A DNA stretch of 64,000 bases from Candidatus Binatia bacterium (GTDB lineage: Bacteria > Desulfobacterota > Binatia > UBA12015). The translations under genes and the position numbers were made by a program. The stretch lies in the NCBI GenBank assembly GCA_965658895.1, contig CBFHUR010000011.1, positions 9,275 through 73,274 on the forward strand. The letters run 5' to 3'. This document shows positions 1 through 64,000 of the stretch, piece by piece. Below the pieces are notes generated by a model. It was not told the origin of the DNA, did no database searches, and saw nothing but the letters and a program-made list of their open reading frames with translations. Each line of letters begins with the position of its first letter. Positions within the stretch are counted from its first letter, which is position 1.

Positions 1-1042
1 CCTCGAGCCACTCCTCGCATCCCGGCGCCCAGACGTCGATATCGAACTTGATCCGCGCCACGAAACTGAGATCGCCGGTGCACATCTGGATGACACGATA
101 GGTCAGGCCGAGTTTACGACAAATATCCTCAGCATCGCCCAAAAGAGTTTCCAGCTCCGCGTCGGATCGGTCGGGATGGACAAATTTCACCATCTCCACC
201 TTGTCGAATTGGTGGCCGCGCTTGATGCCTCGGACGTCTCGCCCGGCAGACATCTTCTCGCGCCGAAAACATGGGGAGTACGCGACATGGCGCACCGGCA
301 GCGTATCCTCCGCAAGCACCTCGTCCCGGTAGAGGTTGGTCACCGGGACCTCGGCTGTGGGAACAAACCAGTGTTCCCCTTCAATGTCCCGATAAAGGTT
401 CTCCGAGAATTTCGGCAAATTACCCGTCCCGACAAGGCAGTGCTCCTTGACCATCGCCGGCGGGTAGATCTCGACGTAGCCATGCTCGCGCGTATGGACA
501 TCGAGCATGAAGCTGATCAAGGCTCGCTGCAGTCGAGCGCCGGGACCAGTGAGCACGTAGAATCGCGAACCCGAAATCTTGACGCCGCGGTCAAAATCAA
601 TGGCGCCCAATGCGGGACCGATCTCCCAATGCGGCTTGGCCGGAAAGGAGAACTCGGCCGGAGCGCCCTCGGTGCGCAGCACCACATTTTCGGAATCGTG
701 GGCCCCTTCGGGCACCTCCGGATGCGGCAGGTTGGGGATCTCCAGCATCAAGTCACGAAACGCCTGATTGCTCTTCTCGACAACGGCTTCGAGATCCGAG
801 ATCTCCTGGGCCAGGCTACTCACGGACGCACCGGCAGCCTTGCGCTCCTCGGGCGGAAGCTTCCCGATTTCCTTGGAGCGGCGCGTTCGCTCGGCGCGAC
901 GCGATTCCAACCCATGCAGGGCTTCACGTCTTCGGCTGTCGAGATCGAGAACCTGATCAATCAGAGCCGGATCGGCCTGCACCTTGATCAGCCCCTCACG
1001 GCATAGGTCCGGGTTGTCGCGAATCATTCGAATATCGAGCAT
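1..1042 (-). CDS. serS: Serine--tRNA ligase (C-terminus runs off the left edge of the window)
   Basis: Not in the ORF track because it has no stop in the window. Manual minus-strand translation from ATG 1042 gives MLDIRMIRDNPD...GSRFY...LVGTGNLPKF...FVPTAEVPVTNLYRDE...CFRREKMSAGRDVRGIKRGHQFDKVEMVKF, i.e. class II SerRS motifs. Confidence 0.97.
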   Translation of the reverse strand, partial: MLDIRMIRDNPDLCREGLIKVQADPALIDQVLDLDSRRREALHGLESRRAERTRRSKEIGKLPPEERKAAGASVSSLAQEISDLEAVVEKSNQAFRDLMLEIPNLPHPEVPEGAHDSENVVLRTEGAPAEFSFPAKPHWEIGPALGAIDFDRGVKISGSRFYVLTGPGARLQRALISFMLDVHTREHGYVEIYPPAMVKEHCLVGTGNLPKFSENLYRDIEGEHWFVPTAEVPVTNLYRDEVLAEDTLPVRHVAYSPCFRREKMSAGRDVRGIKRGHQFDKVEMVKFVHPDRSDAELETLLGDAEDICRKLGLTYRVIQMCTGDLSFVARIKFDIDVWAPGCEEWLE

Positions 1043-1087
1043 TTGCCTACTGTCGTAGAACCCGAAGAGCGTTCCCGCAAATCCGGG

Positions 1088-1576
1088 TCAGAAGGGGCTT
1101 TGAAACGCATCCGGAAAATGGCGGCAGGACAATCCGGAACCAGCCCCGATGACCTCGATGACATCGAAGCGGATCGTATGCCAAAACCCTCGCTGTCCCC
1201 GCAACCAGAGATGCGCGGCATTGGCCACGTGGCGCTGTTTACGGAGATCGACGGTTTCGGAAGGAAAGCCCAGGCCGGCATGCGCTCGCGAACGCACCTC
1301 GACAAAAGCCAGAAGTTCGTCATTCGTGGCGATCAGGTCGATCTCCCATCGTCCCTGCCGCACGTTGGTAGCCAGAATTCGGTAGCCGCGTGACTCGAGA
1401 AACGCCGCCGCTGCCTGTTCTCCGTCGCGGCCTCGTCTTTGCTTCTTGCGCTGCTGCTCGCTCGGCTCTGCTCTCTGCTTCCGACCAGGCTTCTCGCTCG
1501 GTATCTGACGTGGCTTCTGGTTCAGCTTCCTGCGGCGCTTCCGCCCATTTTCACCCTGCGGCGATTCGTCGACCAT
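1088..1576 (-). CDS. yraN: YraN/UPF0102 family PD-(D/E)xK nuclease with a basic N-terminal extension
   Basis: GRDGEQAAAAFLESRGY...N.R....EIDLIA...LAFVEVRSR...RFDVIEV. Start codon uncertain. Confidence 0.9.
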   Translation of the reverse strand: MVDESPQGENGRKRRRKLNQKPRQIPSEKPGRKQRAEPSEQQRKKQRRGRDGEQAAAAFLESRGYRILATNVRQGRWEIDLIATNDELLAFVEVRSRAHAGLGFPSETVDLRKQRHVANAAHLWLRGQRGFWHTIRFDVIEVIGAGSGLSCRHFPDAFQSPF

Positions 1577-1612
1577 TTGCCGAGCATGGCAACCTGCAGC
1601 CTGCCCCGCGAC

Positions 1613-4372
1613 TCACGACAGATTGTTCGGCCCCCCAATTCGAAGGCCATCGGGCAGCGAATCAGCAACGATCCGTGCCCGCAGCTGATCGCTGGTCTCC
1701 TGCACCGACCGCACCAGAGCCGCCAGTTCGCTGAAGCCCTCACCCTCCTCGAGTCGAAGCGCACAGGCGCTCCGCAGTTTCTCGGGTAGATCCCGCGCAC
1801 GGTCACCCGACATGCGTGCCATCTGGGCTAAAGCTAGCGCTCGGGCGGCCGACACGGGCCCGGGCATCGCCGCCATCGCCTCGACGGTGGCGGCGATCCG
1901 ACCGGGTTCCAGAACGGTATCGGCGGGTCCGTAGACGGGGCATCGCGAGCCGAGTCGTCCCAGGGCCCAAAGCTCGGCATCCGACAAGCCCGCCAGGCCG
2001 CCTGCATCACCCCCCAGGGCGTCAAACACCTCGCCTTTGTCGCGGCTTCCCACTCGCTCCAACGAGCCGACCACCTGCCACATCTCGCGCAACTGCTGCG
2101 CAACGGCTTTCTTTCGATTCTTCTTGCGGCGATTGCCCGGAAGAAGCAAGGGCCGCATCTGCTGCAGAAGTGCTGTTTGTTGCGGGCGACTCAAACCGCC
2201 CGCAACGCGCTTCCATAAAACCCACCACTCAGCGCCACATTGACTTGATTTCGGGAAGCAGAGGCCATCATTGAACAGGCGCCACACCTTCTCCGCTCGT
2301 AATTCGTCCCCGACCACACCGTAGCCCGGGCGAACCAGGAAGCCGCATAGGTTGAGCCAGCGCGCCTCATGTTCTGCAGACCGACGCCGAGCCTCACGCT
2401 CGGGCCAGAGAGCCTCCCACAACGCCCGGAGCACGTCAGCTGGCCAGTCGCCGCGCAACAGCCCGAGAGCCTCCTCGAGTGCCCCCATGATGCGGACGGG
2501 ATCCCGAGAGCCCGTAAAGGCCTCCCGAACCAACTCGCTTGCCGCCTCCAGGCGCTGCGGCTCGACAACCACCTCGACCCCGGTGCGCTGCGCATCTCCC
2601 TCCTGCTCCCACGCTTCCGAAGAGGCTTGCGTGCGCAGATCGAACGACAGCTTCCATCGATGCGGCGTATCGCGGGCCTCGCACCAGATCTCGAGCGTTC
2701 CCGTTTCCGTCAACAGGGATCTCAATCGAACAGGAACCGTGCGCGATTCAAGAGACTTGCCGAACTGCAGCCGGCTCCCGAGCGGCGCAAGCGCAACCGA
2801 ATGCTCGGGATCACGGCCGTGAACCGTGCCGGGAACGTCACCGACTCGGGTGGTCGATACATAAAGCGGAAATTGAACATGCTGGTTTGCCGCCAGCTCC
2901 AGGACCGGCTCGGACAAGGCCAGCTCTTCCCCCTCCACCATGCCCCGCCCAGCGATGCAGATCATCGATGGGCCGTCGGGGCCCTCGATTCCCAGAAAAT
3001 AGGCCCGAGCGGACCCACCGGAAATTCGATCCCCGTGGCCCCGCAGCGCACTTCCGTAGGCTACGGCTCCCTGGGCGACGGCCAGATCATGGTCGGCGTC
3101 GTCGAGCTCGACCGGCACCTTTCCGGTCCAATCGGCGAGCTGCTCGCGCAATCGATCTCGAATCCGGCCTGGCTTCAACGCGCCGCCATTGAAAAGGATC
3201 GCATCGGGACAGATCGGCTTCGCGGCACCCCGGCCAGCGATCTGCAGGAATGATGCGAGATGTCGCGTGATCGCGGGATCCGCAGCAAACGGCAATCCGA
3301 ACTCTTGCAGGCCTGCATCGCCTCGGGCGGGAACCGCGTCAGCAGCGACCCGGGGGAAAAACCCCTCGACCAATGTTTCGGCAGCCGTATCCGCCGAGAG
3401 GCTGGCCCGTAGCGTATTGCCCAGAAGCCGGCGCCCGGCTCCGGCCACCGCGATCTCGACGTCGCCGACAGGACCCGACCCACTCGCGCTCAAAAGACGC
3501 TCCTTGGCCAGGCGCACCTGAAGGGTCAGCTGTTGCCAGCGGGCCGCATCCAGCGAGGCGCGCCGGTCCCCGGCGACCACGTGTGCCAGGGCGAGATCCA
3601 TATTATCTCCGCCGACCAGCAGATGCTCGCCCACGAAAGTCCTCTCCAGGCCGGGGCCTGCCGGAGTCTCGCGAACGGCTACCAGAGAAAAATCGGTCGT
3701 TCCGCCACCGACATCGATGACCAGAATCTGTTCGACATTCGCGAGGTGGTCGCGCCAATCCGGATGCGCGGCCGTCCAGGCATAAAGTGCGGCCTGCGGC
3801 TCCTCGAGCAGTCGAACCCGGGAGATTCCTGCCCGTGCTGCCGCAGCGACCGTCAGTTCTCGAGCGACCTCGTCAAAAGAAGCGGGGACAGCGAGGACGA
3901 CATCCTGATCGCCCAGCGGGTGGTCCGGATTCTGTTCGTCCCAGCTCGCCACCATATGGCTCAGATAGCGAGCGGAAACGTCCACCGGGGAAAGCTTCCC
4001 TACCGACAGATCGCTGCCCCAGGGCAAAATCGCGGCCTCGCGGTCCACGCCACCATGGCAGAGCCAGGACTTTGCCGAGGAGATCAGCCGTCCGGCCTGG
4101 CGAGCACCAAGAGTGTTGGCCAGCACCCCGACCACCTCATCGGGCGCCTTCTGCCCCGAGCCCTGCCAGGGAAGATCGAGCGCCCCGGCCGGCAGGTCCT
4201 GCGCTACCGCCAGATAGAGCGCCGAAGGCAGTGTCGGCCTCGGTGCCACCTCTCCCTCGGCGATCAGCTGCCGAATCCCGAACGAGGTGGGCCCGACCGG
4301 CCCTCCCAGGCGCGCGTAGGAAAGCGCCGAATTGGTCGTACCGAGATCAATGCCGACAAGAAATTCAGGCAT
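1613..4372 (-). CDS. Atypical Hsp70-family ATPase with C-terminal DUF3731-type helical domain (919 aa)
   Basis: GIDLGTTNS, SAKSWL, VPASFD, EEPQAA, DVGGGTTDFS, GGDNMD, FNGG. The C-terminal ~300 aa contain RPG and WKR motifs as recalled for DUF3731. Confidence 0.9.
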   Translation of the reverse strand: MPEFLVGIDLGTTNSALSYARLGGPVGPTSFGIRQLIAEGEVAPRPTLPSALYLAVAQDLPAGALDLPWQGSGQKAPDEVVGVLANTLGARQAGRLISSAKSWLCHGGVDREAAILPWGSDLSVGKLSPVDVSARYLSHMVASWDEQNPDHPLGDQDVVLAVPASFDEVARELTVAAAARAGISRVRLLEEPQAALYAWTAAHPDWRDHLANVEQILVIDVGGGTTDFSLVAVRETPAGPGLERTFVGEHLLVGGDNMDLALAHVVAGDRRASLDAARWQQLTLQVRLAKERLLSASGSGPVGDVEIAVAGAGRRLLGNTLRASLSADTAAETLVEGFFPRVAADAVPARGDAGLQEFGLPFAADPAITRHLASFLQIAGRGAAKPICPDAILFNGGALKPGRIRDRLREQLADWTGKVPVELDDADHDLAVAQGAVAYGSALRGHGDRISGGSARAYFLGIEGPDGPSMICIAGRGMVEGEELALSEPVLELAANQHVQFPLYVSTTRVGDVPGTVHGRDPEHSVALAPLGSRLQFGKSLESRTVPVRLRSLLTETGTLEIWCEARDTPHRWKLSFDLRTQASSEAWEQEGDAQRTGVEVVVEPQRLEAASELVREAFTGSRDPVRIMGALEEALGLLRGDWPADVLRALWEALWPEREARRRSAEHEARWLNLCGFLVRPGYGVVGDELRAEKVWRLFNDGLCFPKSSQCGAEWWVLWKRVAGGLSRPQQTALLQQMRPLLLPGNRRKKNRKKAVAQQLREMWQVVGSLERVGSRDKGEVFDALGGDAGGLAGLSDAELWALGRLGSRCPVYGPADTVLEPGRIAATVEAMAAMPGPVSAARALALAQMARMSGDRARDLPEKLRSACALRLEEGEGFSELAALVRSVQETSDQLRARIVADSLPDGLRIGGPNNLS

Positions 4373-6179
4373 CAGACGAACCTCCCTGCGTGCGGACCCC
4401 GAACGTCAGCTGCCACCGTCGGTCCTGATCGGCAACGCAGAAAATCTCGAGGGTACCGATTTCGGTCAAATGGGATTCAAGGTGGACCTGAACCCGCTGA
4501 CCGGCCTCCCCGTCCAATTCGACATACAAGGGCGCCAACTCCTCCAGGTCGTCGGTCTCGAACTCGTCGAGCACCGTGCCGGCGGGATCGTCGTTGCGCG
4601 TCGTTGAGGCATACAGCCGAAAGGAACCTCGTGCACCCAGAAGCAGGCCCAATTCGACCTCGGGAATGCCTGTTGTGGTGCCCTCCTCCAAACCGAAGGG
4701 AACCACACAAACACTTCGCTGCTGGGGCGGCTGACCCGGCACCGCAGGCATCGAACCCGCCATGCCGATATAGTAGGAACGCGCCGCACCACTGCGGATG
4801 CGCATCCCCCGGCCGCGCTGAGCCGCTCCGAAGATCGCGGCACCCCGAGCCACGCCCTCGGCAAGGTTCGCACCGTGGAGCACCCGCGGCGGACCACCCG
4901 AAGCTTCGGGAGCCCAGCTGCCGAGCACCGCCTCGAGGCGTTCCACGAGAAGAGCGGCGCCGAAGACGCCACCATTGAGCAGAACGCAACTCGGAGAGGC
5001 GCCCTCGGCCAACTGGTGTTGGTGGTCACGGAGAAAGGTCGCGAGATGGGCTGTCACCGACGGATCACTCGCATAGGGCAAACCCAACTCGGCCAAACCC
5101 GACTGATCTGCCACCCGCAGCGCCTGGTCCGCCGTCACGTGCGGGAAGAAGCCCTCCACCAGAACGGTCTGCAGATCGGCCCGCGACAGACTCGCGCGGA
5201 TCGTGCCGCCGAGAAGTTTGCGCGAACGCGCCAGCACGACCAAGGGGAACGCCTCGAGTTCGTGGTCGGCCAACAACTTCTCCTTGCCCTCCCGGCAGGA
5301 GGCCACCAGCGATCGAAACTGCTGCGGATCAAGCCGGGTCCCCGCGCCGGCTAGCTGCTGGCGTACGTGAAAGGCCAGTGCCAGATCCATATTGTCGCCG
5401 CCCAAAAGCAGGTGCTCCCCCACCGCCACGCGCTCGAGATGGAGTTCACCTTCTTCTTCAGCAACCACCAGAAGACTGAAATCCGTGGTGCCGCCACCGA
5501 CGTCACATACGAGCATCGAGTCTCCCAGAGAGAGATGCTCGCGCAACCGGGCCCCATCCAGACCGGCCCAATGATAGACGGCCGCCTGTGGCTCTTCGAG
5601 GAGTTGCGGGTTTTCGATCCCGGCCTCGCGCGCTGCACGGATCGTGAGATCTCTGGCCGCCGCGTCAAAGGACGCCGGCACCGTAAGCACGACATGCTGG
5701 TTTTCAAGCCGACGCGACGGATCTTCCGAAGCCATCTGCCAGTCCCAGGCCTCGCGCAAATGTGCCAGATAGGCGGTCGTCGCGGCCCGCGGGGAGACCT
5801 GACGATCCGCCGTTCCGCCTTCGGGGAGCAGCAGTTCCCCCGAGTCCGCCGATGGATGCCCCAGCCAGGATTTCGCGGAATGCACGACCTGGTCAGGATT
5901 CGCACCCAGCCTTTGCAAGGCAAAGCTGCCGACCGGACCCGGGTCGCGCGGCCCCCACGGCGCCTCGAGTGCGCCTGGCTCCTCCTCGGCCCGTGGCAGG
6001 TAGAGAAATGAGGGCAACGCCGTCAGGCTCTCCACTGTTCCGGGCGCGGTCACCTGAGCTATCGGCAGCATGGAATCACTCCCCTCGGGAGCTTCCAGAT
6101 CGATCCATGCCACGGCCGAATTTGTGGTGCCGAGATCGATTCCGACGACGTAACGGCTACCGTCGGGGGCGCGATTCAT
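4365..6179 (-). CDS. Atypical Hsp70-family ATPase (604 aa), nucleotide-binding domain plus short beta domain
   Basis: Same Hsp70 NBD motifs. Start re-assigned to ATG 6179 (ATGA overlap with the upstream stop); its own stop overlaps the next ATG by 8 nt. Confidence 0.9.
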   Translation of the reverse strand: MNRAPDGSRYVVGIDLGTTNSAVAWIDLEAPEGSDSMLPIAQVTAPGTVESLTALPSFLYLPRAEEEPGALEAPWGPRDPGPVGSFALQRLGANPDQVVHSAKSWLGHPSADSGELLLPEGGTADRQVSPRAATTAYLAHLREAWDWQMASEDPSRRLENQHVVLTVPASFDAAARDLTIRAAREAGIENPQLLEEPQAAVYHWAGLDGARLREHLSLGDSMLVCDVGGGTTDFSLLVVAEEEGELHLERVAVGEHLLLGGDNMDLALAFHVRQQLAGAGTRLDPQQFRSLVASCREGKEKLLADHELEAFPLVVLARSRKLLGGTIRASLSRADLQTVLVEGFFPHVTADQALRVADQSGLAELGLPYASDPSVTAHLATFLRDHQHQLAEGASPSCVLLNGGVFGAALLVERLEAVLGSWAPEASGGPPRVLHGANLAEGVARGAAIFGAAQRGRGMRIRSGAARSYYIGMAGSMPAVPGQPPQQRSVCVVPFGLEEGTTTGIPEVELGLLLGARGSFRLYASTTRNDDPAGTVLDEFETDDLEELAPLYVELDGEAGQRVQVHLESHLTEIGTLEIFCVADQDRRWQLTFGVRTQGGSSDA

Positions 6180-6910
6180 CTCGACTCGACCTCGATCTCC
6201 GCAGGCGCCAGAATACGGGAATCGCCGCCGCGGGTCGGCTGCGGCAAGGCCACGTGGGTCGCCACCCAACCTGGATGCACGAGGGTTCCCTTCCACGGAG
6301 ACTCACCGGACGGACTCCCTACCAATCGGACCGAAGCCGGCGAATAGCCCTCCTCCAGAATCACCGCATCCCCCTCTTCCTCGCTTCGCAGGGGGGCGAA
6401 TGCGACCCGTTCCTGCAGGGCCCGCACCAAGCCGGCATGAACCCCACGCGCGGCCGCACCCACCTGATCATCACTGTAGCTGGCAACGTCCTCGGCGATG
6501 AAGTCCAGCAAGCGCGCCTCCTCCTGCAAGGTCGCCAGCAAACGCAACGCGACACCATCGGGGTCCACGATGGCGGGACTCTCCTCGGCGGCATTTTCGG
6601 CAGATGCGCTCTCCTGCGGTTGCCCGGCCGCCAGTTCCGTGAGCTCCACCCGGCGGCTGGCCCGGCCCGCCAAAAAGGCAGCCAACGGACTCAGCAGGAG
6701 CAATACGAAAGCCGGCAATCGCGGATCGGCCTGACCCGCCGCCGCAATCCGGTTCCAATCCCCTCGGGCGAGAGCAGCTTGAAACCCTTCGGCCACGCCC
6801 GGCTCAGGCCACAAGATCACGGTCAAAGCGGGCACCAGCAGTGCCCATGCCGCCAACAGCCCGAGGATCCCCAAAAAATAAGACTTACCGCTACCAGAAC
6901 CTATCGCCAT
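6176..6910 (-). CDS. DUF2760-family membrane protein (GrpE-like C-terminal region, inferred)
   Basis: Two N-terminal hydrophobic segments, then LQEEARLLDFIAED...DQVGAAARGVH...GTLVHPGW...ILAPAEIEV. Start ATG 6910 has GAGG upstream. Confidence 0.8.
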   Translation of the reverse strand: MAIGSGSGKSYFLGILGLLAAWALLVPALTVILWPEPGVAEGFQAALARGDWNRIAAAGQADPRLPAFVLLLLSPLAAFLAGRASRRVELTELAAGQPQESASAENAAEESPAIVDPDGVALRLLATLQEEARLLDFIAEDVASYSDDQVGAAARGVHAGLVRALQERVAFAPLRSEEEGDAVILEEGYSPASVRLVGSPSGESPWKGTLVHPGWVATHVALPQPTRGGDSRILAPAEIEVESR

Positions 6911-6948
6911 AGTTCGATAGCCTCGCGGACGGACGCTCGCGGCGCAAA

Positions 6949-6977
6949 TTGCTGCCTGCCGCGTCGCCATGTAAAGA
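6949..6977 (+). promoter_or_regulatory. Putative sigma70 promoter of gatCAB (leaderless geometry)
   Basis: TTGCTG-17nt-TAAAGA-6nt-ATG(6984); no SD visible. Confidence 0.4.
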
Positions 6978-6983
6978 CCCCCA

Positions 6984-7271
6984 ATGGCGGTTACAATCGA
7001 GGATGTGGAGAAAATGGCTCGGCTCGCGAGGCTCGGCCTGCGGGACGAGGAGAAACATTCGCTGCGAGGCGAGCTGGAATCAATCCTGGCCTACGTCGAA
7101 AAACTCCAGGAACTCGACACCGACGGCGTCGTCCCGACGCTGGGGTCGGGCAACGAACGCCCGGTTTTGCGCGAGGATGCCGTCACCAACGAGGAACGTG
7201 CTCATGAAATGGTTGCCGGGGCCCCCGATCCCGACGACACCTTCCTGCGCGTCCCCAAGATCATCGAGTAG
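6984..7271 (+). CDS. gatC: Asp/Glu-tRNA amidotransferase subunit C
   Basis: VEKMARLARL...ILAYVEKLQELDTDGV.PT...LRED...FLRVPKIIE; directly upstream of gatA. Confidence 0.97.
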   Translation: MAVTIEDVEKMARLARLGLRDEEKHSLRGELESILAYVEKLQELDTDGVVPTLGSGNERPVLREDAVTNEERAHEMVAGAPDPDDTFLRVPKIIE

Positions 7272-7283
7272 GCGCAGGGATCG

Positions 7284-8771
7284 ATGAACATGAATTTGCA
7301 CGATCCCAGCACCTTCACCGTCGCCGGTGCCCGACGCAGCCTAGATGCCCACGAGTTCTCGGCCACGGAACTGACACGCGCCCTGCTCGACAGGATCAGC
7401 CGCGTGGAGGGAAACCTCCACGCCCTGCTCGCCGTCACCGGCGAGCGCGCGCTCGCCGACGCGAATCGAGCCGACGAAAGAATTGCCCGGGGCGACTCCG
7501 CACCGCTGCTCGGAATTCCGATCGTCCTCAAGGATATTTTTGCGACCCGCGGGATCCGGACGACATGCGCGTCCCGGATTCTCGAGAATTTTTCGCCGCC
7601 TTACGACGCGGATGCAACCCAACGCCTTGCAGAGGCTGGAGCGGTCCTCATCGGGAAGGCGAATATGGACGAATTCGCAATGGGTTCGTCGAACGAGAAC
7701 TCGGCCTACGGTGCCTGCCGAAACCCCTGGGACGTGGAGCGAGTACCGGGCGGGTCGTCGGGAGGATCGGCCGTCGCCGTCGCCGCGGGCGAGGCCCTCG
7801 CCTCTCTCGGCACTGATACCGGAGGATCTATCCGCCTCCCGGCAGCCTTCACCGGCGTCTGCGGACTGAAGCCCACTTACGGCCGGGTATCGAGATACGG
7901 TGTGATTGCCTACGCTTCCTCCCTCGACCAGGTCGGGCCCTTTGCGCGCACGGTGGAGGATTTGGCAATGGTGCTCGGCATCATCGCAGGCCACGACCCA
8001 AAAGATTCCACATCGGCTGCCATCGATGTGCCGGACTACCAGGCGTCGCTGACCGGAGATATCCGAGGCCTCAAGCTCGGACTGCCCCGGCAATATTTCG
8101 AAGGCGGGCTCTCCGAGGACGTCGAGCGCGCTGTCCGCGAAGCACTCGAAGTTTTACGCGCCCGTGGTGCCGAGCTCGTTGATATCGACCTGCCGCATAC
8201 GCCCTATGCCGTGGCGACCTACTACCTGATCGCCACCGCCGAGGCTTCCTCGAACCTCGGCCGCTATGATGGCGTCCGCTACGGTCATCGAACCGATAAA
8301 GTCACCAATCTGCTCGAGATGTACCGCGAGACCCGCGTCGAGGGATTCGGCCCCGAGGTCAAAAGAAGGATTATTCTGGGAACCTACGCTCTCTCGGCAG
8401 GCTACTACGACGCCTATTACCGCAAGGCGCTTCAGGCCCGCACTCTAATCCGACAGGATTTTGAGGAAGCCTACAAACTCTGTGACGCCATCGTGACACC
8501 GACCGCGCCGCAGACCGCCTTCCGTCTGGGAGAAAAAGCCTCCGATCCTCTCTCGATGTACCTGTCGGATGTCTTTACCAACTCGGCGAACCTGGCCGGG
8601 ATCCCTGGCCTCGTGATCCCCTGTGGTTTCGACACCAAAAAACTGCCGATCGGGCTGCAAATCCTTGCCCCTTCCTTTGCCGAGGCCACCGCGCTGCGCG
8701 CCGGCGATGCCTACCAGAAGGACACCGACTGGCATCTGGAGGCTCCCGACCTCTCGGGAGGTCAGAAGTGA
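7284..8771 (+). CDS. gatA: Asp/Glu-tRNA amidotransferase subunit A
   Basis: Amidase signature GGSSGGSA...[13 protein letters not shown]; [13 protein letters not shown]; [11 protein letters not shown]. Confidence 0.98.
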
Positions 8772-10273
8772 TGAACGGAGAACGCCAAATGCCCCCTCAG
8801 GACGACGAGCTCGAGAGTCGCTACGGTGATTGGGAACCGGTCATCGGACTCGAGGTCCATGCCCAGCTCTTGACGGTTTCCAAACTCTTCTGCGGCTGTT
8901 CGACTTCGTTTGGCGCTGAACCAAATGCTCATACCTGCCCTGTATGCCTCGGCATGCCGGGAGTCCTGCCCGTGCTGAACCGCCGTGCGGTCGAGCTTTC
9001 CGTGCGAACAGCTCTGGCGACCGATTGCTCGCTGCCGGAGACCGCGATCTGGTCCCGAAAAAACTACTTCTACCCGGATCTGCCCAAAGGTTATCAGGTC
9101 AGCATGTATGAGGAACCGCTGGCCGTCGGCGGGCACCTCGACGTCCCTCTCGAGGACAAGACGACCCGGGTAAGGATCACCCGCATTCATATGGAGGAGG
9201 ATGCCGGCAAGAGCATTCATGATGCACGCGAACCCTACTCGCGCGTGGACCTGAACCGTGCCGGAGTCCCCTTGATGGAGATCGTGAGCGAACCTGATAT
9301 CCGCTCCCCCGCCGAGGCCGCCGCCTACATGCGTACCCTGCGGACCCTTCTCCAGCATATTGGTTCCTGTGACGGCAATATGGAAGAGGGCAGCATGCGT
9401 TGCGATGCGAATGTTTCGGTCCGCAAGCGAGGGAGCGAAAAGCTCGAGACGCGCGCCGAGATCAAGAACATGAACTCCTTCCGGTCGATCGAACGCGCGG
9501 TCGACTGGGAGATTCTCCGCCAGATCGATCTGCGCGAGAGCGGCGGAACCGTGGTGCAGGAAACCCGCCTTTGGGACGCCGATCGCGAGCGAACCGAATC
9601 GATGCGATCCAAGGAAGACGCGCACGACTACCGATATTTCCCCGAACCCGACCTGCCCCCGCTGCGCGTGACCCCCACGGAGATCGAGGCGATCCGCGCA
9701 GAGCTTCCCGAGTTGCCGGCAGAGCGCCGCACCCGCTTCGAGGCAGACTATGGGCTGTCGGCCTACGATGCCTCGGTGCTGACGAGTCGGCGCGATATCG
9801 GCGACTATTTCGAGGCGGCCGTCGCCAGCCACGCCAACCCCAAATCCATTGCCAACTGGGTGATGGGAGACGTTCTGCGAATCGTCCGCGACCGTCGGCT
9901 GGATGACGCGTTGGTGATCGAGCAATGGCCGATTCCCGCCACCGAGCTCGGCGCCCTCGTGGCGCGGATCGACGACGAGACCATCAGTGGTAAAATCGCG
10001 AAAACGGTCTTCGACGAGATGGTGAGCTCGGGCAGCAGTCCCGATCAGGTGATCGAGAAAAAGGGCCTCCGACAGCTCACGGATCCAGGCGCGATCGCCG
10101 AAGTGGTGGCACGCGTTCTGGCAGCACACCCTGATAAAGTTGAGGAGTTTCGAGCGGGCAAGGAAAAGCTTCTCGGCTTTTTTGTGGGCCTCGTGATGAA
10201 GGAAACCCAAGGGAAGGCAAACCCCAAGGCGGTCAATGAAACGCTCCGGGCGCAGCTCGCTGGAGGAGCCTGA
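8768..10273 (+). CDS. gatB: Asp/Glu-tRNA amidotransferase subunit B
   Basis: [45 protein letters not shown]-terminal YqeY-like domain. Confidence 0.98.
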
Positions 10274-10327
10274 CCCCGCCCGCGCTCAGAAATTGTCTTT
10301 CCTCGCGGCCGATAATCTGCTCAAATC

Positions 10328-10810
10328 ATGAAGGTCCGAACCCCTACGGAAGTAACTCTGATGTCCAGATTTCGAAAAACAGCGACCCTCGCGGTCCTGA
10401 TCATCCTTGCCTGCGCCACATCCGCGACAGCGGCCGACCGTCTGCCCAGTATCTTCACCCTGCCGAACCAGACCGCTTTTGTGCCGACCGATTCGAGCAC
10501 GCAGCGAAACCTGGCATCCGCGTCCAAGGAACTCGCGCGCCTCTCGACGACATTCGAGAAATGCTACACCAAGGGTGTTCGGAATATCTCGAAAGGCAAA
10601 CCTCACAATCTCGAGGTCTGCCTGGGGCGGGCACAGGCCCGCTTTGAGGCAAAACTCGCAGCCATCGAAAACAAGGGTGCGGGGATTCCCGGCTGTGCAG
10701 ATTTCCGCCAGATGGCACTCGCGATTGGCCTTGGTCGCCAAAACCTGAACAGTTTGCAGTATTGCGCCTCGCCTGCCGGCGCCATGGTCGACGGGCCGAT
10801 TCTCTACTAG
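10328..10810 (+). CDS. Secreted hypothetical protein, 4 Cys in the mature part, C-terminal YCASPAGAMVDG motif
   Basis: Signal-peptide-like RFRKTATLAVLIILACATSATA-A followed by a predicted helical body. Start 10328 or 10361. Confidence 0.75.
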   Translation: MKVRTPTEVTLMSRFRKTATLAVLIILACATSATAADRLPSIFTLPNQTAFVPTDSSTQRNLASASKELARLSTTFEKCYTKGVRNISKGKPHNLEVCLGRAQARFEAKLAAIENKGAGIPGCADFRQMALAIGLGRQNLNSLQYCASPAGAMVDGPILY

Positions 10811-10858
10811 CCCGATCAACCCGCATGGAACGCCTCCGCCCGGGAGCGGCGGACCGCT

Positions 10859-11452
10859 TCAGTCCGACGTTTCCGGCTGCCGGCCTCCAGGGACAAGACC
10901 TGGATGGGAGGCGTCGGTCTCCAGATCCGAACCATCCTCTGGTTGGCCCTGCTCCAGGACCCAGGCCCGCAACTGCCGCGCCGAGATCGCGCCGGCGCCC
11001 CTCGGTTCGTTCACCGAAAGGTCCACATAGTCCTGATCCAGCTCGCCGCGCGCGTCAATCACAACGACGCTGGCGCGAAAGCTGCCCGGGATGCGATAGG
11101 TGTGGGTCGGATTCGGCTCATCACTGAACCGCGTACCGTCGCCAAAATCCCAATGATAGCGATAAGGCGGCAGTCCGGTTCCCGGCAGAACCTCCACCTC
11201 CAGGCTGACCGTCAGCGGGAACACGCCGATAGACTCATCCGCATCCGCAAATACCGTCAACGCCCCGATCGAAGCCACGTCTCGAGCGCCAGATGCCTCG
11301 ACAGCCCCCGGCGTATGGCTGGCCCCGACCGGCGACGACACCGGCGTCGGGCCTGGCAAAGAGAGCGATCCAGCATCGGGTTCTTCTGCCAGCGTCCAGC
11401 CCGAGGTCGCCGCCAAGAACGTCATCAAGATCAACAGACTCCTCGAAAACAT
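10859..11452 (-). CDS. Secreted PKD-domain protein
   Basis: Signal peptide; YRYHWDFGDG...PNPTHTYRIPGSFRASVVVID PKD signature. Confidence 0.85.
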   Translation of the reverse strand: MFSRSLLILMTFLAATSGWTLAEEPDAGSLSLPGPTPVSSPVGASHTPGAVEASGARDVASIGALTVFADADESIGVFPLTVSLEVEVLPGTGLPPYRYHWDFGDGTRFSDEPNPTHTYRIPGSFRASVVVIDARGELDQDYVDLSVNEPRGAGAISARQLRAWVLEQGQPEDGSDLETDASHPGLVPGGRQPETSD

Positions 11453-11498
11453 GCCTCAAGGTGTTGCAGTCCGTCCGTCTGCCAGTCAAGTAGGAGAA

Positions 11499-12209
11499 AT
11501 GCTGACGCAAAAACGCTCCCCATGGCTCGATCGCATTGGTTCTCTTCTGACGGCACTCTTGGTGTCCGGGCTGCTGCTCGGCTGGCTCCGGGCAATCTCG
11601 GCCCTGAATGGCTTTTACTTATTTGCACTCGGAGGCATTGGCGCTGCACTGGTCTCATTGGTTTTTCTTTTTCGCCGCCTGCGAGGGCAAGCCCTGGGGG
11701 CCTCCGGGATCCTCACCTGCAGCGCCGGACTGATCTTCGTGCTCGCCGTTGGCACCTCGTCAGGGGACGGTCCTCCGATCAACGATTTCACCACCGACCT
11801 CGACAATCCACCCGCGTTCGCCCATGCCCGCACACTGCCCGCGAACCTCGGCCGCGACATGGGCTATCCCGCCGACTTCGCAGCCCAGCAGCGCGAATGC
11901 TGCGCCTTCCTGGCAGCACAAACATTCAACGCGGCGCCGCAGGAAACACTGACCGCGATCGCGATTGTAGCGGAAGCCGAACCACAATGGACCGTGACCG
12001 CCGTCAATCCAGAAATGGGGACGCTCGAGGCCGTAGCCACGTCCTTTGTCTTCGGTTTCCAGGACGACGTGCTGATCCGAGTCATACCTGAGGGCACGGG
12101 AAGCCGGGTCGATATCCGATCCAAGTCGCGTGACGGCAAGAGCGACCTTGGCGCGAACGCCGCGCGCATTCGCGGTTTTCAGAACCAGCTATCCAGCCAG
12201 ATTCGCTGA
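11499..12209 (+). CDS. DUF1499-family membrane protein
   Basis: Three TM segments then PPINDFTTDLDNPP...LEAVATSFVFGFQDDVLIRV...SRVDIRSKSRDGKSDLGANAARI. AGGAG SD before ATG 11499. Confidence 0.88.
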   Translation: MLTQKRSPWLDRIGSLLTALLVSGLLLGWLRAISALNGFYLFALGGIGAALVSLVFLFRRLRGQALGASGILTCSAGLIFVLAVGTSSGDGPPINDFTTDLDNPPAFAHARTLPANLGRDMGYPADFAAQQRECCAFLAAQTFNAAPQETLTAIAIVAEAEPQWTVTAVNPEMGTLEAVATSFVFGFQDDVLIRVIPEGTGSRVDIRSKSRDGKSDLGANAARIRGFQNQLSSQIR

Positions 12210-12223
12210 GGAGCCCAGTCATG

Positions 12224-12251
12224 AAAGTCCTTGGGGCACAGGGACTTTTTT
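12224..12251 (+). terminator. Putative intrinsic terminator after the DUF1499 gene
   Basis: AAAGTCCTTG-GGGCA-CAGGGACTTT hairpin followed by a T-run. Confidence 0.65.
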
Positions 12252-12273
12252 AATCCGAAGGTGATCGGTTTCC

Positions 12274-12302
12274 TTGACACTACCTTCACATTCGCGTACT
12301 CA
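12274..12302 (+). promoter_or_regulatory. Putative sigma70 promoter of the HU gene
   Basis: Perfect TTGACA-17nt-TACTCA in an AT-richer intergenic stretch; GGAGGAGG SD downstream. Confidence 0.5.
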
Positions 12303-12356
12303 GGTCCTCGCTAAAGACAGAAACTTAGTTCAACCAGTTTGGGAGGAGGTGCAAGA

Positions 12357-12647
12357 ATGACGAAGACGGAATTGCTGACGGTACTTGCAGAGTCTGCGGA
12401 TATTACGAAGAAGCAGGCAGATCAGGTGTTGACGGAACTGGTCACCACGGCCGCAAAGGCTGTCAAAAAGGGAGATCCGGTGAAAATTCCCGGGTTGGGA
12501 ATCCTGCGACTGCGCAAGATGAAAGCCCGTATGGGTCGGAACCCGCAGACAGGTGAAGCGATCAAGATCCCGGCCCGCAAGAAGGTTGGTTTCACGGTGG
12601 CCAAGGCCTTCAAGGACGGCGTTCTCGGCGTCAAAAAGAAGAAATAA
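12357..12647 (+). CDS. hup: HU/IHF-family histone-like DNA-binding protein
   Basis: MTKTEL...IPGLG...KARMGRNPQTGEAIKIPARKKVGF...K; strong SD. Confidence 0.95.
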   Translation: MTKTELLTVLAESADITKKQADQVLTELVTTAAKAVKKGDPVKIPGLGILRLRKMKARMGRNPQTGEAIKIPARKKVGFTVAKAFKDGVLGVKKKK

Positions 12648-12696
12648 TCCTCTATCCCGACGACGGGGCTTCGCGGCACCGTCGAGAGAGTTTTCG

Positions 12697-12724
12697 AAAA
12701 AGCCCTGAGAAATCAGGGCTTTTT
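12697..12724. terminator. Bidirectional intrinsic terminator between convergent hup and secA
   Basis: Perfect 12-bp stem AAAAAGCCCTGA-GAAA-TCAGGGCTTTTT. Confidence 0.9.
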
Positions 12725-12761
12725 CTCGTTTCGGCGCAAGACGTGGCGCCAGGCCCAGGGT

Positions 12762-15425
12762 CTATTTACCGTGGCAGCGTTTGTACTTCTTGCCGCTACC
12801 GCACGGGCAAGGATCGTTGCGCCCGACCTTGTCTGCAGCGCGTACCGGTTCCTTGGGAATGTCGCTGACGGCCCCGTGACTCAGGGTCATCGGTGCCGGC
12901 TTTCGTTCCTCTTCGAGTCGCTCGACGTCCTCATCGCGAACCAGTTGCACCGTAAAGAGCTTGCGGATCGACTCGGATTCAATCCGGTCAATCATCTCGC
13001 CGAAAAGACCGAATCCTTCCTTCTGGTAAGCCTGAAGGGGATTCTGCTGCGCGTAGCCGCGCAACCCCACGCCCTCTTTGAGGCGATCCATCGATAGCAG
13101 ATGATCCTTCCACTGCTGGTCGATCGTCTGCAACATCACGACTTTCTCAAGATGGCGGATGACCTCGGGGCCGTATTGGTCTTCCCGAGCCGCATAATAG
13201 TCGCGCGCCTTGCCCGCCAGAACCTCGGCAAAGTCGTCGATGCTCAGCTCGGAGCGCTCCTGATCCGAGAACTCCAGGGCCAGACCGAAACGTTCCTGCA
13301 TCCCGCGCTCGATCTCGGACCAATCCCAGGCGTCAGGCTGTAGATCATCATCGACGAACTCGGCCACCACGCTCTCGGCCAGATCGTCGACCATTTCGTC
13401 GATCCCGTCACGAGCAGCGGATTCTCCGAGAGCTTCACGGCGCCGGTGATATACCACCTCGCGCTGCTTGTTCATCACATCATCGTATTCGATGAGGTGT
13501 TTACGGATATCGAAGTTATGCCCCTCGACCTTGGCCTGCGCATTGGCGACCGCCTTGGTGATCATGCGGTGTTCGATCGGCTCACCTTCCTCGATGCCGA
13601 GGCGGCTCATCACACCCTGGATACGCTCGGCGCCGAAGATACGCATCAGGTCGTCTTCAAGACAGAGGAAAAACCGTGAGGATCCCGGGTCTCCCTGCCG
13701 GCCGGACCGACCCCGAAGCTGGTTGTCGATCCGACGCGACTCGTGGCGCTCGGTCCCGATAATATGAAGTCCGCCGGACTCCATCACCTTGGCTCGCTCC
13801 TCTTCGCATCCCGCCGAGAAACGATCACGAGCCGCCACAAACGCCTCGTCATTCGGATCATTGGTCCCGACTTCTGCCTGCGCCAACGCCTCGGGGTTCC
13901 CCCCCAGGACGATATCCGTTCCACGGCCTGCCATATTGGTCGAGATCGTCACCGCCCCCAAACGACCCGCCTGCGAGACCACGCTGGCCTCCCCGCCATG
14001 GTTCTTCGCGTTCAAAACGTGGTGACGAACGCCGCGCTTTTTCAGAAGCTTGGAAAGCGACTCGGATTTCTCGATCGAGATGGTACCGACAAGCACGGGC
14101 TGCCCGGTCTCGCGACAGGCCTGCACCTCTTCAATCACGGCATCGAATTTCTCGCGTTCGGTCTGATAGACCACGTCGGGTCGATCGTCACGAACCATCG
14201 GCCGATGGGTCGGTGCGACTACGACATCGAGATCATAGATCTTCTTGAATTCGATCGATTCGGTATCCGCGGTGCCCGTCATTCCGGACAATTTATCGTA
14301 CATGCGGAAATAATTCTGGAAGGTGATGGTTGCGAGAGTCTGATTCTCGCGCTCGACCGTGACGCCCTCTTTAGCCTCGACGGCTTGATGGAGACCGTCG
14401 GACCAGCGCCGCCCCGGCATCATACGACCGGTGAACTCGTCCACGATCACGATCTCGCCATCGTTCACCACATAATCGACGTCCTTCTGGAACAATGCAT
14501 GCGCGCGCAACCCCTGATTGACGTGATGAAGGGTATCGATATTGGCCGCATCATAGAGATTGTCGACCGAGAGTAATTTCTCGCACTTCTCGATGCCCTG
14601 CTCTGTCAGGATTACGGATTTATGCTTTTCGTCGACCGAGAAGTCGCCCTCTTCAGGCTCGCCCTTCTCGACTTTGCGCCCGGCTTCCAGACGCGGAATG
14701 ATCTGGTTGATTTCCTGATACTTACCGGTCGAGTCGTCAGCCGGCCCCGAGATGATCAGCGGTGTCCTGGCTTCGTCGACGAGGATCGAGTCCACTTCAT
14801 CGACGATCGCAAAATGCAGATCCCGCTGGACATAATCCGCGAGATTGAACTTCATATTGTCGCGAAGGTAATCGAATCCGAATTCGTTGTTCTGCCCGTA
14901 GGTAATATCGGCCTGATAGGCAGCGATTCGCTCCTCTTCACTGATCCCGTGGAGAACCACGCCCACCGACAGACCCATGAATTTATAGATACGGCCCATC
15001 CACTCCGCATCGCGACGCGCAAGATAGTCGTTCACCGTGACCACGTGCACACCTTTGCCGGTGAGCGCGTTTAGATAGGCAGGCAAAGTCGCGACCAGCG
15101 TCTTGCCCTCTCCGGTCTTCATCTCCGAGATCCGACCACTGTGGAGGATCATGCCACCCAGCAACTGGACATCGAAGGGCCGCATGCCCACCGCACGCCA
15201 GGCAGCCTCACGGGCCACCGCGAAAGCAGGCACCAGAATATCGTCGGTGGTCTCGCCTTCGGCGAGTCGTTGCCGCAGAATCCCTGTCTGGCTGCGGAGT
15301 TCCTCATCGGACAGCGACTTGACGCTTTCCTCAAGCTGGTTGATCTCATCCACCAGCGGAAGCAGCTTTTTCAGCTCCCGATCGTTTCTGCTTCCGAATA
15401 CCTTCCTGACGAGTCCACCGAGCAT
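12762..15425 (-). CDS. secA: Preprotein translocase ATPase SecA
   Basis: [38 protein letters not shown]-terminal SEC-C motif [19 protein letters not shown]. Confidence 0.99.
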
Positions 15426-15437
15426 GTTCAGGCAAGC

Positions 15438-16280
15438 CTAACCGCTGGTGTGGTTCGCTGCAAAACCCGCAGACGGGCGCAGCTCGATCCGACGGGCCGC
15501 CTCTACGCTATTGCCGTAGAACCTCGAGCCCAGCTGAATGAAGCGATCCGGTACATCCGTCACACAAAACGTCGCTTTCCCCGCAGGGGAAAGGCCCAGA
15601 AGGCCCTCGGCCTCGAGCGCCTGGTGCAAGGCGTGGGCGGTGGCCTCAGCCGAGTCGACTACCGTGACCTGTGGACCCAGAAAGTCCCGAATCATCGGCG
15701 CCAGCAGGGGATAATGGGTACATCCGAGCAGAAGCGTATCGATCTCCTGATCGCGCAGAGGGGCCAGATAGCGGGCCACCACAGCCCGAGTGATCTCGTT
15801 GTCGACCCACCCCTCCTCGGCAAGTGGCACAAACAAGGGACAGGCCCGGGTAAAGATCTCGATTGCTCCGTCGACCGCCGCAATGGCATCCGGATACGCC
15901 CCGCTCGCCAGAGTGGCCTCGGTTCCTATAACCCCCACCCGACCATTTCGCGTCGCTCGGACAGCCGCACCAGCCCCCGGGCTCACCACTCCCACCATCG
16001 GGACTGAAAAACTTTCCCGGAGGTGCGGCAGCGCCATTGCCGAGGCCGTGTTGCAGGCAACCACGATCGCCTTGACCTCACGCTCCATGAAAAATCGAGC
16101 GATCTCCAACGAGTAGGCAGTCACCGTCGCCGCCGATTTGGTCCCGTACGGCACGCGAGCCGTGTCGCCGAGATAAAGCAGGTTCTCCCGCGGGAGAAGC
16201 TCCGCAATCGAGGCAAGAACCGTCAGGCCGCCCACACCGGAGTCAAAAACACCAATTGGTCGCTCGCTCGGATCCCCCAT
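15438..16280 (-). CDS. murI: Glutamate racemase
   Basis: IGVFDSGVGGLTV, GDTARVPYG, VACNTAS, LGCTHYP. Confidence 0.98.
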   Translation of the reverse strand: MGDPSERPIGVFDSGVGGLTVLASIAELLPRENLLYLGDTARVPYGTKSAATVTAYSLEIARFFMEREVKAIVVACNTASAMALPHLRESFSVPMVGVVSPGAGAAVRATRNGRVGVIGTEATLASGAYPDAIAAVDGAIEIFTRACPLFVPLAEEGWVDNEITRAVVARYLAPLRDQEIDTLLLGCTHYPLLAPMIRDFLGPQVTVVDSAEATAHALHQALEAEGLLGLSPAGKATFCVTDVPDRFIQLGSRFYGNSVEAARRIELRPSAGFAANHTSG

Positions 16281-16283
16281 GAA

Positions 16284-16913
16284 TCAGCCCACCGCCGCGC
16301 GACCGTAGCTTTCAAGGCGTTTCCGGATCTCGACAATGCCCTCCTTCGAGAGAGCCGAAAAGGGAAAGACTTCGGCCACGTCGGCACGCAGCGCCGACAA
16401 GGCCTTCCGCCGCGCCTCGCGTTTCAATTTATCCACCTTGCTTGCCACTACCAGGATATCCTTACCATGGTCTTCGGCGAAGGTGATCATCACGCGATCC
16501 CCCTCAGTGAGACCGCGTCGCGAGTCGACAACCACAACGATCGCTCGTAGCGCTTCGCGACCCGAGATATAGCGCTCCACCATCGGACGCCACTGCGCCC
16601 GGACATGGGCGGGCGCCCGGGCGAACCCGTACCCAGGCAGGTCAGCCAGCGAGATGGGGCTGGGACCGACAAAAAAATTTACCTCCTGGGTCCGACCCGG
16701 CGTCTTGCTGGTTCGAGCCAGACCGCCATGCCGAGTGAAGCAATTGATCAGAGACGACTTGCCGACATTGGAACGGCCCGCAAAAGCGACCTCGGGCATT
16801 GCCAGTTCCGGTGGCTCCCCGGTGACACCGATCGCGCCAGCAAAGCGCCAGGCTCCGCCCGTGATTCGCTTTTCGCGCGGGGCGCGTTTCTCAGTTCCAG
16901 CCTGAGCCGCCAC
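16284..16913 (-). CDS. engB: Ribosome biogenesis GTP-binding protein YihA/YsxC
   Basis: GRSNVGKSS, SKTPGRTQ, DLPGYG, SKVD. Start uncertain; GTG 16913 chosen. Confidence 0.92.
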   Translation of the reverse strand: MAAQAGTEKRAPREKRITGGAWRFAGAIGVTGEPPELAMPEVAFAGRSNVGKSSLINCFTRHGGLARTSKTPGRTQEVNFFVGPSPISLADLPGYGFARAPAHVRAQWRPMVERYISGREALRAIVVVVDSRRGLTEGDRVMITFAEDHGKDILVVASKVDKLKREARRKALSALRADVAEVFPFSALSKEGIVEIRKRLESYGRAAVG

Positions 16914-17334
16914 CCTGGTCTTCGTATCGCGGTGCCGGCGTACCATAGCCAGAATCTCCAGTCTCTGTATCTTGGGCGGGCGCGGGCGCATCGAACTCGC
17001 GGAGCGAACTTTCCATGGGCCGAGGCGGTGCATTGAAATGGATCTTCTCGGTGCCCTCCAACATCGCCGGGGTCAAAACCCAGGTGCCATTGATCGAGGC
17101 GTTCCAGATCTCATTGGCGACCTCGACATCTCCACCCGTCACGCAATAGGCAATACCACCCGTTGCAGCCCCAAGAGCGGCATATACAGCCTTGGCAGGC
17201 ACATAGAATACGGTCGACAGACCGGCCCCTGCGCCAAGACCGGCCTCACGCCAAAACGACTCCTCGGCACGTGCCGTTCGCACCGAGCCGAGCAGAAAAA
17301 CTCCACAGAGTCCGATTAAAAGCCACCGCTTCAT
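16891..17334 (-). CDS. Hypothetical exported/membrane protein with Gly/Ala-rich hydrophobic core
   Basis: Signal peptide MKRWLLIGLCGVFLLGSVRTARA; GLGAGAGLSTVFYVPAKAVYAALGAATGGIAY...; disordered C-terminal tail. Confidence 0.75.
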   Translation of the reverse strand: MKRWLLIGLCGVFLLGSVRTARAEESFWREAGLGAGAGLSTVFYVPAKAVYAALGAATGGIAYCVTGGDVEVANEIWNASINGTWVLTPAMLEGTEKIHFNAPPRPMESSLREFDAPAPAQDTETGDSGYGTPAPRYEDQGGGSGWN

Positions 17335-17382
17335 CCGCCAATCCTCATTTCCGACCACATACACCTCCACAATCAAAACCAG

Positions 17383-18114
17383 TTACTCTGTACCAAAAAT
17401 CGCCTCTTCCGGCAGCATTCCCATCAGGAGATCGAAAGCCTCCTGCACCACAGACTCATCCTTGCACTCGATGGTCAGCTTGACGCTGAAATCCGAGGTG
17501 TCCATTTTGGGATAACTCCCGATGGCGACCGTCGGCAAACGCGCCGTGACTTCATTGAGAAATCCCGCGATCTGGCTCTCATGATGGCGGCTGTAAATCA
17601 CCCGCAAATGGTAGGGCTGACTGGAAAAGCGGTCGGCGAGAGCAAAGAACTTCTTACGCAGAATCTCGGGAACACCGGGCAGGATGTAAACGTTCTCGAT
17701 CGAAACCGTGGGAAAGCCGAGCTGCGGATCCTCCAGCAAGGCAGCGCCTTGCGGCGCTTCGGCCATCTTCAAATGATGTTCATTCACCCGGTCGCCGAGG
17801 TAGCCGCGTATCGAAGCGACCAATTTTTCGTCCTTGATCACAGGACGCCCGAACGCGGCGGCCACGCCCGCAATCGTCACGTCGTCGTGCGTGGGCCCGA
17901 TACCACCCGAGGTGAAGACATGGTCATACGCCTGATGAAACTCACGGACCGTATCGGCAATCAGATCGATCTCGTCCGGAATGGTCAGGACCCGACGCAG
18001 CTCGACGCCAAGCTTACGCAACTCGACGGCGAGAAAGTTCGAATTCGCATCGAGGACCTTGCCCGACAAGATCTCGTTTCCGATAACAATGATGCCTGCT
18101 GTGGGTGTCGACAT
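17383..18114 (-). CDS. CinA-N/molybdopterin-binding (MoCF_biosynth) domain protein lacking the PncC domain
   Basis: IIVIGNEILSGKVLDANS, VFTSGGIGPTHDDVT, ILPGVP. Start re-assigned to ATG 18114. Confidence 0.88.
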   Translation of the reverse strand: MSTPTAGIIVIGNEILSGKVLDANSNFLAVELRKLGVELRRVLTIPDEIDLIADTVREFHQAYDHVFTSGGIGPTHDDVTIAGVAAAFGRPVIKDEKLVASIRGYLGDRVNEHHLKMAEAPQGAALLEDPQLGFPTVSIENVYILPGVPEILRKKFFALADRFSSQPYHLRVIYSRHHESQIAGFLNEVTARLPTVAIGSYPKMDTSDFSVKLTIECKDESVVQEAFDLLMGMLPEEAIFGTE

Positions 18115-18286
18115 AAGTTGACCGCGGTAGCGCCTTTCCCGATGACCTTGAATTTCCGGAGGCGCCCGGGACGATTCCTGACGAATTCCCCCGACACGCC
18201 TGCTCGCCTTCACCATACACGTCGGAACGTGACCCCGGCAAGCTCCGGGCTTGGACATCACGGTTCCGATCGGCGAAACTACTTCC

Positions 18287-18556
18287 ATGAACCGTGTCCA
18301 GCAAATCGAAACCCTCCTTGTTCGCGGCCTCGGAGCCACAACCGTCGAAGTGGAGGACGATAGCGCCCGGCATGCCGGCCACGCCGGTGCTCGCAGCGGC
18401 GGTGGACATTTCAACGTCGTGGTTGTCGCCGATCGTTTCCGAGGCATGACGACCATCGAACGTCATCGGGCGGTCTATGATGCCGTCGACGAGATGATGC
18501 CGGCCGAGATCCACGCCCTGGCGATTCGCGCCCTGAGCCCCGACGAGGCCGGTTGA
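18287..18556 (+). CDS. bolA: BolA-family protein
   Basis: VEDDSARHAGH...GHFNVVVVADRFRG...RHRAVY...IHALAIRA. Confidence 0.93.
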   Translation: MNRVQQIETLLVRGLGATTVEVEDDSARHAGHAGARSGGGHFNVVVVADRFRGMTTIERHRAVYDAVDEMMPAEIHALAIRALSPDEAG

Positions 18557-18599
18557 TCCGCTTGCACCCCGGGCTTTTTCCCGACAATTAACCCTCAGC

Positions 18600-20252
18600 G
18601 TGTCCATCCAGTACAGCATCGAACTGGCGGTATTCCTCTTCTGCGCCGTGGTCATCCTATCCGTGGTGGCTCGGAAGATGGCGTTTCCCTTCCCCATCCT
18701 GCTGGTTCTGGCCGGTGTAGGCCTGGGCCTGGTGCCACGCTTCCCGTCGCTCACGATCGACCCCGACATGATTTTCCTCGGCTGCCTGCCGCCACTACTG
18801 TTCTCGGCGGCTATCCGGATGCCCTGGCATCAGTTTCGCGAGAACCTTGCACCCATCAGCGGCCTGGCTCTCGGTCTGGTCCTGGTCACGGCGGGCGTCG
18901 TGGGGTTCGCTGCCCACGCCCTCATCCCCGGCATGACCCTTGCGGCCGGCCTGGCTCTCGGAGCGATCGTCGCGCCTACCGACGCCGTAGCGGCAGCCGC
19001 CATCGCCCGACGCCTCCGGATTCCCGACCGCGTCACCACCATTCTCGAGGGCGAGAGTCTGGTCAATGACGCCAGCGGCCTGGTGGCTTACCAATTCGCT
19101 GTCCTGGCCGTCATTGCCGGGACACTGAGCTGGGGCGAGATGGGACTTCGATTTGTTCTCGAGGTTGGTGGAGGCATTGGTCTGGGCCTGCTCGTGGGCA
19201 TGCTGGCGATCCTGGTCTTTCGCCGCATGGATGATCCCGTAGCGGAGATCACCTTTACCCTGACCTTGCCCTACCTGACCTTCCTCGGGGCACAACAGCT
19301 TGAACTTTCGGGCGTGCTGGCCGTAGTCGTCGCCGGCCTTTCCATCAGCCGCCGCGGCGAGGAAGTCTTCAGCGCCAATTCACGGATGGATACACATGCG
19401 GTTCTGGCCACGGTCGACTACCTGATCAACGGCGCGATCTTCCTGCTGATCGGCGTGCAATTGCAGAGCATTCTGTCGGGACTGACCGGCTGGAGTAATT
19501 TTGAACTCCTCGGGTTTGCCGCCATGACGTCTGCGTTGGTCTTCGGCGTGCGCCTATTATGGGCATACCCGGTGGCCCGGCTGGTAGGTTACCTGACCAC
19601 CAACCTGCCTCGTGGCTCCTATCCGGACCTTCACTGGAAAGATCAGGTCCTGGTGGGTTGGGCGGGGATGCGCGGTGTCGTTTCTCTCGCGGCGGCTCTC
19701 GCATTACCACTGACGACCCATACGGGGGATGCCTTCCCCGACCGCAGCCTGATTATCTTCCTCACCGCCTCGGTGGTTCTGGTCACATTGGTGATCAATG
19801 GACTCACCCTCCCCCTGATCGCCGGTGCCTTTGGACGACAGGGCGCTATCGACGAAGAAGAAAAGGAGAGAGCCGCGCGGATCTCGATCCTCAAGGCTCC
19901 GATCGCCGAATTTGACCGCCGGATGGCCGAGGAGAGTCTGCCACTCGACCCCACGGAAGTCATGTGGGTCCGGCAGAGCCTGGCCGGACGGCTCGACTTT
20001 ATCGATGGAGGCGAGGACCCGGCCAGAAAGCGGATCATCCAGAACCGCGGACTGGACCTCTACCTGCAGCTGCTGCGGGTGGAAAGACGCGAACTGCACC
20101 GGCTTTTCCGAAACCACAAGCTCAGCCAGGATAGTTTCACGAAGATCGAACGCGAAATCGACCTGGAAGAGCGAGGGGCGCGCAGTCAAATCATCGACAA
20201 GACTGCAGCACCCCGCCGCAAGTTCAGGCGGACAAAAGACTCCGACCGATAA
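18600..20252 (+). CDS. CPA1-family Na+/H+ antiporter
   Basis: About 12 TM segments; PTDAVA, ILEGESLVNDASGLV, GMRGVVSLAAAL. Confidence 0.93.
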   Translation: MSIQYSIELAVFLFCAVVILSVVARKMAFPFPILLVLAGVGLGLVPRFPSLTIDPDMIFLGCLPPLLFSAAIRMPWHQFRENLAPISGLALGLVLVTAGVVGFAAHALIPGMTLAAGLALGAIVAPTDAVAAAAIARRLRIPDRVTTILEGESLVNDASGLVAYQFAVLAVIAGTLSWGEMGLRFVLEVGGGIGLGLLVGMLAILVFRRMDDPVAEITFTLTLPYLTFLGAQQLELSGVLAVVVAGLSISRRGEEVFSANSRMDTHAVLATVDYLINGAIFLLIGVQLQSILSGLTGWSNFELLGFAAMTSALVFGVRLLWAYPVARLVGYLTTNLPRGSYPDLHWKDQVLVGWAGMRGVVSLAAALALPLTTHTGDAFPDRSLIIFLTASVVLVTLVINGLTLPLIAGAFGRQGAIDEEEKERAARISILKAPIAEFDRRMAEESLPLDPTEVMWVRQSLAGRLDFIDGGEDPARKRIIQNRGLDLYLQLLRVERRELHRLFRNHKLSQDSFTKIEREIDLEERGARSQIIDKTAAPRRKFRRTKDSDR

Positions 20253-21891
20253 CCTTGAGACCAAGGATCGGCTTCACGCCCTCGAAGATCGGCAAGACCA
20301 ACGCATCGACCACGAGACGCGAGATCTCGTATTCCTCCGCGTAGCCCCAACCCCCATGCAGAATCTGCGCTTCCTGCGTCGTCCGCACGGCAACATCACA
20401 GGTGAAGAGCTTCGACATTGCAGCAACCGGCGAGCGATAGTCGCCCGAGTCCATGATCCGCGCCGCTCGATAGGTCAACTGGCGACCCGCGGCCGCCTCG
20501 ACGGCCATTTTGCCGAGCTTGTGCTGGGTCAGCTGATACGACCCCAGAGTCTTTCCGAATTGAGAGCGCTCGTTGGCGTAAGCCGCCGCCGCTTCGATCG
20601 CTGCCTGCGACACACCCGTCGCGCGACCGCCGGTCTGCAAGCGCCCGGCTGCGAATCCGCCCATCTGGAGGACGAAACCACGGCCCTCACCACCGACCAG
20701 GTTGGTCGCCGGGACGAAATAGTTATCGATGCCAAGAGTATAGGAGTGCATGCCCCGATAACCCGGAGTGCGGTCCGCGTTACCCGTGATCGAGCCGCCA
20801 TGAGGCTGCTTCATTTCGAAGGCATGCCCCTCAAAGGAATCCTTGGGCACAATGAACAGCGAGAGGCCCTTGGCCCCGAGAGACGCATCAGGATCGGTGC
20901 GAGTCAGCATCGCAATCACGTTGGCGCGACCGGCGAAGGTGCACCACGCCTTGGCGCCATTGATAAAGTAGCCCTCGACCCCGTCGAGCTCGCCCTTCTC
21001 GGCGCGGATCTTCACGCTCGCGACATCGGAGCCGGTATCCGGCTCGGTCACCGAGATCGCGGCCATCACCTCGCCGCTGGCGAGTCGCGGCAGCCACTCG
21101 GCCTTCTGCTCCTCGGTGCCGCCGGTGATCAATGCCTTCGACAGGATCTCGGGACGGGTAATCAAACTTCCCGCCGCCGCCAGAGACGCGACCGATAATT
21201 CCTCGGTGGTCACGATCATCGCGACATTGCTCATACCCTGCCCGCCATACTCCTCGGGGATCGCCATGCCGAAATAACCCTGTTCCGCCATCTTCGAAAT
21301 GAAGCTCTCGGGCACAAGATCGTCATTCATGTGGATCTCTTGGGCATGGGGGGCAATTTCGGCCCTGGCAAAGGCACGGACGGTGTCTCGGGTCATTCGT
21401 TCGAGATCGTCTTCCCACCAGACGTCCGGCGTTGTTCCCAATTCCACAACACGCTGGCCGAGCGCCTCGATCCGACGATCGTCCATGCCCGAGCGAATAA
21501 ATTCGTTGATTTCTTCACTGCCCAGCGTGGCTTCGATCTGCTCGGAAGAAACGCCGAACACTTCCCCCTGCTCCATCGCCGAGGTGCGCGCGCGCGAAGC
21601 AACCATCGCCGCGAAAATGGCCGCAGTTTCGACGGCGAAGTCGTCGTGATCGCAAGCTTTCTCAGCGTACTCCAGCAGAGATTCGGCGGCCTCGACCTCG
21701 GTCGCGAGATTGGCCAACCTCTCGGTATGAACCTGATGGCTGTCGATATCCCGGCCTCCGTTGGTGCGCTCGCGCCCCGAGGCCAATGCCGCGTCCACGA
21801 TTTCGCGAAGGGATTTAGCCACACGGGTGACGCCCGCCAGAACTTCCCTGCGGCTCTCGTTGATATCAATTGCTTCGTTTATCGCTACCAT
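20224..21891 (-). CDS. mcd: Long acyl-CoA dehydrogenase, probable (2S)-methylsuccinyl-CoA dehydrogenase
   Basis: 555 aa from ATG 21891 (AGGAG SD); N-terminal extension, TEPDTGSD, GYRGM motif, ILHGGWGYAEEY; directly downstream of ecm. Confidence 0.7.
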   Translation of the reverse strand: MVAINEAIDINESRREVLAGVTRVAKSLREIVDAALASGRERTNGGRDIDSHQVHTERLANLATEVEAAESLLEYAEKACDHDDFAVETAAIFAAMVASRARTSAMEQGEVFGVSSEQIEATLGSEEINEFIRSGMDDRRIEALGQRVVELGTTPDVWWEDDLERMTRDTVRAFARAEIAPHAQEIHMNDDLVPESFISKMAEQGYFGMAIPEEYGGQGMSNVAMIVTTEELSVASLAAAGSLITRPEILSKALITGGTEEQKAEWLPRLASGEVMAAISVTEPDTGSDVASVKIRAEKGELDGVEGYFINGAKAWCTFAGRANVIAMLTRTDPDASLGAKGLSLFIVPKDSFEGHAFEMKQPHGGSITGNADRTPGYRGMHSYTLGIDNYFVPATNLVGGEGRGFVLQMGGFAAGRLQTGGRATGVSQAAIEAAAAYANERSQFGKTLGSYQLTQHKLGKMAVEAAAGRQLTYRAARIMDSGDYRSPVAAMSKLFTCDVAVRTTQEAQILHGGWGYAEEYEISRLVVDALVLPIFEGVKPILGLKVIGRSLLSA

Positions 21892-21958
21892 CCAATACTC
21901 CTGCTTTTTTTGCGAATTAGCTTGTTTTTCGGTTTGTGATGACGCTCGCATGCGCAGC

Positions 21959-23935
21959 TCAGCTCGCCGCCGCTGCAACCTCCACCATGTCGTCAATAAT
22001 CGCGAGCAAATCGTAATTTTTCGGTGTGTAGATCCGAGCGACGCCACGCTTGCGAAGCTTTTCGGCATCCTCGTCCGGCACAATCCCGCCCAGAACCAGA
22101 GGAATATCGCCACCGCCGCCGGCCTCGAGCCCGTCGAGAATCTGCGGGACCAGAGTCAGGTGAGAACCGGACAGGATACTCAAGCCCACGAGATCCACCG
22201 ATTCGTCACAGGCCGTGGCCACGATCTCCTCCGGAGAAAGTCGAATACCACCATAGATCACCTCGAGCCCGGCGTCAGCACAGGCCACGGCGATCTGCTC
22301 GGCTCCGTTGGAATGGCCGTCCAGTCCAGGCTTCCCGATCAGTACCTTGGGCCGATGCCCGAGCTTTTCGGAAACCGCATCGACATGCTCGCGCAGACTC
22401 AGCAAACGCGGATTGGCATCACTTGCGCCTGCTCCGGTCGCCGAAATCCCGGTTGGCGCGCGGTAATTCCCGAACAATTTCCGCAAGGCGCCAGCCCATT
22501 CACCGGTCGTAACGCCTGCGTGAGCGCACCGAATCGAGGGCAGCATGATATTGGTCCCATCTTCCGCGGCCGCGACCAACGCCGCGAGCGCTGACTCGAC
22601 CTCCGCTGCATCCCGGGACTCCCGAAAGGCGACCAGGGACGCAATTTGCTCCTCTTCCGCAGCTTCGTCCACCTGGAGGATGGCCTCGGCACCGCCCCCT
22701 CCAAGTGGGGACTCGGCGGTCTCCTGAAAGCGGTTGACGCCCACAACCGTCTGTTCGCCCTCTTCGATGCGCCGGAGACGATCAAACTGCGAGCGCACGA
22801 GTCGTTGCTTCACCCATCCAGAATCGACGGCCGCCACAATACCGCCCTGCTCGAGAACCTCGTCGAGTTCGGCGCGAGCCGCCGTGGCGATCTCCTCGAC
22901 CTTTCCCTCGATGACGGTCGAGCCCTCGAAGATATCGCCGTATTCCAGAATATCGGTCTCGAAAGCCAAAATCTGCTGGATCCGCAAACTCCATTGCTGG
23001 TCCCAGGGACGAGGCAATCCCAGCGCCTCATTCCAGGCGGGAAGTTGCAGGGCCCGACAGCGTGCGTCCTTGGACAAAGTCACCCCAAGCGACTCCAGGA
23101 CAATCCGGGTGATATTATTCTCTGGCTGCGCTTCGGTCAGACCAAGAGAATTCACCTGAACCCCGTAGCGAAACCGCCGCATGGCGGGGTCCTCGACCTT
23201 GTAGCGTTCTCGAGTAATCTGGTCCCAGAGGCGCCCGAAGGCGCGGAGCTTGCAAATCTCCTCGACAAAACGAATGCCCGAGTTCACAAAAAAGCTGATC
23301 CGTCCCACGACCTTGGCAATCGCGTCGGCGTCAAACTCCCCGGACGACTTCACCTCATCGAGAACAGCGATGGCCGCAGCCAGGGCGTAGGCGACCTCCT
23401 GGACCGGCGTCGCTCCTGCCTCCTGCAAATGATAACTGCAGACATTCGTCGGGTTCCATTTCGGAACCTCCTTGACGGTGTACCGCACGATATCACCCTT
23501 GAGCCGCATGCTGGCGGCTGGCGGGAAGATATAGGTCCCCCGAGAAAGGTATTCCTTGATAATATCGTTTTGAGTGGTGCCTTTGAGAGCCGACGTCTCG
23601 ACACCCTGCTTTTCTGCCACCGCGATGTAGAGGGCGAGCAGCCAGGCGGCGGTCCCGTTGATCGTCATCGAGGTGTTCATCGCCTCAAGCGGGATCTGAT
23701 CGAAGAGCCGTTCCATGTCTCCGATATGACTGATCGGCACCCCGACCTTGCCGACCTCGCCGCGCGCCAGAGGATCGTCACTATCGTATCCCGTCTGTGT
23801 TGGCAGATCGAAGGCGACAGATAATCCAGTCTGGCCCTTGCTCAGATTCAATCGATAGAGTTCGTTGGAAGCCCGGGCACTACTATGGCCCGAATACGTC
23901 CGCATTACCCAAGGTTTGGCTCGACTCACAGGCAT
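21959..23935 (-). CDS. ecm: Ethylmalonyl-CoA mutase (MeaA), B12-dependent
   Basis: PWVMRTYSGHSSA (vs RQYAGF in methylmalonyl-CoA mutase), KGQTGLSVAFDLPTQ, LPAWNEALGLPRPWDQQWSLR, B12 motif GLDGHSNG. Confidence 0.93.
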   Translation of the reverse strand: MPVSRAKPWVMRTYSGHSSARASNELYRLNLSKGQTGLSVAFDLPTQTGYDSDDPLARGEVGKVGVPISHIGDMERLFDQIPLEAMNTSMTINGTAAWLLALYIAVAEKQGVETSALKGTTQNDIIKEYLSRGTYIFPPAASMRLKGDIVRYTVKEVPKWNPTNVCSYHLQEAGATPVQEVAYALAAAIAVLDEVKSSGEFDADAIAKVVGRISFFVNSGIRFVEEICKLRAFGRLWDQITRERYKVEDPAMRRFRYGVQVNSLGLTEAQPENNITRIVLESLGVTLSKDARCRALQLPAWNEALGLPRPWDQQWSLRIQQILAFETDILEYGDIFEGSTVIEGKVEEIATAARAELDEVLEQGGIVAAVDSGWVKQRLVRSQFDRLRRIEEGEQTVVGVNRFQETAESPLGGGGAEAILQVDEAAEEEQIASLVAFRESRDAAEVESALAALVAAAEDGTNIMLPSIRCAHAGVTTGEWAGALRKLFGNYRAPTGISATGAGASDANPRLLSLREHVDAVSEKLGHRPKVLIGKPGLDGHSNGAEQIAVACADAGLEVIYGGIRLSPEEIVATACDESVDLVGLSILSGSHLTLVPQILDGLEAGGGGDIPLVLGGIVPDEDAEKLRKRGVARIYTPKNYDLLAIIDDMVEVAAAAS

Positions 23936-23969
23936 GACCCTAGCAATCCGTTACGCTTTGCGGGAGGCA

Positions 23970-24305
23970 TTATTGCGCACCGCCCGGGGCCGAGACTTTC
24001 TGAATGCTGGCAATCCAGGCGTGGTTGCCCTGAACCAGCATTCGGAATTCGACACGGTCTCCCTTGCCGATCCCGTCCAAAATGGACGAATCTCGAACCT
24101 CAAAAGGCATCGTCATCGCCTCCATGAACCCCGGTATCGCCTCATGGTCGATCACAACCGACCTCCGCGCCGCCTCCACACGAACCACGGTACCGCGAAC
24201 CTCATAGGCTACGCGATCTTCGCCTCGCTCGCTGCTGCAGCCAGCCGACAGAACAACGGCCAGGAGCGGCAGGAAAAGAATAAAACCGAACCTTCGCACC
24301 ATCAT
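23970..24305 (-). CDS. CusF-like metal-binding lipoprotein
   Basis: Lipobox LSAGC; IDHEAIPGFMEAMTMPF (His plus MxM); AGGAG SD. Confidence 0.85.
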   Translation of the reverse strand: MMVRRFGFILFLPLLAVVLSAGCSSERGEDRVAYEVRGTVVRVEAARRSVVIDHEAIPGFMEAMTMPFEVRDSSILDGIGKGDRVEFRMLVQGNHAWIASIQKVSAPGGAQ

Positions 24306-24335
24306 AAGTATGATCTCCTAACAGAAACGATCAAG

Positions 24336-24350
24336 TGGCACCTCAGTTGC
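24336..24350 (+). promoter_or_regulatory. Sigma54 (-24/-12) promoter candidate upstream of hbd
   Basis: TGGCAC-CTCAG-TTGC, exact GG-N10-GC spacing, 33 nt before ATG 24384. Confidence 0.65.
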
Positions 24351-24383
24351 CGAAAGAACCCGCTTGACGTAAGAGTTTGGCGT

Positions 24384-25274
24384 ATGAGCACAGCGGATAT
24401 CAAGAAGGTAGGCGTACTCGGGGCTGGACAGATGGGGCTGGGAATCGCCCAGGTAGCGGCCCAATCCGGGTATGAGACAATTTTGGTCAAGGCGACGCCC
24501 GGTGATACGGCCAAATTGCTCGAGAAAATCCTCGGCGGCTGGGATAAATTGGTCTCCAAGGGCCGCATGGAGCAGGCCGATCGCGATGCTGCCGCCAGCC
24601 GTCTCTCGGTGACAACCGAGTTCGAGGCTCTGGCCCCGTGCGATCTGGTCATCGAATCCATCATCGAGGATCTGGCGATCAAGCATCAAGCCTTTGACCG
24701 ACTCGACGGCATCTGCTCGGAGTCGGCGATCTTTGGCAGCAACACCTCGTCGCTCGGATTGACCGAGATTGCCGTGAAGACAAAACACCCCGAGCGGGTT
24801 GTCGGCCTTCATTTCTTCAATCCCGCGCCAGCGATGAAACTCGTCGAAGTCGCCGCCACCCTGCAGACCCGCGCCGACGTCACCGAAACCGCGCGTGCCT
24901 TTGCCGAAAGCTGCGGCAAGACACCGATTGTCCTCAAGGACTCGACGGGATTCGTGGTGAACCGCTTGCTGGTGCCTTATATGATCGACGCCATGCTGGA
25001 ATGGCAACGCGGAAACGGCTCTGTTCAGGACATCGATACCGCGATGTGTAATGGCGCAGCCCATCCGATGGGACCGTTTACCCTCGCGGACTTCATCGGC
25101 CTCGACGTGGTCAACGAGATGGCGACCAACCTCTACGAGGAATACGGCGAAGCTCGCTTTGCACCGCCCCCGATCCTCCGACGTCTGCTTCTGGCCGGTC
25201 AACTCGGCCGAAAGACAAAACTTGGATTCTACGATTATTCCGAGCGTCCGGCCAAGGCGAACCCTGCCCTCTAG
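24384..25274 (+). CDS. hbd: 3-hydroxybutyryl-CoA (3-hydroxyacyl-CoA) dehydrogenase
   Basis: GAGQMGLGIAQ, LVIESIIE, SNTSSL, GLHFFNPAP, GFVVNRLL, HPMGPFTLADFIGLD. Confidence 0.92.
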   Translation: MSTADIKKVGVLGAGQMGLGIAQVAAQSGYETILVKATPGDTAKLLEKILGGWDKLVSKGRMEQADRDAAASRLSVTTEFEALAPCDLVIESIIEDLAIKHQAFDRLDGICSESAIFGSNTSSLGLTEIAVKTKHPERVVGLHFFNPAPAMKLVEVAATLQTRADVTETARAFAESCGKTPIVLKDSTGFVVNRLLVPYMIDAMLEWQRGNGSVQDIDTAMCNGAAHPMGPFTLADFIGLDVVNEMATNLYEEYGEARFAPPPILRRLLLAGQLGRKTKLGFYDYSERPAKANPAL

Positions 25275-25296
25275 GCCCTGAAATATCGAATAGGCG

Positions 25297-25356
25297 AGCC
25301 TCCGGGTTGCGCGGAAGCCTTGCGGCAGCCGTTCATCGACCCGGAGGCTTTTCTTT
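25297..25356 (+). terminator. Extended hairpin/terminator after hbd
   Basis: 11-bp perfect stem AGCCTCCGGGT/ACCCGGAGGCT enclosing a second stem, followed by TTTTCTTT. Confidence 0.65.
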
Positions 25357-25367
25357 ATGGCCGGGAG

Positions 25368-26129
25368 TCAGGCCGGAGCCAGCGGCATGACCAATTCGAA
25401 GAAAGCCCCTTCTTTTTCATCGAGAAGGCGGAGCTCGCCGCCACAGGCCCTGGCGAGTTGTCGGCCGACAAACAACCCCACGCCCATCCCGCCTTTTCGG
25501 GTAGAATAGAAGGGATCGAAAATCTTCTCGGTCGCATCATCGGCAACCCCCGGCCCGTCATCGTGGACGCGAAAACTCAACGCCTCGCCCCCCGCCTGCG
25601 CCAAACCGGAAATCTGGAACTCGACGCGGCCACCTTGCGCCCCAAACGCGCACGCGTTGTCCAGCAGCACAATCATGATCTGCTTGACCACCTCGCGCGA
25701 TTGGGTGAGCGTCGCGTCAGGAGAGTCAACCTGCACGTCCAGGGATATTTCTCGTTCGGCGGCCCTCCCCAGCGCATATAACCGCAATTCCGCAGCGAGA
25801 ACCTGAACCTTCCACGGGTCGGCGACCTCGAGCTCGGGGGTGACAGCGATACGTGTGAGGCTCTCGATCTGCTCCTGCACACGGGCCACATCCTGCAGCA
25901 CGCGCGGGTAGTCCTGCTCACGAAATCTCTCGTTTGTGGACCATTGCTTCGGGAGCATGGCCAGGAAGCTGCCGATCGCCGTCAGGGGATTAGCCAGATT
26001 GTGCGCAATCCCGCCGAGCAAAATATTCAGCGCGGCGAGATTTTCGGCCTGACGCAACCGGACCTTCTCGGTTGCGGCCTCGCGTTCTTGCGTTTGGGGG
26101 AGGCGCGCACGCCCGGGTGCAGCACTCAT
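25368..26129 (-). CDS. Sensorless histidine kinase (DHp + HATPase_c only)
   Basis: GGIAHNLANPL H-box, LLDNA, DDGPG, FDPFYST, GMGVGL; in-frame stop just upstream of the ATG. Confidence 0.85.
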   Translation of the reverse strand: MSAAPGRARLPQTQEREAATEKVRLRQAENLAALNILLGGIAHNLANPLTAIGSFLAMLPKQWSTNERFREQDYPRVLQDVARVQEQIESLTRIAVTPELEVADPWKVQVLAAELRLYALGRAAEREISLDVQVDSPDATLTQSREVVKQIMIVLLDNACAFGAQGGRVEFQISGLAQAGGEALSFRVHDDGPGVADDATEKIFDPFYSTRKGGMGVGLFVGRQLARACGGELRLLDEKEGAFFELVMPLAPA

Positions 26130-26273
26130 CCAACCAACCCCGCCAAGCTAGCCCCATCTTCGGCTTCCACGTCCACAACCAACCTCACAAATCCGCAACG
26201 CCGGACTTTCCAAAGTCCCGACAGTGGGGACCCTTTCTCTGCTATGCCTGATTGCGAGCGCAGGAGCAAAGGC

Positions 26274-27308
<1,035 letters not shown>

Positions 27309-27419
27309 CGGCTCTTTTGTACCCACACTCCCTGTTTCGAACAACCGACAGAATCCGCTGTCGCCATCCTTGTGGAGCGGGGATTGACCCGGACCCCGAA
27401 AACAATCAACTGATAGATC

Positions 27420-27863
27420 ATGGCCGCCATCCTTCGCAGCGAAACCATTCACATTCCCCGTCCCCGGGCAGATGTCATTCGGGTACTGACCGATTTCGAG
27501 GCCTATCCCGAGTGGTCGGCCGCGTTCTCCGAGGCGACAATATTGGACCGTGGCCCCGATGAATTCGGCACCCGCGTCGCCTTCGCCATAGACATGACGA
27601 TCCGCACAGTCCGATACACTCTCGAATACGCCTACGAGCTTCCCGCCAAATTCTCCTGGCGGATGATCGAAGGCGACCTGACTTCCATCGAAGGTTTCTA
27701 TGAGCTGCAGGAAAAGGAGAGCGGCACCAGTTGCACCTGCCATCAGGCAGTCGAGACGGGGTTCTGGATCCCCGGACCCCTCCGCCGACTCGCGGAGGGG
27801 TCCGCGTTGCGCAATTCACTCGAGGAGCTTTCGACCGAGGTCCAGCGGCGGACTGCTGGATAG
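27420..27863 (+). CDS. SRPBCC/START (polyketide cyclase-like) domain protein
   Basis: VLTDFEAYPEW...YTLEY...FSWRMIEGDLTSIEGFYEL pattern. Confidence 0.82.
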   Translation: MAAILRSETIHIPRPRADVIRVLTDFEAYPEWSAAFSEATILDRGPDEFGTRVAFAIDMTIRTVRYTLEYAYELPAKFSWRMIEGDLTSIEGFYELQEKESGTSCTCHQAVETGFWIPGPLRRLAEGSALRNSLEELSTEVQRRTAG

Positions 27864-27955
27864 GCCTGCCCTTGACCGAGAACCGGCGAGGTGGCTTCCC
27901 TCCGGAATGCCGGTGCGGGAATCCGATTCCGGGAGCTTCCCGGCAGGGCACCCGA

Positions 27956-28483
27956 CTACTTCCTGACGGGATCGGGCTCGGGACTCACCTCAATCCGATC
28001 ACGCAACCCCGCATAAATGCTTGGGCCAATTCCCGGCACACCCAACAGTTCCTCGGGCCGAGCAAAGCGCAGCTCGGCCCGCCGCCGGGCAATTGCCTGC
28101 GCACGCACCTTGCCGATTCCCGGGAGGGCTGCCAATTCGGTTTCGGTTGCCCGATTGAGGTCCAGCGGTGGCGCGTCAACCGCCCAACTCGAGCCGACGG
28201 ATGCCAGCAAGCATACGACAATCAAGCCCAGCCATCGTCGTGCGATCTGCCCGGATCTACTCGATTGCCTCAATCGACGGCATTCGCCGGTGCCGCTCGT
28301 GCCGAGGGTGCCGAGGGTGCCAATGGCGCCGATCGTGCCCCCGGCTCCCTGTTTCCCGGCCTCGATTGCATGGCTGTCCACCGTGCAGGTGTTCGGGCCG
28401 TCGGGGGCCACCGGGATTACGGCTCCCGCACTCCACTCGACTGGGCCAGACTGTGTCCGGATTTGCTCTCTCTCTCTTCTCAT
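27956..28483 (-). CDS. comEA: ComEA-family helix-hairpin-helix DNA-binding protein
   Basis: LDLNRATETELAALPGIGKVRAQAI...EELLGVPGIGP; one TM/signal segment; AAGGAG SD before ATG 28483. Confidence 0.8.
   Translation of the reverse strand: MRREREQIRTQSGPVEWSAGAVIPVAPDGPNTCTVDSHAIEAGKQGAGGTIGAIGTLGTLGTSGTGECRRLRQSSRSGQIARRWLGLIVVCLLASVGSSWAVDAPPLDLNRATETELAALPGIGKVRAQAIARRRAELRFARPEELLGVPGIGPSIYAGLRDRIEVSPEPDPVRK
28290..28343. repeat. Imperfect 9-bp tandem repeat (about 6 units) in the comEA N-terminal region
   Basis: GTGCCGCTC GTGCCGAGG GTGCCGAGG GTGCCAATG GCGCCGATC GTGCCCCCG, encoding G-[TA]-x repeats. Confidence 0.7.
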
Positions 28484-28607
28484 GGCGATCTCTCCTTCTT
28501 GCTTTCTTGCATCCGCAGAATGGTTCGGCTTCCTTGTGACCGAGCAGCCCACCTGGTTTCGAGGTCACCCGCCCGGCCCAGCGAAGAGAGAAAACGATCT
28601 GCCAGCC

Positions 28608-29363
28608 ATGAACAATGACAGCCAAGACAATTCCGCCGCGGGACTCGACCACAATGATGGAATCGCAATCGAGTTTCCGGGAGCCGATACGCAACTTCGG
28701 GGTACCTTGTTCCGGGGAGGCCGGGCAGACGCACCGGGCGTGGTGCTGATTCCGGATGTCCACGGGATCTCGCGGCTTTATGAAGAACTCGGGGCAGCGC
28801 TGGCCAATGCTGGTCTGCGCACCCTCGTGCTGGACCTCTACACGCGTGAAGGCACCCCCCAACTCGGCGATATGCCCGCCGTATTCGAATGGATCGCAAA
28901 CCTGCCCGATGCTCGAATTCTCGGCGATATAGACGCGGCGCTCGACCACTTGGACAGGACCGGCAGCCCAAAGGTGGGCGTGGTCGGATTTTGCCTCGGC
29001 GGTCAATATTCCATCATGACGGCCTGCCGTAACGCAGAGGTCTCGGCCGCGGTGAGCTTCTACGGCATGCTTGCAACTCCCGAAAAGACAACGAACCGGC
29101 CAGCGGCGCCCCTCGACCTGATCGACAACCTTGGCTGCCCCTTGCTCGGCCTGTACGGAACCGAGGACGCGCTTGTACCCGGTGAGGACCTCGACCAACT
29201 GACGAGTGCCTGCAAAGAAGCCGGCCACCGTCTGTCATTGCACCGCTATCCCGGGGCAGGCCACGCTTTCCTGAACCGATTCCGTCCCGAGGCCTACCGC
29301 GAGCAAGCCGCTCGCGACGCATGGCAACGAGCGCTGGATTTCCTGACAGCCGAGTTAGGCTGA
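28608..29363 (+). CDS. Dienelactone hydrolase family protein
   Basis: LIPDVHG, GFCLGG nucleophile elbow, SFYG, YPGAGHAF. Confidence 0.92.
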   Translation: MNNDSQDNSAAGLDHNDGIAIEFPGADTQLRGTLFRGGRADAPGVVLIPDVHGISRLYEELGAALANAGLRTLVLDLYTREGTPQLGDMPAVFEWIANLPDARILGDIDAALDHLDRTGSPKVGVVGFCLGGQYSIMTACRNAEVSAAVSFYGMLATPEKTTNRPAAPLDLIDNLGCPLLGLYGTEDALVPGEDLDQLTSACKEAGHRLSLHRYPGAGHAFLNRFRPEAYREQAARDAWQRALDFLTAELG

Positions 29364-30422
29364 AGGACCACGAACAAAGCTGGCGTCCGCTCGCTCGGGA
29401 AGCGCGGGCCGGGACGGCTCGGAGCGAACGCCTCCGCGCCTCCGGTATTCGAGGAACTCGTCGAGCAAATCAAAAAGCGCCTCCGCCGTGCGCGATTTCC
29501 CCACCCGATCCCTAAGAATCGCGCTTCCCGGGAATGCTTTCAACGTTCGACATCCCATGCCTCGCAGCCGAGGTGCTGCGGTCTTCTCGGGATAGGTCTC
29601 GAGAAGCAACTCGTAATACCGACGCAATGCCGCAAAGCGGTCCTCGAGGGTAGGCATCGCCACCGAGCGACCCTCGAGGTCGGCAGCCAGCTGCGAGAAA
29701 ATCCAGGGGTTCTCCATGGCGCCCCGGCCTACCATCAGACCGTCAACACCCCCGATCTCCCATCGCTTTCGCGCGGTCGCGACCGAAACCACGTCTCCGC
29801 TGCCCAGAACCGGGATATCGACGGATTCCTTTACCCGCCGAATGATTTCCCAGTCCGCGGCCCCCTTGTAGAGCTGCACGCGCGTCCGGCCATGGACCCC
29901 CATCATTTGCACGCCGCTGGCTTCTGCCATCTGGGCGATCTCGGGCGCATTCAGGGTGTTCTCGTCCCACCCCGCGCGAACCTTCAATGTCAGCGGTATC
30001 GAGAGTTCACGTTTCACGGCGATCAGCATCTTCTCGAGCCTTTCGACCTGCCGCATCAGATCGGCGCCACCGCCACGACGCACAACCTTGGGGACCGGAC
30101 AGCCGCAATTGATGTCGACAATATCGGCACCTTTTTCCTGCACCATCACGGCCGCTTCGGCCATGCGATCGGCGTCGGCCCCGAAAATCTGGATCGAGAT
30201 CGGATGTTCATCTGGATGATATGTCAGCATCCGCTGGCTGCGTGCATCGTTCCGGGTCAGCCCCTCAATCGAGATGAATTCGCTGACGACCAATCCAACA
30301 GCACCCGGATTCAGCTCGCGAATCAGGCGACGAAAGGCCATATCGGTCACGCCGGACATCGGCGCGAGGATCAAACCCGGGTCGACCTTGAGGTCGTTGC
30401 CCACAGTGAAGGAAGCCGCCAT
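29355..30422 (-). CDS. dusB: tRNA-dihydrouridine synthase (DusB-like)
   Basis: LAPMSGVTD, DINCGCPVPKV, GGGADLM, HGRT, GLMVGRGA. Confidence 0.9.
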   Translation of the reverse strand: MAASFTVGNDLKVDPGLILAPMSGVTDMAFRRLIRELNPGAVGLVVSEFISIEGLTRNDARSQRMLTYHPDEHPISIQIFGADADRMAEAAVMVQEKGADIVDINCGCPVPKVVRRGGGADLMRQVERLEKMLIAVKRELSIPLTLKVRAGWDENTLNAPEIAQMAEASGVQMMGVHGRTRVQLYKGAADWEIIRRVKESVDIPVLGSGDVVSVATARKRWEIGGVDGLMVGRGAMENPWIFSQLAADLEGRSVAMPTLEDRFAALRRYYELLLETYPEKTAAPRLRGMGCRTLKAFPGSAILRDRVGKSRTAEALFDLLDEFLEYRRRGGVRSEPSRPALPERADASFVRGPSA

Positions 30423-30471
30423 GCCTACCAAGGTAGCGATCCGCAAGATCGGTCGCTACTCCCCTAGGTGC

Positions 30472-31398
30472 ATGCGTGATTACCGCGAACGGTTCTTCCG
30501 AAGTGGCCCCCTCAGGATTCATTTCCGCGACTGGGGCGAACCTGACAACCCCCCCGTCGTGATCGTCCATGGACTAAGGGATCATAGCCACTCCTTCGAT
30601 GAGCTCTCCCGCGAACTGAGCCGGGACTATCGCGTCTATGCAATCGATCTTCGCGGACACGGCGACAGCGAATCCACCCCCTATTACGCCTTCGGTCACT
30701 TCGTCGGGGATATTCGCAATATGATCCGAGCGCTCAGATTGGAGAATCCCGTAGTGATCGGACACTCGCTGGGGGGTGAAATCGTCGGTCAGTGGGCCGG
30801 CACCTTCCCGGACATCGCTCGAGCAATTGTCCTCATCGAAGCACTCGGGCCGCCGCACCATTCGATCCCCTGGCGCCTGAAGCGCCAACGCCATAGCTGG
30901 AAGGCGATCGACCGTGCCCAAGCCGGGCTACCCGGACTACCCGATCTCGAGGCCGCCTATGCGCGCATGCGCAAACGCAACCCGCGGCTCACCGAGGCGC
31001 GTGCAAGAGAGCTGACCGAGTTGGGCACCCGCGCACGCGAAGACGGGACGCTCGAATGGAAATTCGATCCGATGCTGGTCACGCTGAGCGTCGCTGGAGG
31101 GTTTCGGCTCGAATGGATGCTCCACTGTTGGTCGCAGATCACGGCGCCGACACTCCTGCTGCTCGGTTCCGAATGCGGTGCGTTCTGGCACGACAGCCCC
31201 GGCGCCGCCTACCTTCCGCCCGAGGACCTCGAGACGCGCGTCAGCGCCTTCCCCAACGCACGTTTCGTCGAGGTGCCCGACGCCGGGCATATGATCCACT
31301 TCGATCAGCCCGAGCGACTGCTTGCCGAAATCCGAGGCTTCCTGGAACAACTCCCCGACGAAGCCGACAGCAAGCCCGATGCCGGCGCGCCGGCCTGA
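30472..31398 (+). CDS. Alpha/beta-fold hydrolase
   Basis: VHG, DLRGHGDS, GHSLGG, GHMIH. Confidence 0.9.
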   Translation: MRDYRERFFRSGPLRIHFRDWGEPDNPPVVIVHGLRDHSHSFDELSRELSRDYRVYAIDLRGHGDSESTPYYAFGHFVGDIRNMIRALRLENPVVIGHSLGGEIVGQWAGTFPDIARAIVLIEALGPPHHSIPWRLKRQRHSWKAIDRAQAGLPGLPDLEAAYARMRKRNPRLTEARARELTELGTRAREDGTLEWKFDPMLVTLSVAGGFRLEWMLHCWSQITAPTLLLLGSECGAFWHDSPGAAYLPPEDLETRVSAFPNARFVEVPDAGHMIHFDQPERLLAEIRGFLEQLPDEADSKPDAGAPA

Positions 31399-31411
31399 GC
31401 GGACCCGGAAC

Positions 31412-32590
31412 CTAGTTCGCTCGCAGCAGAAATGACTTCTCGGCAAATTCGATCTCGATCATCTCCCGATAGATCGTCTTGATCGACAGGGGCCCGACAA
31501 CGGTGCCCTCGCCCACCCTGGTAGCCCGTCCGCCGTCCACGCTGATGAAGGCAAAGCGACGCGCATCATCTCGAGACCACTGCAGGATTTGAATGCGCAC
31601 GGGAGGGGCACCGGCCGGCACCCAACGTCGGACCTCCAGACCATGCCCCTCGGGCGGGGTCGCAGGCGCCGCCGCCACCAGAGACGCCTCGATCGGCGCT
31701 GTCGGCTGAACTGCGGGCGCCACCCCGGCGAACTCCGTCGCTTCCGGCACCACTGCGCCGCGCAGAGGCTCGCTGGGCTCGCCGATCCCCTCAGGCCTCG
31801 GCACCGCACCGCCCTGACCCTGTGCGGCAACCTCGCCGGCGCCCTGCGTTGCCTCGGGTAAAAATGGGTCCCGTGCCACCGCAGCCCCGGTGTTCGCCTG
31901 GCGATCGGCGGTCCGAGCCGCCCGGCGCGCCTGAAGGTCGAGCCTGCGAGCGATCTGAGCCTCGCGCCGATCCTGCTGTTTCCCCTCTCGTTCGATCCGC
32001 GCCTGCGCCCGCAGCGCACGACGTTCCTCCCGATACTCATCCCGCGAGATTTCGCCCGTGGCCGCCCGGGCTCGGGCCTCCCGGGCCTTGTCTCGAGCAG
32101 CCATCCTGCTTTCCCGCCAACGGGAACGTTCGGCTTTTTCGGCTGGATCCCGTGGCTCCCGGACTCCCGCGGATTCTCCCGCCACAGCCTGATCATTGCT
32201 GTTCGGCAGGTTCGCCGCCTCTGCGTCGACACTTTCGGGACGGGTTCTGTCGGCCTTCCCGGGGGCGACGTCCGTCAGCGGCGCCAGAGCGACACGCGGT
32301 CCGCCATCCGGCCTGGAACCGGCCAGGGGAGCCGGCTTGATCGGAGCCGCCGCGCTGCCCGCATTCGGGCCCGGCGAGCTAACCGCTAGCTCCGCGGGAG
32401 CAGGATCCTCTTCGTCATCCGAAAACAGGCCGATGAAGAATCCCGACACTATCAGCACCACCAGACCCAGAATCCGCCAGAACCGCGAACGCGAAGGTGG
32501 TGGCGGGCCACCTGCGGGCGGCGAGCTGCTTCCACCTGTCTCCGGCTTTTTCCCATCGGCCTTGGCGAGGGCATCGAGAACGGTACTCAT
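31412..32590 (-). CDS. exeB: ExeB/GspB-like protein (single TM, long charged linker, C-terminal T2SSB-type domain)
   Basis: MSTVLDALAKA N-terminus, one TM, C-terminal IQILQWSRDDARRFAFISVDG...VGEG; ATGA-coupled to exeA. Confidence 0.75.
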   Translation of the reverse strand: MSTVLDALAKADGKKPETGGSSSPPAGGPPPPSRSRFWRILGLVVLIVSGFFIGLFSDDEEDPAPAELAVSSPGPNAGSAAAPIKPAPLAGSRPDGGPRVALAPLTDVAPGKADRTRPESVDAEAANLPNSNDQAVAGESAGVREPRDPAEKAERSRWRESRMAARDKAREARARAATGEISRDEYREERRALRAQARIEREGKQQDRREAQIARRLDLQARRAARTADRQANTGAAVARDPFLPEATQGAGEVAAQGQGGAVPRPEGIGEPSEPLRGAVVPEATEFAGVAPAVQPTAPIEASLVAAAPATPPEGHGLEVRRWVPAGAPPVRIQILQWSRDDARRFAFISVDGGRATRVGEGTVVGPLSIKTIYREMIEIEFAEKSFLLRAN

Positions 32591-34407
32591 CGTGCCCACC
32601 CACCGGCATTGGTATCCGCGGCCGACATCGCCGCCGGCCGGATCACTGCCGTGTCCAACAAGCGCGGCATCGCCCCGGGAAGTCCCGCTCGGTACAACGC
32701 AATAATCGTGAGAGGTCCTACCTTGCCATCGGCCAACAATCCCATTTCCTCCTGAAAAGACGCGACAACAGCCGCGGTATTCGCATCAAAGACCTCCCCC
32801 ACGCCTGCTCCCGACCGACCCGCGTCGCGCAACAAGAGATGCAGGCGCTCGACCTCGGGCCCCGCGGCGCCTTCGGCCAGCAGCGGTCCGAGACCGTCCA
32901 CATCATTCCAGAAGAGATGCGCCCGACCGTTCCAATAGGAATCCAGAATATCCGGAGGAAGCACGAAACTCTGGCCATCGAAGCGGAAGGAAACCATCCC
33001 TTCGGCTGCCGAATCGAGGAGACCGAAGCGAGCGCCTGCCCCGTCCGTTCCTGCGCTCACCTCCAGAATCACGGGAAGATCCAGAGTTCGCAGAAGACCG
33101 ACGTCCCCCTCGACAAGCTGGTAGGAAAGACCTCGCTGCGCGGCAATGGCTCCGAGATCGAACTCATCTGCCGAGGACTCCCCGGGGGAAAGCGGTGCCG
33201 CCGGCCAGACAGAAAGAAGGGCCTCGATGGCCTCATACGCCGAATGCCCCGGCGAGCTCTGTCGAAAGGCACCTTCGAGCAAGTCCACCGAAGCGCGCAG
33301 CTCCGAGAGGTTCTCGTTTCGGGTCGAGTCCTCGACCCTCGCTATCGGGGCGAGATCGGCCTCGGAAACCTCCGCGAGTTCCACCGGGCTGACCTGGATC
33401 ACATCTTCAGCAGAAAGCCCGCCCATCTCCGACACCCAACTCGGAGCCGCATCCATCCACGAACTGAACCACGTCGCCATGCCCCCCTCGGACCGCAACC
33501 CCATGGCCACCCCGCCGCCGATCAGGGTCAGCAAGAGGCCCGCTGCCGCGATCCCGAAAGGGATCCGGTAGCGCGGTTTCGGTCTTGACCGCCGCACACC
33601 GAGCGAATCGCCGAGCTCCAGCGCGGCCTGATCCACGAGGCGACGGGTCACCCGGGACCGATCGGCGGCGAAAGCGACCAGAAGGGCGCGATGGCATAGC
33701 TGGTTGATCAGTCGAGGAAGCCCGCGCGCATGCTGGTGGATGCGCTTTAGAGCGCCGGCGGTGAAGATCTCGCGCACCGGGCCACCGGACGCGACCGCAA
33801 GCCGGTGGCGCACATACTCAGCTGTCTCCGCACGATCCAATGCCGTGAGATGGAACCGCACGGTAATGCGCTGGTTGAGCTGCACAAGCTCGGGGCGAGC
33901 GAGTAATTCACGAAGCTCCGGCTGACCCACGAGAACTATCTGCAACAGCTTCGAGGTCTCGGTCTCGAAATTGGAGAGCATTCGGAGCTGCTCGAGAATC
34001 CCGCCATCGAGAGCCTGAGCTTCGTCCACCACGATCACGACTTTTTGGTCCGCGGCCTTTTGCGCCAGAAGATACTCGTTGAGAGCTCCGAGCAATTCAC
34101 GCCGGCCGCCCTTTTCGCGAATCCCGAGTTCGTGGTTGATCTCCTCGAGCAGCTCCACCCCGGTGAGCACCGGATTCATGACATAGGCATATTGCGTGCC
34201 CGGATCCGCCTCGCGCAGAATCGAGCGCAGCAAGGTGGTCTTGCCAGCGCCAATCTCCCCGGTGATTGCGACAAAACCGGCCCCGTCGCGAATCCCGAAC
34301 GCCAGATGTCCCAGAGCCTCGCGATGTCGCCGGGACAGGAACAAATAGCGAGGGTCGGGCGTCAGCCGAAAAGGTGGTTCATCCAGACCAAAAAAAGTCT
34401 CGTACAT
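32587..34407 (-). CDS. exeA: ExeA/GspA AAA ATPase with peptidoglycan-binding domain
   Basis: MYETFFGLDEPPFRLTPDP, GEIGAGKTT, VDEAQ, GQPEL, GLPRLIN; C-terminal FQEEMGLLADGKVGPLT. Confidence 0.92.
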   Translation of the reverse strand: MYETFFGLDEPPFRLTPDPRYLFLSRRHREALGHLAFGIRDGAGFVAITGEIGAGKTTLLRSILREADPGTQYAYVMNPVLTGVELLEEINHELGIREKGGRRELLGALNEYLLAQKAADQKVVIVVDEAQALDGGILEQLRMLSNFETETSKLLQIVLVGQPELRELLARPELVQLNQRITVRFHLTALDRAETAEYVRHRLAVASGGPVREIFTAGALKRIHQHARGLPRLINQLCHRALLVAFAADRSRVTRRLVDQAALELGDSLGVRRSRPKPRYRIPFGIAAAGLLLTLIGGGVAMGLRSEGGMATWFSSWMDAAPSWVSEMGGLSAEDVIQVSPVELAEVSEADLAPIARVEDSTRNENLSELRASVDLLEGAFRQSSPGHSAYEAIEALLSVWPAAPLSPGESSADEFDLGAIAAQRGLSYQLVEGDVGLLRTLDLPVILEVSAGTDGAGARFGLLDSAAEGMVSFRFDGQSFVLPPDILDSYWNGRAHLFWNDVDGLGPLLAEGAAGPEVERLHLLLRDAGRSGAGVGEVFDANTAAVVASFQEEMGLLADGKVGPLTIIALYRAGLPGAMPRLLDTAVIRPAAMSAADTNAGGWAR

Positions 34408-34486
34408 CGTCGCAAAAGTTCCCGGAGCCGAGTTTGCCCGGTTCTACCCTGTTCAGCAAATGGCGCCCCCGCAGGCCGGACGCCAG

Positions 34487-36487
34487 CTAGGACTCTTCGC
34501 CATCGAGGCGCAATTGGAGCAGGGCTTCGGGCGGTACATCGGCCAAAAATTGGGAGGGACTGGCCGATACAAATCCACCCATCGCGCGATCCTGCACCTC
34601 CATGGGATAGCAAAGATAGAGGTTTTCCTCGGCACGCGTACAGGCCACGTAGAGCAGCCGGCGCTCCTCCTCGAGATCCCCAGCCTCAAGTGCGTAGATC
34701 GAAGGGAGCCGGCCCTCGAGCACCGAAAGGACGAAGACGGTATGCCACTCGAGCCCCTTGGCCGAGTGGATCGTGGACAGAACCAGCTGCCCGGTTTCAC
34801 GAGGATCCACGTCGAGTCGCCCGCCAACGGCATCCACCGGAGGCTCAAGCGCCAACTCCGAAAGCAACTGGCCCAGATCGGAAAACCGCTCGGCAAGCGT
34901 TTCGAACTGCTCGAGATCACGTTCGCGCTTGGGCGCATCCTCGCGGTACTCGCGCTCGAGGATGGGCTGATAGAACCGCACAACCTGATCCACCAGAACC
35001 GACGGCTCCATACTCGCGGGATCCAGACGTTCGATAAAGACCCCGAGCGCGCGGATCGAGGCAATCGCCGCCTTGCGCATGCCCGCTCCACCTTCGTAGG
35101 AAGACAGAGGCGCATCGGCGGGGCCTTCGGAGCCAAGCCAGCTCAAGGCATGCCCGGCAGCCTTCGCACCAACGCCATCCAGCAACAATAGGATCCGCCC
35201 CCAGGCAACGGAATCCTCCGGGTTTTCGAGAACCCTTAGAAACGCAAGGACGTCCTTGACGTGAGCGCTTTCAAGAAACCGAAAGCCTCCGCGTTTGACG
35301 TATTCGATCCCCGCCCGCGTCAATTCCAGCTCGAGGTCGAACGAATGCATCGAAGAGCGAAACAAGACGGCGATCCGCTCCAGGGGCACGCCCTCATCGA
35401 CCAGCTCGAGAATTCGCTGTCGAACAAAGAGACTCTGCCAACGCTCATCGGGTGCGGGCACCACCCATGGGATTTCACCCTCTTTGCGGTCACTGAAGAG
35501 CGTTTTCTCGTGTCGCTGCCGCGAGGCCGAAATGATCGAGTTGGTCACATCCAGAATGGGTTGGGTCGAGCGATAGTTCTCCTCGAGGCGGATGACCTGG
35601 GTCGCATCATGTTCGGCCGGAAAACGCAGAATATTCTCGACTTCCGCGCCCCGGAAGCCATAGATCGATTGCGCATCATCCCCGACAATCATGAGGTTAC
35701 CGTTCCTTCCGGCCAGCAAAGCCACGATCTCGGCCTGCAGCTGATTGGTATCCTGATACTCATCCACCATGATGTAGCGATAGAGCTTTCGAAGCCGACT
35801 GCGGAACTCTTCATTTTCGCGCAGGTGGCGAGCCAGATGGACCAGGAGATCGTCGTAGTCGAGCAGGTTCCTCTTGACCTTGTACTCCTCGAAAGCCGCC
35901 CGGCAGGCCGCGAGATCCTGGAGGTCATCGAGCAGCTGTGGATACTCCGACTCAAGGATCTCCTCGAGCGAAAGCTCACGATTCACCATGGCGCTATAGA
36001 TCTTCGCGAGAGTCTTCTTGCGGGGGAAACGACGTTCCCGAGAATCCAACCCCAACCGCACGCGCATCAGTTGAAGAGTGTCTTCCGAATCACTTCGATC
36101 CAGAATTGTGAAACGCGCAGGCCACCCGTAGAGCTCCCCATAGCGGCGCAAAACCAGATTGGCGAAGGAATGAAAGGTGCCGCCGGTCACGCTGTCGAGG
36201 CCATCGCCTCCCAGCAGCGCCTCGGCACGACGCAGCATCTCCTGGGCCGCCCGGCGCGTGAAGGTCAATAGTAGAATCGACTTGGCATCCACCCCCGACT
36301 CCACCAGACGCGCCACGCGGTAGATCAGGGTGCGCGTCTTCCCGCTACCTGCTCCTGCGACAACCAGCACCGGGCCGTCGACGGTTGTCGCGGCTCGATA
36401 TTGGGCCTCATTCAACTCGCCCCGATAGTCGATACGGTAGAGAGACTCGCCGCTGGTCGAGCGACGAATGGTATAGGAACGGGCCAT
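34487..36487 (-). CDS. uvrD: UvrD/PcrA/Rep-family SF1 helicase
   Basis: AGAGSGKT, TFTRRAA, VDEYQD, VGDDAQSIYGFRGA, NYRST, TIHSAKGLEW, EERRLLYVACTRA. Confidence 0.92.
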   Translation of the reverse strand: MARSYTIRRSTSGESLYRIDYRGELNEAQYRAATTVDGPVLVVAGAGSGKTRTLIYRVARLVESGVDAKSILLLTFTRRAAQEMLRRAEALLGGDGLDSVTGGTFHSFANLVLRRYGELYGWPARFTILDRSDSEDTLQLMRVRLGLDSRERRFPRKKTLAKIYSAMVNRELSLEEILESEYPQLLDDLQDLAACRAAFEEYKVKRNLLDYDDLLVHLARHLRENEEFRSRLRKLYRYIMVDEYQDTNQLQAEIVALLAGRNGNLMIVGDDAQSIYGFRGAEVENILRFPAEHDATQVIRLEENYRSTQPILDVTNSIISASRQRHEKTLFSDRKEGEIPWVVPAPDERWQSLFVRQRILELVDEGVPLERIAVLFRSSMHSFDLELELTRAGIEYVKRGGFRFLESAHVKDVLAFLRVLENPEDSVAWGRILLLLDGVGAKAAGHALSWLGSEGPADAPLSSYEGGAGMRKAAIASIRALGVFIERLDPASMEPSVLVDQVVRFYQPILEREYREDAPKRERDLEQFETLAERFSDLGQLLSELALEPPVDAVGGRLDVDPRETGQLVLSTIHSAKGLEWHTVFVLSVLEGRLPSIYALEAGDLEEERRLLYVACTRAEENLYLCYPMEVQDRAMGGFVSASPSQFLADVPPEALLQLRLDGEES

Positions 36488-36540
36488 CTCCTCCCGTCCT
36501 TACTATGCGCCCGCGGTTTGCACCATCGGCCACCCCTCGG

Positions 36541-36569
36541 ATGACTCGCCGAGCGAAGCATGGCATGCT
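36541..36569 (+). promoter_or_regulatory. Putative promoter of the DUF3467 operon (leaderless geometry), overlapped by a palindrome
   Basis: ATGACT-17nt-(TGg)CATGCT-6nt-ATG(36576); inverted repeat CATGGCA-N6-TGCCATG at 36559-36578. Confidence 0.4.
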
Positions 36570-36575
36570 CTTGCC

Positions 36576-36884
36576 ATGTCCGATGGATCGCGCAAGAACT
36601 CGAAGCCCATGAATGTCCAGACCGACCCCAAGACCGCCACAGGGGTCTACGCCAACATGATGATGGTCACCCACCGCCCCGAGGAGTTTGTCCTTGATTA
36701 CTTGTTTGCACCTCCGCAGACACCCGACGCCGAGGAATCGGTGGCTCTCCTGCGCTCGCGGGTAATCGTGGCTCCCGCACATGCCAAACGGATTCTCCGC
36801 GCGCTCGAGGACAATGTCCGGCGCTACGAGGCTAATTTCGGCCCGATCCACGAGGCGAAAGCACCGCAACAAACCCTCCAATAG
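36576..36884 (+). CDS. DUF3467-family protein
   Basis: GVYANMMMVTH..EEFVLDY...RSRVIVAPAHAKRILRALEDNVRRYEANFGPI. Confidence 0.88.
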   Translation: MSDGSRKNSKPMNVQTDPKTATGVYANMMMVTHRPEEFVLDYLFAPPQTPDAEESVALLRSRVIVAPAHAKRILRALEDNVRRYEANFGPIHEAKAPQQTLQ

Positions 36885-36892
36885 AGCACTTC

Positions 36893-37135
36893 ATGGCCCA
36901 AACCTCCTCAAATCCGCAGACGGAGCGCCTCGACCTTCGCGGAATCCGTTGTCCCGTGAACTGGGCTCGCGCCAAGGTTCACCTCGAGGGACTCGCCCCG
37001 CGTACGCGCCTCACGGTCTGGGTGGATGACCCACGTGCGGTCGAGACACTTCCGCGCGCGGCCGAAGCCTGCGGGCACGCTGTCCTGCTGGTCACCGAAC
37101 AGACAGATGGCTGGACCATCGAGTTGGAGAGGTGA
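36893..37135 (+). CDS. TusA/SirA-like sulfur-carrier protein
   Basis: LDLRGIRCPVNW...LTVWVDDP.AVETLPR...GHAV. Confidence 0.85.
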   Translation: MAQTSSNPQTERLDLRGIRCPVNWARAKVHLEGLAPRTRLTVWVDDPRAVETLPRAAEACGHAVLLVTEQTDGWTIELER

Positions 37136-37139
37136 TGCC

Positions 37140-37973
37140 ATGGCACAATCCAACGACAATATCGCCGGACGGGTATTCACCACCCGCGAGATAGCCAAGC
37201 TTGCCAAGTTGACCCCCGCTCGTGTCCGGAAATGCGTGCACGCGGGCTTCCTCCACCCAAGCCGCGGCATCCGCAAGCGTTTCGAGTACACTCTGCAGGA
37301 TGTTCTGGTCTTGCGCGCCACGCGCACCCTGCTGGAGGCCAATTTACCGCCGCGAAGGATTGCCGAACTGGTCCGGGAGATTCGGGGCCGGTTGCCTGAG
37401 GGGCGCGATATTTCGAGCGTGAACCTCAGGCTCGACGGAGAACGGGTCGTGATCACCTACGAGGGCCGCCATTGGCTCGATGACGGGCAACTCCTTCTGG
37501 GCTTCCAGCCTCGCGATCAGCAATCCCGCATCGAGAATCTCACCCCCGTGGAAGATGACCGGGCCGCCTATCGGGCTTTTACCCGCGGACTGGAATTGGA
37601 AAAGACCTCCCTTCCCGATGCCAAGCAGGCCTACCAGGAGGCGATCTCTCTGGACGGGTCCGCGATACCCGCCTACGTAAACCTTGGGCGTCTGGAGCAT
37701 GAATCCGGAGCCTTTGACCGGGCCGAGGATCTCTACCAACGAGCACTCCGACTCGATGGCGAGGAACGCACCGCGTTGTTCAATCTGGCAGTCCTCAGCG
37801 AGGACAAGGGTGAACCCACAAAGGCCTTGCGGCGCTACACGCAGCTTTTGTTAGCCGACCCCGACAACGTCGACGGCCACCATTGCCTGGCGCGACTTCA
37901 CGCACGTTTGGGAAATCAGGCGGAGTCTCGGCGATACACTCGCCTCTGCCGCGAAATCCTGCGCAACCGCTAG
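37140..37973 (+). CDS. MerR-type HTH protein fused to TPR repeats
   Basis: FTTREIAKLAKLTPARVRKCVHAGFLHP...YTLQDVLVL...GQLLLGF, followed by 3-4 TPR-like repeats. Confidence 0.82.
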   Translation: MAQSNDNIAGRVFTTREIAKLAKLTPARVRKCVHAGFLHPSRGIRKRFEYTLQDVLVLRATRTLLEANLPPRRIAELVREIRGRLPEGRDISSVNLRLDGERVVITYEGRHWLDDGQLLLGFQPRDQQSRIENLTPVEDDRAAYRAFTRGLELEKTSLPDAKQAYQEAISLDGSAIPAYVNLGRLEHESGAFDRAEDLYQRALRLDGEERTALFNLAVLSEDKGEPTKALRRYTQLLLADPDNVDGHHCLARLHARLGNQAESRRYTRLCREILRNR

Positions 37974-38047
37974 AGACCTGATCCGCCCGAGAATGGCGCG
38001 CCAGTACATTCCGCGAAGAGTGTTGCCTCTCGCCTCATACCGCCAAC

Positions 38048-39691
38048 GTGCGGGTAATGATTCAGTCCTCATTGCTGGCCGGGATGGCGCCGCGTGCGGT
38101 GCAGATCGAGGTGGAACTCACCCGCGGCTTGCCGCGCACTCAACTTCTGGGCCTTCCGGGTGCCGCGGTACGCGAGGCAGCCGATCGAGCCCTCGTTGCT
38201 CTCGCGGCAAGCGGGTTTGAACTCGCGCCACGGCGCACCACCATCAACCTGCACCCGGCCGACGAGAAAAAATTGGGAGCCGGACTCGATCTGGCAATCG
38301 CCCTCGCACTTCTCGAGGCCCATAAAATCCTCGATCCCTGCGTGAAAACACCTATCCTGGTGACAGCCGGCCTCTCTCTCGACGGAAGGCTGACTGGATT
38401 GCGGGGCTGCCTGGCGACCCTTCTCGGACTGGCCAAAGCCGGGTTCCGACATGTGGTCGTCGCGCCCGCCAACCTTGCCGAGGCGCGTCTGGTTCCCGGA
38501 CTCACCATCCATGCGCCCACGTCACTCCGGGAATCGCTGGCGATCATGCAAGATCCCAGCGCAGATTCCGCCACCTTCTCGGCAGACGATCCCACGCAAC
38601 CGAGCGGGACCGTGGCCACGGGAAAATACGTCCCCCCGTCCGTCTCAGGCCTCAATCCACCTGTGCCAGAGCCGGGCCTGGCGGGCTTTCTCGCTGCCGC
38701 TACAACCGACACAGCCCACGCAAAGCTCCCCCAGCAGGACCGAGCGCCGGATCTTGCCGACGTTCAGGGTCAGGACCTGGCCAAGCGGGCGCTCGAGATC
38801 GCCGCCGCCGGCAGCCACAACCTGCTTCTCTGCGGGCCCCCCGGCTCCGGCAAGACAATGCTCGCGCAACGCCTCCCGGGAATTCTTCCGCCCATGTCCG
38901 CAAACGAGCAACTGACAGCGATGGCCGTTCACGGAATTGCCGGTTTGCCGCTGGCGCGGCTTGCCGGCCGCCAAAGACCCTTCCGACAGCCGCACCATAG
39001 CATCACGCGCGTGGGACTCGTGGGGGGCGGCAGGCCGATCGCGCCCGGCGAAGTCGCTCTGGCAAACCATGGAGTTCTCTTCCTCGATGAGTTTCCGGAG
39101 TTCCACGGCCAGACCCTCGAGGCGCTGCGCGAGCCTCTAGAGGACCGACAAATCCTCCTCCAGCGAATGGGCGAGGAGGCTCAGTTTCCTACTGATTTTC
39201 TCCTCGTTGCAGCCATGAACCCCTGCCCCTGCGGACGATTCGGATTGCCCAACCAGAACTGCACCTGCAGCAACGATGTGCGGCGACGCTACCAGAGCCG
39301 ACTTTCCGGACCGCTCCTTGACCGGATCGACCTTCATATACGACTCCCTCCGACGCGCCCCCAAGCGTTGAGAACCACGGTTGCCTCCGAGAATAGCGCC
39401 ACGGTCCGGGACCGGGTTCTTCGTGCACGAGACCTGCAAAAGGAGCGCAACGGCGAGGGCCGCACCAACGCGGGCCTCTCGGCTCGGAGCCTGAAGCAGG
39501 TGGCCAGCCTGCAAGACCACGTGCGCGACCTGCTGGAACAAAGCATCGAGCGGCTCGCGCTTACCGCGCGCGCTTACCACCGAATTCTGCGGGTAGCCCT
39601 CACGCTGGCGGACCTCGAAGGGACACCGCGCGTCGGGGAGCACCATATTGCCGAAGCCGTCCAATACCGAGACGCCCCGTCCACCTTCTGA
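38048..39691 (+). CDS. comM: YifB/ComM Mg-chelatase-like AAA+ helicase
   Basis: Lon-like N-domain, GPPGSGKTM, PFRQPHH, LFLDEFPEF, AMNPCPCG, SGPLLDRID. Confidence 0.93.
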   Translation: MRVMIQSSLLAGMAPRAVQIEVELTRGLPRTQLLGLPGAAVREAADRALVALAASGFELAPRRTTINLHPADEKKLGAGLDLAIALALLEAHKILDPCVKTPILVTAGLSLDGRLTGLRGCLATLLGLAKAGFRHVVVAPANLAEARLVPGLTIHAPTSLRESLAIMQDPSADSATFSADDPTQPSGTVATGKYVPPSVSGLNPPVPEPGLAGFLAAATTDTAHAKLPQQDRAPDLADVQGQDLAKRALEIAAAGSHNLLLCGPPGSGKTMLAQRLPGILPPMSANEQLTAMAVHGIAGLPLARLAGRQRPFRQPHHSITRVGLVGGGRPIAPGEVALANHGVLFLDEFPEFHGQTLEALREPLEDRQILLQRMGEEAQFPTDFLLVAAMNPCPCGRFGLPNQNCTCSNDVRRRYQSRLSGPLLDRIDLHIRLPPTRPQALRTTVASENSATVRDRVLRARDLQKERNGEGRTNAGLSARSLKQVASLQDHVRDLLEQSIERLALTARAYHRILRVALTLADLEGTPRVGEHHIAEAVQYRDAPSTF

Positions 39692-39816
39692 ACGCCCTGC
39701 GAGCGCGGTCGGACAATGCGCGCGACAATCGGACCGCAAAAACCGACCGTAACGCCGCCTCTGACGGCGCCAGACGACTCAGTCGGGCAGTTCAGCCAGG
39801 CAGATCCGCCAGAAAC

Positions 39817-40917
39817 TCATCCCTTGCCGTGGGGCACGGCCGACGATTCGTTTGCCGCCGAGGTCTCCCGACCAGGCACGAGGAAGTTGCCCATAATCGA
39901 CTGGTAGGCCTCGCAAGGTGTCCAGCACTGCGGGCAATCCGCCCGCCAGATCTCCTGCTGCGTGGTTTCGGCCAGTGGCGTTGACCAGATCTTGCGGAGG
40001 TCATAGTCCACGTCCCGTAAGCTGCCGAGCTTCCGGTCGTAAATCGTGCACGGAAAGACATTTCCCCAGGAGTCCACAAAGCAGGACGCGGACAGCGCGT
40101 GGCAGCGCATCGGCGTTTTCCCGGTCATCAGATATTTCTCGACGCGCTCGAGGTATTGGCGTTCCAGATAGCCGACCGGCCCGCGCGGCAAACCACGCAA
40201 GCGGGAGACCTCCTTCACCGAGTCCAGCAACATGGTCGGGGCCACGTGGTCACGCAGACCCAGATCCGTATTCCCGAGGTAATGAGCGGACTCGTGGATA
40301 ATGTTGACATGGAAATCCTGGTAGGTGAGCCCGGGAATCATTTTCTCGGCCGCCGCGAATGCCGCCGGGAAATGGTCAACATTGGTCTTCGAAAGAGTCA
40401 TCCCGAGGACCACTTCCACACCCGGAATCTCGCGCAGCCTTCGGAACGTCTCCATCTGTCGCTGCCAGCCACCGTCAATCCCGCGAATCTCGTCGTTGGT
40501 CGCCTCATCGCCATCGGTCGATACCGTTATAATCAACTTCTCGGGACGCCGTTCCATGATGCGTCGAGTATTCTCGACAATCTTGTCGCAGAGATAGCCG
40601 TTGGTGGGGAAATGAAGAAGCAGAAGGTTGGGACTTTCATCGATCACCGCATGTGCGATCTCGACAAAATCCTTCCGCAGCGTAACTTCGCCGCCGGTGA
40701 GGTCGACCCAGAGGAAATCTCTCGATTTGCGAAAAAATTCCCGGATCTCTTCAACTCGGAGTTCGTTGCGCGGCTTCATCTGCCAGATGTTGCAAGTCTG
40801 GCATTTGTAGTTGCACCAATAGGTGATCGCAAAGGTCAATTTGAAGGGATGCGAAAGTCGTTTGAAATTCGCATCGAAAGCCTTCTTGGCCAAAGCGGCG
40901 TATGTCCGCAGCTTCAA
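39817..40917 (-). CDS. Radical SAM protein with SPASM/twitch-like C-terminus
   Basis: CNYKCQTC; TGGE; CHALSASCFVDSWGNVFPC...CPQCWTPC. Confidence 0.9.
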   Translation of the reverse strand: MKLRTYAALAKKAFDANFKRLSHPFKLTFAITYWCNYKCQTCNIWQMKPRNELRVEEIREFFRKSRDFLWVDLTGGEVTLRKDFVEIAHAVIDESPNLLLLHFPTNGYLCDKIVENTRRIMERRPEKLIITVSTDGDEATNDEIRGIDGGWQRQMETFRRLREIPGVEVVLGMTLSKTNVDHFPAAFAAAEKMIPGLTYQDFHVNIIHESAHYLGNTDLGLRDHVAPTMLLDSVKEVSRLRGLPRGPVGYLERQYLERVEKYLMTGKTPMRCHALSASCFVDSWGNVFPCTIYDRKLGSLRDVDYDLRKIWSTPLAETTQQEIWRADCPQCWTPCEAYQSIMGNFLVPGRETSAANESSAVPHGKG

Positions 40918-41972
40918 GTCACCGCCTCCAGAATGCGTAGGGGGAGATTCGGTTTCGGTGCGACTCTCTCCCAGTTTTCAAGGTACCAATCATAAGCATC
41001 ACAGGTGATCTTGATATTGTCTCCCGACGGCTCCCACCCAAGATTCTCTCTTGCGCGGGTGATGTCCAGAACGAAATTCACATCGGCCAGCTTGTAGTGC
41101 TCGGGAACGATGGGCGAAATCCCGAAAACATTCAACACCCGCGCCGCATTCCGCAACAAAACCGCGGGAAATGCGAAAATGCTGGAAGACGCGTCCGCGT
41201 AGCGAATCAAGGCCTCGCATTGTGCCCGAACCGAAGGAACCGACTCGGGAGGCGAACCTACGTTCACCACCAGACCGCATGCATTTTCGGACGTCGCGGC
41301 GAGAACCGCGCAGCGCGAGACATCCTCTGCCGCCACCATCTGAACCCGATTCTCGCCACTCCCCAGCAAAAAGACTCGACGGTTACGCCGGACCCAATCG
41401 AAGAGCAGCACGAAGACACCGGTCATGCCGTCACCAAACAAGCTCATCGGCCGCAGCATCGCGACATCCTGTCCGTCGTCGATGGCTCGTTGGCAGAGCT
41501 TTTCTGCTTCGAGCTTGGAGTGGCCGTACGCCCCCAGCGGTTCCTTGGGATGGGATTGTTCATCCACGAGCGGGGTCCGCGGGATTCCATAGACCGCCGA
41601 ACTCGAGATGAAGACCACACGTCGCGCCCGAGTTTCCTTGGCAGCGTCCAGAACGTTCTGCACGCCGCTGAGATTCATGTCGAAAATATCCTGCTCCGAC
41701 AAGGAAGCGAATTGCGGCTTCATCCGCTGCCCGGCAGCCAGATGGTGCACCACCTCGACATCGCGGCAGGCATCCCGGAGCGCAGCCTTGTCGCGCATAT
41801 CTCCGGTGATCGATTCGATCTTCGCCTCACGGCCAACCGACTGCACAACCTGATGCAGGGAGTCCGGCGTCGGCACCATGTCGAACAGCCGAATGTCGTA
41901 GCCCTGCTCCACCAATTGCGGAACCAACGTATGGCCGAGTACACCCGAGGAGCCGGTCACCAGGACTTTCAT
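40914..41972 (-). CDS. NAD-dependent epimerase/dehydratase (extended SDR)
   Basis: VTGSSGVLG, HHLAA, SSSAVYG, YGHSK (YxxxK). Confidence 0.92.
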   Translation of the reverse strand: MKVLVTGSSGVLGHTLVPQLVEQGYDIRLFDMVPTPDSLHQVVQSVGREAKIESITGDMRDKAALRDACRDVEVVHHLAAGQRMKPQFASLSEQDIFDMNLSGVQNVLDAAKETRARRVVFISSSAVYGIPRTPLVDEQSHPKEPLGAYGHSKLEAEKLCQRAIDDGQDVAMLRPMSLFGDGMTGVFVLLFDWVRRNRRVFLLGSGENRVQMVAAEDVSRCAVLAATSENACGLVVNVGSPPESVPSVRAQCEALIRYADASSSIFAFPAVLLRNAARVLNVFGISPIVPEHYKLADVNFVLDITRARENLGWEPSGDNIKITCDAYDWYLENWERVAPKPNLPLRILEAVT

Positions 41973-43198
41973 GAATGCACCTCATCACCAACGTCGATCG
42001 CGGCCTTCTGCAGGCGGGGGAAAAATTCTCTCTCCATGGTTTCAATCACTCGCGGGACGTCGATTCTCTTCATACAGACCGGGTTCACACACCAGCTGAT
42101 TTTCAGATTGTAGTTCGACAGGCATGGACTGCAAAATAGCTGTTCATAGAAGACCAGATCCAGTGGGCCACGCGGACCATAGAGTCTTGGTTCCGTCGGA
42201 CCGAAAAATGTAACGGCCGGTGCGTGCATCAACCCGGCCAGATGCAGGATGGAAGTATCATTGGTGACCACACAGAGCGAATGAGCCAGCAATGCGGTGA
42301 GTTCACCCACAGTCAGCGAATCGCAGGCATTGGTTGCGCTATCCGACTCCTCCATCATGCCGACCACCCGGTCGACCAAGCCCGACTCTTCTTCCCCCAC
42401 GCCGGTAAAGACGACGCGAAAATTTCTCTCCCGAACGAGGTAGTCCGCTAGATGGGCAAAGTTCGAGGCCGACCAACGTTTGATGGCGACACGATCGAAG
42501 TTGGGGCCCGTCCCTACATGCATCACCACCAGGGGACGGTCCTCATCCGCCGGAAAGCGCGACTTTACCGCTTCCCGATCCGCTGGTTCCGTGGGCAGCA
42601 GGATCAGGGGTGCGGGAAGGGTTTCCCGACCCAGAGGAACCGCCAATCGCATGAAGATATCCGCCATATGATCCGTGTCGGCATAGGCGACACGGTGAGT
42701 ATAGAGCCAGCCGCGGGACTGACCGTCGGTATTGAAACCTATCAGGGCAGGCGCCTTGGTGAACGAAGCGAGGATACTCGAGAGCTTCATGAACTGCTCG
42801 AAATCCAGAACCGCATCATAGCCCTGTCGCAATTGCCCCAGAAGCCGGACCACCGCCCAAAGGAATCCGCGAAAAGAATCCACCTCAATGGTCAGCACCC
42901 GGCTCACCAGACCGCTTTGCTCCAACAGGCTTCGATTCCCCGGCAGCGTCAGAAAATCGACCTCGACCTCACCTTCGCCGCGCACCGAGGCCACGGTAGG
43001 CAAAATCATGGCAATATTCCCGAGACCGTAAAACTTGATCCCCAGAACGCGGCGCGGTCGGGCAATTGGCTCCTCACCAGGCGGCGTGGTTGCCGCCCGC
43101 GATGGCAGCCGACCAAGAGCATGGTGGACCGCCCAAAGCGCAAAGCAGATAAACCAGCCAAGCCAGCGATCTATATATCGTGCGAAGCGCAAATTCAT
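41969..43198 (-). CDS. Glycosyltransferase family 9 (heptosyltransferase-like)
   Basis: IKFYGLGNIAMILP, KRWSASNF, VTNDTSILHLA, FFGPTEP. Confidence 0.85.
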   Translation of the reverse strand: MNLRFARYIDRWLGWFICFALWAVHHALGRLPSRAATTPPGEEPIARPRRVLGIKFYGLGNIAMILPTVASVRGEGEVEVDFLTLPGNRSLLEQSGLVSRVLTIEVDSFRGFLWAVVRLLGQLRQGYDAVLDFEQFMKLSSILASFTKAPALIGFNTDGQSRGWLYTHRVAYADTDHMADIFMRLAVPLGRETLPAPLILLPTEPADREAVKSRFPADEDRPLVVMHVGTGPNFDRVAIKRWSASNFAHLADYLVRERNFRVVFTGVGEEESGLVDRVVGMMEESDSATNACDSLTVGELTALLAHSLCVVTNDTSILHLAGLMHAPAVTFFGPTEPRLYGPRGPLDLVFYEQLFCSPCLSNYNLKISWCVNPVCMKRIDVPRVIETMEREFFPRLQKAAIDVGDEVHS

Positions 43199-43361
43199 GA
43201 GGGATGTTCAACACCATTCCGGTTCGCTGGGCACGAGGCCTGACGCGGCCCGTCGACCGCCGGTCGTCGCGAATCCCGGACCAATCGACATATGCCACCG
43301 GGTACCACTGTGGCAGGAAACCGGTCAATCCAGTTCCTGCGTACCCCTGCGGCAGGTCCGA

Positions 43362-45002
43362 TCAATTGTCGCCCACAAGAGCACGCGCCCACCGATAGTC
43401 AGCCTTGCCGCTGGGGCTTCTCTGGATAGCATCGGAGAAGACGAAATCCTTGGGAAGCTTATAGCGAGCGATGTGGCGGCTGCATTCCTCGAGCAAGCTC
43501 TCGGTTGAAGCCTCGGCGCCCTTTTTCAACTGCACCACGGCAACCACCTCCTGGCCCCACCGCAAACTCTTTCGCCCGGCGACCACTGCATCATAGACTG
43601 CGGGATGAGCCAGCAGCGCTTGCTCGACTTCCTCGGCGAAGATCTTCTCGCCACCAGAATTGATCGTTACCGAGTCGCGCCCCAGAACCTCAACGGTCCC
43701 GTCGGCCAAATGCCGAGCGCGATCGCCCGGAACCGCATAACGCCTCCCCGCGATTTCCGGGAAGGTCTTGCGAGTCTTCGCCTCATCGTCCAGATAACCC
43801 AGCGGGACGTGTCCCGCCTTCGCAAACCATCCTACCTCATCGCTGCCCGGCTTGAGCAGCACCTCGAGATCTTCGTCGACCACGCAAGTGTCCTCTACGG
43901 GCGTAAACTGACCTGTAGCCGCGCCACCATCGCGCGAACTGGTATGCATGCCCTGCTGGCCCGTCTCGGACGACCCGATTCCGTCCATGATCAAAGCATG
44001 CGGCAGTTCCTCCAGAAGAGCTTCCTTGACCGTGACACTCAATGGCGCCCCGCCATTGGCTACCGCAAAGAGGCTGGAAAGATCGTAGTCCCCTTCCCGA
44101 ATCGCATCCAGCAGGGGTCGGCCGAAAGCATCTCCCACAATCACGATCAAATTCACTTTCTCGCGTTCGATGGTCGCCAGAAGGTCGTGCGGATCCAGCC
44201 GGTCGACGACGTTCTGAATCAGCAAGGTGCCTCCGCCATGGAGAGTAATGAACGCGAGCCAATGGCCCGCACCATGCATGAAAGGGGGCGCCGCCAGAAC
44301 CCGCATCCCTTCATTCTCGGCGGTCTCGAGAAGTTCTCGGTGGTCCGCGACAAATCCGCTTCCATCGCGGCGCCGACCACCCATCGCCGCCATGAAAATA
44401 TCGTGCTGACGCCACAAAACACCCTTGGGCATCCCCGTCGTCCCACCAGTGTAGAGCGCATAGAGATCGTCGGCTTGGGGCTCGTCGGACAGAGGTGCCG
44501 GCGAGCCGGCCTCGAGAGCCTTGTCGTACCAGATCGCACCCGGAAGCAGATCGGCGCCGGTCTCGTCGGCTACCTGGATCAATACCTCCAGGTCTGGTGT
44601 TTCCGGCAATACCTTGGCCAAACTTTCCGCAAACCGGCTGTGGTAGATGACCGCGCGGGCCCGTGCGTCGCGCAAGAGGTAGATCAGCTCCTCTTCGACA
44701 TATCGATAATTGACATTGATCGGAACGGTTCGGGACTTGAACGAACCCAGCATTCCTTCGATATACTCGTTCCCGTTCATCAGATAGAGCGCCACATGAT
44801 CCTGCCCGGAACTCCATCCCGGCAACTGACTGCGATCACCTGTCTTGCCCAGACCGCGCTGGCGCAGATAATCGGCCAGCCGGCGAGAGCGTTCCGCCAC
44901 CGCGGCATAGGACAGTCGGAGGTCTCCAAACACCAGACATTCGCGCTCGGGAATCCTCTCTGCGAGCCGCTCGTTCAAAATAGCAAGATTGAAATTATCC
45001 AT
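43362..45002 (-). CDS. Acyl-CoA synthetase (FadD19-like)
   Basis: LYTGGTTGMPKGV, GSSETG, YAVPGD, GRDSVTINSGGEKIF, YKLPK. Start ATG 45002 with GGGAGAGGG upstream. Confidence 0.9.
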   Translation of the reverse strand: MDNFNLAILNERLAERIPERECLVFGDLRLSYAAVAERSRRLADYLRQRGLGKTGDRSQLPGWSSGQDHVALYLMNGNEYIEGMLGSFKSRTVPINVNYRYVEEELIYLLRDARARAVIYHSRFAESLAKVLPETPDLEVLIQVADETGADLLPGAIWYDKALEAGSPAPLSDEPQADDLYALYTGGTTGMPKGVLWRQHDIFMAAMGGRRRDGSGFVADHRELLETAENEGMRVLAAPPFMHGAGHWLAFITLHGGGTLLIQNVVDRLDPHDLLATIEREKVNLIVIVGDAFGRPLLDAIREGDYDLSSLFAVANGGAPLSVTVKEALLEELPHALIMDGIGSSETGQQGMHTSSRDGGAATGQFTPVEDTCVVDEDLEVLLKPGSDEVGWFAKAGHVPLGYLDDEAKTRKTFPEIAGRRYAVPGDRARHLADGTVEVLGRDSVTINSGGEKIFAEEVEQALLAHPAVYDAVVAGRKSLRWGQEVVAVVQLKKGAEASTESLLEECSRHIARYKLPKDFVFSDAIQRSPSGKADYRWARALVGDN

Positions 45003-45028
45003 CGATCCCTCTCCCAAACCAACAGTTC

Positions 45029-45916
45029 TCAGTCGGGCTTGCGCGCGTAGATCTCTACCCGCCCTTCCAGACCCGTCCATTTTCCAATTGCGAAAAGAAT
45101 CGCCAGGCCCGCTCGAATGGGAAAGGAAAATGTATAGCGACCGAGATACGGCGTATCGCCACGAACCTCGCTCACCTCAAACCCCACGTCTTCTACCAGT
45201 CGACGCAGGGTGGCCGGGGTGAAATACCAATAATGGTTCGGCACATAGAGCCGCTCGGCGAGACTGCCCACCACCGGCAGACGAGCGAGAATATCAGCCA
45301 TGCCAAAAAGCGTCGAACGATGGTTGGGCACCGCGACGAACAGGGCACCCCCGGGATCCAATGAGGCCAGAGCGTGTTCGAGAAAAACCCTCGGATCCCG
45401 CGTATGCTCGAGAACGTCAGCCATGGTAATCGCCCGCGGCGCAACCGGGAACTCGGCTTCCAGAAAGTCACCCACCTTGACGTCGACGCCAAATTCCTCG
45501 TGTGCCTTCGCTGCGGCCCCGGGCGAGATCTCGCAACCCTGCGGGTCAAAACCGGCTTCCCCGGCCAAATGCAGCAAAAGCCCGGTTCCGATCCCGACAT
45601 CCACAAGTCGGCCGCCACCGGTCAACCGATGCAATCGTGCCAGAGTGGCCCGGAAGCCCTCCACCACAGGATCCTCCGGGTAGTCGCGGTAGTAGGCCGT
45701 GAACATCTCAGCGGTCTCGTCGATCAAGCCGCCCTCGAAGGCCTCATCCTCGCGTTGCGCAATTTCTTCTTCCGACGGAATCGGGTCGACAAATACCTGT
45801 CCGCAGGAACAGCGAACCAGAGTACTGCCCGCACCATGCAAGGGCTTCGCTCCCGACTTGCCGCAAATCAGGCATGGTCTGGGCACCGACCGATTCTTCT
45901 GCTCTGCAACGCTCAT
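45029..45916 (-). CDS. Class I SAM-dependent methyltransferase with N-terminal Cys cluster
   Basis: CLICG...CSCG; VDVGIGTG; VLEH; VPNH...HYWYFTP. Confidence 0.88.
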   Translation of the reverse strand: MSVAEQKNRSVPRPCLICGKSGAKPLHGAGSTLVRCSCGQVFVDPIPSEEEIAQREDEAFEGGLIDETAEMFTAYYRDYPEDPVVEGFRATLARLHRLTGGGRLVDVGIGTGLLLHLAGEAGFDPQGCEISPGAAAKAHEEFGVDVKVGDFLEAEFPVAPRAITMADVLEHTRDPRVFLEHALASLDPGGALFVAVPNHRSTLFGMADILARLPVVGSLAERLYVPNHYWYFTPATLRRLVEDVGFEVSEVRGDTPYLGRYTFSFPIRAGLAILFAIGKWTGLEGRVEIYARKPD

Positions 45917-45992
45917 GCCTCGGGTTGTACACGATCTAGGGGCCAGGATCATCCCGTTGGGCACGCGGGCCCAAAACTGGTACCCCGAGGAC

Positions 45993-46427
45993 GTGCAAAG
46001 CCGACCGATTCACGAGGGCCTTTTCTCCTCGCCGGGCGATCCGGGCGGACTGGGCCTCTATGCCGGCTATTGCTGGTCCTGCAAGGCCCTGCACTTTCCC
46101 GCCACAGACGATTGCCCCTACTGTGGCGCCACGGGATGCGAAACGCGCATTGTCGGCAAGACAGCGAGCCTCTATCTCGGCACAGTCGTGACGGCAGCCC
46201 CTCCGGGCTACCATGGAGAGGTCCCTTATGGCTTCGGACTTGTGGACCTGCCCGAAGGCCTGCGCGTCATATCAGTCATCGCCGAAACCGACGTCAAACA
46301 ACTCCGACCGGGATTGCCCCTGCGACTCGGCCTCCGAACCTTGCCTTGCCCGGAACCCGAACAGGCGGAAGGTGAAGGGCTGACGCTCGCGAGCTGGCAT
46401 TACGAGCCCGCCGCCGAATCCCCATGA
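45993..46427 (+). CDS. Zn-ribbon/OB-fold (DUF35-type) thiolase partner protein
   Basis: CWSC...FP...CPYC; PYGFGLVDLPEGLRV; ATGA overlap with the thiolase. Start uncertain. Confidence 0.85.
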   Translation: MQSRPIHEGLFSSPGDPGGLGLYAGYCWSCKALHFPATDDCPYCGATGCETRIVGKTASLYLGTVVTAAPPGYHGEVPYGFGLVDLPEGLRVISVIAETDVKQLRPGLPLRLGLRTLPCPEPEQAEGEGLTLASWHYEPAAESP

Positions 46428-47596
46428 GCGCCAATCCAGTATATATCCGGGGCGTCGGCCTTCATCCCTTTGGGCGTTTCCCCGAGCAGAGCGTCACAGA
46501 GTTGGGACTGCATGCCGTTCGAGCCGCGATCGCCGACGCCGCTGCTGGCAGTGATCCTGCAGGATCTCGCGCTCCCGGGAACACCCTGGACGCCGCCTTC
46601 TGTGCGAGCGTCTACTCCGGGGTTGCTGCCGGGCACAAAGTCCTCTCGCGCATTGGCTGCACGGGACCTCCGATCATGAACATCGAGGCCGGATGTGCCA
46701 GCGGCGGTGCGGCGCTCTCGCTTGGCGCCGACCTGATCCGCTCGGGACGATATCGAAACGTCCTCGTCTTCGGCATGGAGAAGATGCCGCGGGGCATGAT
46801 TCGATCGAGCTTCTTCCCACCCTGGTGCGAGCAGGCTGGCTTGACGCCCGCACCCGCCTATTTTGCTCTCCGCGCCCAGCGCCTGATCCAGGAATCCGGG
46901 GTCACCCGCGAGGACCTTGCCGACGTCGTGGTCCATAATCGGCGCAAGGGCGTCGACAACCCCTTTGCTATGTTCCGCAAGGAAGTCAGTCAGGAAGAAG
47001 TCCTGCAGTCGCGCCTGGTCTGCGACCCGCTGCACCTCTGGATGCTCTGCTCGCCGAATGAAGGCGCTGCGGCTGTGCTGCTTTCCAGCGAGACCGCATC
47101 CGGCCACACCCCCGTCGAGCTCGCCGCAAGCGTACTGCGATCCCACCAACCCGGCAGCGCGCTCGGCGAGCATACGCCTCTATCGGGCCGCATCGGAGAC
47201 GACCCCGAGAGCCCGACAACGACCGCCGCGCGCGAAGCGCTCGCACAGGGCAAGCTTTCGCTCGGCGACATCGACCTTGTCGAGCTGCAGGACACCGACG
47301 CCGGACGCCAGATCCTCTCGATCGAAGAATTGGGGCTCTGCGCTGCCGGCGATGGTGGCGCCTACGTCCGTGCAGAGCAGCAGAAATCAAAGCAAACAGT
47401 CGCGATCAATCCATCGGGCGGATTACTTTCCAAAGGCGAGCCGTTGGGCGCCTCGGCACTTGCCCAGATCGTCGAACTGGTCTGGCAACTGCGAGCCTCT
47501 GCTGGCGCGAGACAAGTGCCCGGTGCGAAAGCCGGCCTCGCCCATACGGTGGGGCGCGGCGCGAACGCCTCGGTCAGCATCCTGGTGCGCCACTGA
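46424..47596 (+). CDS. SCP2-type thiolase-family protein with non-canonical active-site motifs
   Basis: NIEAGCASG; ELQDTDA; NPSGGLLSKGEPLGASAL; RQVPGAK.GLAHTVG. Confidence 0.88.
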   Translation: MSANPVYIRGVGLHPFGRFPEQSVTELGLHAVRAAIADAAAGSDPAGSRAPGNTLDAAFCASVYSGVAAGHKVLSRIGCTGPPIMNIEAGCASGGAALSLGADLIRSGRYRNVLVFGMEKMPRGMIRSSFFPPWCEQAGLTPAPAYFALRAQRLIQESGVTREDLADVVVHNRRKGVDNPFAMFRKEVSQEEVLQSRLVCDPLHLWMLCSPNEGAAAVLLSSETASGHTPVELAASVLRSHQPGSALGEHTPLSGRIGDDPESPTTTAAREALAQGKLSLGDIDLVELQDTDAGRQILSIEELGLCAAGDGGAYVRAEQQKSKQTVAINPSGGLLSKGEPLGASALAQIVELVWQLRASAGARQVPGAKAGLAHTVGRGANASVSILVRH

Positions 47597-47603
47597 CGTC
47601 AAA

Positions 47604-49970
47604 CTACTGATACATCTCCAACAATTCGATCAGTCCCTGCTCACGCAGCGAATCAAACACCACGCGCTTGATGTCCCGAGAGGTCCGGAGCGAGAGGACC
47701 TCTTCAGCAAGTGCGGTCGCCGACTCTTGAGAGACCGATCGAATCAACTTCTTGATCACCGGAATAAAGAACGGCTCCATGCTGAGTTCATCAATCCCCA
47801 TACCCAGCAGCGGCAAGGTACACATCGGGTCTGCGGCCATCTCCCCACACATGGACACGGGGATCCCGGCAGCCCGGGCCGACTCCACGACAAAACTCAC
47901 GGTGCCGAGAACCGCGGGATGCAACGGCTGGTACAAGGGCGCGACCTTCCGGTTGTTGCGGTCAACAGCCAGCAGGTACTGGATCAGATCATTGGTACCA
48001 ATGGACAGGAAGTCGGCGTATTTCACCAATTGCGGCGCCAGGTAGACGGCAGACGGCACCTCAACCATGATCCCCAGCGGGAGATCCGGCACGCTGGGAA
48101 CACCTTCGCGCAGGAGATCCGCACGCGTATTCTCGATGATTTCGCGAGCCTGCAGGACTTCGTCGACAGACGAAATCATCGGGAGCAGAATGCGCGTGGG
48201 CCCCTCGAGTCCCGCCCGCATGATCGCGCGCAATTGCTGCCCGAAAAACTCCGGCATTTCGAGAGAAACCCGAATCGATCGCCAGCCCAGAAATGGGTTC
48301 TCTTCCTGCGGCGTATGCAGGAACGCGGGGTATTTATCGGCACCGATATCAAGGGTCCGCACGGTTACCGATCGGCCCTCCATTCCGCGGATCACCTTGC
48401 AGTAAATATCGTATTGTTCCTGTTCGGTCGGAAAATCGCGGAACGAAATAAAAGGAAATTCCGTACGATACAGCCCCACGCCCTCGGCCCCGTGCCGATT
48501 GGCGAGCACCACGTCACCGACCAGGCCCACGTTCGCATTGAGAGTAACGGTCCGTCCGTCCGTGGTCGTCGCAGGTAGATCGTGCAAGGCCCCGAGATTT
48601 TCATTGAACGCCTTGTAGTCGCGATCCATTCGCTCGTATTCCCGAACGACGTCCGGGCCCGGCAGACGGTAGACGACGCCCGCATTCCCGTCGACAATGA
48701 CGTGATCCCCCTCCGACACCCCGTCGAGAACCTGCTCCATACCCACGACTGTCGGGATCTCCAGCGACTTCGCCAGAATTGTGGCGTGCGAGGTCTCTCC
48801 CCCGGTGGCCAAGGCGATCCCGCGGACTTCCAGAAGGTCGATCTCGGAGAGATCGGTGAGGGTGAGTTCGCGCGCCACGAGCACGCTGCCCTTGCCCGGA
48901 ACCCGCAGACTGGCATCGATTCCGAGCAGAATTCGGAGCAGTCGTTGCCCCACGTCGCGGATATCCAGTGCTCTTTCTCGAAGATACGGGTCATCAACCT
49001 GATCAAAGACCTCGAGGAACTCCTCGATCGCCAGACGGATCGAGTATTCAGCCGAGGATCCCTCGGCGACAAACTCCCGCACCCGACTGGCGAGAGTATC
49101 GTCCTGCAACATCAGGAGATACGCCTCGAAGATCTTGCCCGTAGCCTCGGGGAGGATCTCCTCCATTTTCTCACGCTGAATCTGTACGTCTTCGATGGCC
49201 TGACTTACAGCCGACTCGAAGCGCTGCAGCTCTTCATCCGTACCCTCCACGGGCTCATCGGTAATCTCGGAGAGCACAACTTCCGGATGCAGAATATGAG
49301 CATTCCCGATCCCGAAACCCGGAGCGGCTCCGATCCCGCGCAATCGCTCGCCCGGGTCGCGATTCTCGGCGCGCTGCAATGCCGAGGTTTCGCCTTGACG
49401 CTCCACAGCTTGCAGTCGGCGCAGTGCATCGACCATACGCCGCCGCGAGTCGGCTTGTTCGCGCTCCTTGAGCTTCAGACTGTCGAGCAACCGCGCCTTG
49501 ACCAGCACCGAAGCAATCTGTCCGGCAATGGTACGCAAAAGGCTGACTTCATCCGGCGTGAACGAACGACGACGCAGGGTCTGGACCACCAGGACCCCCA
49601 GCGGCGCATGACGCTCGAGGACGGGAACACCGAGAAAGGAATGGTAGCGCTCCTCACCCAGCTCCGGGAAAAATTTGAAGCGCGGGTGTATTGGCGCGTC
49701 TTCGGCGACCACTTTCTGCATGGTCTCGATCACCAAGCCGGTCAAGCCTTCATCGGTTCTCATCTCGACCTTGCCGATGGCATCGCGATCCAGGCCGGTT
49801 GTTGCCCAGAGCTTCAGTTCCTCCTGCTGATCGTTAAGCAGGTACAAAGAGCAGACCTCGGTCCGCATCCGATCAGCAACAACCCCGACCACACTCTCCA
49901 GAGTCTCCTTGAGATCCTCGGACTCGAGGATCAGCGCACCCACCCGTTCCAGAAGACGCAACTCGCGCAT
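47604..49970 (-). CDS. ptsP: GAF-containing PEP-protein phosphotransferase (Enzyme I-Ntr)
   Basis: N-terminal GAF domain; GGETSHATILAK, GVGLYRTEF, EENPFLGWRSIR, SIGTNDLIQY, SMCGEMAAD. Start ATG 49970 with GGAG SD. Confidence 0.95.
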   Translation of the reverse strand: MRELRLLERVGALILESEDLKETLESVVGVVADRMRTEVCSLYLLNDQQEELKLWATTGLDRDAIGKVEMRTDEGLTGLVIETMQKVVAEDAPIHPRFKFFPELGEERYHSFLGVPVLERHAPLGVLVVQTLRRRSFTPDEVSLLRTIAGQIASVLVKARLLDSLKLKEREQADSRRRMVDALRRLQAVERQGETSALQRAENRDPGERLRGIGAAPGFGIGNAHILHPEVVLSEITDEPVEGTDEELQRFESAVSQAIEDVQIQREKMEEILPEATGKIFEAYLLMLQDDTLASRVREFVAEGSSAEYSIRLAIEEFLEVFDQVDDPYLRERALDIRDVGQRLLRILLGIDASLRVPGKGSVLVARELTLTDLSEIDLLEVRGIALATGGETSHATILAKSLEIPTVVGMEQVLDGVSEGDHVIVDGNAGVVYRLPGPDVVREYERMDRDYKAFNENLGALHDLPATTTDGRTVTLNANVGLVGDVVLANRHGAEGVGLYRTEFPFISFRDFPTEQEQYDIYCKVIRGMEGRSVTVRTLDIGADKYPAFLHTPQEENPFLGWRSIRVSLEMPEFFGQQLRAIMRAGLEGPTRILLPMISSVDEVLQAREIIENTRADLLREGVPSVPDLPLGIMVEVPSAVYLAPQLVKYADFLSIGTNDLIQYLLAVDRNNRKVAPLYQPLHPAVLGTVSFVVESARAAGIPVSMCGEMAADPMCTLPLLGMGIDELSMEPFFIPVIKKLIRSVSQESATALAEEVLSLRTSRDIKRVVFDSLREQGLIELLEMYQ

Positions 49971-50121
49971 CGAACCGTCTCCGGGGCGCGCCTTGGATCC
50001 GCTCCGGCCGCCACCTGTTCGCTTGGAATCAACCACACCATCACCATAGCATGCAGACCGCCATTTGTGATCAATCCCGAAATCATGGTGCCGCTTTCCG
50101 ATTTCGGCTAAAAAAGATCCC

Positions 50122-52425
50122 GTGGGGCGGAGGAAGAAAGCGGCAGTAGCACAATCGAGGGACCCATTTCGCGCCTTGTTCACGGGGATGATCAGCGTTC
50201 TGGCGGTGGTCCTTCTCGCATCGGTGATTTTTGTCTACCGCGAGTTTTCGACCGGGCTGCCCCCGGTCGAAAAACTTCTCGACTACAACCCCCCGGTGGC
50301 CACCCGTGTTCTGGCGGCTGACGGGACCACCATCGGCGAGTTTTTCATAGAAAAACGCTACCTGACCCCGATCTACAAGATTCCGAAGTCCGTGCAGCTC
50401 GCTTTCCTCGCGGCAGAGGATGCCACCTTCTACAGTCACTTCGGGCTCGATCCGGTAGGTATCCTGCGCGCGCTCGTCGAAAACCTGCGCGCACAGAAAA
50501 CCACCCAGGGTGGGAGCACCATTACCCAACAGGTGGTGAAACAACTTCTGCTCACGCCCGAGCGAAGCTACGAGCGGAAAATCCGCGAGGCGGTCCTCGC
50601 CCTGCGGCTTGAGACCGAGCTGACAAAATCCCAGATTCTTTCGCTCTACCTCAACCAGATCTACCTGGGCTCCGGCGCCTACGGCGTCCAGGCAGCCGCC
50701 CGGGAATATTTCAACAAGGACGTCGGCGACCTCTCGCTTGCGCAAGCAGCATTGCTCGCAGGTCTGCCCCAGGCGCCCAGCCGCTACTCGCCCGTGCGCA
50801 ACCTGCCGCAGGCGCGTGCCCGCCAGGCCTATGTCCTGCGCCGGATGGTCGAGGAAGGGTTCATCTCGCAGGCCCGGGCCGATCAGGCCCGGGAGGCCAG
50901 CCTGGAACTGCAGGAGGGCCAGGAGAGCATCGCGCCACAAGGTCCGGCCCCCTGGTACGTCGAACATGTGCGCCGACTCCTGCTGGCCCGCTACGGCACC
51001 AGCGGAACCTATCGGCTCGGATTAACCGTCCAGACGCCTCTCGATCTGGGGCTACAACGCGAGGCCCAACGTGCCCTGGCCCGCGGCATCAACGCTGCAG
51101 ATCTGCGCCAGGGGTATCGTGGACCGCTTCGCAAACTCTCCCGCAAGCAATGGGCTGAATTACTCCCCGAACCCGGGACACGCAGAAGCTCCGAGCCCCT
51201 GCCTCCGCCCGAGTCCCGCGTGGAAGCGGTGGTCATCACCGGCCCCGGGCGACGCGATCGGCCTCGCGGCGGGGGTCATTATATCCGTTGGGCGGGCGGA
51301 TACTCCATCGTGCCGCCTCGAGGACTCGAGTGGGCACGACGATCCGGGCGCAAGCCCGAGCTAGGCGATGTCCTCGAGCTACGGGTCGTTCGCGGGGACG
51401 ACGGCGAGAGCTTTTTCGCCATTGCACCGGAAAATGGAACGCAAGGAGCGATGGTGGCGATATCACCGCAAACCGGCGACGTATTGGCGCTCGTCGGCGG
51501 CAACGATAATGGCGACAGCGAATTCGACCGCGCCCTGCAAGCTCACCGCCAACCCGGGTCGGCTTTCAAGCCATTGATCTTCGCGGCAGCTCTCGACCGC
51601 GGCTATACACCCGCAACACTTCTGGACGACGCTCCGGTGACGTTTCCGGACCAACCGGGCAAGCCCTGGTCCCCGAAAAATTTCACCAAACGCTATTACG
51701 GCCCCACCACGGTCCGCGAAGCATTGACCAAATCCCGCAACGTACCGACCGTAAAACTGGTCGATGCCATCGGCCTGCCCTACCTTCTGGACTACTTGCC
51801 TCGATTCGGATTCCGCAAGCGCTTCGCGCCCAACCTCTCCCTCTCGCTTGGCACGGGCGAGACAACCTTGCTGGAACTTGTCCGCGCCTATAGCGTTTTC
51901 AGTTCTGCGGGCCGCCTCCATGAGCCTCGGTTCATCACCCGAATCACCGACCAGCACGGTAATATCCTGGAGGAGCGACCACCCCGATCCGAGCAGGTTC
52001 TGACGCCGACAACCGCCTACCAGATGACGACGATGCTGCAGGGCGTGGTCAATCGGGGCACAGGCCGACGTGCGCGCTTGAACCGTCCCGCGGCTGGAAA
52101 GACCGGCACCACCAACGATCAACGCGATGCCTGGTTTGTCGGCTTCACGCCCGAGATCGCCGCTGGGGTCTGGGTGGGCTATGACCGCGGCAAGACGCTG
52201 GGCGACAAGGAAACCGGCGGGCGTGTCGCGGCACCGATCTGGAAGGGATTCATGCAGGCGGCGCTGGCCGATACCCCGGTAAGCGATTTTCCGGTACCGG
52301 AGGACGTCATTCTGGTACCTGTCAATGCCCACACCGGGCTTCGAGCCCGACTTGGCGAGCAGGGCTCCGTTCTCGAGGCCTTCCGCCGGGGCACCGAACC
52401 CGGCCGTGCGGAGTGGTCCTCGTGA
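50122..52425 (+). CDS. mrcA: Class A penicillin-binding protein (PBP1A)
   Basis: AAEDATF, GGSTITQQ, RKIRE, YLNQIY; QPGSAFKP, SRN, KTGTT. Confidence 0.93.
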   Translation: MGRRKKAAVAQSRDPFRALFTGMISVLAVVLLASVIFVYREFSTGLPPVEKLLDYNPPVATRVLAADGTTIGEFFIEKRYLTPIYKIPKSVQLAFLAAEDATFYSHFGLDPVGILRALVENLRAQKTTQGGSTITQQVVKQLLLTPERSYERKIREAVLALRLETELTKSQILSLYLNQIYLGSGAYGVQAAAREYFNKDVGDLSLAQAALLAGLPQAPSRYSPVRNLPQARARQAYVLRRMVEEGFISQARADQAREASLELQEGQESIAPQGPAPWYVEHVRRLLLARYGTSGTYRLGLTVQTPLDLGLQREAQRALARGINAADLRQGYRGPLRKLSRKQWAELLPEPGTRRSSEPLPPPESRVEAVVITGPGRRDRPRGGGHYIRWAGGYSIVPPRGLEWARRSGRKPELGDVLELRVVRGDDGESFFAIAPENGTQGAMVAISPQTGDVLALVGGNDNGDSEFDRALQAHRQPGSAFKPLIFAAALDRGYTPATLLDDAPVTFPDQPGKPWSPKNFTKRYYGPTTVREALTKSRNVPTVKLVDAIGLPYLLDYLPRFGFRKRFAPNLSLSLGTGETTLLELVRAYSVFSSAGRLHEPRFITRITDQHGNILEERPPRSEQVLTPTTAYQMTTMLQGVVNRGTGRRARLNRPAAGKTGTTNDQRDAWFVGFTPEIAAGVWVGYDRGKTLGDKETGGRVAAPIWKGFMQAALADTPVSDFPVPEDVILVPVNAHTGLRARLGEQGSVLEAFRRGTEPGRAEWSS

Positions 52426-53462
52426 GCCTCGTTCCGACCGCAGTGCTGAGCGACTCGCGGTTTCGCCACCACCGACCGGGTGGCGCTCATCCCGAAAGCC
52501 CGGAACGCTCCGCCGTGATCGAAGCAGCCGTGCGCGAATGGAGCGGTCCCGCCCTCCAGCAAATCGCGCCACGGATCGCGACGCCCCGGGAAATCCTGCG
52601 CGCACACGACGCGCAGCACCTTGCACAGATCGAAGCCACAAGGCTCCAGGCGGTGACCAGACTCGATGCCGACACCGTCGCAAGCGAGAGTTCCTACCAG
52701 ACGGCTCTCGAGGCCGTCGGGGGCCTGATCGAGGTCGTTGATGCAGTTGACAATGGCGCTGCCCGCAACGGGTTCGCTTTCGTTCGCCCTCCCGGGCACC
52801 ATGCGAACCGCTCGTTGTCTCAGGGGTTTTGCCTCTTCAACAATGTCGCGATCGCAGCCCTTCACCTGCGTCGGAAATATGACCGAATCGCGATCATCGA
52901 CTTCGATGTCCATCATGGAAACGGCACCGAAGAGATCTTCTATGACGACCCGCACGTGCTCTACGCCTCCGTCCATGAATCTCCCTGGTATCCCGGCACC
53001 GGCGCGGCAAACGACATCGGGCACGGGAAAGGCCGGGGCTATAACATCAATCTACCGCTAGTGGCCGGCGCCGGAGACGCCGAGGCCGCGCTGCTCTTCA
53101 ACGACCTCCTGCTGCCCGCACTTCGGGCCTTTTCGCCGGAATTCGTCCTGGTCTCCGCAGGTTTCGATGGGCACCAGCGGGATCCGCTCGCCAATCTGCA
53201 GTTTACCGAGACCGGGTACATGAACCTGATGAGCCAGCTGCAATTAGTGGCGCAAGACACCGCAGATGGCAGGATTGCCGCCGTCCTCGAGGGCGGATAT
53301 GACCTGCCGGCGCTGCGCTCGTCGGCCGAAGCGTGCCTGACGGCATTTACTTCCACAATTGCAGCCAAACCGTGGCAGGCGCCGGCGCAGGAGGTCACCG
53401 GCCCTCTCCGCGCCCTGCATCGGAATGCCGGGCCATTGGCTTCGGCAAAACCCGCGGAATGA
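52422..53462 (+). CDS. Histone deacetylase-family (AcuC/APAH-like) amidohydrolase
   Basis: RPPGHHA, GFCLFNN, DFDVHHGNGT, SAGFDGH, LEGGY; GTGA overlap with mrcA. Confidence 0.93.
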   Translation: MSLVPTAVLSDSRFRHHRPGGAHPESPERSAVIEAAVREWSGPALQQIAPRIATPREILRAHDAQHLAQIEATRLQAVTRLDADTVASESSYQTALEAVGGLIEVVDAVDNGAARNGFAFVRPPGHHANRSLSQGFCLFNNVAIAALHLRRKYDRIAIIDFDVHHGNGTEEIFYDDPHVLYASVHESPWYPGTGAANDIGHGKGRGYNINLPLVAGAGDAEAALLFNDLLLPALRAFSPEFVLVSAGFDGHQRDPLANLQFTETGYMNLMSQLQLVAQDTADGRIAAVLEGGYDLPALRSSAEACLTAFTSTIAAKPWQAPAQEVTGPLRALHRNAGPLASAKPAE

Positions 53463-53467
53463 GAAAA

Positions 53468-53496
53468 TTGAATCCATGAGACCTGTCGGGTAGCGT
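53468..53496 (+). promoter_or_regulatory. Putative sigma70 promoter of tatBC (leaderless geometry)
   Basis: TTGAAT-17nt-TAGCGT-6nt-ATG(53503); no SD. Confidence 0.6.
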
Positions 53497-53502
53497 AGGG
53501 CC

Positions 53503-53922
53503 ATGTTTGGAATCGGGATGCCCGAGCTCGCCGTCATCATCGTGGTGGCGCTCGTTGTGCTCGGCCCCAAGCGACTCCCGGAGGTCGCCAGATCTCTCGG
53601 GAAAGGCCTGGCGGAGTTTCGCCGCCTCACAGGCGACGTCAACAAGGAACTGGATGCCGCGCGTCACATGATCGAAAGTGAAGCCCGCGAGCATGAAAAC
53701 GAACGGCGACGAGCGGACCGCGAAGCCCGCTCCAGCACACCTGAGATCCAGCCCACTGAGATCCAGCCCACTGACGATGCCGACGTGCCGGCGCCCAACC
53801 CCGAGCCCACGGTGGCCGATGCAGACCAGTCCCGCCAGGTCGAAAGCCCGGTCTCGGCAAAGACCGGCTCAACCCCCGGGAATCCACCCTCGACTCCCAC
53901 CGACAAGGAAACCGAAGGCTAG
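53503..53922 (+). CDS. tatB: Twin-arginine translocase TatB (TatA/B family)
   Basis: MFGIGMPEL...LVVLGPKRLPE; long disordered tail; directly upstream of tatC. Confidence 0.85.
   Translation: MFGIGMPELAVIIVVALVVLGPKRLPEVARSLGKGLAEFRRLTGDVNKELDAARHMIESEAREHENERRRADREARSSTPEIQPTEIQPTDDADVPAPNPEPTVADADQSRQVESPVSAKTGSTPGNPPSTPTDKETEG
53741..53774 (+). repeat. 15-bp tandem duplication in the tatB tail (EIQPT x2)
   Basis: CTGAGATCCAGCCCA twice, plus CTGA. Confidence 0.8.
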
Positions 53923-53945
53923 CCCGCCTCGAACAGGACTACTCC

Positions 53946-54716
53946 ATGTCGGAAATGGAAATGCCGCTCACCGATCACCTCGAGGAGCTTCGCTGGCGGG
54001 TCGCGAAGGCGATTCTCGCCGTGCTCGTCGGCTTTGGTGTTGCCTACCTCTACTCGGACCGCATCTTCGGCATCCTGACCGCGCCGATCGAGTCCGTGGG
54101 TGCCGACAGCGGACTCTCGATGATCGGAACGGGTGTGGCGGAAGCCTTCTTCACCAAACTGAAGGTTTCGTTCATTTCGGGAGTCTTTCTCGCCTCACCG
54201 ATCCTGTTCTACCAAGCCTGGCAATTCGTGTCTCCGGGCCTCCACGGGCACGAAAAGATTTATGTCGTTCCGTTTGTGGTCTTCGCGACCTTCTTCTTTT
54301 TTGCGGGCGCCATCTTTTGCTACTTCACGGTCTTCTACGTGGGCTACGCCTTTTTCATGCAGCAATACGATACGATCGGCATCGAGCCCGCCCTGCGAAT
54401 CAGCGAATACCTTTCCTTCAGCTCTCGCCTCCTGCTCGCATTTGGAATCACATTCGAACTACCCGTGATCGCCTTTTTCCTGGCGCGCGTCGGCGTGATC
54501 GATCACCAGACCCTGATCCGCCCCTGGCGGTATGCGATCATCGGCATCATCATTCTTGCAGCAATCCTGACTCCGGGACCCGACGTTGCCTCGCAAATGC
54601 TTCTCGCCGCGCCGCTGATGGTTCTCTATTGTGTCAGCATCGGAGTCGCATGGGCCTTTCATCGCAAGGGCGAGGACGTGACGGACATCGAAGACAGCGG
54701 CGACGAGGGGAACTAG
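53946..54716 (+). CDS. tatC: Twin-arginine translocase TatC
   Basis: MPLTDHLEELRWR, EAFFTKLK, WQFVSPGL, FELP, LTPGPD. Confidence 0.97.
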   Translation: MSEMEMPLTDHLEELRWRVAKAILAVLVGFGVAYLYSDRIFGILTAPIESVGADSGLSMIGTGVAEAFFTKLKVSFISGVFLASPILFYQAWQFVSPGLHGHEKIYVVPFVVFATFFFFAGAIFCYFTVFYVGYAFFMQQYDTIGIEPALRISEYLSFSSRLLLAFGITFELPVIAFFLARVGVIDHQTLIRPWRYAIIGIIILAAILTPGPDVASQMLLAAPLMVLYCVSIGVAWAFHRKGEDVTDIEDSGDEGN

Positions 54717-55030
54717 TCCCACTCCGTGCAAAACCAGCTCTCATGACAAATGGCTGGCAGCTCCCGCGGAACCAGACGATAACCGGCCCGACCACGAAGC
54801 GACAAAAGCAGCTCCTCGAGAGGCGCGCGCGACGAGGCGGGCCCCATCACCGCGACAACCGCATCGGATTCGCCCTCGGAAGCGACCATACGCGTGAAGC
54901 CCAGGCCCTCGTAGGACTCGACGACATGTTTCAGAAACGCGATCTCCGAACGCCGAATCAGGACCCCGGTACCCCAGAGCCCGGCCTGCTCGAGGCAAGC
55001 CCACGGGAAAGACTCCAAATCCTCGCTCAA
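54713..55030 (-). CDS. DUF4911-family protein
   Basis: IRRSEIAFLKHVVESYEGLGFTR signature; TTG start overlapping the asmA stop. Confidence 0.8.
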   Translation of the reverse strand: MSEDLESFPWACLEQAGLWGTGVLIRRSEIAFLKHVVESYEGLGFTRMVASEGESDAVVAVMGPASSRAPLEELLLSLRGRAGYRLVPRELPAICHESWFCTEWD

Positions 55031-57210
55031 GGCGCCAACGCCTCACGGAGTTGTTGACCGATATTCTCTCCAAGGGAGCGTCCTCCCCGCCGGGCGCGCC
55101 TTGAAAGCTCGCCGAGAAAAGACGGCTCGGGGAGAACGGTCAGATCGGGGTAGACGCCCTCGACCGTGATGGGAAAGACGATCGGCCCTGTCTTCCCCAA
55201 AACCGCGCCAAATCTGGGGTCGCCCTTGCGCAACTCATCAGCGGTGCGCCCCCGCACCACAAGATCCCCGGTCAGATCGAGAGTTCCGGACGAAGCAAAC
55301 TCCCCGCTGCCCGAGAAATCATAGAGGGCCCCCGACAGATTCAGACGATCGAGACGATGCCGCCCCTCGCTCCACGGACCGTCAGCCACCAGGGTCAGTG
55401 AATCACTTCCCGAAACCTCCATCTGTCGGCCGGCGCGGGTCAATCGACGCTTCAGCCGCCCTCCCACCAGGGGGACCCGGCCCAGCGCGCCCCCCGCCAG
55501 CCGGAGCGGGTCCATCTCCACAAAGCGCGCCTGATCGATCCGCAAGGACAGCGGCCCGGTCAGATTCCCCAGCAATTCATCCATATCCGCACCGGAGCCG
55601 GCGAGCTGCGTCGACCCCGAGAGCGCACCCTGTAGCGAAAGATCGCGACCGAGCACCGCGGCCAAGTCGGGAATATCGAGATCCGACCAATCCAAATCCA
55701 GCGTCGCACGCCACCCCGGGTCCACCCTCTGCAGGGAAACGGAGCCCGAACCCTCTCCGCCGAAGCTGCGCAGGGCGACACGCCCCGTCAACTGGGAAGC
55801 GTCGGCCAGCTCCCCCTTCAACCAGAAGTCATCCATCCTTGCCGCGTCGCGCACCAGGCCCTGGCCGTGAAAATCCAGCAAGGGCACGACGCCCGATCGA
55901 GCCAGATAGCCTATAGCCAGATTATCCAACGCAAAGCTCTGTCCCTGAACCTCCTGCGCTCGGGCCACAAGCAGATAATCGCCATCGCCGCGCAAGCCCA
56001 ACGAGATGGAGAATTGGCCGACCGTCCACCTCTCCTCCTCTGGCAACAGGGTGAGTTCCTCTCCGCTGACCTCGACCCGGAGACGGCGCCCCTCGTCAAC
56101 TTCCTCGACCTTACCCTGCAGACGAAACTTGCCTCGCGGACGAATCCCGCTGAGTAAAGGCAAGACATTCTCCAACCCTCGACCGTTCAGATCAGAACCA
56201 TCGAGAACCAACCCGCCGGCGTTCGCTTCTCGTCGGGCTCGGATCTTCAATCCCGCGGTCTCGGTCTCGAATAGATCGAGCCGAAGAGCCTCGCCGATGC
56301 CCGAACCCTCCATATGGACCTGCGAGGCCAAACCGCGTGGCTTGAGCACCAGGCCCTCGCGTGTGCGCAGCTCGGCATCGGCAAGGTCCAGATCGGCCAC
56401 CAAACTCGATTCCCCGCCATCCGAGCCAGCTCCGACCATGGCCACCAGACGACCCGACAAGCGCCCGCCTAACTGAGTGCCAAATGGCATGTCGCTTCCG
56501 ATCAATTGCGCCAACTCACCGACCCGCGCCCCATCCAGGCTCTCGAGCGAACCTTCGATGCGCAGATACGCTTCGTCGCGAGCCGGAGTTTCCAGCCGCA
56601 TCTTCATGGAACCCGGAGGTGCGTCGGGCGGGCCCATCACCTCGGTTGCCCCCGAGACCTCGACCGACCATCCCTCATGCAATCCCTTGCGAACAGCCCT
56701 CAGCACCCCCTGTCGCACCTCGAATTCGGCCACTCCGGGACGTGTGCGATCCCGATACACAAGGCGCAACCCGGTTGCGGTCACCCGTTGTACGTCGAAC
56801 GCCTCCGGCGTTTCCAGATACTGCTCGCTGGCACCCAGATTCCAGCCCTCGGGGCCCAGGACGACCCGCAAGGTCGGCTTTTCGAGCACCACCTCTTCGA
56901 TCCGCACCTCGCCGCGGACCAGCGAAGCGATCCCCGCCTGCAGCCAGATCGCGTCGACATGAGCGAGTTCCCCGGAGCCATATTTGGACTGATCGGCCAG
57001 CTCGACGCCCCGAAGTACATAACCCGGCGGCCAAAACGCAACATCAAAGGAATCCGAGGTCAGACCTCGTCCCAAACCCACCGAAAACCCCCGCGCCAGC
57101 GTGCCGGGATCGGCCAGAAGCCTGTGGGCTCGCAATAGTACACCGCCCGCAACCACAAGCGGAGTCAAGACCAGCACGAACAGCAACCCGATCCATCGGG
57201 AGCGCCTCAA
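55027..57210 (-). CDS. AsmA-family protein (lipid-transfer-bridge-like)
   Basis: N-terminal TM, GEVRIEEVVLEKPTLRV motif, repeating beta-strand pattern, C-terminal AsmA-like region. Confidence 0.78.
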   Translation of the reverse strand: MRRSRWIGLLFVLVLTPLVVAGGVLLRAHRLLADPGTLARGFSVGLGRGLTSDSFDVAFWPPGYVLRGVELADQSKYGSGELAHVDAIWLQAGIASLVRGEVRIEEVVLEKPTLRVVLGPEGWNLGASEQYLETPEAFDVQRVTATGLRLVYRDRTRPGVAEFEVRQGVLRAVRKGLHEGWSVEVSGATEVMGPPDAPPGSMKMRLETPARDEAYLRIEGSLESLDGARVGELAQLIGSDMPFGTQLGGRLSGRLVAMVGAGSDGGESSLVADLDLADAELRTREGLVLKPRGLASQVHMEGSGIGEALRLDLFETETAGLKIRARREANAGGLVLDGSDLNGRGLENVLPLLSGIRPRGKFRLQGKVEEVDEGRRLRVEVSGEELTLLPEEERWTVGQFSISLGLRGDGDYLLVARAQEVQGQSFALDNLAIGYLARSGVVPLLDFHGQGLVRDAARMDDFWLKGELADASQLTGRVALRSFGGEGSGSVSLQRVDPGWRATLDLDWSDLDIPDLAAVLGRDLSLQGALSGSTQLAGSGADMDELLGNLTGPLSLRIDQARFVEMDPLRLAGGALGRVPLVGGRLKRRLTRAGRQMEVSGSDSLTLVADGPWSEGRHRLDRLNLSGALYDFSGSGEFASSGTLDLTGDLVVRGRTADELRKGDPRFGAVLGKTGPIVFPITVEGVYPDLTVLPEPSFLGELSRRARRGGRSLGENIGQQLREALAP

Positions 57211-57686
57211 CGAAGCTCCTCGAAGTTGGCGACTTTCCAGTCGTTGGCACCATCACCCTGCAAGGTCACCAGAGCCATCCGGACCACCTGCGCATCCGAG
57301 AACGAGATTGTGAGCTCGAAAAGGTAGCTTCGCTGCGAGGGCATCGATTCGGGACTTTTCTCGACCAGACGGTAATGGACGGATGGCTTGCCGGCCGAAG
57401 CTGGCGCGTCGATTCCAGCCAGCAGTTCCTCTTCACGCGTCAACTTCGCCAGCGCCAGACCGGTTGCGTAAGGCCGGGCAGCCTTCAGGTCGAGTTCGAC
57501 ATAATAACGATCGACAAACCGTCTGGCAGCGGCTTCGGCCGGATCCTGAGCCTCGCAGCCGGCACCAGCCAAGCCCACGATCGTCACCAACGCCACAACT
57601 GCATATCTCCCGGCGCGGGCCCTCCATCTCGAGGGACTCGTCGGCTCCAAGGCGGGTGGCACTGGCATCAGGGAAGATGCTATCAT
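57207..57686 (-). CDS. Hypothetical lipoprotein
   Basis: Hydrophobic stretch ending LAGAGC; AARRFVDRYY...WKVANF pattern. Start uncertain (57686 or 57668). Confidence 0.7.
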   Translation of the reverse strand: MIASSLMPVPPALEPTSPSRWRARAGRYAVVALVTIVGLAGAGCEAQDPAEAAARRFVDRYYVELDLKAARPYATGLALAKLTREEELLAGIDAPASAGKPSVHYRLVEKSPESMPSQRSYLFELTISFSDAQVVRMALVTLQGDGANDWKVANFEELR

Positions 57687-57706
57687 AGGGCGCCGGGGGC
57701 GTATAG

Positions 57707-58618
57707 GTGGAGGTGGATGTGGCTGGATCCGATGATCAAAAACTGCACGATTTTCTCGTGCATCTCGACACCGAGAGGCGGAGTTCCAGCCACACCGTGC
57801 GTGCCTACCGCATGGAAATCGAGCGCCTGATTGCGGCAATCGGGGCCGATGGAGGGACCGATTGGGTTGCGGTCAGCACCGATGATCTCCGCCGATTCCT
57901 TGCCGACCGATCCGAACATGTCGGCCGGCGCACCATGGGACGGACGGTAAGCGTGCTGAAGAGTTTTTTCAGCTACCTGCGACGCATGGGGACGATCGAG
58001 CACAACCCGGCCGAACCGCTCAAGCTCCCGAAGTACCCGAAAGCCCTGCCCCGTGCCTTGCCCGAGGACACCCTCGGTGCGGCGTTCAAACCGCGCATCA
58101 CCGGAGATGGGCTGCGCGACCTGCGGAACCTGGCCTTGCTCGAGGTGCTTTATGGAAGCGGCTTGCGCGCCAGCGAGAGTGTCGGTCTCGATTGGTGCGA
58201 TCTCGAGCCGCGTCGCTCCACCCTGCATATCCGCAGCGGCAAGGGCGGAAAGGACCGCATCGTGCCGACCACGCGGGCCGCCGTGGAAACTCTCCAGGCG
58301 CTTCGGAGCGCCCAGCAAACCTCCGGTGCCACCGATGGACGCACGCCAATTTTTCGCAATCAACGAGGCTCCCGGCTGCACGTCCGCAGTGTCGGACGCA
58401 TCGTGGGCGATTTTCTGGATCAGGCAGGCCTGCCCCATGTCACACCCCACGCCCTGCGCCATAGCTGTGCCACCCATTTGCTCGATTCGGGCGCCGATCT
58501 CCGATCCATTCAGGACCTTCTCGGCCACGCCAGCCTCGCGACCACCCAGAAATATACCCACGTCAGCCTTGGAAAATTGCGCCTTGTCTACGAGGATTGT
58601 CATCCAAGAGCGCGATAA
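57707..58618 (+). CDS. xerC: Tyrosine recombinase XerC
   Basis: LYGSGLRASE, GKGGKDR, PHALRHSCATHLL, LLGH, TQKYTH; xerC-hslVU synteny. Confidence 0.88.
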   Translation: MEVDVAGSDDQKLHDFLVHLDTERRSSSHTVRAYRMEIERLIAAIGADGGTDWVAVSTDDLRRFLADRSEHVGRRTMGRTVSVLKSFFSYLRRMGTIEHNPAEPLKLPKYPKALPRALPEDTLGAAFKPRITGDGLRDLRNLALLEVLYGSGLRASESVGLDWCDLEPRRSTLHIRSGKGGKDRIVPTTRAAVETLQALRSAQQTSGATDGRTPIFRNQRGSRLHVRSVGRIVGDFLDQAGLPHVTPHALRHSCATHLLDSGADLRSIQDLLGHASLATTQKYTHVSLGKLRLVYEDCHPRAR

Positions 58619-58657
58619 AGCCTAGACAAGTACCCCGGGCATGCTTAACGAACTCGC

Positions 58658-59235
58658 GTGAGCCAACAAGATTCCAGAATCGTGCCCCATGCGACAACGA
58701 TTCTCGCCGTTCGCCGCGGGCAAATGACCTGTATCGCGGGTGACGGCCAGGTCAGCCTCGGGGATACCATCATGAAGCGCGGAGCCCGGAAAGTCCGCCG
58801 TCTGTATCAGGACCGCATCCTGGCCGGCTTTGCCGGGGCCTCGGCCGACGCCTTTACGCTTTTTGAACGGTTCGAACAAAAACTCGAGGAACATCGAGGC
58901 CAACTCCGCCGCTCCGCGGTGGAACTCGCCAAGGACTGGCGCTCGGATCGAGCGCTTCGTCGCCTCGAGGCGATGTTGATCGTTGCCGACCATGAAGACA
59001 TGCTGTTGGTCTCGGGGACTGGTGATGTGATTGAGCCCGACGCACTGCCGGAGGGTGCCAGCACCATCGCCACGGGCAGCGGAGGCACTTACGCGCTTGC
59101 CGCATCCCGTGCGATGCTGCAGCACAGCGACCTCAATGCCGAACAGATTGCGCGCGGCGCGATGCAGATTGCCTCTGATATTTGTGTCTATACCAACGAC
59201 CAATTGGTCGTTGAGCAATTGGGAGACGACAGCGA

Positions 59236-59239
<4 letters not shown>
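58658..59239 (+). CDS. hslV: ATP-dependent protease subunit HslV
   Basis: [37 protein letters not shown]. Confidence 0.98.
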
Positions 59240-60630
<1,391 letters not shown>

Positions 60631-60731
60631 GACCCGACGTGGTTCGTCCCCAGAGTCAGGTTCGACGGGCGTATAATCGAAGTCGAGGCGGATTCGTTGC
60701 GTTTCCGAGGCGCTTTCCGTAATTCCGAGTC

Positions 60732-61613
60732 GTGGACCACGCCACCAGAATCAAGAACGCCGAGATGCTCCTCGAGGCTTTGCCTTATATCAAGCGCTTC
60801 GCGGGCAAGACGGTCGTCATCAAATATGGCGGCAATGCCATGATTGCCGACGACCTGCAGGAGGCCTTTGCCGAGGACCTCGTACTACTGAAATACGTGG
60901 GCATCCACCCGGTGGTCGTCCATGGTGGCGGCCCCCAGATCAACAGCATGCTCGAAGAGCTCTCGATCGAGTCCCGTTTCGTCGGCGGCATGCGTGTCAC
61001 GGACGATGCCACGATGCGGGTCGTCGAGATGGTGCTCGCAGGAGAAATCAACGCGCAGATCGTGACCAACATCCAGAAGGCCGGAGGTCGCGCGGCGGGA
61101 TTCTCCGGCAAGGACGGCGGGCTGCTGCGGGCCAAGAAGCTCGCCCACGAAGCCGGTGACCTGGGCCACGTTGGAGAGATCCTTTCGGTCGACCCCGGAC
61201 TTATTCGGGCAATGGAAAGTGATGATTTCATTCCGGTGATCGCACCCGTAGGGAGCGGCGAAGACGGGCAGAGCTTCAATATCAATGCTGATACCGCGGC
61301 GGGTCGGATCGCCGAGGCCCTCGGTGCCGAGAAGTTCCTTCTCCTCACCGATGTGGAGGGCATTCTCGACCGCGACAAGAAGCTGATCAATTCGCTCGAT
61401 GCCAGGCAAGCCGCCGCGTTGATTGCAGACGGAACGATCGAGGGGGGCATGCTTCCCAAGATCGACTGCTGTCTGCAGGCGCTGCGGGGCGGCGTCTCTC
61501 AGGTCCACGTGATCGACGGGCGGATCAAACACGCGCTACTCCTGGAGCTCTTCACCGACTCCGGCGTCGGAACAGCCGTGCATCTCCCGCCCACGTCTGG
61601 AGCCGGAGCGTGA
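60732..61613 (+). CDS. argB: Acetylglutamate kinase
   Basis: [31 protein letters not shown]. Confidence 0.97.
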
Positions 61614-62827
61614 ACTCGAGTCCGACAGGCAAGACCTTGTCTACCCCCGAGGTCATCGCGGAGAATCGGAATCACCTTCTTCAGGTGTATGGACGCGAGG
61701 AGATTGTCTTTGTCTCCGGCAAAGGGGCTGAACTCACGACCGCCGAAGGCAACCGCGTGCTGGACTTTTTCTCGAGCATCCTCTGCACCAATCTCGGCCA
61801 TTGTCACCCGGCTGTGACCGCCGCCATCCAACAGCAGGCCGCCACACTGGTCCATATCTCCAACCTGCACCACAGCCTGCCCCAGACCGCCCTTGCCCGC
61901 CTGCTGGTCGAGAACTCTTTCGGAGAACGGGTATTTCTCTGCAACAGCGGCGCAGAAGCCAACGAGGCGGCGATCAAGCTGGCACGTCGCTACGGGCAAG
62001 CCCATGGCGGGCGCTACGAGATCCTGACAGCGCTGGGCTCCTTCCACGGCCGCACCATGGCCACCATCGCCGCCACCGGCCAGGAAAAGGTTCGGGTGGG
62101 TTACGAACCGAACCTCGAGGGATTCCGGTACGCGCCCTTCGGGGACCTCGAAGCGATCCGGCAACTCGTCTCGCCAGCAACAACCGCCATCATGGTCGAG
62201 CCCATTCAGGGCGAAGGCGGCATTATCGTCCCGCCGCCGGACTACCTGCAGGGACTCCGTGACCTATGCGATGCGGCCGACCTGCTGTTGATCTTTGACG
62301 AGGTACAGACAGGATGCGGACGGACCGGCACACTGTTTGCCTATGAAGATTCCGGCGTGGAACCCGACCTGATGACGCTCGCCAAGGGGATCGCCAACGG
62401 AATGCCTGCCGGAGCACTTTGCGCCGGCCCTCGCGCGGCCGATGCCTTCGATCTCGGAGCACATGGGTCGACGTTCGGCGGCAATTGCGTCACCAACGCC
62501 GCAGCCGTTGCCACGTTGCAAACGCTGATCGACGGCCACACGCTGCCGCGCTGTCGCGAGGCCGGGACCAGGCTCGAAGAAGGCCTGCGCGAACTGGCAC
62601 GGGAATTCCCGGACCTCGCCCGCGAGGTGCGTGGCCGCGGCCTCATGCTGGGAATGCAAATCCGGGACGCCGAGGCGGCACGAAAAATTGCGACCGCATG
62701 CCTGAACGACGGATTGTTGATCAATGTGACCGGAAACGGGGTCCTCCGGATTGCACCACCGTTGATCGTAACCGATCATGAGATCGAGGAGGGCCTGGCC
62801 ATCCTGAAAGGAGCATTCAGGCAATGA
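61610..62827 (+). CDS. argD: Acetylornithine aminotransferase
   Basis: [37 protein letters not shown]; arg operon context. Confidence 0.93.
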
Positions 62828-63753
62828 AGAGGGATTTGGTATCGCTTGCCGACCTGAGCCGTGAGGAGATCCAGAATCTCCTCGATCACGCCGCTCGCCT
62901 GAAGGCGCGGCTGGCAGAGGGAATTTACGACGCGCCACTCGCGAGCCGCACGCTCGCCATGATTTTCGAGAAACCCAGCCTGCGCACGCGGGTCACCTTC
63001 GAGACCGGCATCCAGCAACTGGGGGGCACCGCGGTCTATCTGGCGCCGGCCGACATTCAGCTCGGCGCGCGCGAGACCGTCGGCGACATCGCCCGCAACC
63101 TCTCGCGTTGGGTGGACTTGATCATGGCCCGGACCTATTCCCATGCGGTTTTGGAAGAGCTCGCCGAGGCCTCCAGCGTTCCGGTCATCAATGGGCTGAG
63201 CGACCTCTTGCACCCCTGCCAGGTGCTGGCCGACGCGCAGACCCTCATGGAGCGGTTCCAACGGCTCGACGGCCTGAAGGTCGCCTTCATCGGTGACGGC
63301 AATAATGTGGTCAATTCCTGGCTGAATCTTGCCGGTAAATATGACCTGGACTTCCGGCTCGCCTGCCCCGTCGGGTACGAGCCCACTTCCGAGATCCTCG
63401 AGCAGGCACGATCCGCGGGCAGCGGCAGAATCGAGATCACCAACGACCCCTTGGCTGCCTGCGACGGCGTGGATGCGGTCTATACCGACGTCTGGACCAG
63501 CATGGGGCAGGAAGAAGAGACTCAGCTACGCCGGGCTGCCTTCGCCGGCTATCAGGTCAATCAGGAGCTGATGAACCGCGCCGAGAAACATGCGCTGGTG
63601 ATGCATTGCCTGCCCGCCCATCGCGGCGAGGAGATCTCGGCCGAAGTTCTCGACGGCCCCAATTCGGTGGTATTCGATCAGGCCGAGAATCGGCTGCATG
63701 CACAGAAAGCCGTAATGTGCTGGCTTGAACAAACCCGCGGCGGAAACCGCTGA
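62824..63753 (+). CDS. argF: Ornithine carbamoyltransferase
   Basis: FEKPSLRT, HPCQ, YTDVWTSMGQE, HCLPAHRG, QAENRLH. Confidence 0.97.
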   Translation: MKRDLVSLADLSREEIQNLLDHAARLKARLAEGIYDAPLASRTLAMIFEKPSLRTRVTFETGIQQLGGTAVYLAPADIQLGARETVGDIARNLSRWVDLIMARTYSHAVLEELAEASSVPVINGLSDLLHPCQVLADAQTLMERFQRLDGLKVAFIGDGNNVVNSWLNLAGKYDLDFRLACPVGYEPTSEILEQARSAGSGRIEITNDPLAACDGVDAVYTDVWTSMGQEEETQLRRAAFAGYQVNQELMNRAEKHALVMHCLPAHRGEEISAEVLDGPNSVVFDQAENRLHAQKAVMCWLEQTRGGNR

Positions 63754-63765
63754 GAGACGGATGGA

Positions 63766-64000
63766 ATGAAGAAGAAAATCGACAAAATCGTGCTGGCCTA
63801 CTCCGGCGGCCTCGACACCTCTGTCATTCTCGGTTGGCTCCGCGAGGAGTACGGCGCCGAGGTGGTCGCCTATTGCGCCGACGTCGGACAGGGGGAAGAA
63901 CTCGATCCCGTCCGTGAGAAAGCCGTGGCTGCCGGCGCCTGCGATGTCTTCATCGAGGACCTTACCGAGCAATTCGTTGCCGATTACGTGTTCCCCATGC
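63766..64000 (+). CDS. argG: Argininosuccinate synthase (runs off the right edge)
   Basis: Manual translation [25 protein letters not shown]...ADVGQGEEL. Confidence 0.96.

What the first reader, a model, noticed from the sequence alone, without database searches (positions are those of the whole stretch)
1613..6910. Translationally coupled DUF2760 + Hsp70 + Hsp70-DUF3731 triad: a self-contained, J-protein-free Hsp70 machine of unknown function
Seen: three same-strand genes joined by an ATGA overlap (6176-6179) and an 8-nt overlap (4365-4372). Both Hsp70s keep the ATPase residues (GIDLGTT Asp, SAK Lys, EEP Glu, GGGT Thr). Both replace the DnaK interdomain linker (D-VLLL-D) with RI[SR][GS]G[SA]AR[AS]Y and lack a recognisable canonical substrate-binding domain and lid. 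No dnaJ, grpE or hrcA lies nearby, so this is not the housekeeping dnaK locus. Established: the VLLL linker is needed for J-domain stimulation and allostery in DnaK; DUF2760 and DUF3731 are, to my knowledge, domains of unknown function. Inference: a dedicated membrane-associated ATPase machine, possibly a heterodimer, acting on a specific client (complex remodelling, stress response or anti-phage defence). Best candidate for an undescribed system in this window.
Basis: partly seen in the sequence, partly recalled or inferred. Interest (0 to 1): 0.82.

Follow-up and report, generated by a model that had tools for sequence, protein, structure and literature searches.

The report
DUF2760 plus two atypical Hsp70s
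This is a real, tightly packed three-gene module (a small anchor protein with an unknown fold and two unusual relatives of the Hsp70 chaperone) whose parts always occur together in bacterial genomes, is a core gene set of the genus Vibrio including V. cholerae (VC1375-VC1373), and still has no tested function.

Summary
On the minus strand lie gene A (6176-6910, DUF2760), gene B (4365-6179, 604-aa Hsp70-like) and gene C (1613-4372, 919-aa Hsp70-like plus DUF3731). A/B overlap by ATGA and B/C by 8 nt.

The three genes depend on each other:
- The same order recurs in 51 of 56 related loci from many phyla.
- In the other 5 loci, gene C lies elsewhere in the genome.
- In the window's own phylum, DUF2760 and DUF3731 occur in exactly the same 32 of 301 genomes. 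These include cases 250 kb apart or on other contigs.

No J-protein or GrpE is linked, and flanking genes vary.

Only the lid is missing.

DUF2760 has no match among solved folds. It ends in a near-invariant ΦΦAPAE[VI]E tail at the free C-terminus.

New link: the V. cholerae orthologues are VC1375-VC1374-VC1373. One published paper reports that the VC1375 promoter is activated by HapR. DUF2760 is single-copy in 146 of 151 Vibrio species, which argues against anti-phage defence.

The module is a dedicated Hsp70-type machine, apparently independent of J-proteins. Its client is unknown.

The parts
6176..6910 (-). Gene A: DUF2760 protein, 244 aa (alternative start at 6970 gives 264 aa)
   Evidence: Pfam PF10816, E 7e-42. 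Homologues at 83-95% identity are 243-244 aa. AlphaFold2 model has pLDDT 81.
6671..6880 (-). Two hydrophobic helices of A (about residues 11-33 and 65-80), followed by RASRR. The predicted topology is N-in/C-in, which puts the DUF2760 domain in the cytoplasm.
   Evidence: Sequence. Model helices H8-33 and H65-95. The positive-inside rule is an inference.
6191..6550 (-). DUF2760 domain of A: three helices plus a small four-stranded sheet
   Evidence: Pfam match covers residues 141-260 of the 264-aa frame. Secondary structure. No solved fold matches (best E 0.2).
6179..6214 (-). C-terminal tail of A, ILAPAEIEVESR, at the free C-terminus
   Evidence: The motif [VI][LIV]APAE[VI]E followed by 1-2 residues is found in 119 of 150 family representatives. 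E238 and E240 are invariant.
6176..6179 (-). ATGA overlap: stop of A and start of B
   Evidence: The A stop and B start overlap by 1 or 4 nt in 21 of 34 orthologous loci.
4365..6179 (-). Gene B: 604-aa lidless Hsp70-like ATPase. The ATPase domain covers about residues 1-455 (4815-6179). The R-I-R-S-G linker and beta domain cover about residues 456-604 (4368-4814).
   Evidence: Mean column identity across phyla is 58%.
4365..4372 (-). 8-nt overlap ATGCCTGA: start of C and stop of B, with GGGAGG 9 nt upstream
3044..4372 (-). Gene C, ATPase (nucleotide-binding) domain, residues 1-443
   Evidence: The catalytic D9, K101, E191, D220, T225 and D227 are invariant.
2639..3043 (-). Gene C, R-I-S-G-G linker and beta domain (residues 444-578). 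It is predicted to be equivalent to the Hsp70 substrate-binding beta domain.
   Evidence: Ten strands in the model. Foldseek TMq is 0.41-0.43 against domain-docked DnaK/BiP and 0.29-0.31 against undocked structures. No sequence-level similarity is detectable.
1616..2569 (-). Gene C, all-helical DUF3731 domain (residues 602-919), placed after a disordered stretch at residues 579-601
   Evidence: Pfam PF12531, E 7e-70. Sixteen helices in the model over residues 605-901. Only marginal armadillo-repeat hits (E 0.018).
6911..6983 (.). 73-nt region between gene A and the divergent gatC. The operon's promoter is presumed to lie here.
   Evidence: No sigma-70 consensus was found.

Best explanation
The three genes encode one obligate, dedicated Hsp70-type machine.

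**Gene A (DUF2760), the tether and adaptor**
- It has an N-terminal membrane anchor. Here that is two transmembrane helices; in most relatives it is a short amphipathic helix.
- A flexible spacer follows, then a cytoplasmic domain of unknown fold.
- It ends in a near-invariant acidic-hydrophobic tail (ΦΦAPAE[VI]EΦ) at the free C-terminus.

**Genes B and C, the ATPase pair**
- They are anciently duplicated Hsp70 paralogues with intact catalytic residues.
- Each has a substrate-binding-type beta domain and no helical lid.
- A conserved R-I-x-G-G linker replaces the hydrophobic VLLL linker.
- C carries an extra alpha-solenoid-like DUF3731 platform.

**Shown here**
- The anatomy of the three proteins.
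- Strict genomic co-occurrence, even when the genes are unlinked.
- Tight A-to-B coupling.
- Absence of a linked J-protein or GrpE.
- Vertical, core-gene behaviour in Vibrio.

**Inferred**
- A recruits or activates B and C near the inner face of the membrane.
- The pair works together in the manner of two-Hsp70 systems (Hsp70-Hsp110, or the yeast Ssb-Ssz1-Zuotin triad).
- The cycle does not use J-domain stimulation through the usual linker route.
- The very high conservation of the beta domain points to one fixed ligand or partner rather than to general unfolded clients.

The client is unknown.
For: **Co-occurrence**
- 51 of 56 loci from Myxococcota, Vibrio, Verrucomicrobiota, Alphaproteobacteria, Acidobacteriota, Comamonadaceae, Bdellovibrionota, Planctomycetota and Cloacimonadota keep the order A-B-C.
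- The 5 loci with only A and B all have a DUF3731-Hsp70 elsewhere in the genome.
- PF10816 and PF12531 are found in the identical 32 of 301 genomes of the window's phylum (Fisher p = 7e-44). In 7 of these they lie on different contigs, and in one they are 250 kb apart.

**Coupling and neighbours**
- The A/B stop and start overlap in 21 of 34 loci.
- No fourth gene is conserved in the flanks.
- 1.06 Mb of related loci hold one J-domain hit and no GrpE.

**Protein features**
- Catalytic residues are invariant in both paralogue families.
- In the profile alignment to E. coli DnaK, the positions that I recall as J-domain contacts (Y145, N147, D148, R167, N170, T173) read S, D, A, variable, E and Q. 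P143, R151 and E171 are kept.
- The beta domain of C superposes on the substrate-binding beta domain only in domain-docked Hsp70 structures.
- The beta domain of B has 59% mean column identity across phyla.
- The tail of A sits at the extreme C-terminus in 119 of 150 representatives.

**Lineage behaviour**
- DUF2760 is single-copy in 146 of 151 Vibrio species genomes.
Against: - No physical interaction was predicted or measured.
- The beta domain has no sequence-detectable similarity to DnaK's. Its identity as a substrate-binding domain therefore rests on one predicted model.
- Every genome with the trio also has DnaJ and GrpE elsewhere, so help in trans is not excluded.
- The J-contact residue list comes from my memory of the DnaK literature, not from a tool.
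- A strict transmembrane segment is present in only 41 of 150 DUF2760 representatives, so membrane tethering may not be general.
- At least one genome (G221) seems to have A directly followed by C. The pair may therefore not always be needed at one locus.
Confidence: 0.6

Rival explanations
1. B and C are ordinary specialised chaperone paralogues that run on the housekeeping DnaJ and GrpE in trans. DUF2760 would then be only a client, a regulator, or an operon passenger rather than a cofactor.
For: - The genome has grpE-dnaK-dnaJ, a second DnaJ, and a second Hsp70 with its own J-protein.
- The allosteric residues P143 and R151 and the catalytic set are kept.
- The model of C adopts a DnaK-like docked state.
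Against: - A co-occurs perfectly with C, even when the two are unlinked.
- A is translationally coupled to B.
- The VLLL linker and several remembered J-contact positions are replaced by other, conserved residues.
Confidence: 0.15
2. The trio is an anti-phage or other conflict system, with an Hsp70-like ATPase as sensor or effector.
For: - Distribution in the window's phylum is patchy: 32 of 301 genomes and 25 of 199 genera.
- There is a weak hit to the PADLOC candidate PDC-M61B (E 1e-4, 18 bits).
- A few flanks hold PD-(D/E)XK or AAA_21 genes.
Against: - DUF2760 is single-copy and present in 146 of 151 Vibrio species.
- In V. cholerae the locus sits among GGDEF, RNase T and HrpA genes.
- Here the flanks are gatCAB, serS and a UPF0102 gene.
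- The module has no nuclease, protease, or pore-type effector domain.
- The PADLOC score is far too low for membership.
Confidence: 0.05
3. B and C act as actin-like, membrane-tethered polymerising ATPases (in the manner of FtsA or MreB) rather than as chaperones.
For: - Weak MreB_Mbl hits (E 1e-6 to 4e-6, below the cut-off).
- The partner protein has a membrane anchor.
Against: - Hsp70 scores are much higher than MreB scores.
- The best structural matches are full two-domain Hsp70s.
- An Hsp70-type beta domain follows the ATPase domain.
Confidence: 0.04
4. DUF2760 is a membrane-anchored analogue of GrpE, that is, a nucleotide exchange factor with a helix pair plus a beta head. Another first-stage note on this window (e1-5229573) suggested this.
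For: - The model has helices followed by a small beta sheet.
- The module has no linked GrpE.
Against: - GrpE is not among the 50 listed Foldseek matches of the A model (74 matches up to E 10 in all), and nothing scores better than E 0.2.
- The profile comparison with this genome's own GrpE gives probability 0.2%.
Confidence: 0.08

Closest known systems
DnaK-DnaJ-GrpE (canonical bacterial Hsp70 system)
   Same: - Hsp70 ATPase domain with the full catalytic set.
- A beta domain placed and folded like the substrate-binding beta domain in the docked (ATP-type) state of DnaK.
   Different: - No helical lid.
- The VLLL linker is replaced by R-I-x-G-G.
- NCBIfam DnaK models score 51-61 bits against cut-offs of 648-823.
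- No linked J-protein or GrpE.
- The dedicated partner is DUF2760, which has no known fold.
HscC with its membrane tail-anchored J-proteins DjlB/DjlC (E. coli ybeW, ybeS, ybeV)
   Same: A specialised, non-housekeeping Hsp70 with a reduced lid, encoded next to its own membrane-anchored partner and independent of GrpE. This description is from my knowledge of Kluck et al. 2002, which is cited in PMC13580251.
   Different: - The partner here has no J-domain.
- Here there are two Hsp70 paralogues, not one.
- One paralogue carries DUF3731.
Hsp70-Hsp110 pair, and the yeast ribosome triad Ssb-Ssz1-Zuotin
   Same: Two diverged Hsp70-superfamily ATPases work as a unit. One of them is extended or atypical. 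In the yeast triad a small cofactor tethers them to a platform.
   Different: - These are eukaryotic systems.
- In Hsp110 the exchange activity comes from contacts between the two ATPase domains. Zuotin is a J-protein.
- No contact between B and C has been shown.
V. cholerae VC1375-VC1374-VC1373 (annotated as 'hypothetical' and 'DnaK-related protein')
   Same: A true orthologous trio with the same order: 210, 633 and 942 aa. The published HapR binding site for VC1375<>VC1376 lies in its upstream intergenic region (PMC10328515).
   Different: - It has one hydrophobic N-terminal segment and a VEKPVEKIV-type repeat spacer, instead of two transmembrane helices.
- It is flanked by GGDEF genes.
- Only expression data exist, and no function is known.

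Membership tests
Hsp70 superfamily (Pfam PF00012) | Match to the HSP70 profile above the gathering score | tested here: met
   B scores 60.4 bits and C 58.0 bits against a cut-off of 20.6. Only profile positions of about 107-300 of 599 are covered.
Hsp70 superfamily (Pfam PF00012) | Catalytic residues of the ATPase (DnaK D8, K70, E171, D194, T199, D201) | tested here: met
   GIDLGTT, SAKSW, EEPQAA and DVGGGTTD are invariant in 20 orthologues of B and 24 of C.
Hsp70 superfamily (Pfam PF00012) | Substrate-binding beta domain after the ATPase domain | tested here: inconclusive
   - The predicted fold and its placement match: TMq is 0.41-0.43 against docked structures and 0.29-0.31 against undocked ones.
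- No sequence-level similarity is found.
Canonical DnaK / HscA (NCBIfam equivalogs) | Score above the curated cut-off | tested here: not met
   - DnaK models score 51-61 bits against cut-offs of 648-823.
- HscA models score 73-85 bits against cut-offs of 620-709.
Canonical DnaK / HscA (NCBIfam equivalogs) | Hydrophobic interdomain linker (VLLL) and helical lid | tested here: not met
   - The linker reads RIRSG in B and RISGG in C.
- B ends right after the beta domain.
- In C, a disordered stretch and then DUF3731 follow the beta domain.
Canonical DnaK / HscA (NCBIfam equivalogs) | Dedicated J-protein and/or GrpE in the locus | tested here: not met
   None lies on this contig. Across 82 related loci there is one J-domain hit and no GrpE.
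DUF2760 (PF10816) / DUF3731 (PF12531) trio | All three genes present, order A-B-C, and co-occurrence in genomes | tested here: met
Known anti-phage defence systems (PADLOC) | Significant match to a defence-system protein model | tested here: not met
   Only PDC-M61B matches, at 18.5 and 18.9 bits (E about 1e-4). A has no hit.
GrpE-type exchange factor (for DUF2760) | Sequence or fold similarity to GrpE | tested here: not met
   hhalign probability is 0.2%. GrpE is not among the 50 listed Foldseek matches of 74, and none scores better than E 0.2.

The most novel reading that the evidence does not exclude
DUF2760 would be a new class of Hsp70 cofactor that replaces the J-protein, and possibly the exchange factor too.

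Its invariant free C-terminal tail (ΦΦAPAE[VI]EΦ-COOH) could plug in one of two ways:
- into the ATPase-domain cleft that normally receives the VLLL linker, which these paralogues have lost; or
- into the arginine-rich alpha-solenoid DUF3731 of the long paralogue, in the manner of EEVD peptides binding TPR clamps.

Either way, it would switch on a membrane-tethered heteromeric pair of lidless Hsp70s. That would be a third way of driving an Hsp70 cycle in bacteria.
Probability: 0.2. Interest if true: 0.85.

Novelty: new variant of a known kind. Interest (0 to 1): 0.66.

Why it matters
Bacterial Hsp70 relatives other than DnaK and HscA are almost unstudied. [quoted passage not shown]

This trio is a clean entry point for three reasons:
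- Its three parts are genetically inseparable.
- It seems to have its own cofactor instead of a J-protein.
- It is present in tractable organisms. Examples are V. natriegens and V. cholerae, where it is VC1375-VC1373 and quorum-sensing control is already reported for its promoter.

Working out how it operates would test whether the J-domain and hydrophobic-linker mechanism is really universal for Hsp70s.

Tried and rejected
- **Myxococcus xanthus stk locus.** StkA is 540 aa, followed by an SCP2-like protein and a small protein, so it is not this trio.
- **Literature.** No paper in the library mentions DUF2760, DUF3731 or their Pfam accessions. Two of the 'VC1374' hits refer to a strain name.
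- **Fourth component.** A Pfam tally of 120 flanking ORFs shows nothing shared beyond genus-level synteny.
- **Fusion partners.** The only fused DUF2760 protein seen, P0087, adds a coiled coil.
- **Sequence-level proof that the beta domain is a substrate-binding domain.** All three tests were negative: hhalign against this genome's DnaK, and profile searches against PDB sequences.
- **DUF3731 identity.** The search gave only marginal armadillo-repeat hits and no second Pfam family.
- **GrpE-like reading of DUF2760.** This was rejected.
- **Promoter and terminator scan of the operon.** Nothing was found.
- **Taxon of the genome.** Cluster look-ups gave no names. Only an earlier AI note says Binatia.
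- **The first locus scan.** The scan with the 25-sequence alignment failed for lack of a conserved stretch. It was repeated with 12 sequences.
Full report
**What is there**

Three minus-strand genes fill window positions 1613-6910.
- Gene A (6176-6910, 244 aa) matches Pfam DUF2760 (E 7e-42).
- Gene B (4365-6179, 604 aa) matches HSP70 only over part of the ATPase domain (E 1e-16).
- Gene C (1613-4372, 919 aa) matches HSP70 in the same partial way and also carries DUF3731 (E 7e-70).

A's stop overlaps B's start (ATGA). B's stop overlaps C's start by 8 nt, with a GGGAGG ribosome-binding site 9 nt upstream. The 604-aa and 919-aa products are on record as called genes. Close homologues of A are 243-244 aa, although an upstream ATG at 6970 cannot be excluded.

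The operon is divergent from gatCAB (6984-10273). Downstream lie a UPF0102 gene and serS.

**Is it a unit?**

A pattern scan of one genome per species, using the DUF2760 motif D[AD][QED]VGAAAR, returned 80 loci. They come from Myxococcota, Vibrio, Verrucomicrobiota, Alphaproteobacteria, Acidobacteriota, Comamonadaceae, Bdellovibrionota, Planctomycetota, Cloacimonadota and others.
- Of 56 loci with enough downstream sequence, 51 carry B, then C with DUF3731, on the same strand and in the same order.
- The five loci with only A and B all have a DUF3731-Hsp70 elsewhere in the same genome.
- In 301 genomes of the window's own phylum, DUF2760 and DUF3731 occur in exactly the same 32 genomes (Fisher p = 7e-44).
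- In those 32 genomes the two genes are adjacent in 19, 5-15 kb apart in 5, 250 kb apart in one closed genome, and on different contigs in 7.

Co-occurrence that survives unlinking is strong evidence of functional dependence. It is more than operon hitch-hiking.

The A/B junction is a 1- or 4-nt overlap in 21 of 34 loci. A Pfam tally of 120 flanking ORFs shows no conserved fourth gene. A search of 1.06 Mb of these loci with this genome's J-domain and GrpE found one J-domain and no GrpE. In the window's genome, grpE-dnaK-dnaJ, a second dnaJ, and a second Hsp70 with its own J-protein all lie on other contigs.

**Anatomy of the two ATPases**

Alignments of 20 B and 24 C orthologues show that the catalytic set is invariant (GIDLGTT, SAKSW, EEPQAA, DVGGGTTD). 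So is the motif G-x-R-I-x-G-G-x-A-R-x-Y, which sits where DnaK has its VLLL linker.

In the profile alignment to E. coli DnaK:
- P143, R151 and E171 are kept.
- The positions I recall from the DnaK literature as J-domain contacts (Y145, N147, D148, R167, N170, T173) read S, D, A, variable, E and Q.
- This fits J-independence but does not prove it. The residue list is my own knowledge, not a tool result.

The AlphaFold2 model of C (pLDDT 81) has four parts:
- an ATPase domain (residues 1-443);
- a ten-strand beta domain (457-577);
- a disordered stretch (579-601);
- sixteen helices (605-901).

Foldseek finds full two-domain Hsp70s as the best matches. The internal control is informative. Domain-docked structures (ATP-bound DnaK, AMPylated BiP) give TMq 0.41-0.43. 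Undocked ADP-state or lid-truncated structures give 0.29-0.31. The difference is worth about 100 residues of TM-score. So the beta domain superposes on the substrate-binding beta domain in the docked position.

B aligns with C through this region, so B is an ATPase domain plus beta domain without a lid. At sequence level the beta domain is unrecognisable. The beta domain of B is unusually conserved, with 59% mean column identity across phyla. That suggests one fixed ligand rather than general unfolded clients.

DUF3731 gives only marginal hits to armadillo-repeat proteins (E 0.018) and matches no other Pfam family. It has many invariant arginines.

**Anatomy of DUF2760**

The model (pLDDT 81) shows two long hydrophobic helices, a disordered spacer, three helices, a four-stranded sheet and an extended tail. 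With RASRR after the second hydrophobic helix, the domain should face the cytoplasm (inference).

No solved structure resembles the model (best E 0.2). A GrpE-like reading proposed in another first-stage note is not supported.

The family has 2,185 clusters at 50% identity among 1.84 billion representatives. All listed members are small proteins with the domain at the extreme C-terminus. In 119 of 150 representatives the sequence ends [VI][LIV]-A-P-A-E-[VI]-E. In 104 of those 119, only one or two residues follow. Such an invariant free C-terminal peptide looks like a docking element.

Only 41 of 150 representatives have a strict transmembrane segment. The rest start with a short amphipathic, basic-hydrophobic helix. 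Membrane association is therefore clear for this copy and only plausible for the family.

**Link to studied organisms**

DUF2760 proteins are annotated in V. cholerae, V. vulnificus, V. parahaemolyticus, V. harveyi, V. natriegens and many more species.

A V. cholerae contig carries DUF2760 (210 aa), an Hsp70 (633 aa) and an Hsp70-DUF3731 (942 aa). They are divergent from a CHASE-GGDEF gene. The 22-nt HapR site that a ChIP-seq study lists for 'VC1375<>VC1376' occurs exactly once, in that intergenic region (PMC10328515). The trio is therefore VC1375-VC1374-VC1373, which older annotation calls 'DnaK-related protein'.

Published data on these genes:
- The ChIP-seq paper reports that the VC1375 promoter is activated by HapR in vivo and in vitro. 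One caveat: the site is 45 nt from the VC1376 start codon and 471 nt from that of VC1375.
- A reporter screen lists VC1374, in the operon VC1373-1375, among 192 genes repressed in biofilms.
- Two transcriptome tables list VC1373 or VC1374 as modestly changed.

None of these papers tests a function.

In the genus Vibrio, DUF2760 is single-copy in 146 of 151 species genomes. Three of the five genomes without it are only 1.0-3.1 Mb. That is core-gene behaviour. Together with the lack of a real PADLOC hit and the housekeeping flanks here, it makes a defence role unlikely.

**Interpretation**

The best-supported reading is an obligate three-part Hsp70-type machine. It has a tethered adaptor with a docking tail (A) and two catalytically competent, lidless paralogues (B and C), one of which carries a helical platform. 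It appears to act without the classical J-domain and linker route.

How A acts, whether B and C pair like Hsp70 and Hsp110, and what the client is all remain inference. Rivals are weighed in their own sections: ordinary paralogues served by DnaJ and GrpE in trans, a defence system, an actin-like polymer, and a GrpE analogue.

**Novelty**

Both DUFs are in Pfam, and earlier notes of this scan describe the same trio in at least 20 genomes. This window therefore holds a further member, not a first sighting.

The system itself is absent from the searchable literature. A 2026 review calls such DnaK derivatives unexplored. I class it as a new variant of a known kind.

- genome-wide, linkage-independent co-occurrence;
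- the predicted substrate-binding-type beta domain;
- the invariant C-terminal tail;
- core-gene status in Vibrio;
- the identification of VC1375-VC1373, with its reported quorum-sensing control.

Noticed in passing
L085:7464-8001 (V. cholerae contig): The trio in V. cholerae is flanked by three GGDEF genes: one divergent CHASE-GGDEF and two downstream. The published HapR site lies 45 nt from the CHASE-GGDEF start codon and 471 nt from the DUF2760 start codon. It is therefore unclear from the sequence alone which of the two divergent promoters it controls.
   Followed up: partly
L068:11343-13763: In a Verrucomicrobiales genome, gene C is interrupted by about 2.4 kb between its ATPase-domain halves. 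ORFs inside the insert match no Pfam family.
   Followed up: partly
own genome, contig C2:259837-262142 (locus L084): A second full-length Hsp70 (585 bits to PF00012) has a weak J-domain protein just upstream on the same strand. This may be an HscC/Djl-like or HscA/HscB-like pair, separate from the canonical grpE-dnaK-dnaJ on contig C9.
   Followed up: no
genome G221, contig C31:10441-13635 (same phylum): DUF2760 seems to be followed directly by the DUF3731-Hsp70 gene, 2.5 kb from domain to domain, with no room for gene B. This may be a variant with B elsewhere or lost.
   Followed up: no
L032, L060, L074, L079; G455:C4:581032-581753: Several orthologous B or C genes appear as two to four frame-shifted pieces. 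These are either assembly errors or decaying copies.
   Followed up: no
window 6911-6983 and 6940-6970: Only 73 nt (13 nt if A starts at 6970) separate gene A from the divergent gatC. A 58%-identical homologue (P0008) also has an in-frame N-terminal extension with a similar 'AAIC...R-rich' stretch. The true start of A is therefore not settled.
   Followed up: partly
window 1088-1576 (-): A UPF0102 (YraN-like, nuclease-related) gene lies 36 nt downstream of gene C on the same strand, followed by serS. It is not conserved next to the trio elsewhere.
   Followed up: partly
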